DNA from: Alphaproteobacteria bacterium
Lineage (GTDB): Bacteria > Pseudomonadota > Alphaproteobacteria > Caulobacterales > Aquidulcibacteraceae
Direction of reading: 5' to 3'
Assembly (NCBI GenBank): GCA_027488965.1
Contig: JAIYAO010000200.1
Location: 1,646-65,645 of the forward strand
DNA length: 64,000 nucleotides
This document shows positions 1 to 64,000 of this stretch, piece after piece. A program made the translations under genes and the position numbers. Each line of letters opens with the position of its first letter. Within the stretch, counting starts at the first letter, position 1. The notes beneath the pieces are model-generated. The model was not told the origin of the DNA. It worked only from the letters and a program-made list of their open reading frames with translations, and did not search any database.

Positions 1-785
1 TGGGCGTCAACGCCTACACGGAAAGCGAGCCCTCCCCGCTCTACGGCAAGGAAGAGAACGCATCGATCGAGAAGGTCGGCGCGCACGTGGAGGGCGAACA
101 GATCGCGCGGCTGAAGGCGTGGCGGGGCCAACGCGACGGCGCCGCCGCCGCTGCAGCGCTGGACGCGCTGGCCGACGCCGCGCGCGAGGACCGCAACATC
201 ATGGAAGCCTCCATCGCCTGCGCGAAAGCGGGCGTGACCACCGGCGAATGGGGCGCGGCGCTGCGCGCCGTGTACGGCGAGTTCCGCGCACCCACCGGCG
301 TGGCGCTGGTGGTGTCCAGCGATGGCGACGCCGACATCGAGAAGGTGCAGGCCGATGTGGTCGCGCTCTCCGAAAAGCTCGGCCGCCAACTCACCTTCCT
401 CGTCGGCAAGCCGGGCCTCGACGGACACTCCAACGGCGCCGAACAGATCGCCGCGCGCGGCCGCGCCGTGGGCATGAACGTGGTCTATGAAGGCATCCGC
501 CTGACGCCCGCCGAAATCGTCGCCGCCGCGAAGGACAAGGGCGCGCACGCGGTGGGCCTGTCGATCCTGTCCGGCTCGCACCTCGATCTCGTGCGCGACG
601 TGGTGCGCCTGATGCGCGAGGCCGGGCTGGAGAAGGTGCCCCTCGTCGTCGGCGGCATCATCCCGCCGGCCGACGAACTGGCGCTGAAGCAGATGGGCGT
701 CACGGCCGTGTACACGCCGAAGGATTTCCGGATCACCGGGATCATGGGCGATGTGGTGAAGCTGGTGGAGAAGGCGCAGGGGTGA
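1..785 (+). CDS. ecm: B12-dependent acyl-CoA mutase, C-terminal part (ethylmalonyl-CoA mutase/MeaA-like); 5' end outside window
   Basis: Frame-3 ORF is open from the window edge (GVNAYTESEP...). C-terminal cobalamin-binding domain has DxHxxG in KPGLDGHSNGAEQIA, then GLSILSGSH and VVGGIIP. From memory this KPGLDGHSNGAEQIA form is MeaA/Ecm-type rather than MutB-type. Confidence 0.75.
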   Translation, partial: GVNAYTESEPSPLYGKEENASIEKVGAHVEGEQIARLKAWRGQRDGAAAAAALDALADAAREDRNIMEASIACAKAGVTTGEWGAALRAVYGEFRAPTGVALVVSSDGDADIEKVQADVVALSEKLGRQLTFLVGKPGLDGHSNGAEQIAARGRAVGMNVVYEGIRLTPAEIVAAAKDKGAHAVGLSILSGSHLDLVRDVVRLMREAGLEKVPLVVGGIIPPADELALKQMGVTAVYTPKDFRITGIMGDVVKLVEKAQG

Positions 786-1546
786 GCGACGCGACCCTGC
801 TCGAACGCCTTATCCTAGAAGCTTGGCCAGCCCGCGAGCGCGCCGCGCTGCACGGCTGGACGCTACTTGCCGACGCCGGCGTCACCGGGCGCGTCAACGC
901 AATCGCTCCACTGGCCTTTGACGGCGCCGATCTCGACAGCGCCATCGACGCCGCCGTCGCGTGGCAAGCAACGCGCCGCAGCGCACCGTGCTTCAGGATC
1001 GCCGACGGCGTCTGTGCGCCCCCCGATCTCCCCGAACGTCTCGCACAAAGGGGCTGGGGCCCGCACACGCCGACGCTGGTGATGACCGCGCCGATCAATG
1101 AGGCGCGCGCCGCTTTGACGACGGCGACCGCCGCACGCGACATCCTGCTCACCCCCCACCTCCTCCCCGCCATCGAAGCGATCATCCGCGAGACGGCGGC
1201 GTCCGCTGCGGAGTACGCCGAGCGCCGCGCCATCGCGGACCGCACGCCGCAACCACGGCGCTTTGCGCTGCTGGAGCGGGACGGCGGCGCCGCCGCGACC
1301 GGGCTGTGCGTGATCGTGGGCGACCATGCCGCCATCTTCCTCATGCGCACCCATCCCGCGCACCGCCGGCAGGGCCTCGCGCGCGCCATTCTCTCGGCGC
1401 TGCTGGACTGGGCGCACACCGAGGGCGCCATGCATGCGTTCCTGCAGGTGGAGGCCGCCAACGCACCCGCCATCGCACTCTACCGCGACGCCGCCTTCGA
1501 ACCGGCCTATTCCTACCGTTACTGGCGCCCGGGAGACGACAGATGA
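782..1546 (+). CDS. GNAT family N-acetyltransferase
   Basis: GTG 782 overlaps the mutase stop (GTGA). C-terminal acetyl-CoA-binding-type segment HPAHRRQGLARAILSALLDWA...ALYRDAAFEP. Confidence 0.8.
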   Translation: MSDATLLERLILEAWPARERAALHGWTLLADAGVTGRVNAIAPLAFDGADLDSAIDAAVAWQATRRSAPCFRIADGVCAPPDLPERLAQRGWGPHTPTLVMTAPINEARAALTTATAARDILLTPHLLPAIEAIIRETAASAAEYAERRAIADRTPQPRRFALLERDGGAAATGLCVIVGDHAAIFLMRTHPAHRRQGLARAILSALLDWAHTEGAMHAFLQVEAANAPAIALYRDAAFEPAYSYRYWRPGDDR

Positions 1547-2310
1547 CCGACCGACTCGAAAAGCTGCTGCAGGAGGCGCGCGACACCGCCCGCTTTCTCG
1601 CCGTGTTCGTGCCCGCCTACCTCGCGTTCACGACGGTGGCGTTCGCCGCCTACAGCATCCCGTCCGAAAGCATGGCGCCGACGCTGGAGGTCCACGACCG
1701 GGTGGTCGTGTCCAAGTTCGCCTACGGCTACAGCGTCCAGTCGCTCCCGCTGGATCTGGGCGACCATCTCGCGCCGGCCACGACGCGCCTCTTCGAACGG
1801 ACGCCGGCGCGCGGTGACGTGGTCGTCTTCCGCCATCCCCATGAACGCAAGACGATGATCAAGCGCCTGATCGGCCTGCCGGGCGATGTCGTGCAGGTGA
1901 AGGACGGGCTGCTCTACGTGAACGGCGAAGCCGCCCGGCGCCGCGACGGGCGCGCCATCACACGCATTGCCCGCGGCGAAGCCCGGGGCGCGGTGGAGAG
2001 CGCCACCGTGTATCGGGAAGAGACATCTGCGGGCGCGCACCTGATCCACGAGTTCGGCGACGACCGCGCCTTCGATACCTGGGGCCCGGTGACCGTGCCC
2101 GCGCGCCACTTCCTTGCGATGGGCGACAATCGCGACAACTCGCTCGACGGGCGCTGGGCCGGCATGGGCATGGTCCCGTTCGACAACCTGATCGGGCGCG
2201 CGGAGACGATCTTTTTCACGATGCCCCGCCTGGGTGATCCCGCATGGGCGGAGCCTGCGCGGGCGCGCCTGTTCCGCCCGCTGGCGTCGCGCGCGCCCGC
2301 TGCACGATAA
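1543..2310 (+). CDS. lepB: signal peptidase I
   Basis: ATG 1543 overlaps the GNAT stop (ATGA). N-terminal TM helix, catalytic-Ser box IPSESMAPTL, KRLIGLPGD box and GDNRDNSLDGRW box. Confidence 0.92.
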   Translation: MTDRLEKLLQEARDTARFLAVFVPAYLAFTTVAFAAYSIPSESMAPTLEVHDRVVVSKFAYGYSVQSLPLDLGDHLAPATTRLFERTPARGDVVVFRHPHERKTMIKRLIGLPGDVVQVKDGLLYVNGEAARRRDGRAITRIARGEARGAVESATVYREETSAGAHLIHEFGDDRAFDTWGPVTVPARHFLAMGDNRDNSLDGRWAGMGMVPFDNLIGRAETIFFTMPRLGDPAWAEPARARLFRPLASRAPAAR

Positions 2311-3196
2311 ACACGCCCACCAGAATCAACGCCGCCCCGCCGAGGCCCACCGCGCCCAGCGGCTCGTCGAACAGCACCCAGCCGAAAGCCGCCGCCGCCA
2401 CCGGCTGCACGAACAGGAGAATGGTCGAGAGTGCGATCGGCAGCTTGCCGAGGCCGTAGGCGATGAAGCCCTGCCCGCACGAATGCACGAACACCCCGAG
2501 GAAGATCAGCACGCCCCACGCCGCCCATGTCTGGCGTTCCGGCAGGAACGGTTCGCCCAGCGCCGCCGTGGCGATCCCTGCGGCGACGAGCGCCGCCGCC
2601 GTCGTCACCAGCATCGCCACCGAAGCGCTCACGCGATCCCGCACGCCGCGCATCATCACGAGGTACGCCGCGTACCAGACCATCGACGCAAGGCCGAGCA
2701 GATCGCCCAGCAGTTCGCCCTGCCCCTCCTGCGCGCGCCCGTACGACATCGCCACGGCGCCCGCCACCGCGAGCGCGGCGCCCACGAACCAGGCCGCGCC
2801 CAGCCGCTCCCGGAACAGCACCCAGCCCGCCGCCGCCGCAATCACCGGCGTCATGTTGGAGAAGAGCGTGGCGTTGGCCACCGTCGTGTAGCCCAGCGCC
2901 GCGTGCCACAGCAGCAGATCGAACGCGAACACCACGCCGGCCAGAAGCATGAGCCGCACATCGTTGCGCGCAGGCGCGGGCGACCGCAGCAGGCGCGAGA
3001 CCGCAAACAGCACCGGCAGCGCAAATGCAAACCGCCAGAACGCCGTCGCCATCGGCCCCAGCTCCGACAGGCGCATGCCCACCGGCGCCAACCCGATGAT
3101 CGCCGCCCCGCCCGCCACCGCGAGGATGGCGCGTGTCCTGTTCCTGCTGCCTGCGGCCATGAGCAGTGGCATCGCCGCGACGCAGGCAAAAGGCAA
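2216..3196 (-). CDS. DMT/EamA family transporter
   Basis: About 10 hydrophobic helices in two EamA-like halves, Ala/Gly/Leu-rich. Start could be an internal Met (3172). The 3' tail overlaps the lepB tail. Confidence 0.8.
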   Translation of the reverse strand: MPFACVAAMPLLMAAGSRNRTRAILAVAGGAAIIGLAPVGMRLSELGPMATAFWRFAFALPVLFAVSRLLRSPAPARNDVRLMLLAGVVFAFDLLLWHAALGYTTVANATLFSNMTPVIAAAAGWVLFRERLGAAWFVGAALAVAGAVAMSYGRAQEGQGELLGDLLGLASMVWYAAYLVMMRGVRDRVSASVAMLVTTAAALVAAGIATAALGEPFLPERQTWAAWGVLIFLGVFVHSCGQGFIAYGLGKLPIALSTILLFVQPVAAAAFGWVLFDEPLGAVGLGGAALILVGVFIVQRARATPAGGTGAPAQAPPMRDHPGGAS

Positions 3197-3205
3197 GGCG
3201 CTTGC

Positions 3206-6200
3206 TCAACGCTCCGCGTAGCGCCGGAGCAGACCCGACACGGTCAAGGCCGCGAGAGACGTCACCAGCCAGCCCAGCAGTGCGTACCAGGACTTGGCCG
3301 CCACCCAGCCCCAGCGCTCCGGCCGGATGTCGCACCGCGACTCCTGCTTCAGGTCGATGAGCGGGACGAAACTGTCGAGCGCATACCAGATCGCATTGAT
3401 GTTGCCTCCGCACGGCCTGTGCGTGACGACACCTTCCTTGACGACGGCAAGCACCGGGTTTTCGCCCTGCAGGAAAACGAGGCCGTCCAACTGGACGGGA
3501 AATCCCGTGAGCGCGACCTGCGCGGCCAGAGCGCCGGCGAGCCAGAGGGCGAAGAATGTCGCGAGCGCGCGGCCTGTTGAGAGGCCGTTGTCGAAGAAGA
3601 CGGCGTAGAGCCAAAGGAACGGAACCGAGAGCCAGCGGGCCCTCTCAGCCCACCATCCCTCCTCACGCAGCCTTCGCTCCAGGTTGAGCTTGGTGCTTGT
3701 GATCTTGCGGGCGGAAAAACTGTCGCCCATGGCATGCAGCGCTTGGATGAGTTGCTCGTATGGCTGTGGGTTGTACACGGAGCCCCTGTGCGTAGGCTCT
3801 TGCCCTCCCTTGTACTGGCGCTTCAGCCAATCTTGCCGGGCCTGCCACCGCGCCTTGCGCAGTTTCCGGGTTGCGCGAGCACTCGGCACGGTCGATCTAC
3901 CACCGGCCTCCAACAACTTCTCCGGCTGTCTCGTTCCGGTAGGTCGTACGCGACCGTTGCCGCGGGCGCTTGATGCGACCCGTGCGGCCGATGGCGCATT
4001 GAACGCAGCTCGCGGATCTCTCACCCTGCCGTCCGTTTCGGAAAGTCTCTCGTAGTGCAAGCCCCCGAGCTTTAGCTCAGCCTCTTCCGGCCAGGCCCGC
4101 CCGAGATCGTCATCGAGCAACCCAATTCGCGCGCCGCTCACATCGAACACGATTTCTGCGGGCTGGGCTGGCGAAGTTTCGCCTGCCTTCATAACCCTCT
4201 TGTGCTTTCCGACCGGAGCGGCCTCTTTGACTTTGCCGCTGGCTTTGGCAGGTCCTTCGTTGTCTGCAACGGGCGTCAGATGGGCTTTTAGAGAGCCTTC
4301 CTGTACAGGTGTTGCTGGTGACCAGTCTCCCTCGTGAGGGGGTGGCAAGGGCCATGTACCGAAGCCCGAGCGCGTCACAATCCGGTAGGGCGCCTGATAG
4401 AGTACGCTTGGCGGCTCGTACGGGCCCAGCATGTTGTCTTCGAGCATCTCAATCCTGCCGATCGCTTCGGGATCGCTCGAATCCTGGATCCTGAACTTAG
4501 CTTCAAAGATCGCGGGTCCGTAAACGATCCAGCCGTCGATACGCCACTCGTTCTCCGCCCTGACCGCCGACAGCTTACCGCTCTCATTGAACTTTGACCG
4601 CTGCGCGGGCGGCAAAATGGCTGCCGACTCCACGACCTTGAAGGGTCCCTCGGGGCCCCAGACGTGTGCGCAGAAGAAGCTGATGTATCGCTTGACCTGT
4701 TCGTCTGTCTCGAGGGTCAGGCCGCACTTTTCGTTGTGCGCGTGAATTGGTGGCGATGTACCATTGAGTGCAATGACATCCGGCCCTGCGCGCTTCGCCC
4801 GCAACTCGGCGGGCGGCACATCGCGCACGAGAAAGCAGGCTAGCTTCGGCTTTTGCCCTGGAAACTGCGCCTCCACCAAGCTCCATCCCTTGTAGAAGGG
4901 CAAGCTCGTTGTTCTGGCTTGGGTAAAGTCCGAGAGGTTCAGCGCCACCCGGTCAAGGCGAAGAGCACGAGCGACGCGGGCATTAGCCAGATTGACGGCA
5001 TTCTGAGTGTTGCGGACTGACGTAAACAGCAATGGCCCACGATCAGTCGCCCCTAGTCGGACGTCTCCATCGACGGTGGCGCCTTCCAGATCAATCGCGC
5101 CGGACACCTCACCGGTAATCCTGACGTGTCCTTTCACGTTGAGAGACGACGCACCGATCGCTCGCCCATCGCTGCTTGCATAGCACGTCGCGTTGAAATC
5201 CAGATCCCTGCCGATCTCCGCGTACTCCAGCGTCATGCCATTCGACAACTCGGAACCCGGCATCAAGACCACCGAGCCGCCCACCACCGCGCGATCCATA
5301 GTCAGCGTCTGCGCTACGGAGCGCGCGATCGCATTGATGCGGACGTCTCCATTCACTCTGGCGTGCGCCAGAATCATGTGGCCGAATACCTTGGCGCTCT
5401 TGTCATCGTACCCGATCGAAATGGAGCCTGCGGTGAGGTGCCAAGCTTCGATGGCAGCGCTGTATCTTTGAGATTCATCTCCGATGATTGCGCCGAAGAT
5501 ACTTACTGTCCCTGACACGTGAGCGAACGACATCGAAAGGCAGCCGACGCATTTAAAGGGTCGACGTAGTTTTCGCGGGATACCCTCCGCAGTGTCTTCG
5601 CTTCTCTCGTCGTGGAAGCCGAGCCCGCCACCCACGTGCAGACTGTCGCCTACCAGAGCATCCGCCTCGCCCTTCTCGATAGAGGCGCCGATCATCCAGA
5701 CGTCGCCGGTTATCCGGCCATTTTTCAGAATCACGCCACCTTCGGCATCGGCGGCGTTGAAGTGCATCGAGCCGCGAATGGTGGCCTCGGAAAGTTCCAG
5801 CGCATAGTGCTTTGGGCGGTCAGCACTTATTTTCTCCGCGCGCCTCGCCGCGAGCTTCAGCCTTGCCTTGTCTCCCCGAAAGCTGCCGAAAACTTCGATG
5901 GCGCGCGCCTGGACCCAGCAATAGTCACCGTCCTCCAGCGGCCCGACGCCGCACACATCGACGTCGCCGGAGATGTGCGCCCCCTTGATGTCGATCCGCC
6001 CGAACCGCGAATTCTCTAGCGACAGATGCGCAAACCGCGCTCCGCGCGCCATCAGCGCCGGTACAGGGGGGGCCTCGCCCTCTTTCCAGTCATCCTTATC
6101 CGGGTCCTCGCGGTCGCGGTCCCCGAGCAGGTCGCAGTTCTTGAGCACGAGGGTCAGCGCGCCGAGGGCGTCGCCGGCGCCGAAGTAGTCCAGATCGATC

Positions 6201-6433
6201 TGGCCGTGGATGCGCGCGTTCTCGATCTGGATGCCGGCGGCGGTGAGCGGGACGACTTCGCCTTCGGCGTCGCCCGGCTTCAGCAGGATGGGTTGGCGCA
6301 ACGCGAGCCGGCGCAGCAACGCAGCCGCGATCACCGGCTTCTCGCCGCCCTCCTCCGGCAGCGGAAACACCTGCCGAACGCCCTGCCGGACGCTGTCCAC
6401 CACCAGGCGTTCAGAATCGCTGAGATTGTCCAT
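3206..6433 (-). CDS. large repeat-containing membrane-anchored protein of unknown function (beta-helix-like repeats + insert + C-terminal TM module)
   Basis: Uninterrupted 3228-nt ORF with visibly lower GC than its flanks (hand counts: about 60% on 4381-4490, about 83% on 6541-6600). aa 65-500 hold irregular repeats such as ARIHGQIDL, GAHISGDVDV, GRITGDVWM, ARVNGDVRI and GATVDGDVRL. aa 501-760 are non-repetitive. Further motifs: WPEEAELKLGGLHYERL and YNPQPYEQLIQAL. aa 934-1075 hold 3-4 hydrophobic helices plus YALDSFVPLIDLKQ. No catalytic motif recognised. Confidence 0.85.
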   Translation of the reverse strand: MDNLSDSERLVVDSVRQGVRQVFPLPEEGGEKPVIAAALLRRLALRQPILLKPGDAEGEVVPLTAAGIQIENARIHGQIDLDYFGAGDALGALTLVLKNCDLLGDRDREDPDKDDWKEGEAPPVPALMARGARFAHLSLENSRFGRIDIKGAHISGDVDVCGVGPLEDGDYCWVQARAIEVFGSFRGDKARLKLAARRAEKISADRPKHYALELSEATIRGSMHFNAADAEGGVILKNGRITGDVWMIGASIEKGEADALVGDSLHVGGGLGFHDERSEDTAEGIPRKLRRPFKCVGCLSMSFAHVSGTVSIFGAIIGDESQRYSAAIEAWHLTAGSISIGYDDKSAKVFGHMILAHARVNGDVRINAIARSVAQTLTMDRAVVGGSVVLMPGSELSNGMTLEYAEIGRDLDFNATCYASSDGRAIGASSLNVKGHVRITGEVSGAIDLEGATVDGDVRLGATDRGPLLFTSVRNTQNAVNLANARVARALRLDRVALNLSDFTQARTTSLPFYKGWSLVEAQFPGQKPKLACFLVRDVPPAELRAKRAGPDVIALNGTSPPIHAHNEKCGLTLETDEQVKRYISFFCAHVWGPEGPFKVVESAAILPPAQRSKFNESGKLSAVRAENEWRIDGWIVYGPAIFEAKFRIQDSSDPEAIGRIEMLEDNMLGPYEPPSVLYQAPYRIVTRSGFGTWPLPPPHEGDWSPATPVQEGSLKAHLTPVADNEGPAKASGKVKEAAPVGKHKRVMKAGETSPAQPAEIVFDVSGARIGLLDDDLGRAWPEEAELKLGGLHYERLSETDGRVRDPRAAFNAPSAARVASSARGNGRVRPTGTRQPEKLLEAGGRSTVPSARATRKLRKARWQARQDWLKRQYKGGQEPTHRGSVYNPQPYEQLIQALHAMGDSFSARKITSTKLNLERRLREEGWWAERARWLSVPFLWLYAVFFDNGLSTGRALATFFALWLAGALAAQVALTGFPVQLDGLVFLQGENPVLAVVKEGVVTHRPCGGNINAIWYALDSFVPLIDLKQESRCDIRPERWGWVAAKSWYALLGWLVTSLAALTVSGLLRRYAER

Positions 6434-6504
6434 CGGAAGCCCCCGCCTACGCCTCCAAAAGCTCCCACGACTTATTCACAAGGGCAAGCGGGACTTGAGT
6501 CCGC

Positions 6505-8391
6505 TCAGTTCGCGCCGCCGCCGGGGCGGGTGTCGGCGCCGGCGAGGACGGCGGGGGCGCGGCGGCGGTCGCGGCGGTCCTGGCGCTGCAGCTCGACGAG
6601 GTAGGCGGCGAGGCTTGCGGCTTCGGCCTTCGTGAGGCCGGGGTTGGGCATGGCGACGGTGGCGCCGAAGCTTTCGGGCGCGAGCAGGTAGCGCGTGAGC
6701 GCGCCTTCGCTCCAGACGCCGCCCGCGCGCGACAGCGCCTCGGAGTAGGCGTAGCCCTCCTGCGCGCCGATGCGCCGCCCGGCGACGTTGCGCAGCGCAG
6801 GACCGGCGGCGGCGGCGCCCCGCAGGCTGTGGCACTCCGCGCAGCGGCGCCCATAGAGCAGCGCGCCCTCCGCCACGTGGCCGGCCCGCCTGGCCGAAAG
6901 GCCCGCCAGCGTCACCTTCGGCGCCACCCTGGCTTCGGCGTTGTAGAGCAGGCTGGCGCCGGGGCCGGCGGCGTTGCGCAGCAGCAGCATGGACATGCGG
7001 CTGTCGAGCATGGCGATGCGCCCGTCGGGCAGCACCTCGATGTCGCGCAGCGAGTGGCCGCCGAAGCGGATCGGCTCGGCGTAGATGACCTCGTCGCCCT
7101 CCAGCCGCACGCGGAATAGCGTGTTGCCCGACAGCGACCCCACGAGGAGATCGCCCGCCCAGTTGGGGAACATCGCCGCCGGCGCCTCCACGAGGTTGCT
7201 GATGCCCACCGACGGCATCCACGCATGGACCGGCGGCCGGAAGCCGTCGTGGCGGCCTTCCACCGCAGCGCCCGGCCACGGGCGCTGATCGTAGTTCACG
7301 CCGTAGGTGACTTTCGGCCAGCCCAGATTGTCGCCAGGCCGCACGAGATTGAGCTCGTCGCCACCGTGCGGGCCGTGCTCGGTCTCCCAGATGCGGCCGC
7401 GGGAGTCGCGCATGAGGCCCTGCCCGTTGCGCGTCCCCTTGGCGAAGGGCGCATGCGCGCCGGTGTCCTTGTCGATCAGCAGGATCTTGCCCATCGTGGC
7501 GGCGTCGTCCTGCGCCACGTCCACGCCGCGCGCCTCGAACACCTGCTGGTCGCCCACTGTCATCAGCAGGTGCTTGTCGTCGTAGTCCAGCATCCGCCCG
7601 CCCGAGAGATTGCCGGAGAACGGGATGTAGATGGCGGAATACTCCTGCATCACCGGGAAACAGGGCGTGGCCACGAACAGCCGCTTCCAGCCCTCCGTCT
7701 GGCGCACACGCTCGCCCTCCACGACGATGGTGCTGCGGCTCAGGTGGAACTCGATGCAGGTCTTCGTGAAGTGGTAGTGCGTGGCGTAGAAATCGTACGT
7801 GTCGGTGCGCCCCCGCCGCAGGGCGAGAATGTCGTTGATGCGGAAGAACAGGCGCTCCATCCCCGGCGTGCGCCACAGCGGATCGGCGCGGAATTCCTCG
7901 AGATTGAGCGGGGACGCGATCTCGGCCTTCGCAAAGGCCGCCGTATCGGGATTGAGCGCGATGAACGCGCCGTGGGCCGTCACCGCCAGCAGCTTGCCGC
8001 CGGCGAGCTGCGTCATGGCGGCGGAGCGCACGGGGCGCGGCTGGAGCGCGATGAGGTTCAGCTCGAGATCCTGCAGCTCCGACGGGAGCGGCTTCCACGC
8101 CGCCGCCTGCGCCTTCACCGCCGCCTCCCCGCGCACCGCGCGGTCGAGCCAGTCAAAGCTGTTGTTGACGACCGCCTCGGCATAGTGGCGCGCCTTGTCG
8201 GCGATGGGGATGCGGTTGATCACGAAGCGGATCGACACGTAGCCGAACACCATCAGCCCGAGCGCTACGGCCCCCAGCGCCGCGATCCGGCGCCAGTTCT
8301 GCGCGACCGCGCCCACGCCCCGGCCCGCTGCGCCCGCAAGCGCGCGCGCCGCCGCGAGGGGCTCAAGCCCGTGGGGAAACCGGAATGCCAT
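6505..8391 (-). CDS. membrane-anchored PQQ-dependent sugar (glucose/sorbosone-type) dehydrogenase fused to a C-terminal cytochrome c domain
   Basis: Start taken at ATG 8391 (MAFRFPHG) because the upstream ORF part is Arg/Pro-rich. TM helix AALGAVALGLMVFGYV. Propeller-type core motifs GPHGGDELN, LGWPKVTYG and HAWMPSVGISN. C-terminal CAECH haem-binding site with a downstream Met (VAMPNP). Confidence 0.8.
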   Translation of the reverse strand: MAFRFPHGLEPLAAARALAGAAGRGVGAVAQNWRRIAALGAVALGLMVFGYVSIRFVINRIPIADKARHYAEAVVNNSFDWLDRAVRGEAAVKAQAAAWKPLPSELQDLELNLIALQPRPVRSAAMTQLAGGKLLAVTAHGAFIALNPDTAAFAKAEIASPLNLEEFRADPLWRTPGMERLFFRINDILALRRGRTDTYDFYATHYHFTKTCIEFHLSRSTIVVEGERVRQTEGWKRLFVATPCFPVMQEYSAIYIPFSGNLSGGRMLDYDDKHLLMTVGDQQVFEARGVDVAQDDAATMGKILLIDKDTGAHAPFAKGTRNGQGLMRDSRGRIWETEHGPHGGDELNLVRPGDNLGWPKVTYGVNYDQRPWPGAAVEGRHDGFRPPVHAWMPSVGISNLVEAPAAMFPNWAGDLLVGSLSGNTLFRVRLEGDEVIYAEPIRFGGHSLRDIEVLPDGRIAMLDSRMSMLLLRNAAGPGASLLYNAEARVAPKVTLAGLSARRAGHVAEGALLYGRRCAECHSLRGAAAAGPALRNVAGRRIGAQEGYAYSEALSRAGGVWSEGALTRYLLAPESFGATVAMPNPGLTKAEAASLAAYLVELQRQDRRDRRRAPAVLAGADTRPGGGAN

Positions 8392-8822
8392 GCCTGCGAC
8401 GCGTCCTTTGGGGAGGCGCGACCGTAGGTGCGCGGCGGGCGGGCGGACACGCCGTTCACCGGGCCCGCTTGCGCGCAGGGGGCAGCGCCCCTGTGACCGT
8501 AAACATTTACCATGACCGCGCCGGCGGGGCCGGCGGCCGGCCGGCCGAATCGCCGGGCCCGGCGCGCCCGGCTGCTGGGCGGGACTCACCGCCGCCGGGT
8601 GCGCGACGCCCTCCCGCGGGGCGCAGAATCGGGCATGGTTAACGCGTCCGGACGGGGTCCTGCGGGCCTGCCCCGATGGCCGCCAAGGGCGACCCCCGGG
8701 GCACCCTGCAGGACCGTTCCGGCGGCGGCGTTAATCTGTTTCCCGGGTCGTTTACAGGTTGGTCATAAAAAATGTGGGTGCGGCCCCCCAGCGCCGTTGA
8801 CCGACTCTTAGGAAGCCGGGAT

Positions 8823-8868
8823 CACTATATGTAGCGGTGCAGAGAGCACTGACCCGCCGGATGTTGCG
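8823..8868. promoter_or_regulatory. candidate tandem NrdR-type operator upstream of nrdA
   Basis: CACTATATGTAGCG (8823-8836) resembles the NrdR palindrome acaCwAtATaTwGtgt. A weaker second box CGCCGGATGTTGCG (8855-8868) lies 32 bp centre-to-centre. The same layout recurs upstream of nrdB. Confidence 0.5.
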
Positions 8869-8919
8869 CAAGCGCGACGCGCGACTCCGGTTAAGATAGC
8901 GTGAACGGAGACGGCGAGA

Positions 8920-10794
8920 ATGTATCGGAACGAGGCGGTTGCGGCGGCTCCCACGCGGTTGGCGGATCATCGCCGGGGCAAGCCCAAGGCGGTGAAAGAC
9001 CGGCTTGGCCTCGTGAAGAAGGTCGTCACCGACCCGTCGCGCGACGCGCTGCTGACGGACTTCGGCAAGACCACCCTGGACGACCGCTACCTGCTCACCG
9101 GCGAGAGCTACCAGGACATGTTCGCCCGCGTGGCGACTGCCTATGCCGACGACGTCGAGCACGCCCAGCGCATCTACGACTACATCTCCCGCCTCTGGTT
9201 CATGCCGGCGACGCCGGTGCTGTCGAACGGCGGCGCCGACCGCGGCCTGCCGATCTCCTGCTTCCTCAATTCCGTGGGCGACAGCCTCGACGACATCGTC
9301 GACACCTGGAACGAGAACGTGTGGCTCGCCTCCAACGGCGGCGGCATCGGCACGTACTGGGGGTCCGTCCGCTCCATCGGCGAGAAGGTGGGCCAGAACG
9401 GGCAGACGTCCGGCATCATCCCGTTCATCCACGTGATGGACTCACTGACGCTGGCCATCAGCCAGGGCTCGCTGCGGCGCGGCTCGGCGGCGGTGTACCT
9501 CGACGTCCACCACCCCGAGATCGAGGAGTTCCTCGAAATCCGGAAGCCGAGCGGGGACTTCAACCGCAAGTCCCTGAACCTGCACCACGGCATCAACATC
9601 ACCGACGAGTTCATGATCGCGGTGCGCGACGGCGCGCCCTTCGGCCTGCGCAGCCCGAAGAACGGCGAGATCGTGAAGCTCACGGACGCCCGCAAGATCT
9701 GGCAGAAGATCATCGAGCTGCGCCTGCAGACCGGCGAGCCCTACATCATCTTCTCCGACACCGTGAACAACCAGATGCCGGCGCACCAGAAACGCCTCGG
9801 CCTGAAGGTCCGCCAAAGCAATCTCTGCTCCGAGATCATGCTGCACACCGGTCTCGACCATCTCGGTCGGGACCGGACGGCGGTGTGCTGCCTGTCGTCG
9901 CTGAACGCGGAGAAGTTCCTGGAGTGGGAAGGCCACGAGGGCTTCCTGGAGGACATCTTCCGCTTCCTCGACAACGTGCTGCAGGACTTCATCGAGCGTG
10001 CGCCGCCGGAAATGGAGCGCGCGATCTACGCCGCCTACCGCGAACGGTCCGTGGGCCTCGGCGTCATGGGCTTCCACTCGTTCCTGCAGGCGATGAACGT
10101 GCCGTTCGAGTCCGCGATGGCGAAGTCGTGGAACATGAAGATCTTCAAGCACGTGCGCCGCGGCGCGGACGCAGCGTCCGTGAAGCTCGCGCAGGAGCGC
10201 GGCCCCTGCCCGGATGCGGCGGAAGCCAACGTGATGGCGCGCTTCTCGCACAAGCTGGCGATCGCGCCGACGGCGTCGATCTCGATCATCTGCGGCGGCA
10301 CGTCCGCCGGCATCGAGCCGATCCCGGCCAACATCTACACGCACAAGACGCTGAGCGGCTCCTTCGCGGTGAAGAACCCCTACCTGGAAGCGCTGATCGA
10401 CGCGAAGGGGAAGAACACCGAAGACACGTGGAACTCGATCCTCGCCAACGAAGGCAGCGTGCAGCACCTGGAGTTTCTCACCGACGACGAAAAGGCCGTG
10501 TTCAAGACGGCGTTCGAGCTGGATCAACGCTGGATCATCGAACTCGCCGCCGACCGCACGCCACTGATCTGCCAGTCGCAATCGCTCAACGTGTTCCTGC
10601 CGGGCGACGTCGACAAGTGGGACCTGCACATGCTGCACTGGATGGCGTGGGAACAGGGCGTGAAGAGCCTGTACTACTGCCGCTCCAAGAGCGTGCAACG
10701 CGCGGGCTTCGCGCAAGGCGAAGGCATGAAGGCCGAAGCGGCGGAGATTTCGAGCACGAAGACGGACTACGAGGAGTGTCTGGCGTGTCAGTGA
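8920..10794 (+). CDS. nrdA: ribonucleoside-diphosphate reductase alpha subunit (class I, no ATP-cone)
   Basis: Catalytic QSNLCSEI box, PISCFLN, PTASISII, and C-terminal redox-shuttle pair in YEECLACQ. The N-terminus has no ATP-cone-like VxKRDG segment. Confidence 0.95.
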   Translation: MYRNEAVAAAPTRLADHRRGKPKAVKDRLGLVKKVVTDPSRDALLTDFGKTTLDDRYLLTGESYQDMFARVATAYADDVEHAQRIYDYISRLWFMPATPVLSNGGADRGLPISCFLNSVGDSLDDIVDTWNENVWLASNGGGIGTYWGSVRSIGEKVGQNGQTSGIIPFIHVMDSLTLAISQGSLRRGSAAVYLDVHHPEIEEFLEIRKPSGDFNRKSLNLHHGINITDEFMIAVRDGAPFGLRSPKNGEIVKLTDARKIWQKIIELRLQTGEPYIIFSDTVNNQMPAHQKRLGLKVRQSNLCSEIMLHTGLDHLGRDRTAVCCLSSLNAEKFLEWEGHEGFLEDIFRFLDNVLQDFIERAPPEMERAIYAAYRERSVGLGVMGFHSFLQAMNVPFESAMAKSWNMKIFKHVRRGADAASVKLAQERGPCPDAAEANVMARFSHKLAIAPTASISIICGGTSAGIEPIPANIYTHKTLSGSFAVKNPYLEALIDAKGKNTEDTWNSILANEGSVQHLEFLTDDEKAVFKTAFELDQRWIIELAADRTPLICQSQSLNVFLPGDVDKWDLHMLHWMAWEQGVKSLYYCRSKSVQRAGFAQGEGMKAEAAEISSTKTDYEECLACQ

Positions 10795-10824
10795 GGGGCG
10801 GACCCACTCGCCTCGCCATACGAT

Positions 10825-11655
10825 GTGAGCGGAGTCATGCCCTTCGAACTGAAACTGCCTCTGTTTGATCACTGGAACGAATGGCAGCCCGCCGCGAAAT
10901 ACTGCTTTGTCGCATTGGTGGCTATTGCCGTGATGCTGGCTGTCTGGGCGAATGGCGACGCCATAACGAGGGCAGAGCAGAGGCAATCTGGTAAAGCTGC
11001 GGCAGAACCGCAGCAAGATGTAAGCTGGACACTCAGCCCGGTTGAGTCTGAGCACTTTACTGCTCTAGAGCGCATTCGAGTCGTCACTCTTGGTCCCACT
11101 CTCGGATTTAACGACGTCCATGAGATAAAGCTCTCCCATCGAGACGGACGAGACGTAGGGACCTTCACCGTCATAGGCTTGTATTCGGATAGCTTCTGGC
11201 TTCCGGGCAAGTACGACGATCTATACATAACTCAACGAGCCAAGGCGCCGATCATCGAACACCTGCGCGACCCGAGGTTTCGTGCCTTGATTTCCTATGC
11301 TGAGGAGGTGTTGTGCGTAGGATTGGTTTCGTCGACTTCTAAGGAGGGGGCCGAAGCTGATCAGCTATCGCACAAGCGTGCTGAGAGATTGCGTGCCCTT
11401 CTTGCTACAGCCGGCGGCTTCGACAAGTTGCAACTGCATGCAGTTCCGTTCGGCCGAGCACAGACACCCGTTACAACACGCTCGGCGGATCAATGGCAGC
11501 GAAGCGGGGTCCTCATCGGACTGAAGAGAACTGATCGAACGGTTGCCGACCACGTACTTTACGCCGAGTTGCTAAAGCGCGTGAGGCTAAAGCACGTCAA
11601 CCTGAATGACTACTCTCGAGTCGGCCAGCTTCGGGAGCCAGCCAAGCTGCCTTGA
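10825..11655 (+). CDS. hypothetical membrane-anchored protein with OmpA_C-like C-terminal region (low-GC orphan)
   Basis: About 52% GC on a hand count of 11041-11100. TM helix YCFVALVAIAVMLAVWA. The C-terminus VLCVGLVSSTSKEGAEADQLSHKRAERLRALLATAGG...FGRAQ...QRSGVLIGL follows the OmpA/MotB peptidoglycan-binding pattern. Start is GTG 10825 or ATG 10837. Confidence 0.65.
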   Translation: MSGVMPFELKLPLFDHWNEWQPAAKYCFVALVAIAVMLAVWANGDAITRAEQRQSGKAAAEPQQDVSWTLSPVESEHFTALERIRVVTLGPTLGFNDVHEIKLSHRDGRDVGTFTVIGLYSDSFWLPGKYDDLYITQRAKAPIIEHLRDPRFRALISYAEEVLCVGLVSSTSKEGAEADQLSHKRAERLRALLATAGGFDKLQLHAVPFGRAQTPVTTRSADQWQRSGVLIGLKRTDRTVADHVLYAELLKRVRLKHVNLNDYSRVGQLREPAKLP

Positions 11656-11829
11656 GACCCGGCGGCTTCGCCCAGCGCGATGAACGCGCGCTCGAAGGCG
11701 TAGCGCGTGCGCTCATCCGCCCGTGTAGCTGGCGACGTCCATGCCTGCCGTCCATTCGCCTATGCGCGCGATCTGCAATCGCGCCCGCGCGACAATCTCC
11801 GCCGGCGGCTTGGCTTTGCCGGGGGCCAT
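11652..11829 (-). pseudogene. HEPN/DUF86 (HepT-like) toxin fragment, frameshifted and 3'-truncated
   Basis: Minus-strand MAPGKAKPPAEIVARARLQIARIGEWTAGMDVASYTGG stop, then in another frame ADERTRYAFERAFIALGEAA. This matches the N-terminal half of the DUF86 pattern (I..I..y..G....F..D......A..R.L.IIGEA). The RxxxxH part is missing. Confidence 0.55.
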
Positions 11830-11834
11830 CGCTC

Positions 11835-11957
11835 TCAAAACACCGGCACGAGATCGGCCGTCTCGCGCACCTTCAGCCGCGTCGTCGCGTCGAAGCCGGA
11901 CTTGGCGACGATATCGACGCGGCCGCCGTCTGCGCCCATCGCCCGCACATCTCGCGC
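11835..11957 (-). pseudogene. MNT-type nucleotidyltransferase antitoxin fragment (C-terminal about 35 aa only)
   Basis: Minus-strand ...GGRVDIVAKSGFDATTRLKVRETADLVPVF stop resembles the C-terminal KVDLV....L.P.....I..EAV.V tail of MntA-like proteins. Its stop lies 5 nt before the HepT-like ATG, which is TA-operon spacing. The N-terminal part is replaced by palindromic repeat DNA. Confidence 0.5.
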
Positions 11958-12121
11958 GCACCCCACCCGACCTTCGCTGCGCTCCGGCCACCCTCCCCAT
12001 CGAGGGGAGGGAGGGCGTCCCGTGGCGGAGACGTTTGCGCGGCCGAAACGCCGTTTCACCAAGCGCCAGCGCCCTCCCTCCCCTCCATGGGGAGGGTGGC
12101 GCGCAGCGCCGGGTGGGGTGC
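11958..12121. repeat. ~164-bp imperfect nested palindrome (REP/BIME-like)
   Basis: Outer arms GCACCCCACCCG / CGGGTGGGGTGC. Inner arms CCACCCTCCCCATCGAGGGGAGGGAGGGCG / CGCCCTCCCTCCCCTCCATGGGGAGGGTGG. Each arm is itself a small hairpin. Confidence 0.85.
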
Positions 12122-12184
12122 GCACGGTGCGGCGGGGGCGAGGGGCGCGGAGGGGCGCCGCGGCGCGAACTCAGCATCGCGCGG

Positions 12185-12305
12185 CCCCATCCCCCCGCGT
12201 TGCGGGGGACTTCCCCCGCGGTGCGGGGGAAGAAACAGAGACGTGGCGCAGCGGTTTCTTCCCCCGTTCACGGGGGAAGTCCCCCGCAACGCGGGGGGAT
12301 GGGGG
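12185..12305. repeat. ~120-bp near-perfect nested palindrome
   Basis: CCCCATCCCCCCGCGTTGCGGGGGACTTCCCCCGCGGTGCGGGGGAAGAAAC ... GTTTCTTCCCCCGTTCACGGGGGAAGTCCCCCGCAACGCGGGGGGATGGGGG. Confidence 0.85.
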
Positions 12306-12309
12306 CAAG

Positions 12310-12557
12310 GCGCGGAAAATGGGGGGATAGTGACACCCGCTATCCCTGTTTATCGCGCCGCTTCCTCCGGGGCGCCGCATCGCGGCGACCCCCGAGACCA
12401 TTCGCACCGGATGTGCGGGAAATGCTGCAACGACGGGTGTTTTCGCCAGCGCCGCCGCGCGTAGGGCTTCCGGGTTCGCGGCTGCGCCGCGCCCCGGACA
12501 AAGAAAATGCAGCCTCCCAATCCGGGGGATGAAACCCCCGTGGCACACTCCTCCTCG
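12310..12557 (+). repeat. mosaic intergenic repeat, copy 1 (MITE/BIME-like, no coding capacity)
   Basis: Left end GCGCGGAAAATGGGGGGATAGTGACACCCGCTATCCCTGTTTAT. Right end CTCCCAATCCGGGGGATGAAACCCCCGTGGCACACTCCTCC. Both ends recur in reverse complement at 36426-36614, with a different internal module. Confidence 0.75.
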
Positions 12558-13041
12558 CCGCCTGTGCAAGGAGGGTGTCTGGGCCCAGTCACCGGATCGA
12601 TGCGGGCGGTGCGATCGAGTGCGGTTGCCGGCGGGGAGCTAAACCGTCGGGTCCAGGGCGCCGTGACTGGCGGCCCTGCGCATCGGACCGGGGAACGGCG
12701 ATGGATCCAAGTCGACGGTGGTGTCCCCCGTCCTGGCGCCGCGTGTGAGCGCGGAGGGCTGGGGCGGCGGGGTTGCCCCGGGCAGGCATCAAATCCGGGG
12801 GCCGGGCCGGCGAGAAACGATCGCAACGGGGCGCCCGTGGCGGGTGCAGTCTTCCGCGGTGGTCCCGAGCCATCGCATCTTGGCGCATCGGTCTCGGGCG
12901 CCCCGTCCCTCCGCCTGGAGGGTGTGCGACGCCGCCGTTCCCGCAAGGGATGGGCGGGTCGTGGTGCTGGGTGCGGCCCCCATCGCGCGCCGCCGCCGCT
13001 TCGCCCCTTGACCTCGGCGCCGGTGCATCGACTCTGGGGCC

Positions 13042-13953
13042 ATGCACGGCAGCCACGGCCACCATCACCACGACCATGGGCACGACCACGGCGCCCACGC
13101 CGCCCGGCCGTTCGGCGTGGCGCTGCTGATCAATTTCGCCTTCGTGCTGGTGGAGACCGCGGCCGGGTTTGCGGCCAACTCCACCGCCCTGCTGGCGGAC
13201 GCGGGCCACAACCTCTCCGACGTGCTGGGCCTCGGCCTTGCGGGCGGCGCTGCGTGGCTTGCGACGCGCGCGGCGTCGCCGCGGCGCACCTACGGCTACG
13301 GCAAGGCGGGCGTGGCCGCGGCGCTGGCCAACGGGCTGCTGCTGGTGGCGGCCTCCGGCGCCATCGGCTGGGAGGCGATCCGCCGGCTCTCGGCGCCGGA
13401 AACGGTGGCGCCGCTCATCGTGATGGGCGCCGCCGCCGCCGGCATCCTGGTCAACGGCGGCACGGCGCTGCTGTTTGCGCGGTCGGCCAAGTCCGACCTC
13501 AACGCCCGCGGCGCCTACCTGCACCTGATGGCGGACGCCGCCGTTTCCGCCGGCGTCATCGTGGCCGGCGCGCTGGTGTGGGCCACGGGGGCGGCGTGGA
13601 TCGATCCGGCCGCGAGCCTGATCGTGGTGGGCGTCATCGTCTGGGGTTCGTGGGGCCTGCTGCGGGATTCGCTCGATCTCATCCTCGACGCCGCGCCCGG
13701 CAACATCGATGTGGCGGCCGTCCGCCGCCGCCTCGGCGCGCTGCCCGGCGTCACCGAAGTGCACGACCTGCACGTCTGGGCCATGACCGCGAGCGAACCG
13801 GCGCTGACCGCCCACCTCGTGCGCCCCGACGGCGCCGACGACGCGTTCCTCGATGCGGCCGAACACGACCTGCGCACAGCCTTCGGCATCCGCCACATCA
13901 CCCTGCAGGTGGAGCGCAGCGTCCGCGGGCCCTGCGCCGACGCCCATGCCTGA
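13042..13953 (+). CDS. czcD: cation diffusion facilitator (Zn/Co/Cd-type) efflux transporter
   Basis: His-rich N-terminus MHGSHGHHHHDHGHDHG, CDF TM core (ALLADAGHNLSDV, HLMADA) and C-terminal cytoplasmic domain HDLHVWAMT...ALTAHL. Confidence 0.9.
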   Translation: MHGSHGHHHHDHGHDHGAHAARPFGVALLINFAFVLVETAAGFAANSTALLADAGHNLSDVLGLGLAGGAAWLATRAASPRRTYGYGKAGVAAALANGLLLVAASGAIGWEAIRRLSAPETVAPLIVMGAAAAGILVNGGTALLFARSAKSDLNARGAYLHLMADAAVSAGVIVAGALVWATGAAWIDPAASLIVVGVIVWGSWGLLRDSLDLILDAAPGNIDVAAVRRRLGALPGVTEVHDLHVWAMTASEPALTAHLVRPDGADDAFLDAAEHDLRTAFGIRHITLQVERSVRGPCADAHA

Positions 13954-14485
13954 CCCCGCCAAGCCCGCCCCGCTCGTGGTGCGCCCCTGCTTCGAGCAGG
14001 ACATGCAGCAGGTGGCGCTGATCTACGCCCATCACGTGGCCTCCGGCGCCGGCTCCCTCGAGATCCAGCCGCCGGGGCTGAAGGAGATGAAGGAGCGCTG
14101 GACGAAGGTCGTCACGCGCGGCTGGCCGTGGCTGGTGGCGAGCCCGCAGGACGACATCACCCGCATCGCCGGCTACGCGTACGCCAGCCAGTACCGCGAC
14201 CGGGAAGGCTACGCCCACTGCTTCGAGGACTCCGTCTACGTGGCGCCGGGCCAGGAACGGCGCGGCGTGGGCCTCACCCTGCTGGCGACGCTGCTGACTG
14301 AGCTGCAGGACCTCGATGTGCGCCAGGTGGTGGCGGTGATCGGCGGCGCCGACAACGCGGGGTCCATCGCGCTGCATGCGAAATGCGGCTTCAGCCACGT
14401 GGGCACGCTGTGGAACGTGGGCTGGAAATTCGGCCGCTGGCACGACGTGATCCTGATGCAGCGGGAACTCCTGCCGAAGGCCTGA
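13946..14485 (+). CDS. GNAT acetyltransferase, phosphinothricin-acetyltransferase (PAT)-like
   Basis: ATG 13946 overlaps the czcD stop (ATGCCTGA). Motifs IYAHHV, WLVA, GYAYASQYRDREGY, VYVAPGQERRGVGLTLL and HAKCGFSHVGTL..VGWKFGRWHDV. Confidence 0.85.
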   Translation: MPDPAKPAPLVVRPCFEQDMQQVALIYAHHVASGAGSLEIQPPGLKEMKERWTKVVTRGWPWLVASPQDDITRIAGYAYASQYRDREGYAHCFEDSVYVAPGQERRGVGLTLLATLLTELQDLDVRQVVAVIGGADNAGSIALHAKCGFSHVGTLWNVGWKFGRWHDVILMQRELLPKA

Positions 14486-14644
14486 GGGCGTCCGCGCCGC
14501 TGCAATCGCCACCAAGCTTTAATGCGACACCGGCGCCGAACCTGCATAGGCTGTGCGGCGCACGGTCGCGAGGCCGGGTTCTTGACAGACGGGCGGAACA
14601 TTCACGGCAACGTTTCATTTACCTTACGGGCGCACGGTCGGTTC

Positions 14645-15445
14645 ATGAAAAAGGCGAACATGGGACGGACACTCGTTTGGTCGCTCTTCTTCGGTGTGGC
14701 CGTCACAGCCAGCGCCGCAGCGGCCACCTTCACCGCCGACGGCGAGCTTCAGGCCACCAACCCGGCGCTGCAGCTGGCGCTGGATGGCCAGTCCGATCCC
14801 TTCGCACCCGAACCTGCGCTGCCGATGCCGTTCGCCAGTCTCGAGAACGCCCTCGAGGAGTTCGGGTACTCCATGACGTTCCGGCGCGCGCCGGTCCGCC
14901 TCGCGCAGAGCTTCGCCGCCGAACCCGCACCGGCCTTCGGGCCCGACACCGCGCTGAGCGGCGATTACCACGGCATCGGCCCCTCCGCGCGGCTGGTCAG
15001 CGTAGAATACACCCTCTCGGCGCCCGCCAGCGCCACCGGCTTCAACCTCGACGTGGCGATCGCGCCGCGCGCGGGCGTATCGATCGGCCCCGAGGGCGGC
15101 CAGGTCCGCAGCCTCGGCGGCGAAGTGCGGCTGGGCAAGCGCCTGGAGAACATGGTCGGCAAGTTCGACGACGCGCGCGCCACGTGGGATCGCCCGTCCT
15201 GGTACTTCTTCGCCGCCACCGACGGCTCCGCCCTCACCTGGACGCCCGAGGCCATGGCCGCCGGCGCCCGCCGCGGCCTGAGCTACCAAGAGGACCGGGT
15301 GATCGTGGGCGACGCCCAGATCGGCGTTTCCGTGGAAGCCAACGGCATGCAGGCCTCGCTGGGCATCACCAACCGCGAAGTCAGCAACGGCCCCGAAACC
15401 ATCGACGAGAACTTCGTCGGCGCCACCTTCACCATGCGCCGCTAG
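14645..15445 (+). CDS. hypothetical secreted / possible outer-membrane protein
   Basis: Start at MKKANMGRTLVWSLFFGVAVTASAAAA (signal peptide). Alternating beta-strand-like C-terminal half. A resemblance to LpxR/DUF2219-type barrels is only a weak impression. Confidence 0.55.
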   Translation: MKKANMGRTLVWSLFFGVAVTASAAAATFTADGELQATNPALQLALDGQSDPFAPEPALPMPFASLENALEEFGYSMTFRRAPVRLAQSFAAEPAPAFGPDTALSGDYHGIGPSARLVSVEYTLSAPASATGFNLDVAIAPRAGVSIGPEGGQVRSLGGEVRLGKRLENMVGKFDDARATWDRPSWYFFAATDGSALTWTPEAMAAGARRGLSYQEDRVIVGDAQIGVSVEANGMQASLGITNREVSNGPETIDENFVGATFTMRR

Positions 15446-15563
15446 GCCCGCCGGGACCACGCCCCGCCGCGCACCCCCGCCGCCCACAGGGGCATTTCGC
15501 CGCCAGGCGCCCCGGGCCCCTTTTTCCGCCGCCGGAATCGGCCCCTTCTTGGCGGGCGTCGCG

Positions 15564-15627
15564 TTTACCTTTTGTCTACCCGACGCTATATCTAGTGGTC
15601 TGCGTCGGCTGAACGCCGAGATATGCG
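15564..15627 (+). promoter_or_regulatory. nrdB promoter with overlapping tandem NrdR-type boxes
   Basis: TTTACC (15564-15569), a 15-nt spacer, then GCTATATC (15585-15592) fits the alphaproteobacterial TTGACGS-N10-14-GCTANAWC housekeeping promoter form. Box CGCTATATCTAGTG (15584-15597) matches 12/14 to the reverse complement of the nrdA box. A second box CGCCGAGATATGCG (15614-15627) lies 31 bp away. Confidence 0.55.
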
Positions 15628-15645
15628 AAAACCAAGAGGACGATC

Positions 15646-16674
15646 ATGGCGTACGGCGCGGGCGGCAGCACTCCGGGACTTCTCACCCCCTCCAGGGCGT
15701 ACAAGCCCTTCCGCTACCCGTGGGCGCACGATTTCTGGAAGCGCCAGCAGCAGATCCACTGGATGCCCGAGGAAGTGCCGCTGGGCGAGGACGTGAAGGA
15801 CTGGGCTTCCAAGCTCAACGACCAGGAGCGCAACCTCCTGACCCAGATCTTCCGGTTCTTCACCCAGGGCGACATCGAGGTGAACGACAACTACATGGAA
15901 CGCTACGCGCGCGTCTTCAAACCCACCGAGGTGAAGATGATGCTGTCGGCGTTCTCCAACATCGAGACGATCCACGTGGCCGCCTACGCGCTGCTGCTGG
16001 AAACCATCGGCATGCCCGAGAGCGAGTTCGCTGCGTTCCTCGACTACGAGGCGATGAAGAACAAGCACGACTACATGGGCCAGTTCGGCGTGGAGACCGA
16101 AGGCGACATCTTGCGCACGGTGGCGATGTTCGGCGGCTTCACCGAAGGCCTGCAGCTGTTTGCGTCGTTCGCGATGCTGATGAACTTCCCGCGCTTCAAC
16201 AAGATGAAGGGCATGGGCCAGATCGTGAGCTGGAGCGTGCGCGATGAGTCGCTGCACTGCGAGGGCATGATCAAACTGTTCCATGCCTTCTCCGCCGAAA
16301 CGGATGCACTGACGAAGGCCGTGAAGGACGACATCATCGGCTGCTGCGAACACGTGGTGAGCCTGGAAGACAAGTTCATCGACCTCGCCTTCGAGATGGG
16401 GCCCGTGCAGGGCATGACGCCGGAGGACATCAAGGCCTACATCCGCTACATCGCCGATTGGCGGCTGGGGCAACTGGGCCTGCCGAAGCTGTATGGCGCG
16501 AAGGATCACCCGATCCCGTGGCTGACGGCGATCCTGAACGGCGTCGAGCACGCGAACTTCTTCGAGGCGCGCGCCACCGAATACTCCAAGGGCGCCACGC
16601 GGGGCGAATGGCACGGCGCCGACGGCGTCTGGGGCGCATTCGACCAAATGATGGAAAAGCGCAAGGCGGTTTGA
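15646..16674 (+). CDS. nrdB: ribonucleoside-diphosphate reductase beta subunit (class Ia-like, tyrosyl-radical type)
   Basis: RBS AAGAGGA. Di-iron/radical motif ETIHVAAY (E-x-x-H-x-x-x-Y) and second ligand set SVRDESLHCEG. Confidence 0.95.
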   Translation: MAYGAGGSTPGLLTPSRAYKPFRYPWAHDFWKRQQQIHWMPEEVPLGEDVKDWASKLNDQERNLLTQIFRFFTQGDIEVNDNYMERYARVFKPTEVKMMLSAFSNIETIHVAAYALLLETIGMPESEFAAFLDYEAMKNKHDYMGQFGVETEGDILRTVAMFGGFTEGLQLFASFAMLMNFPRFNKMKGMGQIVSWSVRDESLHCEGMIKLFHAFSAETDALTKAVKDDIIGCCEHVVSLEDKFIDLAFEMGPVQGMTPEDIKAYIRYIADWRLGQLGLPKLYGAKDHPIPWLTAILNGVEHANFFEARATEYSKGATRGEWHGADGVWGAFDQMMEKRKAV

Positions 16675-16680
16675 GGAACT

Positions 16681-16708
16681 GGAGCGCGGACGACCCCGCC
16701 CGCGCTCC
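16681..16708. terminator. hairpin between convergent nrdB and the phosphatase gene
   Basis: GGAGCGCG-12 nt-CGCGCTCC followed by TT. No long U-tract. Confidence 0.4.
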
Positions 16709-16712
16709 TTGC

Positions 16713-17492
16713 CTATCGCACGAACTTCGCGCGCAGGTCGCGCACCATTTCCGCATCCACGCCCAGCACGTCGGCCATGTACGTCGGTACGTCGGGGTAC
16801 TTCGCGTGGATCGCGGCGAAAGCGGCGGCGAGATAGTCGGCATGCACGCCCAGCATCGGGCGCAGCGCCTCCTCAGACACCGGCTTGCCCGTGCGCGCTT
16901 CCATCCGCTCGCGGATCGCAGGCAGGCGCGCCATGTAGTCGACGGCGGTGTTGGTGAGTTCGTAGTCCGCCACGATGGTGTCGTGATCGACGCCCAGCGC
17001 CGTGAGCGTCAGCGCGCAGATGACGCCCGTGCGATCCTTGCCCGCCGCGCAGTGGACGATGGCGGGGCCGCCCTGCTCGGCCAGGCCATGCAGGAATGCA
17101 CGGAAGAGCGCCACGTACCGCGGCTCATACGGATAGTTGGCGTAAGCGGTGAACATGTAGTCGCGCACGGAGTCGGCACTCAGGTCCGTCTGCGTCAGTA
17201 CGGCGAGGTGCGCAGGAATTTCGCGGTAGCCCTCGTCGTTGGTGTGCACCGGCAGGTTGCCCTCGCCCGGCCAGCGGTTGGGCTGGTCCGAACGCTCCTC
17301 CGGCCGACGCAGATCGACGATGAAGCGCGCGCCGAGGCTTTCGAGCCAAGCGATGTCCTTTTCGGACGCCTCGGCGAAGGAGGCGGTGCGAAACAGCTGG
17401 CCGCGCACCACGTGGCCCTGGGCGGCGGGATAGCCGCCGAAATCGCGAAAGTTGAGCACGCCCTCAAGGGCGGCGACCCGATCCTGCATCAT
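16713..17492 (-). CDS. protein-tyrosine-phosphatase-like protein (Y_phosphatase3-type)
   Basis: CX5R P-loop HCAAGKDRTG. N-terminal LNFRDFGG and FIVDLRRPEE motifs typical of this family. Confidence 0.85.
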   Translation of the reverse strand: MMQDRVAALEGVLNFRDFGGYPAAQGHVVRGQLFRTASFAEASEKDIAWLESLGARFIVDLRRPEERSDQPNRWPGEGNLPVHTNDEGYREIPAHLAVLTQTDLSADSVRDYMFTAYANYPYEPRYVALFRAFLHGLAEQGGPAIVHCAAGKDRTGVICALTLTALGVDHDTIVADYELTNTAVDYMARLPAIRERMEARTGKPVSEEALRPMLGVHADYLAAAFAAIHAKYPDVPTYMADVLGVDAEMVRDLRAKFVR

Positions 17493-17525
17493 GGTCCGGT
17501 TCTAGCACAGGCCAGGCGCGCGCGC

Positions 17526-18209
17526 TCAAGCGACAAACGCGTTCAGATAGGACTGCAAGGCCTTTGTGACGGTTTCGCGATCCGCGCCGGCTGCGGCGAA
17601 CCATGCCGCTGGGGCATCCGCCACGATGGCGCCGACATCCACCGGCGCAGCGGCGTGCGGCGACGGCAGATCGAGGCCCGCCAGGACATGGCGCGCGGGC
17701 AGCGCAAACGAAAACGGCGCACGCGCGCCGAGCGCCCTGTCGAAGTAGAGGCATGCATCATAGTCGATGGCGTGCAGCCGCCCGGCGTCGTCGATGAGCA
17801 CATTGGGGTTGGCCGCCGTGCGATCGACATTCTGCAGGACCCGGTCCGCGAACGCGATCGCGGAGAGCGATGTCGTGTCCCCCGCGAGGACCTCTGCGGC
17901 CGTCGCCGAGCGGGCGTTCGGCACGTACGCGATGCCGAGATTCCGGCCTGCGCTTCGCTGCACCGTGGCGTCGAACTCGTCGGTGCCGATCTGCCAGGGA
18001 AAATCCGTGGGCAGCAGCAGCGGCGTCGGGGCCGGAACAGGCGCGCCAAGGGCGTCCGCGATACGCAGGGCGAGAAACTCGATCAGCAGCCCGCGCGGGC
18101 CCGAGCCCGCGCCAGCGAACTTCAGCACGAAGTCGGCGCCCGACGCCGTCTCCACCAGCGCCGGCGACGTGGAGCCGCGCAGCACCTGGAGGATGCGCGT
18201 CACGATCAC
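17526..18209 (-). CDS. HipA-like kinase family protein
   Basis: GTG 18209 overlaps the amn stop (GTGA). Motifs LRGSTSPALVETASGADFVLKFAGAGSGPRGLLIEFLA..IADALGAPVP, NVDRTAANPNVLI and HAIDYD match the small HipA-like kinase family as I remember it. Confidence 0.6.
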   Translation of the reverse strand: MIVTRILQVLRGSTSPALVETASGADFVLKFAGAGSGPRGLLIEFLALRIADALGAPVPAPTPLLLPTDFPWQIGTDEFDATVQRSAGRNLGIAYVPNARSATAAEVLAGDTTSLSAIAFADRVLQNVDRTAANPNVLIDDAGRLHAIDYDACLYFDRALGARAPFSFALPARHVLAGLDLPSPHAAAPVDVGAIVADAPAAWFAAAGADRETVTKALQSYLNAFVA

Positions 18210-19651
18210 CGGAACGGCGGCTCGTCGAAGCTGCGGAGCTTGCGCGAGTGGAGCGAAGCCTTGTCGCGCTTCAGGATCTCGATGGTCTCGATGCCGATCT
18301 TCAGGTGCTCGCCGATGGCGCGGTCGTAGAACAGGTCCGCAGCGCCGGGCAGCTTGATCTCCCCGTGCAGCGGCTTGTCCGACACGCACAGCAGCACGCC
18401 GTAGGGCACGCGCAGGCGGAAGCCCTGCGTGGCGATGCAGGCGCTTTCCATGTCCACGGCGATGGCGCGCGACTGCGAGAGCACCCGGCGTTCCTTCAGG
18501 TAGCTGAGCTCCCAGTTGCGGTCGGCGTAGCTCACCACCGTACCCGTTCGCAGGCGCCGCTTCAGCGCCTCACCGCTGTCGCCCGACACCGTCTGTGCGG
18601 CGTGGGCGAGCGCGAGCTGGACTTCGGCGATAGCCGGGATGGGAATGTCGAGGGACACATGGTCGTCCAGCACCTTGTCGCGCCGCAGATAGGCGTGGGC
18701 GAGCACGTAGTCCCCGATGCGCTGGGAGTGGCGGAAGCCGCCGCAGTGGCCGATCATCATCCAGCAGTGCGGCCGCAGCACCGCGAGGTGATCGGTGATC
18801 GTCTTCGCGTTCGAGGGGCCCACGCCGATGTTCACGAGGGTGACGCCCTCCCCGTCCTTTTCCAGGAGGTGGTAGGCGGGCATCTGGTACTTGCGCCACG
18901 GCGCCGACAGCGCCGTCTCCACGGGATCGGGGCTGTCGCCCTCCACGGTCACGCCGCCAGGGCAAGAGAGGCGATACTTCTCCGGCTCCGCGACCACCTT
19001 TCCGGCCGCCCAGCGCACGAACTCTTCCACGTAGCGCTGATAATTGGTGAAGAGAATCCACGGCTGGGTGTGGGCCCATGGCGCGCCCGTGTAGTGCTGC
19101 AGCCGCTTCAGCGAATAGTCGATGCGCGGCGCATCGAAGAGCGCCAGCGGGCGGGCGCCGTCGAGCCGCTCCGGCGGATCGCCGTCCACGACGGCATCGC
19201 CCACCAGCGCCAGCTGCGGATAGGGAAAGTGTGCGGTGAGCTGCGCGGGCGTCGCCTTTTCCATGTCCACCGAGCGCGACCCGTCGAGCACGAACGCGTA
19301 CGGAATCTCCGTGTCGCTGACGCCCACCGAGACCGTGGCGCCGTAGTCGTTCACCAGCAGCTGCAACTGCTCCAGCAGGTACGGCCGGAAGAACTTCGGC
19401 TGCGTGATGGAGACCGCGTAGTCCCCCGGCCAGATGAGCTGACCATAGGCGCGCGAAATCTTCGGCGCCGCGCCGCTGGGCGTGTGGCTGACGCGGAGTT
19501 CCGGATAGCGGAAAAGGGCCCGTTCCTCCGGCGAGGGCGCGCCGCCGCCGGACAGATACCTGGCCACCGCATCGGACAGGGCCTTGGTGGCCTCCGCATG
19601 CAGGGCTTCAAGGCGGGTGACGGCTTCGAGGGGCGTAAGGGCAGCGCTCAT
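18206..19651 (-). CDS. amn: AMP nucleosidase
   Basis: 481 aa with an N-terminal regulatory domain and a C-terminal PNP/UDP-phosphorylase-type fold (TLVNIGVGPSNAKTITDHL, AVDMESA). The length and layout are typical of Amn. Confidence 0.88.
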   Translation of the reverse strand: MSAALTPLEAVTRLEALHAEATKALSDAVARYLSGGGAPSPEERALFRYPELRVSHTPSGAAPKISRAYGQLIWPGDYAVSITQPKFFRPYLLEQLQLLVNDYGATVSVGVSDTEIPYAFVLDGSRSVDMEKATPAQLTAHFPYPQLALVGDAVVDGDPPERLDGARPLALFDAPRIDYSLKRLQHYTGAPWAHTQPWILFTNYQRYVEEFVRWAAGKVVAEPEKYRLSCPGGVTVEGDSPDPVETALSAPWRKYQMPAYHLLEKDGEGVTLVNIGVGPSNAKTITDHLAVLRPHCWMMIGHCGGFRHSQRIGDYVLAHAYLRRDKVLDDHVSLDIPIPAIAEVQLALAHAAQTVSGDSGEALKRRLRTGTVVSYADRNWELSYLKERRVLSQSRAIAVDMESACIATQGFRLRVPYGVLLCVSDKPLHGEIKLPGAADLFYDRAIGEHLKIGIETIEILKRDKASLHSRKLRSFDEPPFR

Positions 19652-19712
19652 GCAGCTTGGAAGCGCAAAGCCCCCCGCCCGTCAATGCCCCACGGCACGG
19701 ACGGCGCGCCGC

Positions 19713-20264
19713 CTACTGACGAGTGACCGGATCCGCGACGCGCGGCCGGCGGTATTCCCGCTGGTCCAGATCGAGCGCGATGTTGAGGAACACGCCGATG
19801 GGCGGCGTGTAGCGATAGCTGGTTTCGGTGACAACCACGGACGTGCCGGGGATCATGAGGCCCGCCGGCAGTTCGGGCGCGCTCATGCTGGAGCCTTCGG
19901 CCCGCGGGGCATAGCCGTTGTGTCCCTCGCTCCACAGCACCCGCGCATCCGATGCCCCGATGATCTGGACGCTCGATACGCGTATCTTCAGGGGCGTGGC
20001 GCTGTTGGGATACATGAGCGCCGACGCAGCGGACCACAGGTCGTCCAGCTCCTGGTCGGTTATCTCGGTATCGCGCGACACCACGTCAGCTACCGCCGCG
20101 GCCGTATTCTCCGCGCGGCGGTTGCAGGCCAGGAGCTCCGTGAGCTCGATCGAGCCGAACAGCGTGGTGACCATCATCGGCGCGATGAGGGCGAATTCAA
20201 GCGCCGCCAGCGCGCTGCGATCGCGCGTGAAGCGGGCAAGACGGGTCCGGATGGCTGCGATCAT
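19713..20264 (-). CDS. TadE/TadF-like pilus assembly (pseudopilin-like) protein
   Basis: N-terminal RDRSALAALEFALIAPMMVTTLF TadE signature. Confidence 0.85.
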   Translation of the reverse strand: MIAAIRTRLARFTRDRSALAALEFALIAPMMVTTLFGSIELTELLACNRRAENTAAAVADVVSRDTEITDQELDDLWSAASALMYPNSATPLKIRVSSVQIIGASDARVLWSEGHNGYAPRAEGSSMSAPELPAGLMIPGTSVVVTETSYRYTPPIGVFLNIALDLDQREYRRPRVADPVTRQ

Positions 20265-20276
20265 CGGGGGCTCCGC

Positions 20277-20807
20277 TCAGAACGGTTCGTTGCGAAACAG
20301 CATCGACGACACCACGAGGCGCTTGCCGTCCTGCATGTTGGCGAAGATGGCGCCGAACAGCGGCGTGAGAATTGGCCACTGGTAGTAGGCGCGCACGAGA
20401 ATCACCTCGTCCGGTCCGCCAGGCGTGTAGCCGAGCTGTCCCAGCATCAGCGCGCCGTTCGACACCGGCGCGCCGTTGCCCACGGCCGCGAAGGAATCGT
20501 AGCGGTCTACGTCCAGGTAGAGATAGCCCGTGCAGCCCAGCGACATGATCCGGTTGAGGCTCTCGCACACTTCCTGCTCGAGATCGGCCTTGGTCATGCC
20601 GGCGCCCTGGGCGGCGCCGGTGCGGATCTTGCGGCCGGTTTCGGCCAGCGCATTGTCGAGATTGGTCTGCACCATGGACATGGCGCCGAACTCCGCCATC
20701 CCGAAAATCATCCAGAACAGCGGAATGGAAACGAGGGCGAACTCCACCGCCGCCGCGCCGTCGCGGCGGGCGAACAGACCCTTAAGGCCGCGCATTGGCG
20801 ATGCCAT
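20277..20807 (-). CDS. TadE/TadG-like pilus assembly protein
   Basis: N-terminal RRDGAAAVEFALVSIPLFWMIFG TadE signature. Confidence 0.85.
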   Translation of the reverse strand: MASPMRGLKGLFARRDGAAAVEFALVSIPLFWMIFGMAEFGAMSMVQTNLDNALAETGRKIRTGAAQGAGMTKADLEQEVCESLNRIMSLGCTGYLYLDVDRYDSFAAVGNGAPVSNGALMLGQLGYTPGGPDEVILVRAYYQWPILTPLFGAIFANMQDGKRLVVSSMLFRNEPF

Positions 20808-20903
20808 CTTGCTGCTTCCCCGCGCGCCGGACCGTCCGGCGCAAGGGCAACGACTAGCGCAAAATGGTTTCCGCTTCGGCCAAGGTCAGTGGTTAAGGAA
20901 AAG

Positions 20904-21341
20904 TTACTGGCCGCCTGCCGCGCTCGCGCGCGCCGAAATCTGCTCATTCGTCTGCGAGAAGGATTGCTGGTCGTCCGAAATGTCGGGCCGGCGGCGGCAA
21001 AGCGGGGTGCAGTCGAAGCGCTGCGTGGCGGCGCCGCGCGTGACCATCACCACGTTGCTCTCGTCGGGAATGACGGTGACCCGCGTCTCGAGGATCGGCC
21101 GGCCGTTGCGGCCCACCACGATGAGGTTCGTCGATCCGTAGGAGCGGCCCGTCACGAACAGCAGCCTGTCGTTCTGCACGGAGACGCCCGCGACGCTCGG
21201 ATTGCCGATGACGACGCCGGAGGCCGACGACGGCAGCGTGATCGACCGTGACTGGTCGAGCGCCACCTGGACTTCGCCCGCGAGCGCTTCGCCCGCCAGC
21301 GCCGTCATCGCCAGGGCGAGGACCAGACCACGCATCTTCAT
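20904..21341 (-). CDS. secreted protein with a pilus-formation (CpaC N-terminal/BON-like) domain
   Basis: Start taken at MKMRGLVLALAMTALAGEALA (signal peptide). SRSITLPSSASGVVIGNPSVAGVSV...LLFVTGRSYGSTNLIVV resembles the N-terminal domain of RcpA/CpaC secretins. Confidence 0.7.
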   Translation of the reverse strand: MKMRGLVLALAMTALAGEALAGEVQVALDQSRSITLPSSASGVVIGNPSVAGVSVQNDRLLFVTGRSYGSTNLIVVGRNGRPILETRVTVIPDESNVVMVTRGAATQRFDCTPLCRRRPDISDDQQSFSQTNEQISARASAAGGQ

Positions 21342-21480
21342 AGAAACCTCCATGGCGCCATCGGCGCGCCGCCCCCGAGGTAAGGCCAACAGCCTTTCCG
21401 GAGTGCTAACCGCGGGCGCGCGCGCCCGCCACTATCGTCAAGCTGTCGTTAACCGTAGCGGCGCGAGGATGTTGGATCGC

Positions 21481-21708
21481 ATGACATCGCAAGGGGCCGA
21501 ATACACAATGCACGCACTCGCCAGATCCGTCGTCGCCATGACACGCTCCCGCGCCGGCGGCGCCAGGGTGAGCGTCGAGCAGGGATTGATCGCAGCGCTC
21601 GTGGGCGTCGTCATCGTCTCTGTGGTGACGACATTGTCCGGCACGGCGGGCGCAGGCGCATCGGAAGCGTCGGCGCCGCTGTCCGCGATGCAGCAGGAGG
21701 CGCAGTGA
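21481..21708 (+). CDS. candidate divergent Flp-family prepilin (second copy)
   Basis: RBS GAGGA lies 11 nt before ATG 21481; alternative ATGs at 21508 and 21538. AGGARVSVEQGLIAALVGVVIVSVVTTL parallels DGATAIEYGLIAALIGVVIISAVTAL of the adjacent flp, with Q in place of the conserved Y. Confidence 0.45.
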   Translation: MTSQGAEYTMHALARSVVAMTRSRAGGARVSVEQGLIAALVGVVIVSVVTTLSGTAGAGASEASAPLSAMQQEAQ

Positions 21709-21934
21709 CGCTTTGCCGTCATGACGACAAGAACAGGCCAAGCAGCGCAGCGCGCTTTACAACCTGTCAAAGACGTTATGGTTGCAAACGATTTACTACT
21801 ATTTTTACCAGACAAGCTCTCGTGGCAACGAATACTTAAACACAGGCGGCTATGGTCCGTCGTGTTCGGTGACGGTGTCTCGGTGCGGGATGCGATCGAA
21901 CCTCGCAGCCGCACTCTACAAGGAGCAGAAAGCC

Positions 21935-22111
21935 ATGATGACCAAGTTTCGCAATCTTCTGAAGAACAACGACGGCGCGACGGCCATCGAGTACGGCCTC
22001 ATCGCCGCGCTCATCGGCGTCGTGATCATCTCGGCCGTGACCGCCCTCGGCACCACGATCGAGACGCAGTTCAACAACATCGAGCAAGCGATCGCGGCTC
22101 CCCAGCCGTAA
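21935..22111 (+). CDS. flp: Flp family type IVb pilin
   Basis: RBS AGGAG. MMTKFRNLLKNNDGATAIEYGLIAALIGVVIISAVTALG carries the G/ATAIEY processing motif. 58 aa. Confidence 0.93.
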   Translation: MMTKFRNLLKNNDGATAIEYGLIAALIGVVIISAVTALGTTIETQFNNIEQAIAAPQP

Positions 22112-22136
22112 GCTCTCGCCAGAACGTCTGTTCCCT

Positions 22137-22163
22137 GGACCCGCGCAACGGCGCGGGTCCTTT
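22137..22163 (+). terminator. intrinsic terminator 1 after flp
   Basis: GGACCCGCGC-AACG-GCGCGGGTCC followed by TTT. Confidence 0.65.
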
Positions 22164-22187
22164 GGGGACCTACGCTTCATCCTTCGG

Positions 22188-22215
22188 GGCCCGCCGCCGT
22201 GCGGGCCATTTTTTT
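22188..22215 (+). terminator. intrinsic terminator 2 after flp
   Basis: GGCCCGC-6 nt-GCGGGCC followed by ATTTTTTTG. Confidence 0.75.
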
Positions 22216-22241
22216 GCCCTCTCGCCCGCGCGGATGCCCTC

Positions 22242-22757
22242 ATGCCGACCGAGATGCTGATCGCAGCCGCCTGCTTCGCCGCGTTCGTGGCGTTGGTGCT
22301 GTTTGCGGCCCTGTCCGACATCGCCACGATGACGATCCCGAACTGGGTGTCCATCGCCGCAGCTCTGCTGTTTCCGCTGGCGGCGTGGCTTGCCGGCCTT
22401 TCGGCGCTGCAGATCGGGCTGCACCTTGCCGTAGGCTTGGTGATGTTCTTTGTGGGATTCGGGCTGTTCAGCCTGGGCATCGTGGGCGGCGGCGACGTGA
22501 AGGTGATCGCGGCCGTCAGCATCTGGACGGGCGTGGCCGCCCTCTCCTCCTTCGGCTTTGCGATGACGCTGGCGGGCGGCGTGCTTGCGCTTGTGCTGCT
22601 GCTCGTGCGCCGCGCGGCCAAGCCCAGCGAGACGACGCCGGCCTTCCTCAACCGCCTGCTCAACCCGCAGAAGGGCATCCCCTATGCGGTCGCCATCGCG
22701 GTGGGCGTGGTCGCCTCGCTGCCGCACCAGCCCGTGCTCCGCGCCCTGCTTGCCTGA
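22242..22757 (+). CDS. cpaA: prepilin peptidase (A24 family, TadV/CpaA)
   Basis: Polytopic membrane protein. SDIATMTIPN and GGGDVKV carry the two catalytic Asp motifs. Confidence 0.9.
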   Translation: MPTEMLIAAACFAAFVALVLFAALSDIATMTIPNWVSIAAALLFPLAAWLAGLSALQIGLHLAVGLVMFFVGFGLFSLGIVGGGDVKVIAAVSIWTGVAALSSFGFAMTLAGGVLALVLLLVRRAAKPSETTPAFLNRLLNPQKGIPYAVAIAVGVVASLPHQPVLRALLA

Positions 22758-22843
22758 GCGGGCAGCGTTAACTTCGCTTTAGCCACGTTCGTGATGTGGT
22801 GCCCTTCTCAGGGGTCAAACCCACATCATCTGGGACGTCATTC

Positions 22844-23692
22844 ATGTCCGTGCGCCAACTGATTGTTCTGGGCGTGGCGTTGCTCGCTGCGGTCGGCGCC
22901 TTGTTCATGGTGCGGGGCCTTGCCGGCCGCGCGCCCGTCGAAGTCGCCACGACCACCGTCGCCGAGACCGGCCCGCGCGTGCTCGTGGCGGCGCGCGACG
23001 TGCCCGCGGGCCAGGCGCTGCAGCCGTCCGATCTCGAATGGCGCATCTGGGCTGCGACCGCGATGAGCCCGAGCTTCATCCAGGAGACGAAGGATCCCAA
23101 GGCGGTGGAGAGCTACACCGGCGCAGTGCCCCGCCAGGCGCTGGTGGCCGGCGAGCCCGTGATGGCGACCCGCGTGGTGCAGCCGGGCGCACAGGGGTTC
23201 ATGGCGGCATTGGTGCAGCCTGGCCTGCGCGCCGTCGCCATCTCCATCTCCGCGGAAAGCGCCGTGGCGGGCTTCATCCTGCCGAACGACCGGGTCGATG
23301 TGCTGCTGACGCGCAAGGTGCAGGTAAGCGGGACCGAAGGCGGCGCTTCCGAACAGGCGCGCAGCGACATCATCTTGCAGAACGTGCGCGTGCTGGCCAT
23401 CGAGGACACCTTCCGCGCGCCGGAGGGCGACTCCGCCGACGATGCCTTGCGCGGCGACACGGCCACCCTCGAGCTTTCCCCGCGCGACGCCGAGACGCTC
23501 GCGCTCGCTGAAGAGCTGGGCGATATCTCGCTTGTGCTGCGCGGCGTGGAGAACGAGGCCGCCCGCGGCGCACCATCGGCGGCGCGGCGCGGGGCCAACG
23601 TGCTGTCCCAGGGCGACAGCGGCGACGAAATTCGCGTCCATGCCTTCGGATCCGTGAAGTCCCAGTCGGTCTCGAAGGCCGGAGTGAACTGA
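22844..23692 (+). CDS. cpaB: Flp pilus assembly protein CpaB/RcpC
   Basis: N-terminal anchor plus SAF-like VLVAARDVPAGQAL segment and conserved core. Its stop overlaps the cpaC start by 1 nt. Confidence 0.9.
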   Translation: MSVRQLIVLGVALLAAVGALFMVRGLAGRAPVEVATTTVAETGPRVLVAARDVPAGQALQPSDLEWRIWAATAMSPSFIQETKDPKAVESYTGAVPRQALVAGEPVMATRVVQPGAQGFMAALVQPGLRAVAISISAESAVAGFILPNDRVDVLLTRKVQVSGTEGGASEQARSDIILQNVRVLAIEDTFRAPEGDSADDALRGDTATLELSPRDAETLALAEELGDISLVLRGVENEAARGAPSAARRGANVLSQGDSGDEIRVHAFGSVKSQSVSKAGVN

Positions 23693-25386
23693 TGAACAGG
23701 TCTGCCCTCCTCGCCCTTTCCGCCGTCATCGCCATCGCGCCTGCGCTGGCTGTGGCGCAGCAGGATACACAGCACATCCGCGTGACCCGCGGCGGCGAAG
23801 GCAGCAACGCCTCCACGCTGGCGCTGTCGCTGAACAAAGCCGCCATCATCGACCTGCCCGCCGACGCCCGCGACGTCCTTCTCTCCAATCCGGAAATCGC
23901 CGACGCCGTGGTGCGCACGCCGCGCCGCATCTACGTGCTGGGCCGCAAGGTCGGACAGACCAACGCCTTCTTCTTCGATGCTGCGGGCCGCCAGGTGGCC
24001 AACGTCGAGATCAACGTGGAGCCCGACGTGGCGCCGCTGAACGACCTGTTCCGCCGCTACGTGCCCAACACGAATGCGACGGCGGAGGCGGTGAACGGTT
24101 CGCTGGTGCTCTCGGGCTCGGTGAAGAGCGCCGCCGAAGCCGAGCGCGTGCTGCAGATCGCCAACCGTTTCTCCCAGAGCCAGTCCTCCACCACCGGCGG
24201 ATCGGCCGCAGCGGGCGGCGCCAGCGCCAACCAGAACATCGTCAACCTGATCGCTGTGGAGGGCCAGGAACAGGTCCTCGTGAAGGTGCGCATCGTAGAG
24301 ATGAGCCGCACGCTGGTGCGCCAGCTCGGCGTGAACCTGAACGCGGAGAACATCCTCAACCAGCTGCTGCCGGAAGACACGTTCGTCCGCGTCGCCACGC
24401 AGAACGGCTATTCCATCGCGGGTCGCGCGCTGGGCGGCGTGAGCGCTTCAGGCGGCATCGCCGAAACGATCCTGCAGCCGCAGACGCTGGGCTTCGGCGC
24501 ACTTGGCGGCCTCTCGGGCGCCAACGACCAGCGCTACAGCACCGCAGGCAGCCTCGATCCCCGTCTCGCGGGCACCGGCGGCTACGGTTACACGCCGGCG
24601 ATCAACGGCGAACCGGAATCCTACACCTTCGGACCCGCCAAGGCCGTCTCCGAATCCCAGGTGGACGCCGCCGTCGACGCCTTCGAGCGCGTGGGCTTGC
24701 TGCGCGTGCTGGCTGAACCCAATCTCACGGCGATCTCCGGCGAGGCTGCGAAATTCCTAGCGGGCGGCGAGTTTCCCGTGCCGGTGCAGGCCGACGATGG
24801 CAAGATCAGCGTCGAGTTCAAGCCGTTCGGTGTCGGCCTTGCGTTCACGCCGGTGGTGATCTCGCCGGGACGGATCTCGCTGAAGCTCTCCACCGAAGTG
24901 AGCGAACTGACGTCGGAAGGCGCGTTCGCCACCGGCGACACCTCCTTCGTCGACGTCAACGGCCAGCGCCAGGTCATCCGCGGCATCACCATTCCCGCGC
25001 TGCAGGTGCGGCGTGCGGAAACCACCGTGGAAATGCCCACCGGCGGCGCGCTGGTGATGGCCGGCCTCATCCAGGAGCGCACGCGCCAGGCGATGGAAGG
25101 CATTCCGGGCGCGAAGGACCTGCCGGTGTTCGGCGCCCTCTTCCGCTCGAGGGATTTCGTCAACAACGAGACCGAACTCGTCATCATCGTCACGCCGTAC
25201 CTCGTGCAGCCGACGAGCCCCGACAAACTGCGCACGCCCGCCGACGGATTCCGCGTCGCGAGCGAGCGGGAAACCATCCTCAGCGGACGCCTGAACGCGA
25301 TGTACCGGGCGCCTGCGGGCGAACAGAAGAACCGCGGCATCGCCGGGCCGCACGGTCATGTCATCGAAGGAAGCCAGACGCCATGA
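23692..25386 (+). CDS. cpaC: type II/III secretion-family secretin CpaC/RcpA
   Basis: Signal peptide, N-terminal BON-like domain, and secretin C-domain (GGEFPVP...GVGL.FTP..., IPGAKDLPVFGALFRS, ELVIIVTPYLV). Confidence 0.93.
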   Translation: MNRSALLALSAVIAIAPALAVAQQDTQHIRVTRGGEGSNASTLALSLNKAAIIDLPADARDVLLSNPEIADAVVRTPRRIYVLGRKVGQTNAFFFDAAGRQVANVEINVEPDVAPLNDLFRRYVPNTNATAEAVNGSLVLSGSVKSAAEAERVLQIANRFSQSQSSTTGGSAAAGGASANQNIVNLIAVEGQEQVLVKVRIVEMSRTLVRQLGVNLNAENILNQLLPEDTFVRVATQNGYSIAGRALGGVSASGGIAETILQPQTLGFGALGGLSGANDQRYSTAGSLDPRLAGTGGYGYTPAINGEPESYTFGPAKAVSESQVDAAVDAFERVGLLRVLAEPNLTAISGEAAKFLAGGEFPVPVQADDGKISVEFKPFGVGLAFTPVVISPGRISLKLSTEVSELTSEGAFATGDTSFVDVNGQRQVIRGITIPALQVRRAETTVEMPTGGALVMAGLIQERTRQAMEGIPGAKDLPVFGALFRSRDFVNNETELVIIVTPYLVQPTSPDKLRTPADGFRVASERETILSGRLNAMYRAPAGEQKNRGIAGPHGHVIEGSQTP

Positions 25387-26075
25387 AGCTGCGCCTCGCC
25401 AGCACCGTCGCCGCCAGCGCACTCGCGCTGATCGCGGGCGGCTGCGCCACCAAAGCCACCGAAGGCGACAACCTTCCCACTGTGGCCGACACCCACAAGA
25501 TCGCGGTGACGCGCGCCGACGAGCGGCTCGAAGTCGCCATCGGCGCGGGCGACGTGGCGCTCTCGGCGGAGGAACAGGCCAGCATCCAGGACTTCGCGCG
25601 CACCTACGTGCGCCAGGGCCACGGCGCGCTGGTGATGAGCGCCCCCGCCGGCGGGGCCAATGCGGACTCCGCACGGATCATGAGCGCGGACGTCCGGATG
25701 CGGCTGGCCGGACACGGCGTGCCCTTCGCGGCCATCGCCGCATCCACCTACGAAGCCGCCGACAAGGATGCAGCGCCCCCGCTCATCCTCTCCTTCACCC
25801 GCTATGACGCGACCGCGCCCGAGTGCGCGCCGCTGTGGCAACAGGATCTGGCGCACGCGCACGACAACAAGCCGTGGGCGAGCTTCGGTTGCGCCCAACA
25901 GGCCAACCTTGCAGCGATGATCTCCGATCCCCGCGACCTCCTGGGCCCCCGCCCCGAAGACCCGCGCGATGCGGCCCGCCGCGCGCGCGTTCTCGAAGCC
26001 TACCGGCAAGGCCAGCAGACCCACGCCGAGCGCACCAACGACGAGCGCGTGCAGGTCAGCGATGCGATCAAGTAG
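25383..26075 (+). CDS. cpaD: pilus assembly lipoprotein CpaD
   Basis: ATGA overlap with cpaC. Lipobox LIAGGC. C-terminal CpaD-like FGCAQQANLAAMISDPRDL. Confidence 0.85.
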   Translation: MKLRLASTVAASALALIAGGCATKATEGDNLPTVADTHKIAVTRADERLEVAIGAGDVALSAEEQASIQDFARTYVRQGHGALVMSAPAGGANADSARIMSADVRMRLAGHGVPFAAIAASTYEAADKDAAPPLILSFTRYDATAPECAPLWQQDLAHAHDNKPWASFGCAQQANLAAMISDPRDLLGPRPEDPRDAARRARVLEAYRQGQQTHAERTNDERVQVSDAIK

Positions 26076-26082
26076 GGACCCG

Positions 26083-27501
26083 ATGAACACGCAGGAAGAC
26101 GACGCCTGGGGCGCACCCGACTACGCCGAGGACGACGTGGGCTTTCCCGCCAACGACGACTTCGCCTTTGGGTCGGGGGAGCTTGAAGGCATTCTCGACG
26201 CCGATGCCGCCTTCCCGGCCGACCTCGACACGCCCTTCCCCGCGCCCGATGACGTCAGCGCCGCACAGAGCATGACGTTCGTCCCCACGCTCGACGCCGT
26301 GGCGGACCAGCCCATCCCGCGCATACGCATCCGCATGTGCTACGACCGCGCGGAAATGGCGAGCCTTGTGGAGCAGGCCGCGCAGGACCGCCGCCTCGGC
26401 AAGGCGGAACTGGAGATGGAGCCCGGCGGGATCGACGCGGCCGTCGCCTTCTGCGCCTCCAACACCAGTCCCAACCTGCTCATCCTCGACACCACCGCCA
26501 CACCCACCGAACTCCTGAGCAAGCTCGATCGCCTTGCCGAGCACGTGGAGGAAGGCACCAAGGTCGTCATCCTCGGCGCCACAAACGACATCGGCCTTTT
26601 CCGCGAGCTGATGCGCCGCGGCGTGAGTGAATACCTCGTGCCGCCGCTGCAGCCGCTGCAGATCATCCGCGCCATTTCCGCACTCTATGTGAATCCGGAG
26701 AAGCCCTTCGCGGGCCGCGTGGTGGCCGTCGTCGGCGCCAAGGGCGGCGTGGGCGCCTCCACCATCGCGCACAACCTGGCGTGGATGGTGGCCGAACGCT
26801 TCCAGTGCAACACGACCATGGTCGATCTCGATCTGTCGTTCGGCACCGGCGCGCTCGACTTCAACCAGGATCCGGCGCAGACGGTCGCCGAAGCGCTGCT
26901 CGCGCCCGACCGCGTGGACGAAGTCTTCCTCGACCGCCTGCTGATGAAGCAGACCGAGCGCCTGATGCTGTTCTGCTCGCCCGCTTCGCTGGAGCGCGAG
27001 TACGACGTCGACCCCGAAGCGTTCGAGACGGTGATCGACCGCGTGCGCCGGAGCGCGCCGTTTGTGGTGCTCGACCTGCCGCACGTCTGGACCGCCTGGA
27101 TGCGCCAGACGCTGCTCGCCGCCGACGACGTGGTGATCGTGGCGACGCCGGAACTGGCCAGCCTGCGCAACGCCAAGAACATGATCGACCGCGTCAAGAG
27201 CGCCCGCCCGCTCGATGCGCCGCCCATGCTTGTGCTGAACATGACGGGCATCGCCAAGCGACCGGAGATTCCCACCAAGGACTTCGGCGAGGCCATCGGC
27301 CTTGACCCGACCGTGGTCGTACCGTTCGAACCCCATCTGTTCGGAATGGCGGCCAACAACGGGCAGATGCTGGGCGAAGTGAGCCCGCAAGCCAAAACGT
27401 CGCTGGCCCTCGAAGCGCTGGCGGCGACGCTGTGCGGCCGCCAGCCCGCGCCCAAGAAGAAGGCGTCCATCATGGACCGCCTGCCCATGTTGAAGCGTTG
27501 A
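26083..27501 (+). CDS. cpaE: pilus assembly ATPase-like protein CpaE/TadZ
   Basis: Acidic N-terminus, receiver-like domain, and deviant Walker A in VVGAKGGVGASTIAHNLA (ParA/MinD-type). Confidence 0.9.
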   Translation: MNTQEDDAWGAPDYAEDDVGFPANDDFAFGSGELEGILDADAAFPADLDTPFPAPDDVSAAQSMTFVPTLDAVADQPIPRIRIRMCYDRAEMASLVEQAAQDRRLGKAELEMEPGGIDAAVAFCASNTSPNLLILDTTATPTELLSKLDRLAEHVEEGTKVVILGATNDIGLFRELMRRGVSEYLVPPLQPLQIIRAISALYVNPEKPFAGRVVAVVGAKGGVGASTIAHNLAWMVAERFQCNTTMVDLDLSFGTGALDFNQDPAQTVAEALLAPDRVDEVFLDRLLMKQTERLMLFCSPASLEREYDVDPEAFETVIDRVRRSAPFVVLDLPHVWTAWMRQTLLAADDVVIVATPELASLRNAKNMIDRVKSARPLDAPPMLVLNMTGIAKRPEIPTKDFGEAIGLDPTVVVPFEPHLFGMAANNGQMLGEVSPQAKTSLALEALAATLCGRQPAPKKKASIMDRLPMLKR

Positions 27502-27508
27502 GGAACTG

Positions 27509-28993
27509 ATGTTCGGAAAACGCGCGCCCGGCGAAGGCCTTCCGCAACAGCCGCAAGCGCCGCGCCCGCCGGCACCCGCATCTGCGCCTGCAGCTGCCCC
27601 GGCGGCGGTTGCAGCGCCGGCCCCGCGCGCCCAGACGCCCGTGGCGCCGATGATGGCCAAGCAGAAGCCGCTGCCCACGCCCTCCAAGGAAGTGGCGCCA
27701 CCCGGCGAGTTCCGCTCCGAAGAGTATTACCGGATCAAGTCGACGATCTTCAACGCGCTGATCGAAACCATCGATCTCGCGCAACTCGCGCAGCTCGATT
27801 CCGCCAGCGCGCGCGATGAAATCCGCGACATCGTCTCCGAGATCATCTCGATCAAGAACGTCGTGATGTCGATCGCGGAGCAGGAAGTCCTGCTCGACGA
27901 CATCTGCAACGACGTGCTGGGCTACGGCCCGCTGGAGCCGCTGCTGGCCCGCGACGACATCGCCGACATCATGGTCAACGGCGGCAACGCCGTGTTCATC
28001 GAAGTGAACGGCAAGGTGCAGAAGACCGCCATCCGCTTTCGCGACAACGCACAGCTGATGAACATCTGCCAGCGCATCGTGAGCCAAGTCGGTCGGCGCG
28101 TCGATGAATCTTCGCCCATATGCGACGCGCGCCTGCCGGACGGGTCCCGCGTCAACGTCATCGCGCCGCCGCTGGCCATCGACGGCCCGACCCTCACGAT
28201 CCGGAAGTTCAAGAAGGACAAGCTGCGGCTCCAGAACCTCGTGGAGTTCGGCTCCATCTCCCCGGCTGGCGCGAAGATCCTGTCCATCATCGGCGCATGC
28301 CGCTGCAACACGCTGATCTCCGGCGGCACGGGCTCCGGCAAGACAACGCTGCTCAACACGCTGACCGCCTTCATCGACCCCGCCGAGCGCGTGGTGACAT
28401 GCGAGGATGCGGCGGAACTTCAACTGCAGCAGCCGCACGTGGTGCGCCTGGAAACGCGGCCGCCGAACCTGGAAGGCTCCGGCCAGGTGACGATGACCGA
28501 TCTCGTCAAGAACTGCCTGCGGATGCGCCCGGACCGGATCATCGTCGGCGAAGTCCGCGGCCAGGAGGCGTTCGACCTCCTGCAGGCGATGAACACGGGC
28601 CACGACGGCTCCATGGGCACGCTGCACGCCAACTCGCCGCGCGAGGCGCTCTCGCGCCTTGAGTCCATGATCACCATGGGCGGCTTCAACCTTCCGTCCA
28701 AGACCATCCGCGAGATCATCGTGGGCTCGCTCGACGTGGTGATCCAGGCCGCACGCCTGCGCGACGGATCGCGCCGCATCACCGCGATCACAGAAGTGAT
28801 GGGTCTCGAAGGCGACACCCTGATCACGCAGGATCTCGTGGTGTTCGAAATTCTCGGCGAGGACGCCAACGGCCGCATCACCGGCCGCCACCGCTCCACC
28901 GGCATCGGCCGTCCCCGCTTCTGGGAACGCGCGCGGTACTACGGCCTCGAGAAGGAACTGGCGCAGGCCCTCGATGAGGCGGAGGCGGCGTGA
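27509..28993 (+). CDS. cpaF: pilus assembly secretion ATPase CpaF/TadA
   Basis: Walker [10 protein letters not shown], Asp box, Walker B and His box ([13 protein letters not shown]). Confidence 0.95.
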
Positions 28994-29973
28994 TGGAAAT
29001 CCTGATCGCGATCTTCGCCTTCATGGCGGTGGCGGGCGTCGGCGTCGCGCTGACGATGTCGCCGTCGGCGGAGAAATCCGCCAAACGCGCCAAAGAGCTT
29101 GTGGCGCCGAAAGCGGTGCGCAACACGAAGAAGGACGCCGCTGCAGCGGCCGCCGCCAAGCGGCGCAGCACCGTGCAGGACAACCTGCGCGACATGGCCA
29201 ACCAGCAGAAGACCTCCCGCAAGAACCTTCTCTCGGTGAAGGCGCGCATCGCGCAGGCCGGGCTTTCGACGTCCGAGCAGACGTTCTGGATGATCTCCGC
29301 CGTCAGCGGCGCCGTGTTCGGCCTCGTCGCCTACATCGCCTCTGGCCTCAACCCCCTGTGGGGCGGCGCCATGCTGGTGATCGGCGGCCTGGGCCTGCCC
29401 CGCTGGGTGCTGGGCATGCTGATCTCGCGCCGGCAGAAGAACTTCGTGAACCAGCTGGCGGACGCCATCGACATCATCGTGCGCGGGGTGAAATCCGGCC
29501 TGCCGCTGAACCAGTGCCTGCGCATCATCGCCTCGGAATCGCCGGAGCCCGTGCGCGAGGAGTTCCGCCTCATCTGCGACGGCCAGGCCATGGGCGTGGC
29601 GCTCGACCAGAACCTGCAGCGCATGTACGAGCGCATGCCGCTGCCGGAGGTGAACTTCTTCAACATCGTTCTCGTGATCCAGCAGCGTACCGGCGGCAAC
29701 CTCTCCGAAGCGCTGGGCAACCTGTCCAGCGTGCTGCGCGCCCGCAAGATGCTGAAGGAGAAGGTGAAGGCCCTCTCGTCGGAGGCGAAGGCTTCCGCGG
29801 CGATCATCGGCTCGCTGCCGTTCATCGTCATGGCCCTCGTCTACATGGTGCGCCCGGCCTACATGACGATCCTGTTCGTCACCACGCAGGGCCAGCTCAT
29901 CCTCCTTGCCGCCGCGGTGATGATGTCCACGGGCATCTTCATCATGCGCAGCATGGTCAACTTCAAGTTCTGA
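28990..29973 (+). CDS. tadB: type II secretion F-family inner-membrane protein TadB/CpaG
   Basis: Start (GTG 28990 or ATG 28993) overlaps the cpaF stop. T2SS-F-like domain. Confidence 0.9.
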   Translation: MMEILIAIFAFMAVAGVGVALTMSPSAEKSAKRAKELVAPKAVRNTKKDAAAAAAAKRRSTVQDNLRDMANQQKTSRKNLLSVKARIAQAGLSTSEQTFWMISAVSGAVFGLVAYIASGLNPLWGGAMLVIGGLGLPRWVLGMLISRRQKNFVNQLADAIDIIVRGVKSGLPLNQCLRIIASESPEPVREEFRLICDGQAMGVALDQNLQRMYERMPLPEVNFFNIVLVIQQRTGGNLSEALGNLSSVLRARKMLKEKVKALSSEAKASAAIIGSLPFIVMALVYMVRPAYMTILFVTTQGQLILLAAAVMMSTGIFIMRSMVNFKF

Positions 29974-29986
29974 CGGGGCGCGCGCC

Positions 29987-30958
29987 ATGAGCTGGGTTGA
30001 AACGCTGGTCGAGCCCGCCAACATCGCCGGCGCGCTTGCCGCCATCGCAGGCTTCGCCACGGTGGTGACGGTCGCTGCACCGATGATGCAGACCAACCAG
30101 CTGGGCTCCCGTCTCAAGGCCGTGGCGCAGCGGCGCGAGGAATTGCGACGCAAGAGCCGCCAGGCGCTGGAGAAAAAGGCGACGCTGCGCAGCGCCAACA
30201 CCGGCCTGGTGAACGACATCGTCACGCGCTTCGACCTCCAGAAGGCGCTGAAGGACGACACGCTGAACCAGAAGCTGATGCAGGCCGGCCTGCGCGGGCA
30301 GCGGCCGGTGTCGATGTTCTACTTCTTCCGCGCCGCCCTGCCCATCGGATTTGCGGTAGCGGCGTTCCTGTACCTCTCCTTGATGGGCGACAAGTTCGGC
30401 TTCAATTGGCAGGCCAAGCTGGGCATCGTCGTCTTCGCTGCGGCCGCAGGCTACTACGCGCCGAACATCTACCTGTCGAACGTGGCGTCCAAGCGGCGCG
30501 ACGCGATCATGCAGGCGTTCCCAGACACCCTGGACATGCTGCTGATCTGCGTGGAGTCCGGCATGTCCATCGAGCTGGCGTTGCAGCGCGTGGGCCAGGA
30601 GATCGCTGCGACGTCCATCGAGCTGGCGGAAGAGTTGGCGCTCACCTGCGCGGAGCTGTCCTACTTGCCGGAGCGGCGCATGGCCTACGAAAACCTCGCG
30701 CGGCGCACCAACCACCCCGGCGTGAAATCCGTGGCCATGGCGCTGACGCAGGCCGAACGCTACGGCACGCCGGTGGGCTCCGCGCTGCGCGTGATGGCCA
30801 AGGAAAACCGCGACATGCGCCTCTCTGCGGCCGAGAAGAAGGGCGCCGCCCTGCCCGCCAAGCTCACGGTGCCGATGATCGTGTTTTTCCTGCCCGTGCT
30901 GCTGATGGTGATCATGGGCCCGGCGATGATCCAGATCATGGGCATGCTGAACAAGTAG
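29987..30958 (+). CDS. tadC: type II secretion F-family inner-membrane protein TadC/CpaH
   Basis: Paralogous T2SS-F domain (FPDTLDMLLICVESGMS, AEKKGAALPAKLTVPM). Confidence 0.9.
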   Translation: MSWVETLVEPANIAGALAAIAGFATVVTVAAPMMQTNQLGSRLKAVAQRREELRRKSRQALEKKATLRSANTGLVNDIVTRFDLQKALKDDTLNQKLMQAGLRGQRPVSMFYFFRAALPIGFAVAAFLYLSLMGDKFGFNWQAKLGIVVFAAAAGYYAPNIYLSNVASKRRDAIMQAFPDTLDMLLICVESGMSIELALQRVGQEIAATSIELAEELALTCAELSYLPERRMAYENLARRTNHPGVKSVAMALTQAERYGTPVGSALRVMAKENRDMRLSAAEKKGAALPAKLTVPMIVFFLPVLLMVIMGPAMIQIMGMLNK

Positions 30959-31004
30959 ACGTTCTCCGCAATCCGGCGCCATGATCAGCCGTCGGGAGGC
31001 AGAC

Positions 31005-31580
31005 ATGGCAGACATCGAAAAGGCTGTGGCGACCCAGCTCGCCAACATCGAGAGAAAGACCGGCAAGTCCCTTGCGCAACTCCGCGGCGCGATCGCGGAA
31101 TCGGGCCGAACGCGCCACGGCGAGATCCGGTCGTGGCTCATGGAAGTCCACGGGCTGGGCCATGGCGACGCCAACACCCTCACCCACCTTGCCCTGGAAT
31201 CCGGCGGCGCCGCCGCGGCCAGGGCGGCGGGCGCATCGGCCACCGACGTCGTCGATGACATCTATGCGGGCAAGAAGGCGGCGCTGCGCCCGATCCATGA
31301 GGCGTTGATGGCGCGCATCTCGGCCTTCGGCGACTTCGATGTCGCCCCCAAGAAAGGCTACGTCTCGCTACGACGCAAAAAGCAGTTCGCCATGCTGGGG
31401 CCGAAGACGAACGAGCGATTCGAGCTTGGGCTCAACCTGAAGGACGAGGTGACTGACGCCCGCGTGCGCCCCGTCCCGCCGGGCGGCATGTGCCAGTATG
31501 TCGTCGCGCTCACTGCCCCGGGCGAGGTGGACGACGCGCTCGTCGCCATCGTGCGGCGCGCCTATGAGGCGGCGGGCTAG
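31005..31580 (+). CDS. DUF4287/DUF5655 domain-containing protein
   Basis: MADIEKAVATQLANIERKTGKSL...HGLGHGDANTL (DUF4287-like), then ...PKKGYVSLRRKKQFAML (DUF5655-like). Both recognised from memory. Confidence 0.7.
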   Translation: MADIEKAVATQLANIERKTGKSLAQLRGAIAESGRTRHGEIRSWLMEVHGLGHGDANTLTHLALESGGAAAARAAGASATDVVDDIYAGKKAALRPIHEALMARISAFGDFDVAPKKGYVSLRRKKQFAMLGPKTNERFELGLNLKDEVTDARVRPVPPGGMCQYVVALTAPGEVDDALVAIVRRAYEAAG

Positions 31581-31586
31581 CGCGCG

Positions 31587-32369
31587 TCAGCTCTTGCCGC
31601 CGCGCAGCTCTCCCCACCGCCGCGGATCGCTCTGCAGGGCGCGCAGGTAGGTCATGTTCGCCGTGACCATTTCCGGCGGCAGGTCCACGCGCTGGATGCG
31701 CTCGGCCTCCTCGAACTTGCCCTGCAGCGCGAGCGCGATGGCGAGGTTGACCCGCGTTTCGGCGGAGGCGCCGCTCAGCGCCGCCGCACGCGACAGCGCT
31801 TCCTCGGCCTGCACCGCATCGCCCGTCATCAGGTATGATACGCCGAGATTGGTCAGCACGCCCGCATCGTCGGCCTTCAGCGCCAGCGCTTCGCGGTAGG
31901 CCGCGCGCGCTTCGGCGGGCCGGTTGAGCTGGTCGAGCGCTGCCCCCATGGCGGAGCGGATGCGCCAGTCTTGCGGATCGGCCTGGGCGGCGAGCGCGAG
32001 CGGGCGCAGCGCGTCCTGCGCCTTCCCCGCCACCAGCAGCGCCAGACCATAGGAGCGCAGCAGCACGCGGTCGTTCGGGTGCTTCTCCAGGGCCTCCAGC
32101 GCGACAGCGGCGGCGCGGTCGGACCGGCCGCCGAGGCGCAGGGCGTCGACGAACTTCTGCGCGGCTTCAAGGTCGGTGGGATGGATCTGGTATTCACGGG
32201 CCCAGAACGTCATCTGGGACAGCATGTCCTGGCGGCCGGCCTGGTCGCGCGCGGCGCGGTCGATCGGCGGCTCCCCCGGTTGCAGGGCCGGCGCCTTGGC
32301 CGCTTCGACGCCCGACGTGGCGCAGGCGGCGACCATGAGAGCGGGAACGAATGCAGCGAGCATGCGCAT
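31587..32369 (-). CDS. TPR-repeat lipoprotein, TadD/CpaI-like
   Basis: Only the 3' third of the 747-aa ORF is used. The start MRMLAAFVPALMVAACA carries a lipobox. Several TPR units follow (AEARAAYREALALKADDAGVLTNLGVSY). Confidence 0.8.
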   Translation of the reverse strand: MRMLAAFVPALMVAACATSGVEAAKAPALQPGEPPIDRAARDQAGRQDMLSQMTFWAREYQIHPTDLEAAQKFVDALRLGGRSDRAAAVALEALEKHPNDRVLLRSYGLALLVAGKAQDALRPLALAAQADPQDWRIRSAMGAALDQLNRPAEARAAYREALALKADDAGVLTNLGVSYLMTGDAVQAEEALSRAAALSGASAETRVNLAIALALQGKFEEAERIQRVDLPPEMVTANMTYLRALQSDPRRWGELRGGKS

Positions 32370-32432
32370 GGAAAACGTCCTTAACGAGGTGTTGAGACTG
32401 TCCTTTGCTTTGCTCAAGAAAGGCTTAAAGGC

Positions 32433-33821
32433 ATGGCGATGACCGAGCTTACGATTCTCGACGCAGCCCCCGTCACCACCACGCCGATCCACGCGCTGCG
32501 CGCCGCCGAATGGGAGACGTGGGCGGCGTCGCGGCCGGAGTCCCTGCGCAGGCTGGCCGCCGCCTACGACTTTCGCGCGCAGGCCGGCCGCATCCTGCTG
32601 CTGCCGTCGACGGACGGCGCCATCGAGCGCGTGCTGTTCGGCCTTGGCGACAAGCCCACCGCCATGCAGTTCGGCGCCCTCGGCCAGCATCTGCCCGGCG
32701 GCGACTACGTGGTGGCGTGGGCCCCGCGCGAGATCGACGCGACCGCCATCTGCACCGCATGGGCGATGGGCGCCTACGCGTTCACCCGCTACAAGCCGGC
32801 GCGCCGCGCAGCACCGCGCCTTGTGGCCCCCGATGGGGCCGACGCCGCCGAAGCGCGCCGGATCGCAAGCGCCGTGGCGTTCGCCCGAGACCTCATCAAC
32901 ACCCCGGCCAACGACATGGGGCCCGCAGCCCTGCACGCCGCCGCGGAGGCCGTGGCGCACGACTGCGGCGCACGGTTCGAGGCGATCGTGGGCGACGACC
33001 TGCTGGCGCAGAACTTTCCCATGATCCACGCGGTGGGCCGCGCCGCGAAGGAGGCCCCGCGCTTCCTGCGGCTCTCCTGGGGCGACGAGAAGGCGCCGCG
33101 CGTGACTCTCGTCGGCAAGGGCGTGACGTTCGATTCCGGCGGCCTCGACATCAAGCCCGACGCCGGCATGCGGCTGATGAAGAAGGACATGGGGGGCGCA
33201 GCCGTGGCGCTCGCCCTCGGCCGCCTCGCCATGCAGGCTTCGCTGCCGGTGCGGCTGGAAGTAATCTTGCCGGTGGTGGAGAACGCTATCAGCGGGGACG
33301 CCTTCCGCCCGGGCGACGTGGTCCCCACCCGCAAGGGGCTGTCGGTGGAGGTGGACAACACCGACGCCGAGGGCCGCCTGATCCTGGCCGACGCGCTGGC
33401 CCGCGCCTGCGAGGACAAGCCCGAGCTGATGCTGGATTTCGCCACCCTCACGGGCGCGGCCCGGGTGGCGTTGGGAGCGGACGTCACCCCCTTTTACACC
33501 GACGACGAGGCGCTGGCGGCCGACTGCACGAAGGCCAGCGCCGACACCCACGACGCCCTCTGGCGGATGCCCCTGTGGGACGCCTACGACCCTGACATGG
33601 ACAGCCCCATCGCCGACTTGAAGAACACGGGCGACGGCGGCATGGCGGGCTCCATCTACGGCGGCCTGTTCCTGCGCCGGTTCGTGACAGTCCCCCACTG
33701 GGCGCACTTCGACATCTACGCGTGGGCCCCGAAGGACCGTCCCGCCCGCCCGGCCGGCGCAGACACCCAGGCGCTGCGGGCCTGCTGGGCGATGCTGCGG
33801 CGGCGGTACATCCACAGCTAA
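32433..33821 (+). CDS. M17 leucyl aminopeptidase family protein
   Basis: VGKGVTFDSGGLDIKP, MKKDMGGAA and NTDAEGRLILADAL metal/active-site motifs. Confidence 0.92.
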   Translation: MAMTELTILDAAPVTTTPIHALRAAEWETWAASRPESLRRLAAAYDFRAQAGRILLLPSTDGAIERVLFGLGDKPTAMQFGALGQHLPGGDYVVAWAPREIDATAICTAWAMGAYAFTRYKPARRAAPRLVAPDGADAAEARRIASAVAFARDLINTPANDMGPAALHAAAEAVAHDCGARFEAIVGDDLLAQNFPMIHAVGRAAKEAPRFLRLSWGDEKAPRVTLVGKGVTFDSGGLDIKPDAGMRLMKKDMGGAAVALALGRLAMQASLPVRLEVILPVVENAISGDAFRPGDVVPTRKGLSVEVDNTDAEGRLILADALARACEDKPELMLDFATLTGAARVALGADVTPFYTDDEALAADCTKASADTHDALWRMPLWDAYDPDMDSPIADLKNTGDGGMAGSIYGGLFLRRFVTVPHWAHFDIYAWAPKDRPARPAGADTQALRACWAMLRRRYIHS

Positions 33822-33907
33822 GCACGCCACAATATGTGGGGGGGCCTATTGTAGCCGCACCCCAAATCAGCCGATTCTCATCTCACCTTCGAAATGGGAT
33901 GACCTGA

Positions 33908-34276
33908 ATGGCCCTCGAGCTCGATCACAAGCAGGCCCTCGATCTGTGGCGCGACGTGACCGTCCGGACGGTGCGGGCCGACGAACCCGATCTGACCGCC
34001 CGCCAGCTTGCGGTGCTGATGACGGTGTACCTCGGGCCGCCGCCGCACACGGTGCGGGGCCTGGCCGCCGCGCTGGGCGTGGGCAAGCCGGCGATCACCC
34101 GGGCCCTCGACACCCTGACCCGTCACGGCCTCGTGCGGCGGCGGCGCGACGAGGCGGACGGGCGCAACGTGCTGGTCCAGCGGACCGTGCGGGGCGCGGC
34201 CTTCCTGGCGGATTTCGCAGAGCTGATCACCGACAACGCGCGGCGGCTGGAGCCGGCGCGCAACGCGGCTGCGTAA
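33908..34276 (+). CDS. MarR family transcriptional regulator
   Basis: Winged-HTH pattern LTARQLAVLMTVY...VRGLAAALGVGKPAITRALDTLTRHGLVRR..DEADGRNVLV. Confidence 0.85.
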   Translation: MALELDHKQALDLWRDVTVRTVRADEPDLTARQLAVLMTVYLGPPPHTVRGLAAALGVGKPAITRALDTLTRHGLVRRRRDEADGRNVLVQRTVRGAAFLADFAELITDNARRLEPARNAAA

Positions 34277-34278
34277 GC

Positions 34279-34920
34279 CTACTGGGCCGGCGCTTCGGCG
34301 GGGGCTGCGCCCTCGGCGGGTGCATCGGCCGGGGCCGCCTCGGCGGGCGCGGCTTCCACTGGCAGCGGCGCAGGCAGCGGTGCGGGGCTGGCCGCCTGGG
34401 CGCGCAGGAACGCCACGATGGCCACCTGGTCCTCCTGCTTGCGGTAGCCGGCGAAGGACATCTTGGTGCCGCGGATGTAGGTGGCTGGCGCGGCGATGAA
34501 CGCCGCCAGCTCGTCGAGCGTCCAAGGCTTGCCGTGCGCGGCCATCGCCTCCGAATACTGGAAGCCCGGGTGCGCGCCGGCCATGCGCCCGACGACGCCG
34601 TAGAGCGCAGGCCCGGTCCCGTTGGCGCCGCCGGCCTCGAAGGAGTGGCAGGCCACGCACGCCTTGTGGAGCTGTTCGCCCTTGGTGAGGATCGCCGGCA
34701 GGTTCGTGGCGTCCGCCAGCACCACGCCCCAGTCGATGGGCTTGGGGGCGGCATCGGCAGCGCCCGGGGCGGGCGCATCGGGGATGACGACCTCGTAGCC
34801 GGCCTTCTCGGGATAGTGCGCCTCGATGGCCGTTTCCGACACCGTCCGCAGCCCCAGCACGCCGAGGCACGAGGCCAGCACGGTGCCCAAAATCATGTTG
34901 CCGCGCAGGTTGCCACTCAT
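34279..34920 (-). CDS. membrane-anchored cytochrome c (CycM-like) with an Ala/Pro-rich tail
   Basis: Start at MSGNLRGNMILGTVLASCLG (TM anchor). CVACH haem site with distal Met (GTKMSFAG). Confidence 0.85.
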   Translation of the reverse strand: MSGNLRGNMILGTVLASCLGVLGLRTVSETAIEAHYPEKAGYEVVIPDAPAPGAADAAPKPIDWGVVLADATNLPAILTKGEQLHKACVACHSFEAGGANGTGPALYGVVGRMAGAHPGFQYSEAMAAHGKPWTLDELAAFIAAPATYIRGTKMSFAGYRKQEDQVAIVAFLRAQAASPAPLPAPLPVEAAPAEAAPADAPAEGAAPAEAPAQ

Positions 34921-35059
34921 CCGTCCGATCCGCCGATAGTAAAAGGGGCGCTCGCGACTCAAGGCCGCCGCCCTATGCGGCGCCCTTATGGCGCGCTATC
35001 GACCCCTCGCCAAGGCGGATGGCCCATGCCGCCGACCCTTTCGCGTCGAAGCGCCGCAC

Positions 35060-35767
35060 ATGTCCCGACCCCTCATCGTGATCCCCGCCCGCATGGCCGC
35101 CACGCGCCTGCCGGGCAAGCCGCTGGCCGACATCGGCGGCCGCCCGATGATCGCCTGGATGCTGGACCGCGCGCGCGCCGCAGACCTCGGCCCCGTGCTG
35201 GTGGCGGCGGGAGATGCGGAGATCGTGGCGGCGGTGGAGGCCGCGGGCGGCCGCGCCATCCTTACCGATCCCGCGCTGCCCTCCGGCACCGACCGCATCC
35301 ACGCCGCGGCGCAGGCGTTCGGCGGCGACCACGACGTGATCGTCAACCTGCAGGGCGACATGCCCACCATCGACCCCGCCACGATCCGGGCCGCCGTGGC
35401 CGCGCTCATCCCCGGCGCCGACATCGCTACGCTCGTCTCGCCGTCGGCCGATCCCGCCGACCGCGACAATCCCAACGTGGTGAAGGCCATCGTCGCCGCC
35501 GACGGCCGCGCGCTCTACTTCACCCGCGCCGCAGCCCCCTCGGGCGACGGGCCCGTGTGGCGCCACGTGGGCCTCTACGTCTATCGCCGCACCGCGCTGG
35601 CCCGCTTCGTTGCGGCGCCCCCGTCCCCGCTGGAGCTGCGCGAAAAGCTGGAGCAGCTGCGCGCGCTGGAAATGGGCATGACGATCTCCTGCGGCGTGGT
35701 GGATGCGTTCCCGAAAGGCGTGGATTCGCCGGCGGACCTGGAAGCGGCGCGGCGCGCGCTGGCGTAG
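35060..35767 (+). CDS. kdsB: 3-deoxy-manno-octulosonate cytidylyltransferase
   Basis: IVIPARMAATRLPGKPLADIGGRPMI and QGDMP motifs. Confidence 0.92.
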   Translation: MSRPLIVIPARMAATRLPGKPLADIGGRPMIAWMLDRARAADLGPVLVAAGDAEIVAAVEAAGGRAILTDPALPSGTDRIHAAAQAFGGDHDVIVNLQGDMPTIDPATIRAAVAALIPGADIATLVSPSADPADRDNPNVVKAIVAADGRALYFTRAAAPSGDGPVWRHVGLYVYRRTALARFVAAPPSPLELREKLEQLRALEMGMTISCGVVDAFPKGVDSPADLEAARRALA

Positions 35768-35781
35768 GCGCGTGGCGACGC

Positions 35782-35805
35782 CCGGTGAATCGGACGATTC
35801 ACCGG
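35782..35805 (+). terminator. hairpin after kdsB
   Basis: CCGGTGAATC-GGAC-GATTCACCGG. No U-tract. Confidence 0.35.
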
Positions 35806-35825
35806 TGGTCAAGACTGTCGAAACA

Positions 35826-35898
35826 GGACCGCCGGCGCCCTCGCCGGCATGCGGTGGTCCCGCTTGTGAGACTTGGCCGGCGAGGGCGCCGGCGGTCC
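35826..35898 (+). repeat. 73-bp hairpin repeat (GGACC-type), copy 1
   Basis: GGACCGCCGGCGCCCTCGCCGGC-loop-GCCGGCGAGGGCGCCGGCGGTCC. An inverted copy lies at 36490-36562. Confidence 0.85.
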
Positions 35899-35901
35899 AA
35901 C

Positions 35902-36426
35902 TCACGAAGAGTCGTGAAGTGCGACGGCAGAGCGCGCCACACCCACACACGGCTGCCCAAAAACAAAAGCCACCACCACCCGCGACCGCGTCACGCGCTT
36001 GACGATGTGCGCCGCCACGCGCGCCACGTGCGCATCGAGATTGTCGTAGAGATCCTTCAGCACCGCGAGGCGATCGATGATCGACCCGCGTGGCCGCGGC
36101 AATGTCCGGCGGAACTGGCGGCGCGCGTTGCCGCGCGCGTGCACGCGGCGAAAGCCGCGCCGAACCGACAGCGGGCGCACGCAGCGGCGGGCGCGCGTGC
36201 GCACCCAGCCGATCCTGCGCAGCGCGAGGCTGTGGATCAGGCCATGCATGGCGCGCACCGCATCGGCGAGAATCTTCCGCGTCAGCAGCTTCATGTCGCG
36301 CGGCAGCGCGCCCGCATCGAGCACACGAAACACCACGCCCATGAACACGCGCAGCACCGCGCGGATCTCGATGGAGAACGCGATGAGGTCTGCGGCGGTG
36401 CGGGTGAAGGTGAAGGCGTGTGTCAT
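35902..36426 (-). CDS. hypothetical basic protein (174 aa), bracketed by repeats
   Basis: ATG 36426 (MTHAFTFTR...). Arg-rich centre RTRARRCVRPLSVRRGFRRVHARGNARRQFRR. No recognised domain and no obvious RBS, so coding status is uncertain. Confidence 0.4.
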   Translation of the reverse strand: MTHAFTFTRTAADLIAFSIEIRAVLRVFMGVVFRVLDAGALPRDMKLLTRKILADAVRAMHGLIHSLALRRIGWVRTRARRCVRPLSVRRGFRRVHARGNARRQFRRTLPRPRGSIIDRLAVLKDLYDNLDAHVARVAAHIVKRVTRSRVVVAFVFGQPCVGVARSAVALHDSS

Positions 36427-36439
36427 GGGCGGAGCATGA

Positions 36440-36614
36440 CACGGGGTTTTCATCCCCCGGATTGGGAGATGAGAAAAAGTGGACGGCGTGGACCGCCGGC
36501 GCCCTCGCCGGCCAAGGGGCGCAAGCGGAACCACCGCATGCCGGCGAGGCCGCCCGCGGTCCTCATCGCCGCATAAACAGGGATAGCAGCTGTCGCTATC
36601 CCCCTATTTCGCGC
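36440..36614 (-). repeat. mosaic intergenic repeat, copy 2 (contains GGACC hairpin copy 2 at 36490-36562)
   Basis: The reverse complement carries GCGCGAAATAGGGGGATAGCGACAGCTGCTATCCCTGTTTAT ... CTCCCAATCCGGGGGATGAAAACCCCGTG, matching both ends of copy 1 (12310-12557). Confidence 0.75.
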
Positions 36615-36618
36615 CCGC

Positions 36619-37494
36619 CTACCGCTCGCAGTTCACGGAAAGGCGTTTGGCTGCGCGGGCCCACACCATGTCCGTGCAGGCGGCCAGGGCTGCGCGGCCC
36701 AGCACCACTTCATAGCGCGGCGGGTCGCCCTTGCGCGCGACGACGCGGATCACGTCGACGCCGTCGGGCGCGGCGATGGGCGCATCGGTGCGCGCGAGCG
36801 TGGGGCCGAAGGCGAACCCGCCCACGGACTGCGCGGTGGTGACGGGCTGGGTGAGCGTGGACAGGCCCAGCGGATAGGGCGTCTGGATGGGCGCGCCCGC
36901 GGCCGTGAGCAGCAGGGCGTCGGCGAGCAGCTGCGTCAGCGGGCGCGACAGCACCGTCTCCTCGCGCGCGAGGTCGAACGCCACCGAGACGCTCTCGTCC
37001 GCCAGCGTGGCGCGCCCCCGCCAGTACTCGGGGTTCTTCAGCGCGAAGGTGCGGGCCACGCTCCCCGGCGCGCCCTCGCGCAGCACGATGCGCACGCGGT
37101 CATAGGGGGCCACCCCCGGCCCGATGGCGCCGTCGATGGCGGGGTCGGCCGTGTAGGCCGCGCCGAACAGCCCCGCGAGCGCCCGCGCGCCGCGGCCGTT
37201 GGCGAATACGATCCGCGGCCGGGCGACGCGGCCCGTGAGGGACATGTCCTCCAGCGCCACCTGCGCGCGGACCATGGGCACGGGCCCCACGCCCAGCCGT
37301 CGGGCGGCGGCGGGGTTGAACACGATCACGTCGGGCAGGGTGGCGTCGACGATGAAGCGGGCGGGCCGGTCGTTCACACGCACGTCCACCACCGGCAGCG
37401 GCGCGGCGCGCAGGGTCAGTTCATCGGCCGCAGCCGCGACAGGGATCAGGGCGGCCAGAAACGCCCAGGCGATGGCGGCAAGCCAGGATTTCAT
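36619..37494 (-). CDS. secreted hypothetical protein, retropepsin-like fold suspected
   Basis: Signal peptide MKSWLAAIAWAFLAALIPVAAAA. VVDVRVNDRPARFIVDATLPDVIVFNPAAARRLGV follows the bacterial retropepsin-like pattern, but with DAT where DTG/DSG is expected. Confidence 0.5.
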   Translation of the reverse strand: MKSWLAAIAWAFLAALIPVAAAADELTLRAAPLPVVDVRVNDRPARFIVDATLPDVIVFNPAAARRLGVGPVPMVRAQVALEDMSLTGRVARPRIVFANGRGARALAGLFGAAYTADPAIDGAIGPGVAPYDRVRIVLREGAPGSVARTFALKNPEYWRGRATLADESVSVAFDLAREETVLSRPLTQLLADALLLTAAGAPIQTPYPLGLSTLTQPVTTAQSVGGFAFGPTLARTDAPIAAPDGVDVIRVVARKGDPPRYEVVLGRAALAACTDMVWARAAKRLSVNCER

Positions 37495-37510
37495 GGACGA
37501 CGGGTCGTGC

Positions 37511-37978
37511 TCAGGCCGCGTCGCTCTTGGGCGGGGTCTCGAACACGGAGATCAGGCCGTCGAGGCCGCGGGCGGCGCGCAGGCGCTCACGCACCTCCGC
37601 CCGGCGCAGGAAGCGGGCCACGCGGGCCAGCGCCTTGAGGTGGTCGGCGCCGCGTTCGGCGGGGGCCAGCAGCAGGAACACGAGGTCCGCGGGGCGGCCG
37701 TCGAGGGCGTCGAAGTCCACCGGGGGATCGAAGCGGGCGAAGGCGCCGATGGGGGTCTTCACGCCGGCGGCCCGCGCATGGGGGATGGCCACGCCTTCGC
37801 CCATGCCGGTGCCGGACAGCCGCTCGCGCAGCAGCACGGCGTCGAAGATGGCGCGGGCGTCGAGCCCCGCGCTTTCGGCCAGCGTTTCGCACACGGCCTG
37901 GAGGGCCTGGCGCTTGGAGGAGGCATGCACGCGCGGCAGGATCGCCGAGGGCGCGAGAAGATCGGACAGGTCCATCAT
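37511..37978 (-). CDS. ptsN: PTS EIIA-Ntr nitrogen regulatory protein
   Basis: Start MMDLSDLL. Phosphorylation-site region GEGVAIPHAR. Confidence 0.9.
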   Translation of the reverse strand: MMDLSDLLAPSAILPRVHASSKRQALQAVCETLAESAGLDARAIFDAVLLRERLSGTGMGEGVAIPHARAAGVKTPIGAFARFDPPVDFDALDGRPADLVFLLLAPAERGADHLKALARVARFLRRAEVRERLRAARGLDGLISVFETPPKSDAA

Positions 37979-38076
37979 CACCTTAACCCTCTTGGGGCCG
38001 CCACAACTCTGAGCCGTCATACGTCCGAAGTGACCAGTCGGCTGCAAGAAACGCTGCAGCGACCGGTTCGGCGCCG

Positions 38077-38718
38077 TCACGCGCCGTTGATTTTACCGTC
38101 GGCGCCGTTTCCTGCGGCGCCGTTGGCCCCGCGGCCGGGGTCCACCCAGCCGATGTTCCCGTCCGCGCGGCGATAGACCATGGCAAGGCCCCCATGGGCC
38201 GCATTGCGAAACAGCAGCGCGGGCTCCTCCATGAGGTCGAGCTGCATCACCGCCATGGCCACCGGCATGGTCCGCACCAGGGCGGTCGTCTCGGCGATCA
38301 CCAGCGGCGCCCCGGTCTCGGCCGGCGGGGGCGTCAGGTCCTCGCCATCGTCCTCTTCCACGTTCAGCGGCGCGAGCACATACGCCGGGGCGTCCTCGGC
38401 GGGAAGGGGGGATTTATTGTCGGCGTGGTGGTTGCGCAGGCGGCGCTTGTAGCGGCGGACCCGCTTGGAGATCTTGTCCAGGGCGTCGCTGAAGGCGATG
38501 TGGGCGTCCCCGCCCTGGCCCTCGGCCTGCAGGGTGATGCCGGAGGAGAAGTGGACCACGCAGTCCACCTCCACCCCGATCCGGGCCTTGCCGACGGTGA
38601 CGTGGGCGTCCGTGGCCCGGCCGGAATAGGGCGCGATCTTCTCCGTCAGCTCATCGGTGATGCGGGTGCGGAGGGCCTCCCCCACGTCCATGTGACGACC
38701 GGCGACCTGGATGCGCAT
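38077..38718 (-). CDS. hpf: ribosome hibernation promoting factor (long form)
   Basis: Start MRIQVAGRHMDVGEALRTRI. S30AE/sigma54-modulation domain plus C-terminal dimerisation-like domain (MPVAMAVMQLDLMEEPALLFRN). Confidence 0.9.
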   Translation of the reverse strand: MRIQVAGRHMDVGEALRTRITDELTEKIAPYSGRATDAHVTVGKARIGVEVDCVVHFSSGITLQAEGQGGDAHIAFSDALDKISKRVRRYKRRLRNHHADNKSPLPAEDAPAYVLAPLNVEEDDGEDLTPPPAETGAPLVIAETTALVRTMPVAMAVMQLDLMEEPALLFRNAAHGGLAMVYRRADGNIGWVDPGRGANGAAGNGADGKINGA

Positions 38719-38935
38719 GCTGGGCCTCTCCTTGCTCTGCAACAGCAGCAAGACAGCGGCGGCGACGGTGCGGAGCGGAGCCCCGGTCACGTCGCCGGAA
38801 TCGAGGCTCGCGCCGCTGGCCGGTGTTGTCAATGCGCGCGGGGGACATGGCGCAGTGACGTCCGCAGGCGCTGTTCAAGCGGGCGCCTGCGGGACGTTTC
38901 AGGGCGGATGCGCCAGGACGGCGCGGCGGGCGTGC

Positions 38936-39640
38936 TTAAGGCGCGTCCACCAGCACCAGTTCGGCGTCGGCGCTTGCGGTGATGTCCAGCACCGGCTCGT
39001 CGCGCAGGGCCGCGCCGTCGCGTTCGCCCAGCGCCACGCCGTTCACGGTCGCCGCGCCCTTCGCCACCACGAGGTAGGCGTTGCGCCCGGCGCCGAGATC
39101 GTAGCTCGTGCGCTCGCCGGCCTTCACCGTGGCGCCCAGCACGCGGGCGTCCTGGCGGATGGGCAGCGCGCCGGCCGCCTGGTCCTCGCCGAAGCCGGAC
39201 GCGAGCGTCACGAACTTGCCCGCGCGCTCGGCCTTCGGAAACTTCGCCGCGCCCCAGTAGGGTTCGCCGCCGCGGGTCTTCGGCAGGATCCAGATCTGGA
39301 AGAGGCGCGTGACCTCGTCGTCGAGGTTGTATTCCGCGTGCGTGACGCCGCGGCCCGCGCTCATCACCTGCACGTCGCCCGCTTCGGTGCGGCCTTTGTT
39401 TCCAAGCGAATCCTGGTGGGTGATCGCGCCTTCGCGCACGTAGGTGATGATTTCCATGTCCGCGTGGCTGTGCGGGGCGAAGCCGGTCTTCGGCTGGATC
39501 GCATCGTCGTTCCACACCCGGATCGCGCCCCACTGCGTGCGCTTGGGATCGTGGTAGCCGGAGAACGAGAAGTGATAGCGCGCGGCCAGCCAGTCGTTGT
39601 CGAACGTGCCGAGCGAATTGAACCTGCGAACGTCGATCAT
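38936..39640 (-). CDS. pirin family protein
   Basis: Cupin metal site PHSHADMEIITYV..G and GDVQVMSAGRGVTHAE. Confidence 0.9.
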   Translation of the reverse strand: MIDVRRFNSLGTFDNDWLAARYHFSFSGYHDPKRTQWGAIRVWNDDAIQPKTGFAPHSHADMEIITYVREGAITHQDSLGNKGRTEAGDVQVMSAGRGVTHAEYNLDDEVTRLFQIWILPKTRGGEPYWGAAKFPKAERAGKFVTLASGFGEDQAAGALPIRQDARVLGATVKAGERTSYDLGAGRNAYLVVAKGAATVNGVALGERDGAALRDEPVLDITASADAELVLVDAP

Positions 39641-39666
39641 TGTGTTGTCTCCTGCGGTGCGTGCGG

Positions 39667-40245
39667 TCAGGACTTGAGTTTCGCGGCGTAGGTGGCGATG
39701 CGCGCGCCGAACTGGCGCGCCGTTTCGCGGTCGCCGGCGGTGGGCGTCACGTCGGGGGCGGCGTTGTCGGACTGCGTGGCGAGGCCCACGGAGTACGACA
39801 GGCGGTTGACCGCGTCGGGCGCCGACGTGGTGTTGCCGTTGGGATTGCCCGGCGCCATGCCCGTGCCCACCCAGATCATCCCGTGCTGCATGGCCAGCAC
39901 GAAGATGGAGCCCAGCGTGTTGGCCTTGTCGCCGGCGAGGCTGAGCGAGTTGGTGAACCCGGCCGCCACCTTGTTGCGCCAGCCGCCCTGCATCCAGACC
40001 TTCGAGGACGCCTCGAAGAACGCCTTCAGCGGCGACGACACGTCGCCCATGTAGGTGGGCGAGCCGAAGATGATGGCGTCCGCCGCCGACGCGCGCTCGA
40101 GCATCTCGGTGAAGTCCTGCCCGGCGGTCTCGATCTTGAGCAGCAGGGGCTCGGCCCCGCCGGTGCGCACGCCGTCCGCGACGGCCTCGGCGACGACGGC
40201 GGTGTGGCCGTAGCCGGAATGGTAGACGATGGCGACGGTGGTCAT
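39667..40245 (-). CDS. flavodoxin-like NAD(P)H-dependent (quinone) oxidoreductase
   Basis: Start MTTVAIVYHSGYGHT. FGSPTYMG flavodoxin-fold motifs. Confidence 0.8.
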   Translation of the reverse strand: MTTVAIVYHSGYGHTAVVAEAVADGVRTGGAEPLLLKIETAGQDFTEMLERASAADAIIFGSPTYMGDVSSPLKAFFEASSKVWMQGGWRNKVAAGFTNSLSLAGDKANTLGSIFVLAMQHGMIWVGTGMAPGNPNGNTTSAPDAVNRLSYSVGLATQSDNAAPDVTPTAGDRETARQFGARIATYAAKLKS

Positions 40246-40340
40246 GGGAAGGCTCCTTGGGTTTGGGAGAGAGATAGCGCTTGCGGGTGCATCAACAAGG
40301 CGAATAGAAAAGACGCATTGTTTCCCGAAAGGCACTATCG

Positions 40341-41252
40341 ATGATGTCGCTGGACCTGTTCGTGGTGTTCGCCCGGGTGGCCGAGAGCGGCAGCTTCTCC
40401 AAGGCGGCCCGCGACCTCGGCCTGTCCAAGGCCACGGTTTCCAAGCGGGTGGCGGAGCTGGAGGCCGCGCTGGGCGTGGGCCTGGTGGCCCGCACCACCC
40501 GCCGCGCCGCCCTGACGGAGGCCGGCGAGCGCACGCTGGCCCGCGCCCAGCGCATCATCGAGGAGGCGGACGCCGCCCGCGACGAGGCCGTGGAGGCGCG
40601 CTCCTCCCCCAAAGGCCGGCTGCGCATCTCCGCGCCCATCACCTTCGGCGTCCGCTACCTCGCGGCCCTGCTGCCCGACTTCCTCACCGCCTACCCCGAC
40701 ATCGACCTCGACCTCTCCTTCGCCGACAAGACGGTGGACCTGATCGGGGACGGCTACGACGCCGCCGTTCGCATCCGCGCGCTGGAGGATTCAAGCCTGG
40801 TGGCCCGCAAGCTTGCGCCCGTGCGCGGGCACGTGGTGGCCGCGCCATCCTACTGGGACCGCCACGGCCGCCCGCAGCGCCCGGAGGATCTCACCCGCCA
40901 CGTCTGCTTCAGCTACGCCAACGTCTCCTCCCTCTGGCGGTTCGAGAACGCCGCGGGAGAGCGCGTGTCCGTGCGCGTGGAGAACAGCCGCCTTACCTAC
41001 GACAACGCCGACGCGATCGAGCCCGCGGTGTGCGCGGGCGTCGGCCTCGCGCGCCAGCCGGATTTCATCGCCTGGCGGGACATCGCCTCCGGCAAGATCG
41101 AGGCCGTACTGCAGGACTGGACGGCGGGCCCGGAGATGTGGCTGCACCTGCTGACGCCCCCCGGCCGCAGCGCACCGCGCAAGATGCGCGTGTTCAGCGA
41201 CTTCCTGCACGACCACTTCGGCGCGGGGCGCGCGCCGTGGGTGACGGGGTAG
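40341..41252 (+). CDS. LysR family transcriptional regulator
   Basis: N-terminal HTH FVVFARVAESGSFSKAARDLGLSKATVSKRVAELE. Divergent from the oxidoreductase gene. Confidence 0.92.
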   Translation: MMSLDLFVVFARVAESGSFSKAARDLGLSKATVSKRVAELEAALGVGLVARTTRRAALTEAGERTLARAQRIIEEADAARDEAVEARSSPKGRLRISAPITFGVRYLAALLPDFLTAYPDIDLDLSFADKTVDLIGDGYDAAVRIRALEDSSLVARKLAPVRGHVVAAPSYWDRHGRPQRPEDLTRHVCFSYANVSSLWRFENAAGERVSVRVENSRLTYDNADAIEPAVCAGVGLARQPDFIAWRDIASGKIEAVLQDWTAGPEMWLHLLTPPGRSAPRKMRVFSDFLHDHFGAGRAPWVTG

Positions 41253-41282
41253 GGGTGGGGTAACCCCCTCAGGCCAGAATGC

Positions 41283-42341
41283 TCAGCCGATCACCTTCGC
41301 CCGCAGTTCGGCGAGCCTGCGTTCCGTAATCTCCGCATCCCTTGCGAGGCCGGGATGCGACGGGTTGGCGTCCGCGATGGCCCGCGCGATCGGGTGGCTC
41401 CGCGCGTACCGTGCGATCGCGCCCGCGATGTCGCCCTGCGCCTCCAGAACGTCGCCGAGCCTTTCATAGCTGATGGACAGATCGCGCTGTGCTTCAGCCG
41501 AACCCGGATTGTCGCGGGCGAGACGCTCTCGTACGCCCAGTCCCGCCTCATAGCGTGCCTTTGCGCCGGCGAGGTCGCCGCCCTCGCGCAGAACGTCGCC
41601 CACCTCATCCGCCGCCACGGACCGTTCCCGCTCGTCGCCCGCCGCGTGCTCGGCCGCCAGCGCCGCATCCCGGGCGGCGTTCAGGTCGCCGGCTTCCCGC
41701 CGCAGGCGACAGAGTTCGATACACGTCCAGAAATCGTTCGGTTGCAGCTTGAACGCTTCCTCGTAGGCCGCGCGGGCCTTGGCCGTATCCACGCCCAGCA
41801 CCAACGCCCCGATCCTCCGCCATTTCTCCGCTGCCGCCGCGATGTCGCCGCGCGCATCCCGCTCCAGGGTGGCGATGGCGCCGGCGATATCGCCGGCCGC
41901 CAGTTCCCGGGCCGCTTCGTTCGCCGCCGGCGTCGCCTCCGCCACAATCTCCGCCGCCGCTGTGTCCCGGCGCTGGCGGGCTCCCGCGTCGAGCGGCGCG
42001 CCGCCCGCCGCCACGTTCTGCGCAGCCAGCCGGTCGAGTTGCGCCGTGACTGCCGCGAGCTGCGTCTTGAGGTCGTCGACATCCTTCTTTTTCGCTGTCG
42101 GCTCCGGCGCCACGATCTCCTTCACGCCCCGGGCGGGATTGAGCAGGAAGCGCACCGCCTTCGCCGCCGCCTCGAACAGCTGGACCACGGCCCACAGGGC
42201 CGCCAGCGTCACGACGCCCGACAACACAGCCAGCGCCCACACCGGCGCCTGCCCGATGGGGTCGTGCAGCAGTTCCGGCGTCCGCGCCACAAGCCACGCG
42301 CGCAGGCCGGCGGCGTCGTCCGCAAGCCAGGTTTCGAACAT
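41283..42341 (-). CDS. membrane-anchored TPR-repeat protein
   Basis: One TM helix (VWALAVLSGVVTLAALWAVV), a coiled-coil segment, then repeated GDLxGA..xYE units. Confidence 0.7.
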   Translation of the reverse strand: MFETWLADDAAGLRAWLVARTPELLHDPIGQAPVWALAVLSGVVTLAALWAVVQLFEAAAKAVRFLLNPARGVKEIVAPEPTAKKKDVDDLKTQLAAVTAQLDRLAAQNVAAGGAPLDAGARQRRDTAAAEIVAEATPAANEAARELAAGDIAGAIATLERDARGDIAAAAEKWRRIGALVLGVDTAKARAAYEEAFKLQPNDFWTCIELCRLRREAGDLNAARDAALAAEHAAGDERERSVAADEVGDVLREGGDLAGAKARYEAGLGVRERLARDNPGSAEAQRDLSISYERLGDVLEAQGDIAGAIARYARSHPIARAIADANPSHPGLARDAEITERRLAELRAKVIG

Positions 42342-42481
42342 CGCCGCTGACCCCCACTATACCCGCGCCAAGTTAGCCGCGGGCGCTCACGGCGCAAACG
42401 GCGGGGCTGCGCTTTAGCGGAATCGCCCCGGGTGTGCTTAGGTGGGGCGCGTCCGTCCGCGCTGCATGATCCGGAGATCCG

Positions 42482-42922
42482 ATGTCGCCCAGGTTCCTTC
42501 TTGCCGCCGCCCTCGCCGTGGGTCTCGCCGGTTGCGCCGCCCTCCAGAAGGAGGCGCCGGCTGCGGGCCCGCTCGCCTGCGGGACGCGCGACGTGAACGT
42601 GTACTTCGACGCGCAGTCCATCGAGCTCGACCGCGCCGCCCGCGACGTCATCGACCTCACAGGCAAAAGCCTCGCGGGATGCACCATCACGCAGGTGCGC
42701 ATCGTGGGCTCCTCCGACGTGGTGGGCCCCGACGACGCCAACGCGGAACTCTCCGCCCAGCGCGCCAAGGTGATGGCGGACTATCTCGTGGACACCTTCA
42801 AGTGGTCGCGCGAGACCATGCAGCTGCTGGCGACCGGCGAACGCGGCGCGGTGACGGACGCGGGCCTGGCCGTGCCCATGCGCCGGCGCGCGCGGATCGT
42901 GGTGGAGTCCGCGGCGCCGTGA
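42482..42922 (+). CDS. OmpA family lipoprotein
   Basis: Lipobox LAGC. OmpA_C pattern VYFDAQS..L...A...ID, IVGSSDVVGPDDANAELSAQRAKVMADYL and RRRARIVV. Confidence 0.85.
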   Translation: MSPRFLLAAALAVGLAGCAALQKEAPAAGPLACGTRDVNVYFDAQSIELDRAARDVIDLTGKSLAGCTITQVRIVGSSDVVGPDDANAELSAQRAKVMADYLVDTFKWSRETMQLLATGERGAVTDAGLAVPMRRRARIVVESAAP

Positions 42923-42929
42923 CGGCGCG

Positions 42930-43373
42930 CTAGCCGCCGCGGGCGAAGTAGAGGCGTTCGCGGCCGCGCGCGTCCATCAGCACGAGGTAGCCGGCGCGCA
43001 TCTGCACCATGCGCACCTCCTTCAGCGCCTCGAGGTACTTGGCCTCGATGGCCTTCATGTTGCCGTCGCACGCCTGTTCGCGGCCGTTGAGGCGCTCGAA
43101 GCGCAGGTCCATGCCCAGGTTGGGGGCGTCGGCGGTCCAGGCGGTGCAGGCGGTGACGCCCTCGGCGCGGTCGGCCTCGATCTTCAGCGAGGCGGCGAGC
43201 TTCATGCCCTGCGGCGCGTCGCGCACCATGGCCAGCGCCCATTGCCCTTCCAGCGTCGGCGGGGCGGGGCCGATGTCGGGCGCCCGGGGCGGGGCCACGG
43301 CCACCGGAGCCGGCGCGGTGGCGCAGGCGGCGCTCGCCAGCGCCAGCGTGACAGACAGACCAAGCGCGCGCAT
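42930..43373 (-). CDS. META domain (HslJ-like) lipoprotein
   Basis: Lipobox LASAAC. LEGQWAL...C..W.A...LRFE.L..RE.AC and YLEAL motifs. Confidence 0.7.
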   Translation of the reverse strand: MRALGLSVTLALASAACATAPAPVAVAPPRAPDIGPAPPTLEGQWALAMVRDAPQGMKLAASLKIEADRAEGVTACTAWTADAPNLGMDLRFERLNGREQACDGNMKAIEAKYLEALKEVRMVQMRAGYLVLMDARGRERLYFARGG

Positions 43374-43476
43374 GGCGGCATCCTTCGCGAAAGACGAGGA
43401 CGCAAGAATCGCGCGCGCGCCGTTTCCATCCCGTTAATGGGGGTGAACGCGGTCTGAAAGTTACGGTGGCAGCGGC

Positions 43477-44394
43477 TCAGACCGGGTCGTAGGGAAACAC
43501 CGAAGCCGTCGCGCCCACGTCGGTATAGTTCGCCTTCATCGCCGGCAGGCACTGGTTGATGAGCGTTTCCGGCGTCCAGCCCTCCAGCATGCCCAGCGCG
43601 CGTACGGGGCGGGGCTGGTTGAACAGGAACACCTCGTTGCCGCGCACCGCGAAGATCTGCCCGTTGGTGTCTTTGGCGCCATCGGCGCAGAGTGCGACCG
43701 CGAGTTGCGCCACCTGGTCGGCGCGCATGGCGTTCTTCATCCGCTCCACCCGCTTGGCGGACGCCTCGTCCTTGATCGGGATGGTGGCGATCATCCGCGT
43801 CCACGCGAACGGGGCGATGATGTTGGAGCGCACGTTCTTGGCGGCGCCCTCCATGGCGATGATGCGCGAGAGACCCATGACGCCCAGCTTCGCCGCCGCG
43901 TAGTTCGCCTGCCCGATGTTGCCGATGAGGCCTGAGGTGGACGTGAACAGCACGTAGCTGCCGTCCTGCTGTTCGCGGAAGTGCTCGATCGAGGCGCGCG
44001 TCACGTTGAAGGCGCCGTGCAGGTGCACGTCGATCACGGCCTTCCAGTCGGCGATGGCCATCTTGTGGAACATGCCGTCGCGCAGGATGCCGGCGGGGTT
44101 GATGACGGCGTGGAGCCCGCCGAGCTCCTTCTTGGCCTGCGCGAACATGGCGGCCACGGCGTCGTAGTCGGTGACGCTGTCGGAGTTGAAGATGGCCCGG
44201 CCGCCGGCGGCGATGATTTCCTTCGCCACGGTTTCGGCCGGCCCGGCCGAGCCCTCGTCGCCGCCCGCCACCGAGCCGCCGAGATCGTTCACGAGAACCG
44301 CCGCGCCTTCCTTTGCGGCAAGCAGCGCACACTCGCGCCCGATGCCGTTGCCCCCGCCCGTGACCACCACCACCTTGCCGGAAAGTACGCCCAT
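43477..44394 (-). CDS. SDR family oxidoreductase
   Basis: TGGGNGIGR cofactor motif and catalytic YAAAK. Confidence 0.9.
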   Translation of the reverse strand: MGVLSGKVVVVTGGGNGIGRECALLAAKEGAAVLVNDLGGSVAGGDEGSAGPAETVAKEIIAAGGRAIFNSDSVTDYDAVAAMFAQAKKELGGLHAVINPAGILRDGMFHKMAIADWKAVIDVHLHGAFNVTRASIEHFREQQDGSYVLFTSTSGLIGNIGQANYAAAKLGVMGLSRIIAMEGAAKNVRSNIIAPFAWTRMIATIPIKDEASAKRVERMKNAMRADQVAQLAVALCADGAKDTNGQIFAVRGNEVFLFNQPRPVRALGMLEGWTPETLINQCLPAMKANYTDVGATASVFPYDPV

Positions 44395-44456
44395 GATTTC
44401 CTCCTGAATTTGCGCCGACCCAACATCCCGGCCGCCTGCCGGTCAAGCCGCCCCGC

Positions 44457-44924
44457 CTACAGCGCCTTCGCAAAGAACATCGTGCTCGGGTTGCCCGGCA
44501 CGTTGTGCGGCTCGGAGGGCAGGAAGCCGAAGCTTTCGTAGAGGCGGATCGCGGGGCCCATGCTGGCGTGGGTGTCGAGGCGCATCACGCGGTAGCCGCG
44601 CCCGCGCGCGGCCTCAATGAGCCGCGCCACGAGCGTCTGCCCGAGGCCCAGGCCCCGGAACGCATCGCGGCAGTAGAGCCGTTTCATCTCGCACTCCGTG
44701 TCGGACAGGCGCTTGAGCGCGATGGCGGCGGCGGCGGCGCCCTCCACGCGCGCAAGCAGCAGCAGTTCGTAGCGGTCCGGGAACGTCGCCATCTCGCCGG
44801 CGAAATCCTGGTAGGCCACGTCGATGCCGAGTTCGCGGCCGATCCGGTACACGTACTCGCGGAAGAGATCGGCCACGGCGGCGACGTCGACCGGTGTTGT
44901 GGCTATGGCGATCTCGACCGGCAT
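44457..44924 (-). CDS. GNAT family N-acetyltransferase
   Basis: RGLGLGQTLVARLIEAARGRGY and LYESFGF. ATG immediately follows the MFS stop (TAGATG). Confidence 0.85.
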   Translation of the reverse strand: MPVEIAIATTPVDVAAVADLFREYVYRIGRELGIDVAYQDFAGEMATFPDRYELLLLARVEGAAAAAIALKRLSDTECEMKRLYCRDAFRGLGLGQTLVARLIEAARGRGYRVMRLDTHASMGPAIRLYESFGFLPSEPHNVPGNPSTMFFAKAL

Positions 44925-46280
44925 CTAGCGGGACTCCGGCGCGGTGACGGTCTCGTCGCCCTGCGGCGGCCGGGACGAGGTCGTCCCGGCTGCAGACTCT
45001 CGACTTTGCTCCAGGGCGCGGTCCTCGAACGTGTCGGCGCGCGCCAGCGCCGGGAACAGCCACATCCACAACAGCGCTGCCAGCAACGCAGCCCCGCCGC
45101 CCAGCGCCACGCCCAGCGCCGGCCCGAAGATCGCGCCCATCACGCCCGCCTCGAAATCCCCCAGCTCGTTGGAGGCGGAGATGAAGATGAAGCTCACCGC
45201 CGCCACCCGGCCTAGCATGAAATCGGGCGTGGCCAGCTGGATCAGGCTCTGGCGCACTTGCACGGAGATCATGTCGGCGGCGCCGGCGATCACCAGCGCG
45301 GTGAAGGAAAGCCAGTAGGACGTGGACAGCCCGAACACGATGGTGCACGCGGCGAACACGAACGTGGAGGCGAACATCCACCGACCCACGTGGCGGCGCA
45401 GCGGATAGGCGGCGATGGCGAACGCCGTCACCGCCGCCCCGATGGCGAGCGCGGCGCGCAGCAGGCCATAGCCCGCGTCGTCGGTGTGCAGGATGCGGTC
45501 GGCGAACACGGGGATCAGCGCCTGCGCGCCCGCCAGCAGCACCACCACGAGATCGAGAGAGATGGCGCCGAGCACGATCTTGTTGTCGCGCACGTAGCGC
45601 AGGCCTTCCACGATGAGATCGAGCGTGCGGCGCGTCTCCACGCTCTCGCGCTTCGGCGCGTCCACGCCCATGAGCGCGGCGATGCCGATGCCGATCAGCA
45701 CCGCGGCGGCGATGAACGCCAGCTGCACGCCCGACTGGTGCGCCCCGCCCAGCGCCAGCAGCACGCCGCCGAGTGACGGCCCCATCACGGAGGAGGTGGT
45801 GAACGCCAGGGAGTTGAGCGCGATGGCCTGCGGCAACGCCTCGCGCGGCACCAGCGACGGCAGCAGCGATTGCGCGGCGGCGGGCTGGAACGCGTTTACC
45901 GCGCCGCTCACCATCGCGGCGGCGAAGATCACGTTGATCATCGTCGTCGCCGGCAGCATCGTCGTGGCCGCCGCCAGGCCCACGGCGATGCAGAACTTCA
46001 CCGCATAGCAGATTGCAAGGATCAGCTTGCGGTCGTAGCGGTCCGCCAGCTGCCCGCCCACCAGCGACAGCGCAAACAGCGGCACGAACTGGAACAGGCC
46101 CACGAGGCCCAGGGCGAACACCGCCTCCCGCTCCGACTTGCCGGCCGCGATGGACAGCTGGTGCACATGCCACAGCAGCGCCGTGGTCTGGATCTGCCAG
46201 CCCAGCACATACGTGGCGCGGGTGATCCAGAACCGTGCGAACGCAGGCCGCTGGAACACGGAGAAATCGGGAAGCCGCAT
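44925..46280 (-). CDS. MFS transporter (EntS-like)
   Basis: Start MRLPDFSVFQRPAFARFW. 12-TM profile and LVGGQLADRYDRK loop motif. Confidence 0.85.
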   Translation of the reverse strand: MRLPDFSVFQRPAFARFWITRATYVLGWQIQTTALLWHVHQLSIAAGKSEREAVFALGLVGLFQFVPLFALSLVGGQLADRYDRKLILAICYAVKFCIAVGLAAATTMLPATTMINVIFAAAMVSGAVNAFQPAAAQSLLPSLVPREALPQAIALNSLAFTTSSVMGPSLGGVLLALGGAHQSGVQLAFIAAAVLIGIGIAALMGVDAPKRESVETRRTLDLIVEGLRYVRDNKIVLGAISLDLVVVLLAGAQALIPVFADRILHTDDAGYGLLRAALAIGAAVTAFAIAAYPLRRHVGRWMFASTFVFAACTIVFGLSTSYWLSFTALVIAGAADMISVQVRQSLIQLATPDFMLGRVAAVSFIFISASNELGDFEAGVMGAIFGPALGVALGGGAALLAALLWMWLFPALARADTFEDRALEQSRESAAGTTSSRPPQGDETVTAPESR

Positions 46281-46389
46281 CGGAAGGGCCGACACTGCCG
46301 TCAGCGGCTCGCCCGCACAAGCGGGCAGGCGAGCGGGCTTGAAGTTTCCGCCGCCCGCGTTACCCGTCGCGTCCCCGAAAGGAGCGCCC

Positions 46390-47628
46390 ATGCCCGATAC
46401 GTCCTCCGCCGCACCTCCCGCGCTCGCGGACCGGCGCGCCGTCCTGCTCGGCCTCGCCGCCGCGGGCCTCGCGGGCCCCGCGTGGGGCAAGGCGACGCCG
46501 ACGTGGTCCGGCGTCTCCGGGCTGCTGCAAGGCTATGTGGCGGCGGGCAAGCTCGCCGGCGCCTGCGTCACTGTCCGGCGCGGGCAGGAGGTCTCCGTCT
46601 TGTCGTACGGCGCAGGCGCGCTCGGCGGCGCCGCCGTCAACGAGCGCACGCTGTGGCGCATCTATTCGATGACCAAGCCCGTCACCGGGGTCGCGGCGCT
46701 CGCGCTCATCGAGGATGGCAAGCTGGACATCGACCAGCCGGTTGCCGAAATCCTGCCGGAGTTCGCCAGCCTGAAGGTGCTGGATGGCGATGTCCTGCGT
46801 CCCGCACGCACGCCCATGCGCGTGCGCCATCTGCTTACGCACACCGCGGGGCTCGGGTACGCCATCAACGACGATGCGCTGGGCGCCCGGTATCGCGCCG
46901 CCGGCCTGTACCCGGGGGACCCCACGCCGCGCGAAGGCGCCCCCACGTCGCTGGAAGAGTTCGGCGCCCGCCTCGCGCAGCAGCCGCTCAACGCCGATCC
47001 GGGCGCGAAGTACCAGTACAGCGTCGGGCTCGACCTGCTCGGCCTCGTGATCCAGCGCGCCAGCGGCATGTCGTTCTCGGCCTACCTGCGCCAGAAGCTG
47101 TTCGACCGCATGGCCATGACAGACACGGGGTTTGCGGTGTCCGAATCCCAGCGTGCGCGGCTGGCGATGAACTACTCGATCCGCGACGGCGCCATCGTCC
47201 CGCTCGAGCCGGAAGGCAAGTCGCCGTACCTGTCGCCGCCGGCCTATCCCTCCGGCGGCGGGGGGCTGGTGTCGAGCGCGCGCGACTACGACCGGTTCCT
47301 GTCCATGCTCGCCGCCGATGGCGTGTTCGATGGCCGCCAGGTGGTGTCGCGCGCCACGGCGCGCCGCGCGCGGTCGAACCTGCTGCCGCGCGGCGTATCG
47401 GCCGAAGACGGCATGGAGTTCGGCGCGGGCATGGGTGTGGCGTCCGCGGCCAGCGGCGATGGACTGCCGCCGGGATCGTACTTCTGGGGCGGTGCGGCGG
47501 GCACCTTCATGTGGGGCGATCCCGCACAACGCCTGTCCGTGGTGCTGATGACGCAGTTCATGCCCTCGCGCGGTTACCCGATCTGGGGCGAGCTGGCGCG
47601 CGCGGTCTATGCCGATCTCGCAGCGTGA
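46390..47628 (+). CDS. serine hydrolase (beta-lactamase/PBP4* family), Tat-type signal
   Basis: LADRRAVLLGLAAAGLAGPAWG signal. SxxK in YSMTKP and a later YSVG. Confidence 0.85.
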   Translation: MPDTSSAAPPALADRRAVLLGLAAAGLAGPAWGKATPTWSGVSGLLQGYVAAGKLAGACVTVRRGQEVSVLSYGAGALGGAAVNERTLWRIYSMTKPVTGVAALALIEDGKLDIDQPVAEILPEFASLKVLDGDVLRPARTPMRVRHLLTHTAGLGYAINDDALGARYRAAGLYPGDPTPREGAPTSLEEFGARLAQQPLNADPGAKYQYSVGLDLLGLVIQRASGMSFSAYLRQKLFDRMAMTDTGFAVSESQRARLAMNYSIRDGAIVPLEPEGKSPYLSPPAYPSGGGGLVSSARDYDRFLSMLAADGVFDGRQVVSRATARRARSNLLPRGVSAEDGMEFGAGMGVASAASGDGLPPGSYFWGGAAGTFMWGDPAQRLSVVLMTQFMPSRGYPIWGELARAVYADLAA

Positions 47629-48125
47629 CCATCGCCATCGTCCCCGACGACGCCGCGTACGATGCGGCGCTCGAGGCCGTGCTCACCGACGCCTTCGGCC
47701 CCGGCCGGTTCGCGAAGGTGAGCGAGCGGGTGCGCGAGTTTGGATTGCTGGACCGTACTCTGTCGCGCGTCGCGCTGCAGGGGGCGGCGCCAGTCGGCTG
47801 CTGCCGCATCTACCGCATCGCCGTGGGCGCAACGCCCGCGTTGTTTCTCGGGCCTTTGGCGGTGGCGCCGCACGCGCAGGGCGAGCGGCTCGGCGCCGCG
47901 CTGGTGGAGGCGGCGCTCGCCGCGTGCGATGCGACGGCGACGCACGCGGTGCTTGTAGTGGGACAGCCGCGCATGTTCGCGCCGTTCGGCTTCGTCGAGA
48001 TCCCGGCCGGCCGTGTGACGTTGCCCGGGCCCGTGGAGGCGCGGCGCTTCCAGTGGCGCGCCATCGGCGAAGGCGGGCTGGACGGGCTTGCGGGCGCCGT
48101 CAGCGCGCCTCGCGCCGCCAGCTGA
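47625..48125 (+). CDS. GNAT family N-acetyltransferase (YhbS-like)
   Basis: GTG 47625 overlaps the hydrolase stop (GTGA). LGPLAVAPHAQGERLGAALV and FGFVE. Confidence 0.7.
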   Translation: MTIAIVPDDAAYDAALEAVLTDAFGPGRFAKVSERVREFGLLDRTLSRVALQGAAPVGCCRIYRIAVGATPALFLGPLAVAPHAQGERLGAALVEAALAACDATATHAVLVVGQPRMFAPFGFVEIPAGRVTLPGPVEARRFQWRAIGEGGLDGLAGAVSAPRAAS

Positions 48126-50142
48126 ACATCAGCAGCAGCAATCCCGCCATCGCCCAGGCGATGCCGGGGCCCAGCGGCTCGGCGGCGGACGCGCGCACCG
48201 TGTAGGCGCCGCGTTTCTCCAGCCCGATCCAGCCCGGTCCGCGCGCGCTCGCGCCACGCTCGGTGCGCCGCACCTCCGGCAGCCGGTCGGCGCGTTCGCC
48301 CACGAACAGCGCAGCGCCGCCCGTCTCCTGGCTGACGCGCTTGAGGATCGCGTCGGTGGCGTTGACGTTGGCCGCCTCCTTAGGGTTGAGCGGACCCACC
48401 GCCGCGAAGGCGCGCAGGTTGCCCTGGCGCGCCTCGTAGAGGCCTTGCTCCGTCGCGGGCGCGGTGGCGCGGTAGAGGCCGGGGGCCGCCTCCGTGAACG
48501 GCGCGCGCACGGACTGGCCCTTGGGATCGAGGATCTCCACGCTTTCCGGCGGCGCGCCCAGTGTGGCGCGCTCGGCGGTCACGCCGTCGGGCGTCGCGCG
48601 CAGCGAGAGACGTTCGTCGTCCAGCTCCGGCTCCTGCATCAGCCAGTGCGCCAGGCGGCGCAGCAGCTCCGCGTGCGGGCCGCCGCCGTCGTAGCCGCGC
48701 GACCACAGCCACGCCTGGTCGCTCCACAGCTGCGCCACGCGCCCGCGCCCGGCGCGGCCCAGCACCAGCAGCGGCCGCTCGCCCACGCCCGACAGGATCA
48801 CCTGTCCCGCCGAGGCGCGCGCATCGATCTGCCGGGTCCAGCGGCCCCAGTTGGCGGGATCGGGCAGGCCGCGCGTCACCGGATGGCGCCTGCCCAGCGC
48901 CGTTTCCGCGGGGCGGTACATCTGCTCGACGATCTGGCCGGTGGGCTGCGACGGCAGGATCGCGGCCAGCGGTGTCTGGAACACGCTGTCGAAGCCCGCG
49001 TCCGAAGGCCCCGCCACCACCAGCAACGCGCCGCCCGCCTCCACCCGCTGGGCGATGTTTTCGAAGTACGCCGGCGGCAGGATGGAGCGGCGCTTGTAGC
49101 GGTCGAAGATGATGAGATCGAACTCGGACAGCTTATCCACGAAAAGCTCCCGCGTGGGAAACGCGATGAGCGCAAGCTCCTCCAGCGGCGTGAAGTCCTG
49201 CTTCTCCGGCGGACGCAGAATGGTGAAGTGCACAAGATCGACGCTGGGGTCGCTCTTCAGCAGGTTGCGCCACACGCGCGCGCCCGCATGCGGTTCGCCC
49301 GTCACCAGCAGCACGCGCAGCCGGTCGCGCACGCCCGCCAGCGTGAACGCGGCGCGGTTGTTGGCCAGCGTGATCTCCTGCGGTCCAGCGCCGGCCTCCA
49401 CCACCACCATGTTCGCGCCCCGCTTGGGCGTGACGATCTCGACACGGAAGGGACGGCCCGCGATGGCGGAGGCGCGCCGCACCACCTGGCCGTCGATGGT
49501 CACCGTCACCGGCACGGCGGCGCCGGGTTGCGGGTCCTCGACGCGGGCCTCAATGGAGATGCGGTCGCCCACGATGCCGAAGGCGGGCGCGGCGAGAAGC
49601 TCAAGGCGGCGGTCCCCGCGGTCGGCGTCGCCGACGATGAGGGCGTGCACGGGCCCGAGGCCCCGCAGGCGGCGGAGGTCCTCCGGCACGTCCGACACCT
49701 GCCCGTCGGTGACGAGTATGGCGCCGGCCACACGCTCGCGCGGCGCATCCGCCAGTGCTTCTTCAAGCGCGCCGATGATGGCGGTGCCGTCCGGGCCGCC
49801 GCGCACTTCGCGCACGCGTACCTCAAGGCCCTGTTCGGCGGAGAGTTGCGCGGCAAGTTTCTCGCCCGCGGCGCGCGCGGCGTCGCGACGGCCCGCGAGA
49901 CCAAGGCTCTCGCTCTGGTCGATGATGAGGGCGGCGATGTCGGCGGCGGCCTCGCGCCGTTCGCGCACCAGTGTCGGCTGCGCGATGCCGATGAGAATGA
50001 GCGCCAGTCCCAGCGCGCGCGACACCGGCGCCTTGCCGCCGCGCAGCACGTACCCCAGCCACACGATCGCCACGCCCGCGGCGATGACGATCAGCCACAG
50101 CCAAGGCAGCGCCGGATCGAAGGCGATGCGGCCCGCGGTCAA
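48100..50142 (-). CDS. large membrane protein of the MoxR/BatA-like operon (function unknown)
   Basis: TTG 50142 overlaps the upstream stop (TTGA). Two N-terminal TM helices plus one C-terminal TM helix. Central LRVLLVTGEPHAGARVWRNLLKSDPSVDLVHFTILRP segment. Confidence 0.7.
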   Translation of the reverse strand: MTAGRIAFDPALPWLWLIVIAAGVAIVWLGYVLRGGKAPVSRALGLALILIGIAQPTLVRERREAAADIAALIIDQSESLGLAGRRDAARAAGEKLAAQLSAEQGLEVRVREVRGGPDGTAIIGALEEALADAPRERVAGAILVTDGQVSDVPEDLRRLRGLGPVHALIVGDADRGDRRLELLAAPAFGIVGDRISIEARVEDPQPGAAVPVTVTIDGQVVRRASAIAGRPFRVEIVTPKRGANMVVVEAGAGPQEITLANNRAAFTLAGVRDRLRVLLVTGEPHAGARVWRNLLKSDPSVDLVHFTILRPPEKQDFTPLEELALIAFPTRELFVDKLSEFDLIIFDRYKRRSILPPAYFENIAQRVEAGGALLVVAGPSDAGFDSVFQTPLAAILPSQPTGQIVEQMYRPAETALGRRHPVTRGLPDPANWGRWTRQIDARASAGQVILSGVGERPLLVLGRAGRGRVAQLWSDQAWLWSRGYDGGGPHAELLRRLAHWLMQEPELDDERLSLRATPDGVTAERATLGAPPESVEILDPKGQSVRAPFTEAAPGLYRATAPATEQGLYEARQGNLRAFAAVGPLNPKEAANVNATDAILKRVSQETGGAALFVGERADRLPEVRRTERGASARGPGWIGLEKRGAYTVRASAAEPLGPGIAWAMAGLLLLMFSWRREAR

Positions 50143-52841
50143 CGCGCCCGCTCCGGCTGCTCGCCCATGCGTTCCAGCAACGCGGGCACGTGCACCTGGT
50201 CGGCCTTGTAGTTGCCGGTCAGCGCCACCATCACGAGGTTGATGCCGAAGCGCAGCGCCAGTTCGTGCTGGCGGTCCTCGATGCCGCCCATGGGCCGCCC
50301 GCTGGCGTCGGAGACCCACGCCGTCGCCCAGTCGCCGTCGCCCACCAGCAGCGCGGCCACCCCGTCGCGCGATGCCGCGGCGGCGGCCGTCTCTGCGTAG
50401 ATGCGGGTGTTCTGGTAGCGGCCGGGAAAACTGCGCAGAAGGTAGAACGCGCGCGTCAGCACGTGGTTGGCGCCGATGATTTCCAGCGGCGGCGCATCGA
50501 GGCCCTGCAGCATGATCGCCGCCGGCCCGGGCGCCGCACCGGCGCCGCGCGCGCGGCCGGCGTCGCGGGTGTCGATGAACAGCATGCCGCCGAGGCGCAT
50601 GTAGCGGTCGAGGTTGGCCACCGCCGCATCGGAGAGACGCGTCGGCGTCTCCGGCGCGAACCAGTAGAGGATCGGGTACGGCGAGAGATCGTCGCGCGCG
50701 GGATCGACGCCCATGGTGGGGCCGGGCTCCACGGCGGTGCGGTTGCGCAACTCCTCGGCGAGGGACTCAAGGCCCGCGCGCGCCGTGCGGTCCGCGCGCG
50801 CATCGCCGGTGAAGATGTAGGCCAGGTGCATGTCGGCGGCGGGATCGCGCGCGCGCTGCGCGTGGGCGTCCGGCGCCATCATGAACGCAGCAATCAGCGC
50901 CGCGGCCGCCGCCGGTGCGCGCGACGGCAGGCGCGGTAGGCGTCCGGCCAGCGCGAGCGCCACGAACAGGTCGATGGCCAGCACCAGCAGCGCAAAGCCC
51001 AGGAGGCCCCCGCCCAGCGCGCGCGTGCGCGCGGCGTCGAGGCCCGCGCGGGCGACGCCCGCGGGCAGGGCGAGTTCGCTCAGCGTCTCGTCGGGCCGCG
51101 CGGCGTCGATGGCGGCGGCGGTCCCGCCGGCGCGCGCATAAAGTCCGGGCGGCGTGGCCGGAGATGCGGCGGCGGCGGTGAACGCCGTGGCGGGGATCGG
51201 CTGGGCGTCCACATCGGGCGCGCGCAGGGCGCCGAAGCCGTCGAGCAAGCGCTCCGCCAGGAACGGGCCGCTGGCGTCGCCCTCGCGCGCGCCGTTGGTG
51301 GCGCGGCCCGCAAACGCCAGCGTGCGCTTCAGCATCTCCACGTAGAGTCCCGAGAGCGCGAGGTCGCTCCACTCGGGGCCCGCCGTCACGTGATACAGCA
51401 CCACCAGTCCCTTGCCGCGCGGCGCGGCGGTGACGATGGAGGCGCCGTCCGCTAGTCGCGCCCACACGCGCGCCTCGCGCTCGGATGCGGGCTCCGACAA
51501 CACCTGCCGGCGCACCGCCACATCCGGCGGCGCCGACAGGCCGAAGAACGGGCTGTCGGCGGGAAACGGCTGCAGGCCCTGCGGCTTCTCCCACGCCAGC
51601 GCGCCGCCCAGCGTGCGTGACCCCGGGCGCAGCCGCACGGGCAACGGCTCGTCGGCGTCGTTGGCGAGACGCGGTCCCGCGAACCGCACCAAGAGCCCGC
51701 CCTTGTCGAGCCATGCATCGATGGCGGCGCGCTCCGGCGCGGCGAGACGGCTGGCGTCGGGCAGGATCAGCGCCTGCGCGCCCTGCTCGATCAGTTGGCG
51801 TGCGCCGCCGCGCCGGGCGGTGGCGAACGGCTGGATCGCACGATCCACGTAGTGCATCTCCGACAACAGCGGCTGGCTGTTGGAGCCCTGGTCGATGAGA
51901 CCCACCAGCGCACGCCCCGATCCCGCCGGCATCAACCGCGTGGCGCCGGCGCTGGTTTCGCCCACGATGCGGATGCGCGCGGCGCGCGAGGCGATCTCCG
52001 GGGGCAGGGCGATGCGCGCGGTGATGGTGTCCCCGCCGGTGAAGCGGAACTCCGCGGCGCCCAGCGAACGGCCTTCCAGCGTCTCCGCGGCGATGGCGCC
52101 GGAGCCCGGGCCCCCCGGTGCGCGGCGCACCTGCGCCTCGATGCCGTCTGCGGTGGCGGCGCCGGAGATCAGTGCGCGCGCGGTGCGCGGCGGCGAGCGC
52201 ACCAGCACCGGGCCGCGCAGCTTCAGCGCCTCGGCGAAGGCGCGTGCGCCATCGTCGCCGACGCCGTCGGAAATCCACACGATGCGGGCGAACTGGCCCT
52301 GCGCGAGGTTCAGCCGGTCCAGCGCGGCCTTGCGGTCGGGCCGCCACGGTTTGGGATCGAGGCGGGAAAGTTTCGCGCGTGCATCGGCGGCGGCGTCGAT
52401 GTCGGGTGCGGCGGGGGGCGTGCGCTCGGGCGTGGTGCGCAGAATCGCCACGGGCTGGCCGGCGCGCTCGGCGTCGGCGATGGCGCTTTCGGCGGCGGCC
52501 TTCGCCATCGGCCAGAACGGCGCGCTGGTCCACCCGTCGTCCATGACGATGAGGGTGGGCCCCGATCCCGCCGCCATCGCCGCGGCTTCGGGCGCAAGGC
52601 TCGGGCGTGCAAAGCCAAGGATCGCGAGTGCCGCGGCGAACGCGCGCAACAGCACCAGCCACAGCGGCGCACGCCGGCGCGCCTCTTCCTCGGTGCGGAT
52701 GCCCAGCAGGATGCGCAGCGGCGGAAACACCACGCGCTGCGGCGTGGGCGGCGTCGCGCGCAGCAGAAAGAACAGCGCAGGCAGGGCCAGCAGGGCCAGC
52801 AGCGCCGCGGGCGCCGCAAAGAAGAACGGGCCGAAGGTCAT
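50139..52841 (-). CDS. BatA_N (double-TM aerotolerance N-terminal) / DUF4159-type protein
   Basis: MTFGPFFFAAPAALLALLALPALFFLLR...FPPLRIL signature N-terminus. C-terminal DUF4159-like ...ALLVGDGDWATAW...FGINLVMVALTGNYKADQVH. Confidence 0.75.
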   Translation of the reverse strand: MTFGPFFFAAPAALLALLALPALFFLLRATPPTPQRVVFPPLRILLGIRTEEEARRRAPLWLVLLRAFAAALAILGFARPSLAPEAAAMAAGSGPTLIVMDDGWTSAPFWPMAKAAAESAIADAERAGQPVAILRTTPERTPPAAPDIDAAADARAKLSRLDPKPWRPDRKAALDRLNLAQGQFARIVWISDGVGDDGARAFAEALKLRGPVLVRSPPRTARALISGAATADGIEAQVRRAPGGPGSGAIAAETLEGRSLGAAEFRFTGGDTITARIALPPEIASRAARIRIVGETSAGATRLMPAGSGRALVGLIDQGSNSQPLLSEMHYVDRAIQPFATARRGGARQLIEQGAQALILPDASRLAAPERAAIDAWLDKGGLLVRFAGPRLANDADEPLPVRLRPGSRTLGGALAWEKPQGLQPFPADSPFFGLSAPPDVAVRRQVLSEPASEREARVWARLADGASIVTAAPRGKGLVVLYHVTAGPEWSDLALSGLYVEMLKRTLAFAGRATNGAREGDASGPFLAERLLDGFGALRAPDVDAQPIPATAFTAAAASPATPPGLYARAGGTAAAIDAARPDETLSELALPAGVARAGLDAARTRALGGGLLGFALLVLAIDLFVALALAGRLPRLPSRAPAAAAALIAAFMMAPDAHAQRARDPAADMHLAYIFTGDARADRTARAGLESLAEELRNRTAVEPGPTMGVDPARDDLSPYPILYWFAPETPTRLSDAAVANLDRYMRLGGMLFIDTRDAGRARGAGAAPGPAAIMLQGLDAPPLEIIGANHVLTRAFYLLRSFPGRYQNTRIYAETAAAAASRDGVAALLVGDGDWATAWVSDASGRPMGGIEDRQHELALRFGINLVMVALTGNYKADQVHVPALLERMGEQPERAR

Positions 52842-52845
52842 GCGC

Positions 52846-53685
52846 TCATCGCCGTTCCTCCAGCGCCGCCATGAGCAGGCTCAGCGCGGGGCCGGCGCTG
52901 CGGTCAGTGCGGTGGAGAATGGGCACGAAGCCCGCCGCCTGCGCGGTGGTGCGGATCGCGGCGCGATGGGCCGCCAGCCGGCCGGCGTACTCCGCCTGCG
53001 CGGCTTCGGCGCGCCCGAACAGCGTCTTCATGGCGCCGCCGCCCGGCTCCTCGAACTGTGTGCGGCCGCGGTAGGGGAAATCCTCTTCCGCCGGATCGGC
53101 GATCATCAGCAGCACGCCGGTGGCGGCGACGCCGGCTGCCGCGCGCAGGCGCTCGCGCCACTCCTCCGGCGGCGCGTAGAAATCGCTCGCAAAGATCACC
53201 GCAGACCGCGCCGGCGGCGCCGGCGGGTGGGCTGCGCTATGCAGCGACAGATCGAGCGCCAGCCGCTCCACGGCGCGCGCGCCTGCGCGGGGCGGCATGC
53301 CGAGGGCGCCGATGCGCTCGCCGCCGCGGGAAAACAGGATGCCCGCCGCCAGCGACAGCGCCAGCGCGCGCCGCGCCTTCGTGGGCCACGGACCATCGGA
53401 CTTCCAGTGGAAGCCGGGTGCGGGATCGATCCAGAACAGCGCGCTTTGCGCCGCTTCCTTCTCGCGCTCGCGCACGTAGAGGCGTTCGCCGCGCGCGGAG
53501 CGGCGCCAGTCCACCAGCCGGGCGCCGTCCTCGGGGCGGTGGTCGCGGAACTGCCAGAACGCTTCGCCGGGGCCGGCGCGGCGGCGCCCGTGCACGCCCG
53601 GCGCGGCGGCCGAAAGCCGGCGCGCCTCCAGCAGCACGCCCGGCAGGAATCCGGCGAGGGATTCAGCTTCCGCGCGGGGGGTCAT
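52846..53685 (-). CDS. DUF58 domain-containing protein
   Basis: GEAFWQFRDHRPEDGARLVDWRRSAR.ERLYVRERE is the DUF58 core. 4 nt upstream of the next gene. Confidence 0.85.
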   Translation of the reverse strand: MTPRAEAESLAGFLPGVLLEARRLSAAAPGVHGRRRAGPGEAFWQFRDHRPEDGARLVDWRRSARGERLYVREREKEAAQSALFWIDPAPGFHWKSDGPWPTKARRALALSLAAGILFSRGGERIGALGMPPRAGARAVERLALDLSLHSAAHPPAPPARSAVIFASDFYAPPEEWRERLRAAAGVAATGVLLMIADPAEEDFPYRGRTQFEEPGGGAMKTLFGRAEAAQAEYAGRLAAHRAAIRTTAQAAGFVPILHRTDRSAGPALSLLMAALEERR

Positions 53686-53758
53686 CTTCGTTCCGCCGGC
53701 TTCAGCTGGCGAACGGCGGCGACAAGAGGCCGGCTGAAGCCGGCGGTACGGTCCATCC

Positions 53759-54748
53759 TCAAGCCGCCCTCGACGCCAGATCGTCCACGAGGCCTTCCAC
53801 ATCGAGTCCTTCCGCGCGGGCGCCGAAGGACAGCGCCATCCGGTGCACCAGCGCCGGGCGCGCGAGGGCGGTCACGTCGTCCAGCGCCGGCGCAAGGCGG
53901 CCGCGCAGAAGCGCGCGGGCGCGCACGGCGAGCATCAGCGCCTGTCCGGCGCGGGGACCAGGCCCCCAGGCCACATGCTGGTTCACCCGCGGATCGGCGG
54001 AGGCGCCGGGCCGTGCGGAACGCACGAGATCGACGATGGCGGCCAGCACCTTTTCGCCCACGGGCATCCGGCGCACGAGGTTCTGGATGGCGATCAGGCC
54101 CTGGGCGTCGAGCACCGCGGTGGGCTTCTGCTCGGCCATGCCGGTGGTCTCCACCACGATGCGGCGCTCGGTCTCCTTGTCGGGGTAGGGCACGTCTACC
54201 TGCAGCAGGAAGCGGTCAAGCTGGGCTTCCGGCAACGGATAGGCGCCCTCGTGCTCGATGGGGTTCTGCGTCGCCAGCACGTGGAATGGCTCGGGCAGCG
54301 CGTAGGCCTGGCCGGCCACGGTCACCTGATGCTCCTGCATCGCCTGCAGCAGGGCGGACTGCGTGCGTGGGCTGGCGCGGTTGATCTCGTCGGCCATCAG
54401 CAGGCGGGTGAAGATCGGGCCGGGCACGAAGCGGAAGGCGCGCTGGCCTGTGGCGGTCTGGTCGAGGATTTCGGAGCCGATGATGTCGGCGGGCATGAGA
54501 TCCGGCGTGAACTGGACGCGGCCCCAGTCCAGCCCCAGGGCGGTGGCAGTGGCCGCCACCAGCTTGGTCTTGGCGAGACCCGGTGCGCCCACCAGGAGCA
54601 CGTGGCCCCCGGCCAGCACCCCCGACAGCACCAGCTCCACCACCCGCTCCTGGCCGAAGATGGTGCGCCCGATCTCGGCGCGGACGCGCTGGAGGGCGGC
54701 GCCGGCGCGTTCGGCCTCGGCCACAAGCTGTTCGGGGGATGGGTCCAT
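53759..54748 (-). CDS. MoxR family AAA+ ATPase
   Basis: Walker A GAPGLAKT, Walker B LLMADEINRA and QAMQEHQVTV. Confidence 0.93.
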   Translation of the reverse strand: MDPSPEQLVAEAERAGAALQRVRAEIGRTIFGQERVVELVLSGVLAGGHVLLVGAPGLAKTKLVAATATALGLDWGRVQFTPDLMPADIIGSEILDQTATGQRAFRFVPGPIFTRLLMADEINRASPRTQSALLQAMQEHQVTVAGQAYALPEPFHVLATQNPIEHEGAYPLPEAQLDRFLLQVDVPYPDKETERRIVVETTGMAEQKPTAVLDAQGLIAIQNLVRRMPVGEKVLAAIVDLVRSARPGASADPRVNQHVAWGPGPRAGQALMLAVRARALLRGRLAPALDDVTALARPALVHRMALSFGARAEGLDVEGLVDDLASRAA

Positions 54749-54836
54749 GCGGTGGTCGTCCTTGCGGGTGGGGCGTCACGTTGCCCCGCCGGGGGAACGT
54801 GCCTAACTGGTGGGCGGTTTTGAGGCCGATCCCGGA

Positions 54837-55427
54837 ATGAGCGTCGCCGAATTCATCGCCGCCCTCCAGCGCGAGGCGTCAAGTGGCGCCCCGCGCGGAA
54901 CGCCGCCGGTGGACCGCTGGGACCCGCCTTTCTGCGGCGACAGCTTCATCGAGATACTCGCCGACGGCACATGGAAGCACGAGGGTGTGCGCATGACGCG
55001 CGAAAGCCTGGTGCGGCTGTTCGCCTCGATCCTGCGCAAGGACGCCGACGGGACCACCTATCTGGTCACCCCGGTGGAGAAGGTTTCCGTGACCGTGTCC
55101 GATGCGCCCTTCCTCGCGGTGCGGGCGGACCGGGAAGGCGGCGGGCCCGACCAGGTCATCGCCTTCACCACCAACATGGGAGATGTGGCGGCGGCGGGGC
55201 CCGACAACCCGATCCGGGTCGAGATGCGGGACGGCGCGCCGCGGCCGTACGTGCTGGTGCGCGGGCGGCTCGAAGCCCGCATCCTGCGCGCGCCGTTCTA
55301 TGAGCTGGTGGGCTGGGCGGTGGAGGAGGCCACGCCCGACGGGCCGCGGCTGGGCGTATGGAGCCAGGGCGCGTTCTTTCCGCTGGGGCCGGCCAATGCG
55401 CATCTCCCCGGGGTGCACGCGCCATGA
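54837..55427 (+). CDS. DUF1285 domain-containing protein
   Basis: PPVDRWDPPFCGD..IEILADGTWKHEG..MTRESLVRLFASILRKD..GTTYLVTPVEK matches my recollection of DUF1285. Confidence 0.75.
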   Translation: MSVAEFIAALQREASSGAPRGTPPVDRWDPPFCGDSFIEILADGTWKHEGVRMTRESLVRLFASILRKDADGTTYLVTPVEKVSVTVSDAPFLAVRADREGGGPDQVIAFTTNMGDVAAAGPDNPIRVEMRDGAPRPYVLVRGRLEARILRAPFYELVGWAVEEATPDGPRLGVWSQGAFFPLGPANAHLPGVHAP

Positions 55428-56056
55428 CCTTCGACGAAGACTTCGAACATCGCGCCCGCACGCGCCTAGATCCGCTGCACCGGCTGTCCGGATCGGCCTC
55501 ACGGTCGGACTTCGATCTCAACCCCGAGGCGGCGCCGCCCGCGGACGCTGCGCTCACGCCCGCTGCGGTGCTCGCGCCCATCGTGCGCCGGCCGCACGGC
55601 TTCACGGTGCTGCTGACGCTGCGGTCCTCGAACATGCCGTCCCACGCGGGGCAGATCTCCTTCCCGGGCGGCCGTGTGCAGGCGGGCGACGCCGATCACG
55701 TGGGCACTGCGCTGCGCGAGACCTACGAAGAGACCGGCATCGCGCCGGAGTTCGTCACCCCGCTCGGCGGCTTCGGGGCCTATCGCACCGGCACCAACTA
55801 CATCATCACCCCCGTGCTGGGATTCATCGCGCCGGGGTTTGACCTCCGGCCGGACCCGCGGGAGGTGGATGACGTGTTCGAGACGCCGCTGTCGTTCCTG
55901 ATGGACGCCGCCAACCACGAGCGTCATGCGCGCGAGTATCAGGGCCTGCGGCGCGAGTACTACGCCATGCCGTGGGAGGGCCGCTACATCTGGGGCGCCA
56001 CGGCGGGCATCCTGAAGGCGCTGCATGACCGCCTCTACGGGGACGACCGCCCGTGA
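55424..56056 (+). CDS. NUDIX hydrolase, CoA pyrophosphatase-like
   Basis: ATGA overlap with the upstream gene. Nudix box GGRVQAGDADHVGTALRETYEETGI. Upstream ISFPGG is typical of NudL-type enzymes. Confidence 0.85.
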   Translation: MTFDEDFEHRARTRLDPLHRLSGSASRSDFDLNPEAAPPADAALTPAAVLAPIVRRPHGFTVLLTLRSSNMPSHAGQISFPGGRVQAGDADHVGTALRETYEETGIAPEFVTPLGGFGAYRTGTNYIITPVLGFIAPGFDLRPDPREVDDVFETPLSFLMDAANHERHAREYQGLRREYYAMPWEGRYIWGATAGILKALHDRLYGDDRP

Positions 56057-56304
56057 TGCGCCGGTTTCTCGTGCCGGTGCTGGCGTTTGCGCTGCCGTTC
56101 GCGGTGTTCGCCATCTATCGCGCGCTCAACCGGCAGACGGGCAAGCGCGCCTGGCCGATGGCGATCCTGTTCATCGCCGGCGCCGTGCTGGCGGTGCAGG
56201 CGTTCGCGCTGGCGGCGCTCAGCGAACCGCACATCGTGGCGCGCCCGCAGGATCCGCCGCCGCTGGAGGCCGCGCCCGTGACATCGCCGGTGAAAACCCC
56301 ATGA
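56053..56304 (+). CDS. small two-helix membrane protein (83 aa)
   Basis: GTGA/TGATG overlap upstream and ATGA overlap downstream. Two hydrophobic helices. Confidence 0.55.
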   Translation: MMRRFLVPVLAFALPFAVFAIYRALNRQTGKRAWPMAILFIAGAVLAVQAFALAALSEPHIVARPQDPPPLEAAPVTSPVKTP

Positions 56305-57539
56305 CCTCCATCGCCGGCGCCAGCTGGTTCACCGCACCCGAGACGAAAGCCGTGGCGGCGGCGCTGGAGGCGGTGCTGCCGGGCGGGTCGCGCTTCGTGG
56401 GCGGCTGCGTGCGCAACACGCTGATGGGCCATCCGGTGGACGACGTGGACATCGCCACGCAATTGACGCCGGACGAGACCATCGCCGCCGCGAAGGCAGC
56501 GGGGTTCGCCGTGGCGCCCACGGGCATCGATCACGGCACCGTCACCGTCATCGCGAACCACGTGCCGTTCGAGGTCACGACGCTGCGCCGCGACGTGTCC
56601 ACCGATGGCCGGCGCGCCACCGTGGCGTTCACGAAGAGCTGGGAGGAGGATGCGGCGCGGCGCGATTTCCGCCTGAACGCGCTTTACGCCGATGCGGCGG
56701 GCGCGGTGTTCGATCCCACGGGCGGGGGGCTGGAGGATGCGCGCGCAGGGCGCATCATCTTCATCGGCGATGCGGAAACGCGCCTGCGCGAGGATTTCCT
56801 GCGCAACCTGCGCTTCTTCCGGTTTTCCGCCTGGTATGGCGGCGGCGCGCTCGACGCGCGGGGGCTTGCGGCGTGCACGGCGCTGCAGGCGGGGCTCGAT
56901 GTGCTGTCGGCGGAGCGGGTGTGGAAGGAGTTGAAGAAGCTCTTCGCCGCGCCCGATCCGCGCCGCGCGCTGGCGGGGATGGAGGGCGCGGGCATTCTTG
57001 CGCGCGTGGCGCCCGAGGCGGCGGACATGGCGCGCGTGCACGCCCTCGTCGGCATCGAGCGCGACCTGATGCTGCCGCAGGATGCGCTGTCGCGCATCGC
57101 CGCCGCGCTTCCCGATGAGGCCGCCGCCCGGGCCTTCGCGCAGCGGATGAAGTCGTCCAACGACGAACGCCAGCGTCTCGTCGCCGCCACGGGCGATGCG
57201 CCGCGCATCGTGTCCTTCCTGTCCATGCGGGAGCTGCGCCGCGCGCTCTATGCGCTCGGCGTGGAGACGTTCCGCGACCGCGCGCTGCGGGCGTGGGCGA
57301 CGGAGAACGATCCGCGCAAGGCCTCCCAGTGGCGCGCGCTGTTGGCGCTGGCCGACACGTACGTGCGCCCCACGCTCGCGCTCACGGGCGATGACATCCT
57401 CGCCGCCGGCGTGGCGCCGGGCCCGAAGGTGGGGGAGGTGCGCCGCGAGGTGGAGGCGTGGTGGATCGACGCCGATTTTCCCGACGATCGCCTCTCCATC
57501 GTGGAGCGGCTGAAGGCGGTGGCGCAGGGCCTGGCTTAG
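56301..57539 (+). CDS. cca: CCA tRNA nucleotidyltransferase (poly(A) polymerase family)
   Basis: GGCVRN..MG....DVDIAT head-domain motif and TLRRD..TDGR. Confidence 0.88.
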   Translation: MTSIAGASWFTAPETKAVAAALEAVLPGGSRFVGGCVRNTLMGHPVDDVDIATQLTPDETIAAAKAAGFAVAPTGIDHGTVTVIANHVPFEVTTLRRDVSTDGRRATVAFTKSWEEDAARRDFRLNALYADAAGAVFDPTGGGLEDARAGRIIFIGDAETRLREDFLRNLRFFRFSAWYGGGALDARGLAACTALQAGLDVLSAERVWKELKKLFAAPDPRRALAGMEGAGILARVAPEAADMARVHALVGIERDLMLPQDALSRIAAALPDEAAARAFAQRMKSSNDERQRLVAATGDAPRIVSFLSMRELRRALYALGVETFRDRALRAWATENDPRKASQWRALLALADTYVRPTLALTGDDILAAGVAPGPKVGEVRREVEAWWIDADFPDDRLSIVERLKAVAQGLA

Positions 57540-57623
57540 CAGGGAACAAATGCGCGCGGCGCGGGCTGGAACGTCCGTGCGCGCCCGGCGTTTCCCGCAG
57601 ACGCCACACACGGGTCCCCCATC

Positions 57624-58448
57624 ATGCGCCTTCCTTCGCTTCTCGCCTGCGTCTCCGCTTCGGCGCTTCTGATCGCCTGCGGCATCGGCGCACCGGCCTA
57701 TCCCGAGTTCGGCGATGCGGCCTACTCCATGACCGGCACCGCGGCGCCCAGCGATGGCGCCGCCCCCGTGAACACCACGATCTACCGCGATGGCGGCAAA
57801 ATGCGGGTCGAGACGGTGATGGCGGGCCGGGGCAATGTGTCCATCGTGCACGACAGCATGTCCGGCGAATCCTACATCGTCACGCCGGCGGCGGCGGTGT
57901 CCACCGTCACGCCCGCGCCTGCGGCGATACCCGCCGCCGCGCCGCCTGCAGCCACGCCGGGTGCGCCGGCCGCTGTTCCCGCCGCCACGGCGCCCGCGGC
58001 TGTCGCCGTCGCGCCCGCCGCCGGCACTGCGGTGCGGATCGAGGATGAGGATGCGCCGAAGCCCATCGAGGAATCCTGGGTGTCCCTCGGCAAGGCCAAC
58101 GCCAAGAGTCTGGGGCCCTGCACCGTTGCCGGGGAGAAGGGCGCCCGCTGGACGCCGCGCGAGGCCACCGAAGGCGTCGCGCGCGTGGCGTGCATCACCG
58201 CCGACGGCATCGTGCTTGAAGTCACCGAAAGTCAGACTGTGATCTGGCGTGCGGCCAGCATCACCCGCGGCCCGCAGGATCCTGCGCTGTTCGGCGTGCC
58301 CGCCGGCTACCAGATCGTGGACCCCAAGGCGCTTGCGGCCAGCGTGGGCGATGCGCTGCAGGACGCGGGGCAGGTGACCGGCGAGACCAAGGCCCCCGCG
58401 GCCACGGCGCCGATGCCGCCGACGGCTCCCGCGCCGCCAAAAACCTAG
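57624..58448 (+). CDS. hypothetical lipoprotein with a central Ala/Pro-rich linker
   Basis: Lipobox LIACG. Two globular halves separated by PAPAAIPAAAPPAATPGAPAAVPAATAPAA. Confidence 0.65.
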   Translation: MRLPSLLACVSASALLIACGIGAPAYPEFGDAAYSMTGTAAPSDGAAPVNTTIYRDGGKMRVETVMAGRGNVSIVHDSMSGESYIVTPAAAVSTVTPAPAAIPAAAPPAATPGAPAAVPAATAPAAVAVAPAAGTAVRIEDEDAPKPIEESWVSLGKANAKSLGPCTVAGEKGARWTPREATEGVARVACITADGIVLEVTESQTVIWRAASITRGPQDPALFGVPAGYQIVDPKALAASVGDALQDAGQVTGETKAPAATAPMPPTAPAPPKT

Positions 58449-58496
58449 CCTTGTCGCATCGCGTGCCCGATACTCCGGTCAAGGCAGGAGGTCGCC

Positions 58497-59096
58497 ATGA
58501 AGCTCTGGTACAGTCCGCGGACGCGGTCATTCACGGCTCTCTGGATGCTGGAGGAAACGGGCCTGCCCTACACGCTGGAGCGCGTCGACATCCGCGCGGC
58601 GGAGCACCCGAATGCGGCGCTTCTCGCGGTCAATCCCATGGGCAAGGTGCCGGCGCTCGAGGACGGGGACGCGCGGTTCGGCGACAATGGCGCGATCCTG
58701 TTGTACCTCGCGGACAAGGCGGCCGGTAAGGCTCTCGCCCCTGCCGCCTCCGATCCTGCCCGCGGCCGCTACCTGCAATGGATGCTGTTTCCCGCCGGCG
58801 TCATCGAGCCTGCGATGATGGAGCGGATGCACAAGGCGCCAGTGAACACCCAGCAGGCCGGCTGGGGCGACATGGATCGCGCACAGAAGGCGCTCGCGTC
58901 CGCCATGACTCCAGGCCAATGGCTGCTCGGCGCCGGCTTCACCGCCGCCGACCTCTACATCGCCAGTTCGCTCAGCTTCGGCATGCAGTTCGGCCTGATC
59001 GACAAGCTGCCGGCGTTCGAGGAATTCACCGGCCGCGCGCGGGCGCGCGAGGCGTTCGTGCGTGCGAGCGCGATCGAGGCGAAGGAAGGGGCGTGA
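58497..59096 (+). CDS. glutathione S-transferase
   Basis: N-terminal thioredoxin-like fold (MKLWYSPRTRSF, GKVPALED) plus a helical C-domain. Confidence 0.88.
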   Translation: MKLWYSPRTRSFTALWMLEETGLPYTLERVDIRAAEHPNAALLAVNPMGKVPALEDGDARFGDNGAILLYLADKAAGKALAPAASDPARGRYLQWMLFPAGVIEPAMMERMHKAPVNTQQAGWGDMDRAQKALASAMTPGQWLLGAGFTAADLYIASSLSFGMQFGLIDKLPAFEEFTGRARAREAFVRASAIEAKEGA

Positions 59097-59177
59097 ACTG
59101 CAGGCCCCGCCGCGTGCGGTGCATTACGCCCTGCGGGCCAATGCACACGACACAGCGCAGGCTTCGCAATCAGGCCC

Positions 59178-60056
59178 TCAAGGCCAGATCGCTTCTGGCG
59201 GCATCGAGCTCAATATGCTCTCGATGTTGCCGCCGGTCTTCAGGCCGAAGATGGTGCCGCGGTCGTAGAGCAGGTTGAACTCCACGTAGCGGCCGCGGCG
59301 GATGAGCTGTTCGGTGCGGTCGGCGGGCGTCCACGGCTGCGTCATGCGCTTGTTCAGCAACGGCAGGTACGCTTCGAGGAAGGCGCGGCCCACGTCCTGC
59401 GTGAAGGCGAAGTCCTTTCCCCAGTCGCCGGTGTTGTGGTGATCGTAGAAGATGCCGCCGACGCCGCGGTGCTCCTGGCGGTGCGGCAGCCAGAAGTACT
59501 CGTCCGCCCACGCCTTATACTTTTCGAACAGCGCCTGGCCGTGGGCGTCGCAGGCGCGCTTGTAGGCGCCATGGAAGCTGACCGCGTCCTCGAAGGCCTG
59601 GTCGCGCTGGTAGTCCTGCGTGGGGTTCAGGTCGCCGCCGCCGCCGAACCACCACTCCGTCGTCGCCAGCATCCGGGTGTTCATGTGCACCGCCGGGCAG
59701 TGCGGGTTGCGCAGGTGGGCGATGAGGCTGATGCCGCTGGCCCAGAAGCGGGGGTCCTCGCCCGCGCCTTTGACCTGCTTGGCGAAGTCCGGGCTGAACG
59801 CGCCGTGGACGGTGGAGGTGTGCACGCCCACCTTCTCGAAGAACCGCCCGCGCATCATGGAGGCCACGCCCCCGCCCAGCTCCTCGCCCGCGCCGCCGCG
59901 CTTCCACGGGGTGCGCTCGAACCGCCCGGGGGAGCCGGGGTAGAGGTCTGCGGGGGCGGCATCCTCCAGCGCCTCGAAGGCGGCGCAGATCTGGTCGCGC
60001 AGGCCTTCGAACCAGGCGCTGGCGGCGGGTTTGGCGGTCTCGGGAAGCTGGGTCAT
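59178..60056 (-). CDS. hemF: oxygen-dependent coproporphyrinogen III oxidase
   Basis: Start at ATG 60056. [17 protein letters not shown] and [15 protein letters not shown] motifs. Confidence 0.93.
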
Positions 60057-60517
60057 GGAAAGTCCTCGAAGCCTCCTGTCTGCCTCAGCGCCTCGGCCAA
60101 CGCCACAGCCCCGGCCACCGCCACGTTGAGCGACCGCAATCCCGCCGCCAGCGGGATGCGCACCACGGCGGCGGCGGCGACGTAGACCTCCGGCGGGCTG
60201 CCCGCGCTTTCGCGTCCGAGCAGCAGGGTATCGCCGGCGGCGAACCGGAAATCGTGCAGGCGCGACGATCCGTCCGTCTCCACCAGCACCAGGCGTCCGG
60301 CGGCCCGGGCGGGGGCGGCGAGGAACTGGGCGAACCCGTCGTGGCGCGCCACCGCGCAGCGGTCGCCGTAGTCCATCGCCGCCCGGCGCAACGCCTTGTC
60401 CGTCAACGCGAAGCCGCAGGGCTCGATGATGTCGAGCGGGGTCGAAAGGCACGCCGCCACGCGCATGGCTGCGCCCAGATTCTGGGGCATGTCCGGTTGA
60501 TAAAGGGCGAGACGCAC
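60053..60517 (-). CDS. trmL: tRNA (cytidine/uridine-2'-O)-methyltransferase TrmL (SpoU family)
   Basis: LGRESAG, RIP......SLNVAVA.A SPOUT knot motifs. ATGA overlap with hemF. Confidence 0.88.
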
Positions 60518-60658
60518 GGTACGGCCTCCAACGATCCGCGGGGGGGGCTGAAGGACTGCGGCGACGCGCCGCTGGCCCGGGGTCTCCCCATCTTCCCGGC
60601 TTTGCGCGCAAAACCCGCGGTGAAGCTTCGCATCCTTGTCAAGAGTTGGGGGTCATCC

Positions 60659-61225
60659 GTGGCCAATCACGCGAGTCCAGCCGCAAACGCCGAAACGGCC
60701 GGCGACGAGCCGACCCGGCGGGACTTCATCTACGTGGCCACCGGCGCCATGGGCGCTGTGGGCGTGGCCGCAGTGGCGTGGCCCTTCATCGACCAGATGT
60801 CGCCCGCCGCCGACACGCTGGCCCTCTCGGCCACCGAGTACGACCTCGCGCAGGTGCCGGAAGGCCAGCAGGTGGTGATCTTCTGGCGCGGCAAGCCGGT
60901 GTTCATCCGCCACCGCACGCCCGCCGAGATCGCCGCCGCCAAGAAGGACGACGCGGCCTCCATGCGGGATCCGCAGACAGACGCGGACCGCGTGATCCAA
61001 GCCAACGGCCAGCCCGGCAAGGCGGAGTATCTCGTAGTGGAGGCGTCCTGCACGCACTTCGGCTGCGTGCCCACGTTCGGCGGCGGCTCGTTCGGCGGCT
61101 GGCTCTGCGCCTGCCACGGGTCGGTCTACGATACTGCGGCGCGCATTCGCAGCGGCCCTGCGCCGCAGAACCTGATCGTGCCGCCCTACACATATACCTC
61201 CGGCACAGTCGTGAAGATCGGATAG
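60659..61225 (+). CDS. petA: ubiquinol-cytochrome c reductase Rieske iron-sulfur subunit
   Basis: GTG start. [11 protein letters not shown] Tat/anchor segment. Rieske boxes CTHFGC and CACHGS. Confidence 0.93.
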
Positions 61226-61229
61226 GATC

Positions 61230-62693
61230 ATGAGCGGACCGTCCACCTACGTCCCCAAGAGCGGCTTCGAGCAGTGGCTCGACAAGCGTCTGCCCGTCAT
61301 GCGGCTGATGCACGACAGCTTCATCGATTATCCCACGCCGCGGAACCTGAACTACTTCTGGACGTTCGGGGCCATCCTCACGCTCTGCCTCATCACGCAG
61401 GTGGTGACCGGCATCGTGCTGGCCATGCACTACACCGCGTCGGTGGATCTCGCCTTCGACAGCGTCCAGCGCATCAAGCGCGATGTGCCGTTCGGCTGGC
61501 TGATCCAGTCGATCCACGCCACCGGCGCGTCGATGTTCTTCCTGGCGGTCTACATCCACATGTTCCGCGGGCTCTACTACGGCTCCTACAAGGCGCCGCG
61601 GGAACTGCTGTGGATCATCGGCGTGGCCATCTACCTTGCGATGATCATCACCGCGTTCCTCGGCTACGTGCTGCCGTGGGGCCAGATGAGCTTCTGGGGC
61701 GCCACCGTCATCACCAACTTCTTCACGGCCGTGCCGATCGTGGGCACGCCCATCCAGCAGTGGCTGATGGGCGGCTTCGCCATCGACAATCCCACGCTCA
61801 CGCGCTTCTTCTCGCTCCACTATCTGCTGCCGTTCGTGATCTTCGGCCTCGTGATCCTGCACGTCTGGGCGCTGCACGTGACCGGCCAGAACAACCCGGA
61901 CGGCGTGGAAGTGAAGGACAAGGCCGACACCGTCCCGTTCACGCCCTACGCCACGGTGAAGGATCTCGTGTCGGTGGCGTTCTTCGTGCTGATGTTCGCC
62001 GCGTTCGTGTTCTTCCTGCCGGACGCGCTGGGGCACCCGGACAATTACATCCCCGCCGATCCGCTGAAGACCCCGCCGCACATCGTGCCGGAATGGTACC
62101 TGCTGCCGTTCTACGCGATCCTGCGCGCCATCGATTTCTCCATCGGCCCCATCTCGGCGAAGCTCGGCGGGCTGCTGCTGATGGTCGGCGCCATCGGCGT
62201 GCTGGTGGCGCTGCCGTGGCTCGATACCTCCAAGGTCCGCTCCATGCGGTATCGCCCGCTGGCGCGCATCTTCTTCGTGATCTTCGTGGTCGTGTGCGGC
62301 GCACTGGGCTGGGCCGGCGGGCAATCGCCGGACAAGGTGATATGGCAGTCCTCGTCGTTCCGCATCGAAGGTCAGGCCACGGGCCCGGGCGGCGCCGCCC
62401 AGACCTACGTCGGGGCGGGCGTCACGCTGGAGGCCGCCGAGAAAGCCTTTGAGAAGGAGAAGGCCAAGGTCGTCGCCGCCGGCGCCGCCCCGCAGTCCAG
62501 CACCGTGACGACGCCGTTCCAGTTCAAGGTCACGCAGTTCTCGCAGCTGCTGACGTTGTATTACTTCGCGTTCTTCCTGCTCATCCTGCCGATCCTCGGC
62601 CTGCGCGAGACGCCCGGCCGCGTGCCGGAAACCATCGCCAAGGCCATCGGCGCGAAGCATGCCGCGGCCGCTGCGCCGGACCGGGAGGCCTGA
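61230..62693 (+). CDS. petB: cytochrome b
   Basis: Haem-ligand helices (..[22 protein letters not shown]), PEWY motif, and an extra ~60 aa before the last TM helix. Confidence 0.95.
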
Positions 62694-62697
62694 CATC

Positions 62698-63591
62698 ATG
62701 GCGATCGCACATCGGGCCCTTTCGGCGTTCGCGCGCATGGCGGCGGTGGTCGGCGCGCTCGGCGTCATGACGGCGCCCGCCGTCCACGCCGCCGAGGCCC
62801 TCCATCCGCACAAGATCGACTGGACCTTCGACGGCCCCCTCGGGTCGTTCGACCAGGCCTCCGTGCAGCGCGGCTTCCAGATATACAAGGAAGTCTGCGC
62901 CGCCTGTCACACGCTGGACCACCTGACCTACCGCAACCTCGGCGAGAAGGGCGGTCCGTTCGTGGCGTCCGGTCGGTTGAACGCCGCCACCGGGGCGTGG
63001 GAGGACGTGAAGCTCGGTCCGCCGCACCATGGCGGCAAGCTGGTGCCTGCGGCGGACAACCCCTTCGTGCGCGCCATCGCCGCCGAGTACCAGATCACCG
63101 AGATCGACCCCACCACGGGCCAGGAAGTCACCCGCCCGGCGCGCCCGTCGGACCGCTTCGTCAGCCCCTACACCAACCCCTATGAGGCCAAGGCCATCCA
63201 CGGCGTGGCGCCGCCGGATCTGTCGGTCATCATCAAGGCCCGGCACGACGGCTCGAACTACGTCCACTCCCTGCTGACCGGCTACGTCGATCCGCCGGAA
63301 GGCGAGCAGCCCCCGGGCGGTGCGGCAAACCTCAGCTACAATCCATATTTCCCCGGCGGTTGGATTTCGATGCCGCCGCAGCTGCTGCCCGACCGGGTGG
63401 CCTACACGGACGGCACGCCCGCCACGCCCGACCAGATGGCCCGCGACGTGGTGAGCTTCCTCACCTGGGCGTCCGATCCCAAGGCTGCCGAACGCAAGCA
63501 GACGGGTCTCGCGGTGCTGATCTACCTCACGATCCTCGCCGGCCTGCTCTATGCCGCGTATCGCCAGGTGTGGCGCGACGTGAAGCACTGA
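62698..63591 (+). CDS. petC: cytochrome c1
   Basis: Signal peptide, CAACH haem site, PPDLS and a C-terminal anchor helix. Confidence 0.93.
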   Translation: MAIAHRALSAFARMAAVVGALGVMTAPAVHAAEALHPHKIDWTFDGPLGSFDQASVQRGFQIYKEVCAACHTLDHLTYRNLGEKGGPFVASGRLNAATGAWEDVKLGPPHHGGKLVPAADNPFVRAIAAEYQITEIDPTTGQEVTRPARPSDRFVSPYTNPYEAKAIHGVAPPDLSVIIKARHDGSNYVHSLLTGYVDPPEGEQPPGGAANLSYNPYFPGGWISMPPQLLPDRVAYTDGTPATPDQMARDVVSFLTWASDPKAAERKQTGLAVLIYLTILAGLLYAAYRQVWRDVKH

Positions 63592-63621
63592 CGCCGGCGC
63601 GTAGCGCCTGCTAAACTCAAC

Positions 63622-63655
63622 GGGCCGCATCCTGCCGGGATGCGGCCCGTCTGTT
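63622..63655 (+). terminator. intrinsic terminator after petC
   Basis: GGGCCGCATCC-TGCC-GGGATGCGGCCC followed by GTCTGTT. Confidence 0.7.
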
Positions 63656-63667
63656 ACGGGATGCCGC

Positions 63668-64000
63668 ATGAGCAGGAAGGCGCTGGTCCTCCCGCACGAT
63701 CCGAAGTGGTTGCAGGAAGGCCGGATGTGGGCCGCGCGGGTGCGCGAGATCCTCGATGGCCTGGTGCTCGACATCGACCACGTGGGCTCCACCGCCGTGC
63801 CCGGCCTCGCCGCCAAGAACGCGCTCGATATCCAGGCGCTGGCGTTCGATCTCGACGAGGCGCAGGCCGTGATCGACGCGCTCGCCGCCGCCGGCTTCCG
63901 CCACCGGCCCGAGAAGCGTGGCGCCCGCCCCGTGGCGGGTTATCCCGACGATCCCGACTGCTGGGACCAGCTGTTCTTCCGTGAGCCCGAAGGCGGCCGT
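63668..64000 (+). CDS. GrpB family protein, N-terminal part (3' end outside window)
   Basis: This frame is absent from the supplied ORF track because it runs off the window. It translates MSRKALVLPHDPKWLQEG...IDHVGSTAVPGLAAKNALDIQ, the GrpB-type HVGSTAVPGL.AK..IDI motif. Confidence 0.7.
   Translation, partial: MSRKALVLPHDPKWLQEGRMWAARVREILDGLVLDIDHVGSTAVPGLAAKNALDIQALAFDLDEAQAVIDALAAAGFRHRPEKRGARPVAGYPDDPDCWDQLFFREPEGGR

Follow-up and report, generated by a model that had tools for sequence, protein, structure and literature searches.

What kind of protein is encoded by the longest of the 62 putative genes in the 64-kb stretch of DNA analysed here (the window), and what might it do? On inspection of the sequence, the gene had been described as a foreign-looking orphan, in which an array of repeats is fused to a small membrane module, and a sensor-plus-pore effector had been suggested as its product. 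It was correctly said to be the largest gene in the window, and the motifs quoted for its product are present in the translation.

A low-GC gene from a large unnamed family

The ORF list and the translation identify 3206-6433, on the minus strand, as a real and intact open reading frame of 1075 aa with an ATG start. The GC content of the gene is 0.625, compared to 0.697 for the remaining window, and no other 3.2-kb segment of the window reaches so low a GC (segment mean 0.694, sd 0.028; z of about -2.5 for the gene). Codons ending in A or T, noted before as frequent, make up 26% of the gene, whose GC3 of 0.74 lies below the window median of 0.88 (sd 0.07). The earlier hand counts of about 60% GC on 4381-4490 and 83% on 6541-6600 proved exact (0.600 and 0.833). 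The claim that this is the only long gene of clearly foreign composition holds in part: the low GC is limited to about codons 130-995, while GC3 is at least 0.9, that is native, at both gene ends. A second compositional outlier in the window is the short ORF 10825-11655 (GC3 0.60).

The protein is not an orphan. Searching 1.84 billion representatives with phmmer, we retrieved at least 1,641 cluster representatives (clusters counted at 50% identity) at E≤1e-3, 146 of which at E≤1e-30, and the best non-self match reached E 9e-106. Identity is 24-32% to 79 aligned family members and 68% to the homologue P0002. The family spans several phyla, its full-length homologues number in the hundreds, and the length of the solenoid is freely variable, between about 200 and about 1,760 aa; short forms of 200-440 aa carry the same membrane module after shorter solenoids. 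An N-terminal cap, an inserted alpha/beta domain and a C-terminal module with PQPYEQL and two transmembrane (TM) helices occur together in 111 of the 152 top family matches, and the window protein has this tripartite architecture, including the motif YALD..PL.DL.QE. In the window, three local family HMMs (which include the query itself) match this ORF alone, independent evidence of membership coming from the phmmer search. The 1075-aa protein represents, at full length, a bacterial family that is large, widespread and unnamed.

The original prediction was right in describing a multi-part protein of unassigned function and in placing it in an uncharacterised family, which the N-terminal repeats and the tail make recognisable. 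The label "membrane-associated oxidoreductase", which it associated with that family, was not retrieved: the source names found for relatives read "hypothetical protein" only. There is no match to a redox family of Pfam or NCBIfam, and in the literature the label is used for unrelated proteins, such as DoxX. Searches of Pfam, NCBIfam, PADLOC, PHROG, PDB and BFVD gave no match accounting for the protein; two distinctive modules have no Pfam or NCBIfam model, and the family has neither name nor literature.

Domain architecture and membrane topology

The AlphaFold (AF2) model of the whole protein has a pLDDT of 86.3 and a pTM of 0.80, and no signal peptide is present. The features are collected in Table 1.

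Table 1. Features of the 1075-aa protein and its gene, with window positions.
Feature	Protein (aa)	Window position	Strand	Basis
Complete CDS	1-1075	3206..6433	-	1075 codons and stop codon 3206-3208; ORF list, translation, omega against the L001 allele, family HMM matches
N-terminal helical cap (helices 5-16, 36-43)	1-60	6254..6433	-	AF2 pLDDT >90; family consensus E7, G17, R40
Irregular pentapeptide-like beta-solenoid, conserved core Cys99 and Cys171 (predicted)	61-500	4934..6253	-	AF2 strands; sub-threshold Pentapeptide_3; marginal PDB-profile matches; weak periodicity
Autonomous alpha/beta domain within the solenoid	~505-700	4334..4921	-	Conserved in 111/152 top matches; AF2 domain model pLDDT 87
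Poorly conserved, mostly disordered segment	701-755	4169..4333	-	pLDDT <50 at 721-753; 0.52 bits/column
Last solenoid rungs	756-800	4034..4168	-	AF2 strands 760-796; 1.79 bits/column
Basic, disordered, unconserved linker	801-850	3884..4033	-	pLDDT <50 at 811-843; 0.50 bits/column
Conserved juxtamembrane helices	851-952	3578..3883	-	AF2 helices 851-870, 889-901, 904-924, 928-949; kept in short forms
Predicted TM helix 1	953-976	3506..3577	-	Family-averaged Kyte-Doolittle up to 1.93; K/R-rich segment before
Acidic, K/R-poor loop, probably periplasmic	977-1045	3299..3505	-	2.78 bits/column, family maximum; Cys co-occurrence; charge distribution
Predicted TM helix 2 and cytoplasmic RRxxE tail	1046-1075	3209..3298	-	Hydropathy 1.9; 2.69 bits/column
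Low-GC hyper-divergent interior	~codons 130-995	3449..6046	-	GC 0.612; third-position identity; four-fold saturation

The repeats had been taken as typical of right-handed beta-helices. AF2 does build a solenoid, although the sequence periodicity is weak (z≤2.6): autocorrelation of the hydrophobic pattern at lag 5 rises no higher than z=1.7 in aa 60-300 and disappears in aa 300-500, and local pentapeptide-like stretches, for example ARFAHLSLENSRFGRIDIKGAHISGDVDV, do exist. The solenoid call is therefore based on the AF2 model together with sub-threshold matches to Pentapeptide_3 (PF13576), the sole Pfam signal in the window protein and its relatives. At 25.3 bits (E 1.8e-5) the window protein falls short of the gathering threshold of 27 bits, which is passed by the relatives P0003 (40.8), P0010 (32.0) and P0199 (39.9 bits), and PDB profiles gave marginal matches to McbG-like proteins and MfpA (E 0.06-0.25) and to tail-spike proteins. 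Regular pentapeptide-repeat proteins consist of tandem five-residue A(D/N)LXX repeats. With this group (PF13576, PF00805; MfpA, Qnr, McbG, AlbG) the window protein shares a repeat-built beta-solenoid, but it differs in the irregularity of the repeats, in being about five times as long, and in having the extra alpha/beta domain and the 2-TM module. The best Foldseek and PDB-profile matches, all non-significant (E >1e-3 by fold search, TM-scores ≤0.2), were right-handed parallel beta-helix proteins (phage tailspikes, the pectate-lyase superfamily) and bactofilins; tailspikes and pectate lyases are secreted or virion parts, whereas the window protein is predicted to be cytoplasmic and membrane-anchored.

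What had been read as a 260-aa non-repetitive insert turned out to contain a conserved autonomous alpha/beta domain, after which the solenoid resumes. The domain carries the motifs YxGWxLxE, LxGxSxxIHxxN, YLxFFCxxVWGxxGxF, YGxxLFxAxF and GxVxMxxD, and fold and sequence searches of the PDB with it gave no match. It is separated from the last rungs by a segment with a single short predicted helix (708-718); the last-rung motif, DLxGxxxGxLxDxxGxxWxxxxxLxLxGxxYxRL, directly follows the repeat array in the insert-less homologue P0003. Conservation is about 1.45 bits/column in both the solenoid and the inserted domain. Family conservation revealed no invariant catalytic residues in the cytoplasmic domains and, since the His and Cys residues of the inserted domain vary across the family, catalysis by the cytoplasmic part is improbable.

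The C-terminal part is much better conserved. The juxtamembrane region contains RxxWLxxQY, PQPYEQL, an amphipathic helix (936-952) and FxxGLS. Instead of the 3-4 TM helices originally predicted, family-averaged hydropathy supports two robust ones around an acidic loop some 70 residues long. The weakly hydrophobic helix 936-952, whose family hydropathy is only about 0.5, and the motif helix 1013-1021 could change the TM count. Conservation in the family is highest in the loop, with its YALD.F.PL.DL.QE motif, the core of which reads C1007...Y1016-A-L-D1019..F.P1023-L-I-D1026-L-K-Q1029-E1030-S-R-C1033 (window 3332-3418), with D1019 and P1023 near-invariant. The two cysteines co-vary, both being present in 162 sequences, neither in 37 and a single one in 1. 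The second TM helix and the tail conserve K1046, Y1049, G1053, S1058, T1063, G1066 and R1069-R1070. Nearly all the conserved polar residues of the family are found in the membrane module, where C1007, Y1016, D1019, D1026, Q1029, E1030, C1033, W1042, K1046 and Y1049 form a cluster. K/R-rich segments flank both TM helices on the cytoplasmic side. From hydropathy, the positive-inside rule and the Cys co-variation only, the loop is probably in the periplasm; we infer an N-in/C-in topology, in which a C1007-C1033 disulfide would brace the loop.

Divergence of the interior and genomic neighbourhood

An orthologue of normal composition at the same locus would have been unexpected for the foreign gene originally predicted. 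An orthologue is present there in the only close relative (locus L001), but its composition is abnormal as well and the interior is very divergent. Third-position identity to L001 is 0.3-0.55 in the interior, against 0.83-0.93 at both gene ends, and four-fold sites are 89% saturated in the interior, compared with 28-45% for the gene ends and for the EamA and GNAT genes. In this single genome pair, about 865 central codons are near-saturated at silent sites and are set off by sharp breakpoints from gene ends and flanks without such saturation, a mosaic that indicates intragenic allele replacement: the interior appears to have been replaced by homologous recombination with a very divergent low-GC allele. 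An omega of about 0.1-0.3 against the L001 allele indicates purifying selection, and there is no sign of positive selection in this comparison. This replacement, with a near-saturated low-GC interior set between native-looking ends, suggests a pressure on the cytoplasmic part to diversify. For an accessory locus with a recombining interior, a role in conflict or stress would fit better than core housekeeping.

As stated in the original prediction, the gene is alone between housekeeping-type genes and has no tRNA nearby (none in the window). The neighbours encode an EamA transporter, an S26 signal peptidase, a GNAT protein, a B12-binding mutase, a GSDH-cytochrome c protein, a ribonucleotide reductase and a CDF transporter. 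The EamA gene adjoins the 1075-aa gene, co-oriented, in both close genomes; across 20 family loci no neighbour is conserved and this adjacency is not kept. In most loci, GC3 is lower in the family gene than in the genes around it.

The abortive-infection or toxin interpretation fared less well. Searching PADLOC-DB v2.0, we found 0 families at E≤1 with the 1075-aa protein and 0 matches with its neighbours in the window. Among 65 neighbours in 13 loci, mostly housekeeping genes, the few PADLOC matches were sporadic, to an IetA-like AAA+ protein (L018), a HerA-like protein (L015) and DpdF- and PsyrT-like helicases, several of which are probably generic helicases or ATPases. By tblastn, no full-length family member was found in 72,556 plasmids or 50,697 phages. 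The protein does resemble the single-gene abortive-infection and defence proteins of PADLOC-DB in being encoded by a stand-alone gene and in fusing a cytoplasmic repeat or sensor part to a small membrane module, and its gene resembles theirs in atypical GC and allele turnover; it differs from the abortive-infection proteins in having a conserved polar loop motif rather than plain TM helices. A defence role is, on the whole, weakly supported.

Possible functions

The sensor-plus-pore layout that had been proposed for the protein receives some support from the conserved polar residues of the membrane module and the cytoplasmic domains without invariant catalytic residues. Our best guess, drawn by analogy and held at a probability of roughly one in three, is that the cytoplasmic part serves as a sensing platform and governs a membrane module that conducts cations as an oligomer. 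The solenoid and the inserted domain would form a non-enzymatic binding or sensing platform, acting on the membrane module via the juxtamembrane helices, and a putative oligomer of the module, with its two TM helices and a re-entrant acidic loop, would conduct cations or otherwise perturb the membrane. The analogy is with 2-TM cation channels in which a large cytoplasmic domain is combined with an acidic motif in the loop, namely CorA (GMN), MCU (DxxE) and the KcsA-type P-loop. The window protein shares with them a big cytoplasmic N-terminal region followed by TM1, a short helix with an acidic motif and TM2, but its loop is much longer and probably braced by a Cys pair. The likeness is one of analogy and not of homology: no channel similarity was detected with the single sequence or with profiles against PDB sequences, Foldseek gave none in the PDB at E≤1e-3, and no channel, transporter or defence family matched by sequence or fold. 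A more specific version, which we consider unlikely, would make the protein a new class of chromosomal single-protein membrane effector, in which the solenoid and a hitherto undescribed alpha/beta recognition domain sense an invader or stress and open an oligomeric 2-TM cation pore with a disulfide-braced acidic loop, specificity being renewed by recombination that swaps the interior between conserved gene ends.

The most serious competitor, possible though doubtful, is a membrane-anchored scaffold or adaptor, with the TM helices and loop as a tether that perhaps docks an envelope partner, and a solenoid that recruits or positions proteins, much like a bactofilin-like or repeat-protein platform, while nothing crosses the membrane. 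Beta-solenoids and pentapeptide-repeat proteins usually offer binding surfaces, and the missing invariant catalytic residues, the variable solenoid length and the stable position among housekeeping genes would all suit a scaffold. Simple anchors, however, are usually poorly conserved, while here conservation peaks in the loop and in TM2, with its polar and small residues; similarity to bactofilins is negligible (E 0.37), and low GC with allele replacement would be unusual for a core scaffold. The conservation peak in the probable periplasmic loop and the co-varying Cys pair could instead speak for an outside-in receptor, in which the braced loop binds an envelope or extracellular cue, conserved juxtamembrane helices pass the signal, and the solenoid and inserted domain provide a protein-protein output. 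We find this quite improbable, as the protein has no recognisable output domain (kinase, cyclase, DNA-binding) and no conserved partner gene, a ligand-binding site would normally be larger than a motif of about 30 residues, and most sensors show the opposite of a fast-diverging cytoplasmic part next to a constant outside part.

The 2-TM and acidic-loop layout would suit a channel or transporter for cations with a housekeeping role, in ion homeostasis rather than in conflict, and with a large cytoplasmic regulatory domain on the pore, by analogy with CorA or MCU; the adjoining EamA and nearby CDF transporter genes point the same way. The absence of any transporter or channel family match, the loss of the EamA adjacency in other loci and the patchy, low-GC, recombining behaviour, atypical of homeostasis genes, make this rather improbable too. 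It is very unlikely that the protein is a membrane-tethered DNA mimic of the Qnr/MfpA/McbG type protecting topoisomerases: the weak Pentapeptide_3 signal and the marginal profile matches hint at it, but no sign of DNA mimicry was seen in an irregular array without strong five-residue periodicity, which scores under the Pfam cut-off, has only a mild acidic excess (59 D+E to 49 K+R over aa 61-500) and belongs to a protein with extra domains and a membrane module. A spurious long ORF or a non-functional foreign remnant, in keeping with the atypical composition, deserves almost no credence, and is effectively ruled out by a 1075-codon frame intact in two genomes, the low omega, the full-length homologues and the confident AF2 model.

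A family of at least 1,600 clusters now has a defined architecture, a likely topology and a set of conserved polar residues. Should its membrane module be a gated pore, it would represent a new channel or effector architecture; otherwise, it is a well-delimited domain of unknown function. The inserted autonomous domain also occurs by itself on conjugative plasmids: in the plasmid collection, only three Sinorhizobium plasmids gave matches, all limited to this domain. WP_318894714.1, an uncharacterised 254-aa hypothetical protein of Sinorhizobium conjugative megaplasmids, is a true homologue of it (hhalign 99.3%, E 1e-20) with every motif kept but, unlike the window protein, has neither solenoid nor membrane module. 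Its gene lies 4 bp upstream of a gene of the T4SS coupling-protein family, and a gene for a patatin-like phospholipase adjoins.

Composition and allele history of the gene

The target ORF is a real gene and, in agreement with the original prediction, the largest in the window, where none of the about 62 putative genes is longer. The two GC counts previously made by hand were exact (0.600 at 4381-4490 and 0.833 at 6541-6600), and the foreign-looking composition was upheld by a proper GC/GC3 scan: the GC content of the gene is 0.625 versus 0.697 in the remaining window, the lowest among all gene-sized windows (mean 0.694, sd 0.028), and its GC3 is 0.74 versus a window median of 0.88. The low GC3 is unevenly distributed along the gene, since the first ~125 and the last ~75 codons are native (≥0.9) and the interior ranges from 0.5 to 0.75. 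A flanking-repeat scan found no repeats bracketing the gene, promoter and terminator scans around it gave nothing above chance, and the family HMMs detected no paralogue in the window.

The only close relative is a Logan assembly (L001), in which the gene keeps its position, with the same genes downstream. The original prediction had set against its own reading an ordinary orthologue in a shared position; the locus is indeed shared, but the composition is abnormal and the interior divergent. Nucleotide identity between the two genomes is 88-97% in the flanks and 72% in the gene interior, and third-position identity is 0.83-0.93 over codons ~31-125 and the last ~75 codons, and 0.3-0.55 between them. 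Where the amino acid is conserved, four-fold sites in the interior show an identity of 0.39 versus 0.31 expected by chance, so that saturation is 89% complete there; in the gene ends (0.76 and 0.84), EamA (0.85) and GNAT (0.74) it is 28-45% complete. This contrast means that weaker codon bias cannot account for the divergent interior. Omega between the two genes is about 0.1-0.3, which shows both alleles to be functional. Most simply, homologous recombination with crossovers in the conserved gene ends may have swapped the interior for a very divergent, lower-GC allele in one lineage at least. The mosaic result comes from this one genome pair, and a metagenome scan returned no further close alleles.

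L001 also lacks about 1.39 kb corresponding to the PQQ/GSDH part of the upstream GSDH-cytochrome c gene (window ~6734-8123 versus L001 876-883), so that the locus is structurally variable between the two genomes. In most of 13 genomic loci the GC3 of the family gene lies below that of its neighbours, for example 0.52 versus 0.7-0.87 in L014 and L017. It is clearly lower in these two and in L007, L015, L016, L018 and L019, with L006, L010 and L013 as exceptions; atypical composition is thus a recurrent trait of the family.

Family spread and domain architecture

The gene had been regarded as an orphan, which did not hold. A word-indexed protein search with the full protein gave three matches: the query itself, its homologue P0002 (68%) and a single distant, partial one; the same kind of search with the insert profile returned nothing, missing even known members, a failure of sensitivity that carries no evidential weight. 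An exhaustive HMMER search of 1.84 billion cluster representatives retrieved 1,641 relatives at E≤1e-3, of which 568 reached E≤1e-10 and 146 reached E≤1e-30, and many of the alignments covered the supposed 'non-repetitive insert'. All source names retrieved for the relatives are 'hypothetical protein'; the label 'membrane-associated oxidoreductase' was not substantiated, as in the literature the phrase denotes unrelated proteins. Literature searches on this phrase, on PF13576 and on pentapeptide with anti-phage gave nothing relevant to the family. The sole Pfam signal is Pentapeptide_3, at 25.3 bits for the target against a threshold of 27, which a few relatives exceed, and neither NCBIfam nor PADLOC nor PHROGs assigned the target protein to a family. 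Sequence databases list the family's members as hypothetical proteins only, and neither of its distinctive modules, the insert and the membrane module, is covered by a model in any of Pfam, NCBIfam, PADLOC and PHROGs. The target can be described as a solenoid protein of pentapeptide-like type whose inserted domain and membrane module are both new.

A scan of species-representative genomes with a C-terminal profile found alphaproteobacterial members in Hyphomicrobiaceae, Brevundimonas, Caulobacterales, Hyphomonadaceae, Asticcacaulis, Rhizobiaceae, Xanthobacteraceae and Acetobacteraceae, betaproteobacterial members in Rubrivivax and Variovorax, and further members in Bryobacteraceae and one actinomycete MAG. 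Verrucomicrobiae and Kineosporiaceae contribute short forms that are more distant. One family protein, P0007, occurs on two contigs of GCA_016307145.1 (L002 and L003; 111 kb and 7 kb) with identical neighbours, probably through assembly redundancy rather than true duplication.

The AlphaFold2 model, built from an 80-sequence alignment, has a mean pLDDT of 86.3 and a pTM of 0.80. Its segments are listed in the table below together with the other features.

Features of the target gene and protein and of related loci (AF2, AlphaFold2 model)
Feature	Location	Strand	Remark
Target ORF	window 3206-6433	-	1075 codons, ATG start
N-terminal helical cap	aa 1-60		AF2
Strand-rich solenoid	aa ~61-500		AF2
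Alpha/beta domain	aa ~505-700		AF2
Disordered stretch	aa 721-753		AF2
Four more strands	aa 756-800		AF2; motif directly after repeats in insert-less P0003
Disordered basic linker	aa 811-843		AF2
Conserved helices	aa 851-949		AF2
Helix	aa 952-975		AF2
Short helix	aa 1013-1021		AF2
Long helix	aa 1040-1073		AF2
Downstream neighbours of target			EamA transporter, then S26 signal peptidase, GNAT, B12-binding mutase
Upstream neighbours of target			GSDH-cytochrome c, ribonucleotide reductase alpha, two unannotated ORFs, CDF transporter, ribonucleotide reductase beta
AAA+ ATPase, 947 aa	L018 2519-5362	+	IetA and TRIP13 PADLOC models; 14 bp upstream of family gene, same strand; actinomycete MAG
Stand-alone insert homologue	L024 5851-6615		Sinorhizobium meliloti plasmid pEm1132b, NZ_CP148088.1 197342-198106

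The stretch first described as a non-repetitive insert following the repeats is instead an alpha/beta domain inside the solenoid, because the strands resuming after it carry the motif that abuts the repeats in the insert-less homologue P0003. The beta-helix-like repeats appear as a solenoid in the model, but their regularity in the sequence is weak (autocorrelation z ≤2.6); what supports a solenoid is thus the model, together with weak pentapeptide hits and the fact that the best structural matches, though non-significant, are beta-helix tailspikes. No significant match came from PDB sequences, whether the query was the protein itself or a profile of the full length, the C-module or the insert, and Foldseek found no match to the full model at E≤1e-3 in PDB or BFVD. 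With local HMMs, the N-cap, insert and C-module occurred together in 111 of the 152 best family hits, and N-cap and C-module without insert in 26. Proteins of 200-440 aa on long contigs consist of a short solenoid followed by the 'G(F/L)xYxR ... PQPYEQL ... 2-TM' module, which makes solenoid plus membrane module the ancestral unit.

Genomic context

As predicted, the neighbours of the gene are of housekeeping type, and the window contains no tRNA. PADLOC models gave 0 matches to the window neighbours. An all-versus-all comparison of flanking ORFs from 20 loci identified no conserved partner gene; housekeeping families predominate in the Pfam matches of 65 neighbours (GidA, CysRS, GlnA, YidC, PdxA, efflux pumps, two-component systems), and PADLOC matches among neighbours are sporadic. 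The only candidate operon partner identified is the AAA+ ATPase of L018, not conserved elsewhere. A HerA-like ATPase lies near the family gene in L015, and DpdF- and PsyrT-like helicase matches were also obtained, which may be generic helicases. Full-length family members were found in 0 of 72,556 plasmids and 0 of 50,697 phages, so that, with no partner gene, the family looks chromosomal and stand-alone. The association with defence genes is weak. Of the abortive-infection-like reading first put forward, composition and allele turnover are compatible with a dedicated anti-phage role, but PADLOC, neighbourhoods and plasmid/phage searches do not support it.

One family member, P0008, is flanked by a patatin-like gene directly upstream (L004 1721-3616; weak Pfam hit) and a ParE toxin just downstream (L004/L005). 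A patatin-like gene thus lies twice beside a family member or insert domain, the other case being L024.

In the window, a second compositional outlier is a 276-aa ORF at 10825-11655 (+), with GC 0.557 and GC3 0.60 and no match in Pfam, NCBIfam or PADLOC. Between nrd alpha (8920-10794) and beta (15646-16674) lie this ORF, another unannotated one at 11652-12464 (+), the CDF transporter (13042-13953) and a further ORF; the outlier may be an insertion splitting the nrd genes.

Membrane module, inserted domain and possible function

Three to four TM helices had been proposed; family-averaged hydropathy identified only two robustly hydrophobic ones, at about 958-976 and 1050-1070. The helix 936-952 (average about 0.5) is probably interfacial, and the motif segment 1014-1027 is moderately hydrophobic. 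The K/R fraction is high (0.2-0.27) in the flanks of both helices, and the intervening loop is acidic and K/R-poor. Under the positive-inside rule, this asymmetry suggests that both termini are cytoplasmic (N-in/C-in) and the loop periplasmic. Conservation peaks in this module (2.78 bits per column at 1006-1034 and 2.69 in TM2, versus 1.44-1.47 in solenoid and insert and about 0.5 in the linkers). Nearly all conserved polar residues are in the loop and TM2 (C1007, Y1016, D1019, D1026, Q1029, E1030, C1033, W1042, K1046, Y1049). Among 200 proteins, both cysteines are present in 162, neither in 37 and one alone in 1, as would be expected of a disulfide-forming pair, which supports a loop in an oxidising compartment.

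The insert modelled alone reached a pLDDT of 87. Its best Foldseek match in the PDB had an E of 0.06 and a TM below 0.4 (none at E≤1e-3), and its profile found no relative there. Conservation within the insert falls on hydrophobic residues or glycines, and the His of 'IHxxN' (Tyr in P0002) and the Cys of 'FFC' are substituted in many members, which makes an enzyme unlikely; a Cys-His catalytic dyad was rejected, neither residue being conserved. Three conjugative megaplasmids of Sinorhizobium carry a stand-alone homologue, a 254-aa hypothetical protein (hhalign 99.3%, E 1e-20), showing that the insert is an autonomous domain. A gap of 4 bp separates this homologue from the T4SS coupling-protein-family gene downstream, and a patatin-like phospholipase adjoins it. 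A very large ankyrin-repeat protein is also beside it in L024, and each of the three plasmids carries a second, weaker match.

The reading that we favour, at a probability of about 0.35, is that the cytoplasmic part would serve as a binding or sensing platform, coupled by the juxtamembrane helices to an oligomeric membrane module that would conduct cations or otherwise perturb the membrane, with a periplasmic loop braced by the putative disulfide. The layout of the module is analogous to CorA, MCU and P-loop channels, with no homology to them. Uncharacterised families of this sort are common, and the mechanism is one that we infer; the gene itself is real and better delimited, its history is strikingly mosaic, and the residues to be tested are clearly defined.

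The cytoplasmic domains contain no invariant catalytic residues, as might also be found in a pure scaffold or anchor, a reading that we hold as a serious though doubtful competitor, with the conservation peak lying in loop and TM2 rather than in the solenoid. The conserved loop could alternatively belong to an outside-in receptor, and the two-helix module to a housekeeping channel, in keeping with the transporter genes nearby but against the allele turnover; both are unlikely. A tethered DNA-mimic pentapeptide protein would fit the Pentapeptide_3 signal, itself below threshold in the target, and is very improbable given irregular repeats and the presence of extra domains and a membrane module. 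Least credible is a non-functional remnant, for all the atypical composition, in view of the omega values.

The target departs from the family consensus at Ser141 (Cys in 76%; window 6009-6011) and His899 (Arg in 74%; 3735-3737). The solenoid cysteines Cys99 and Cys171, kept in 93-97% of members, may form a core ladder.
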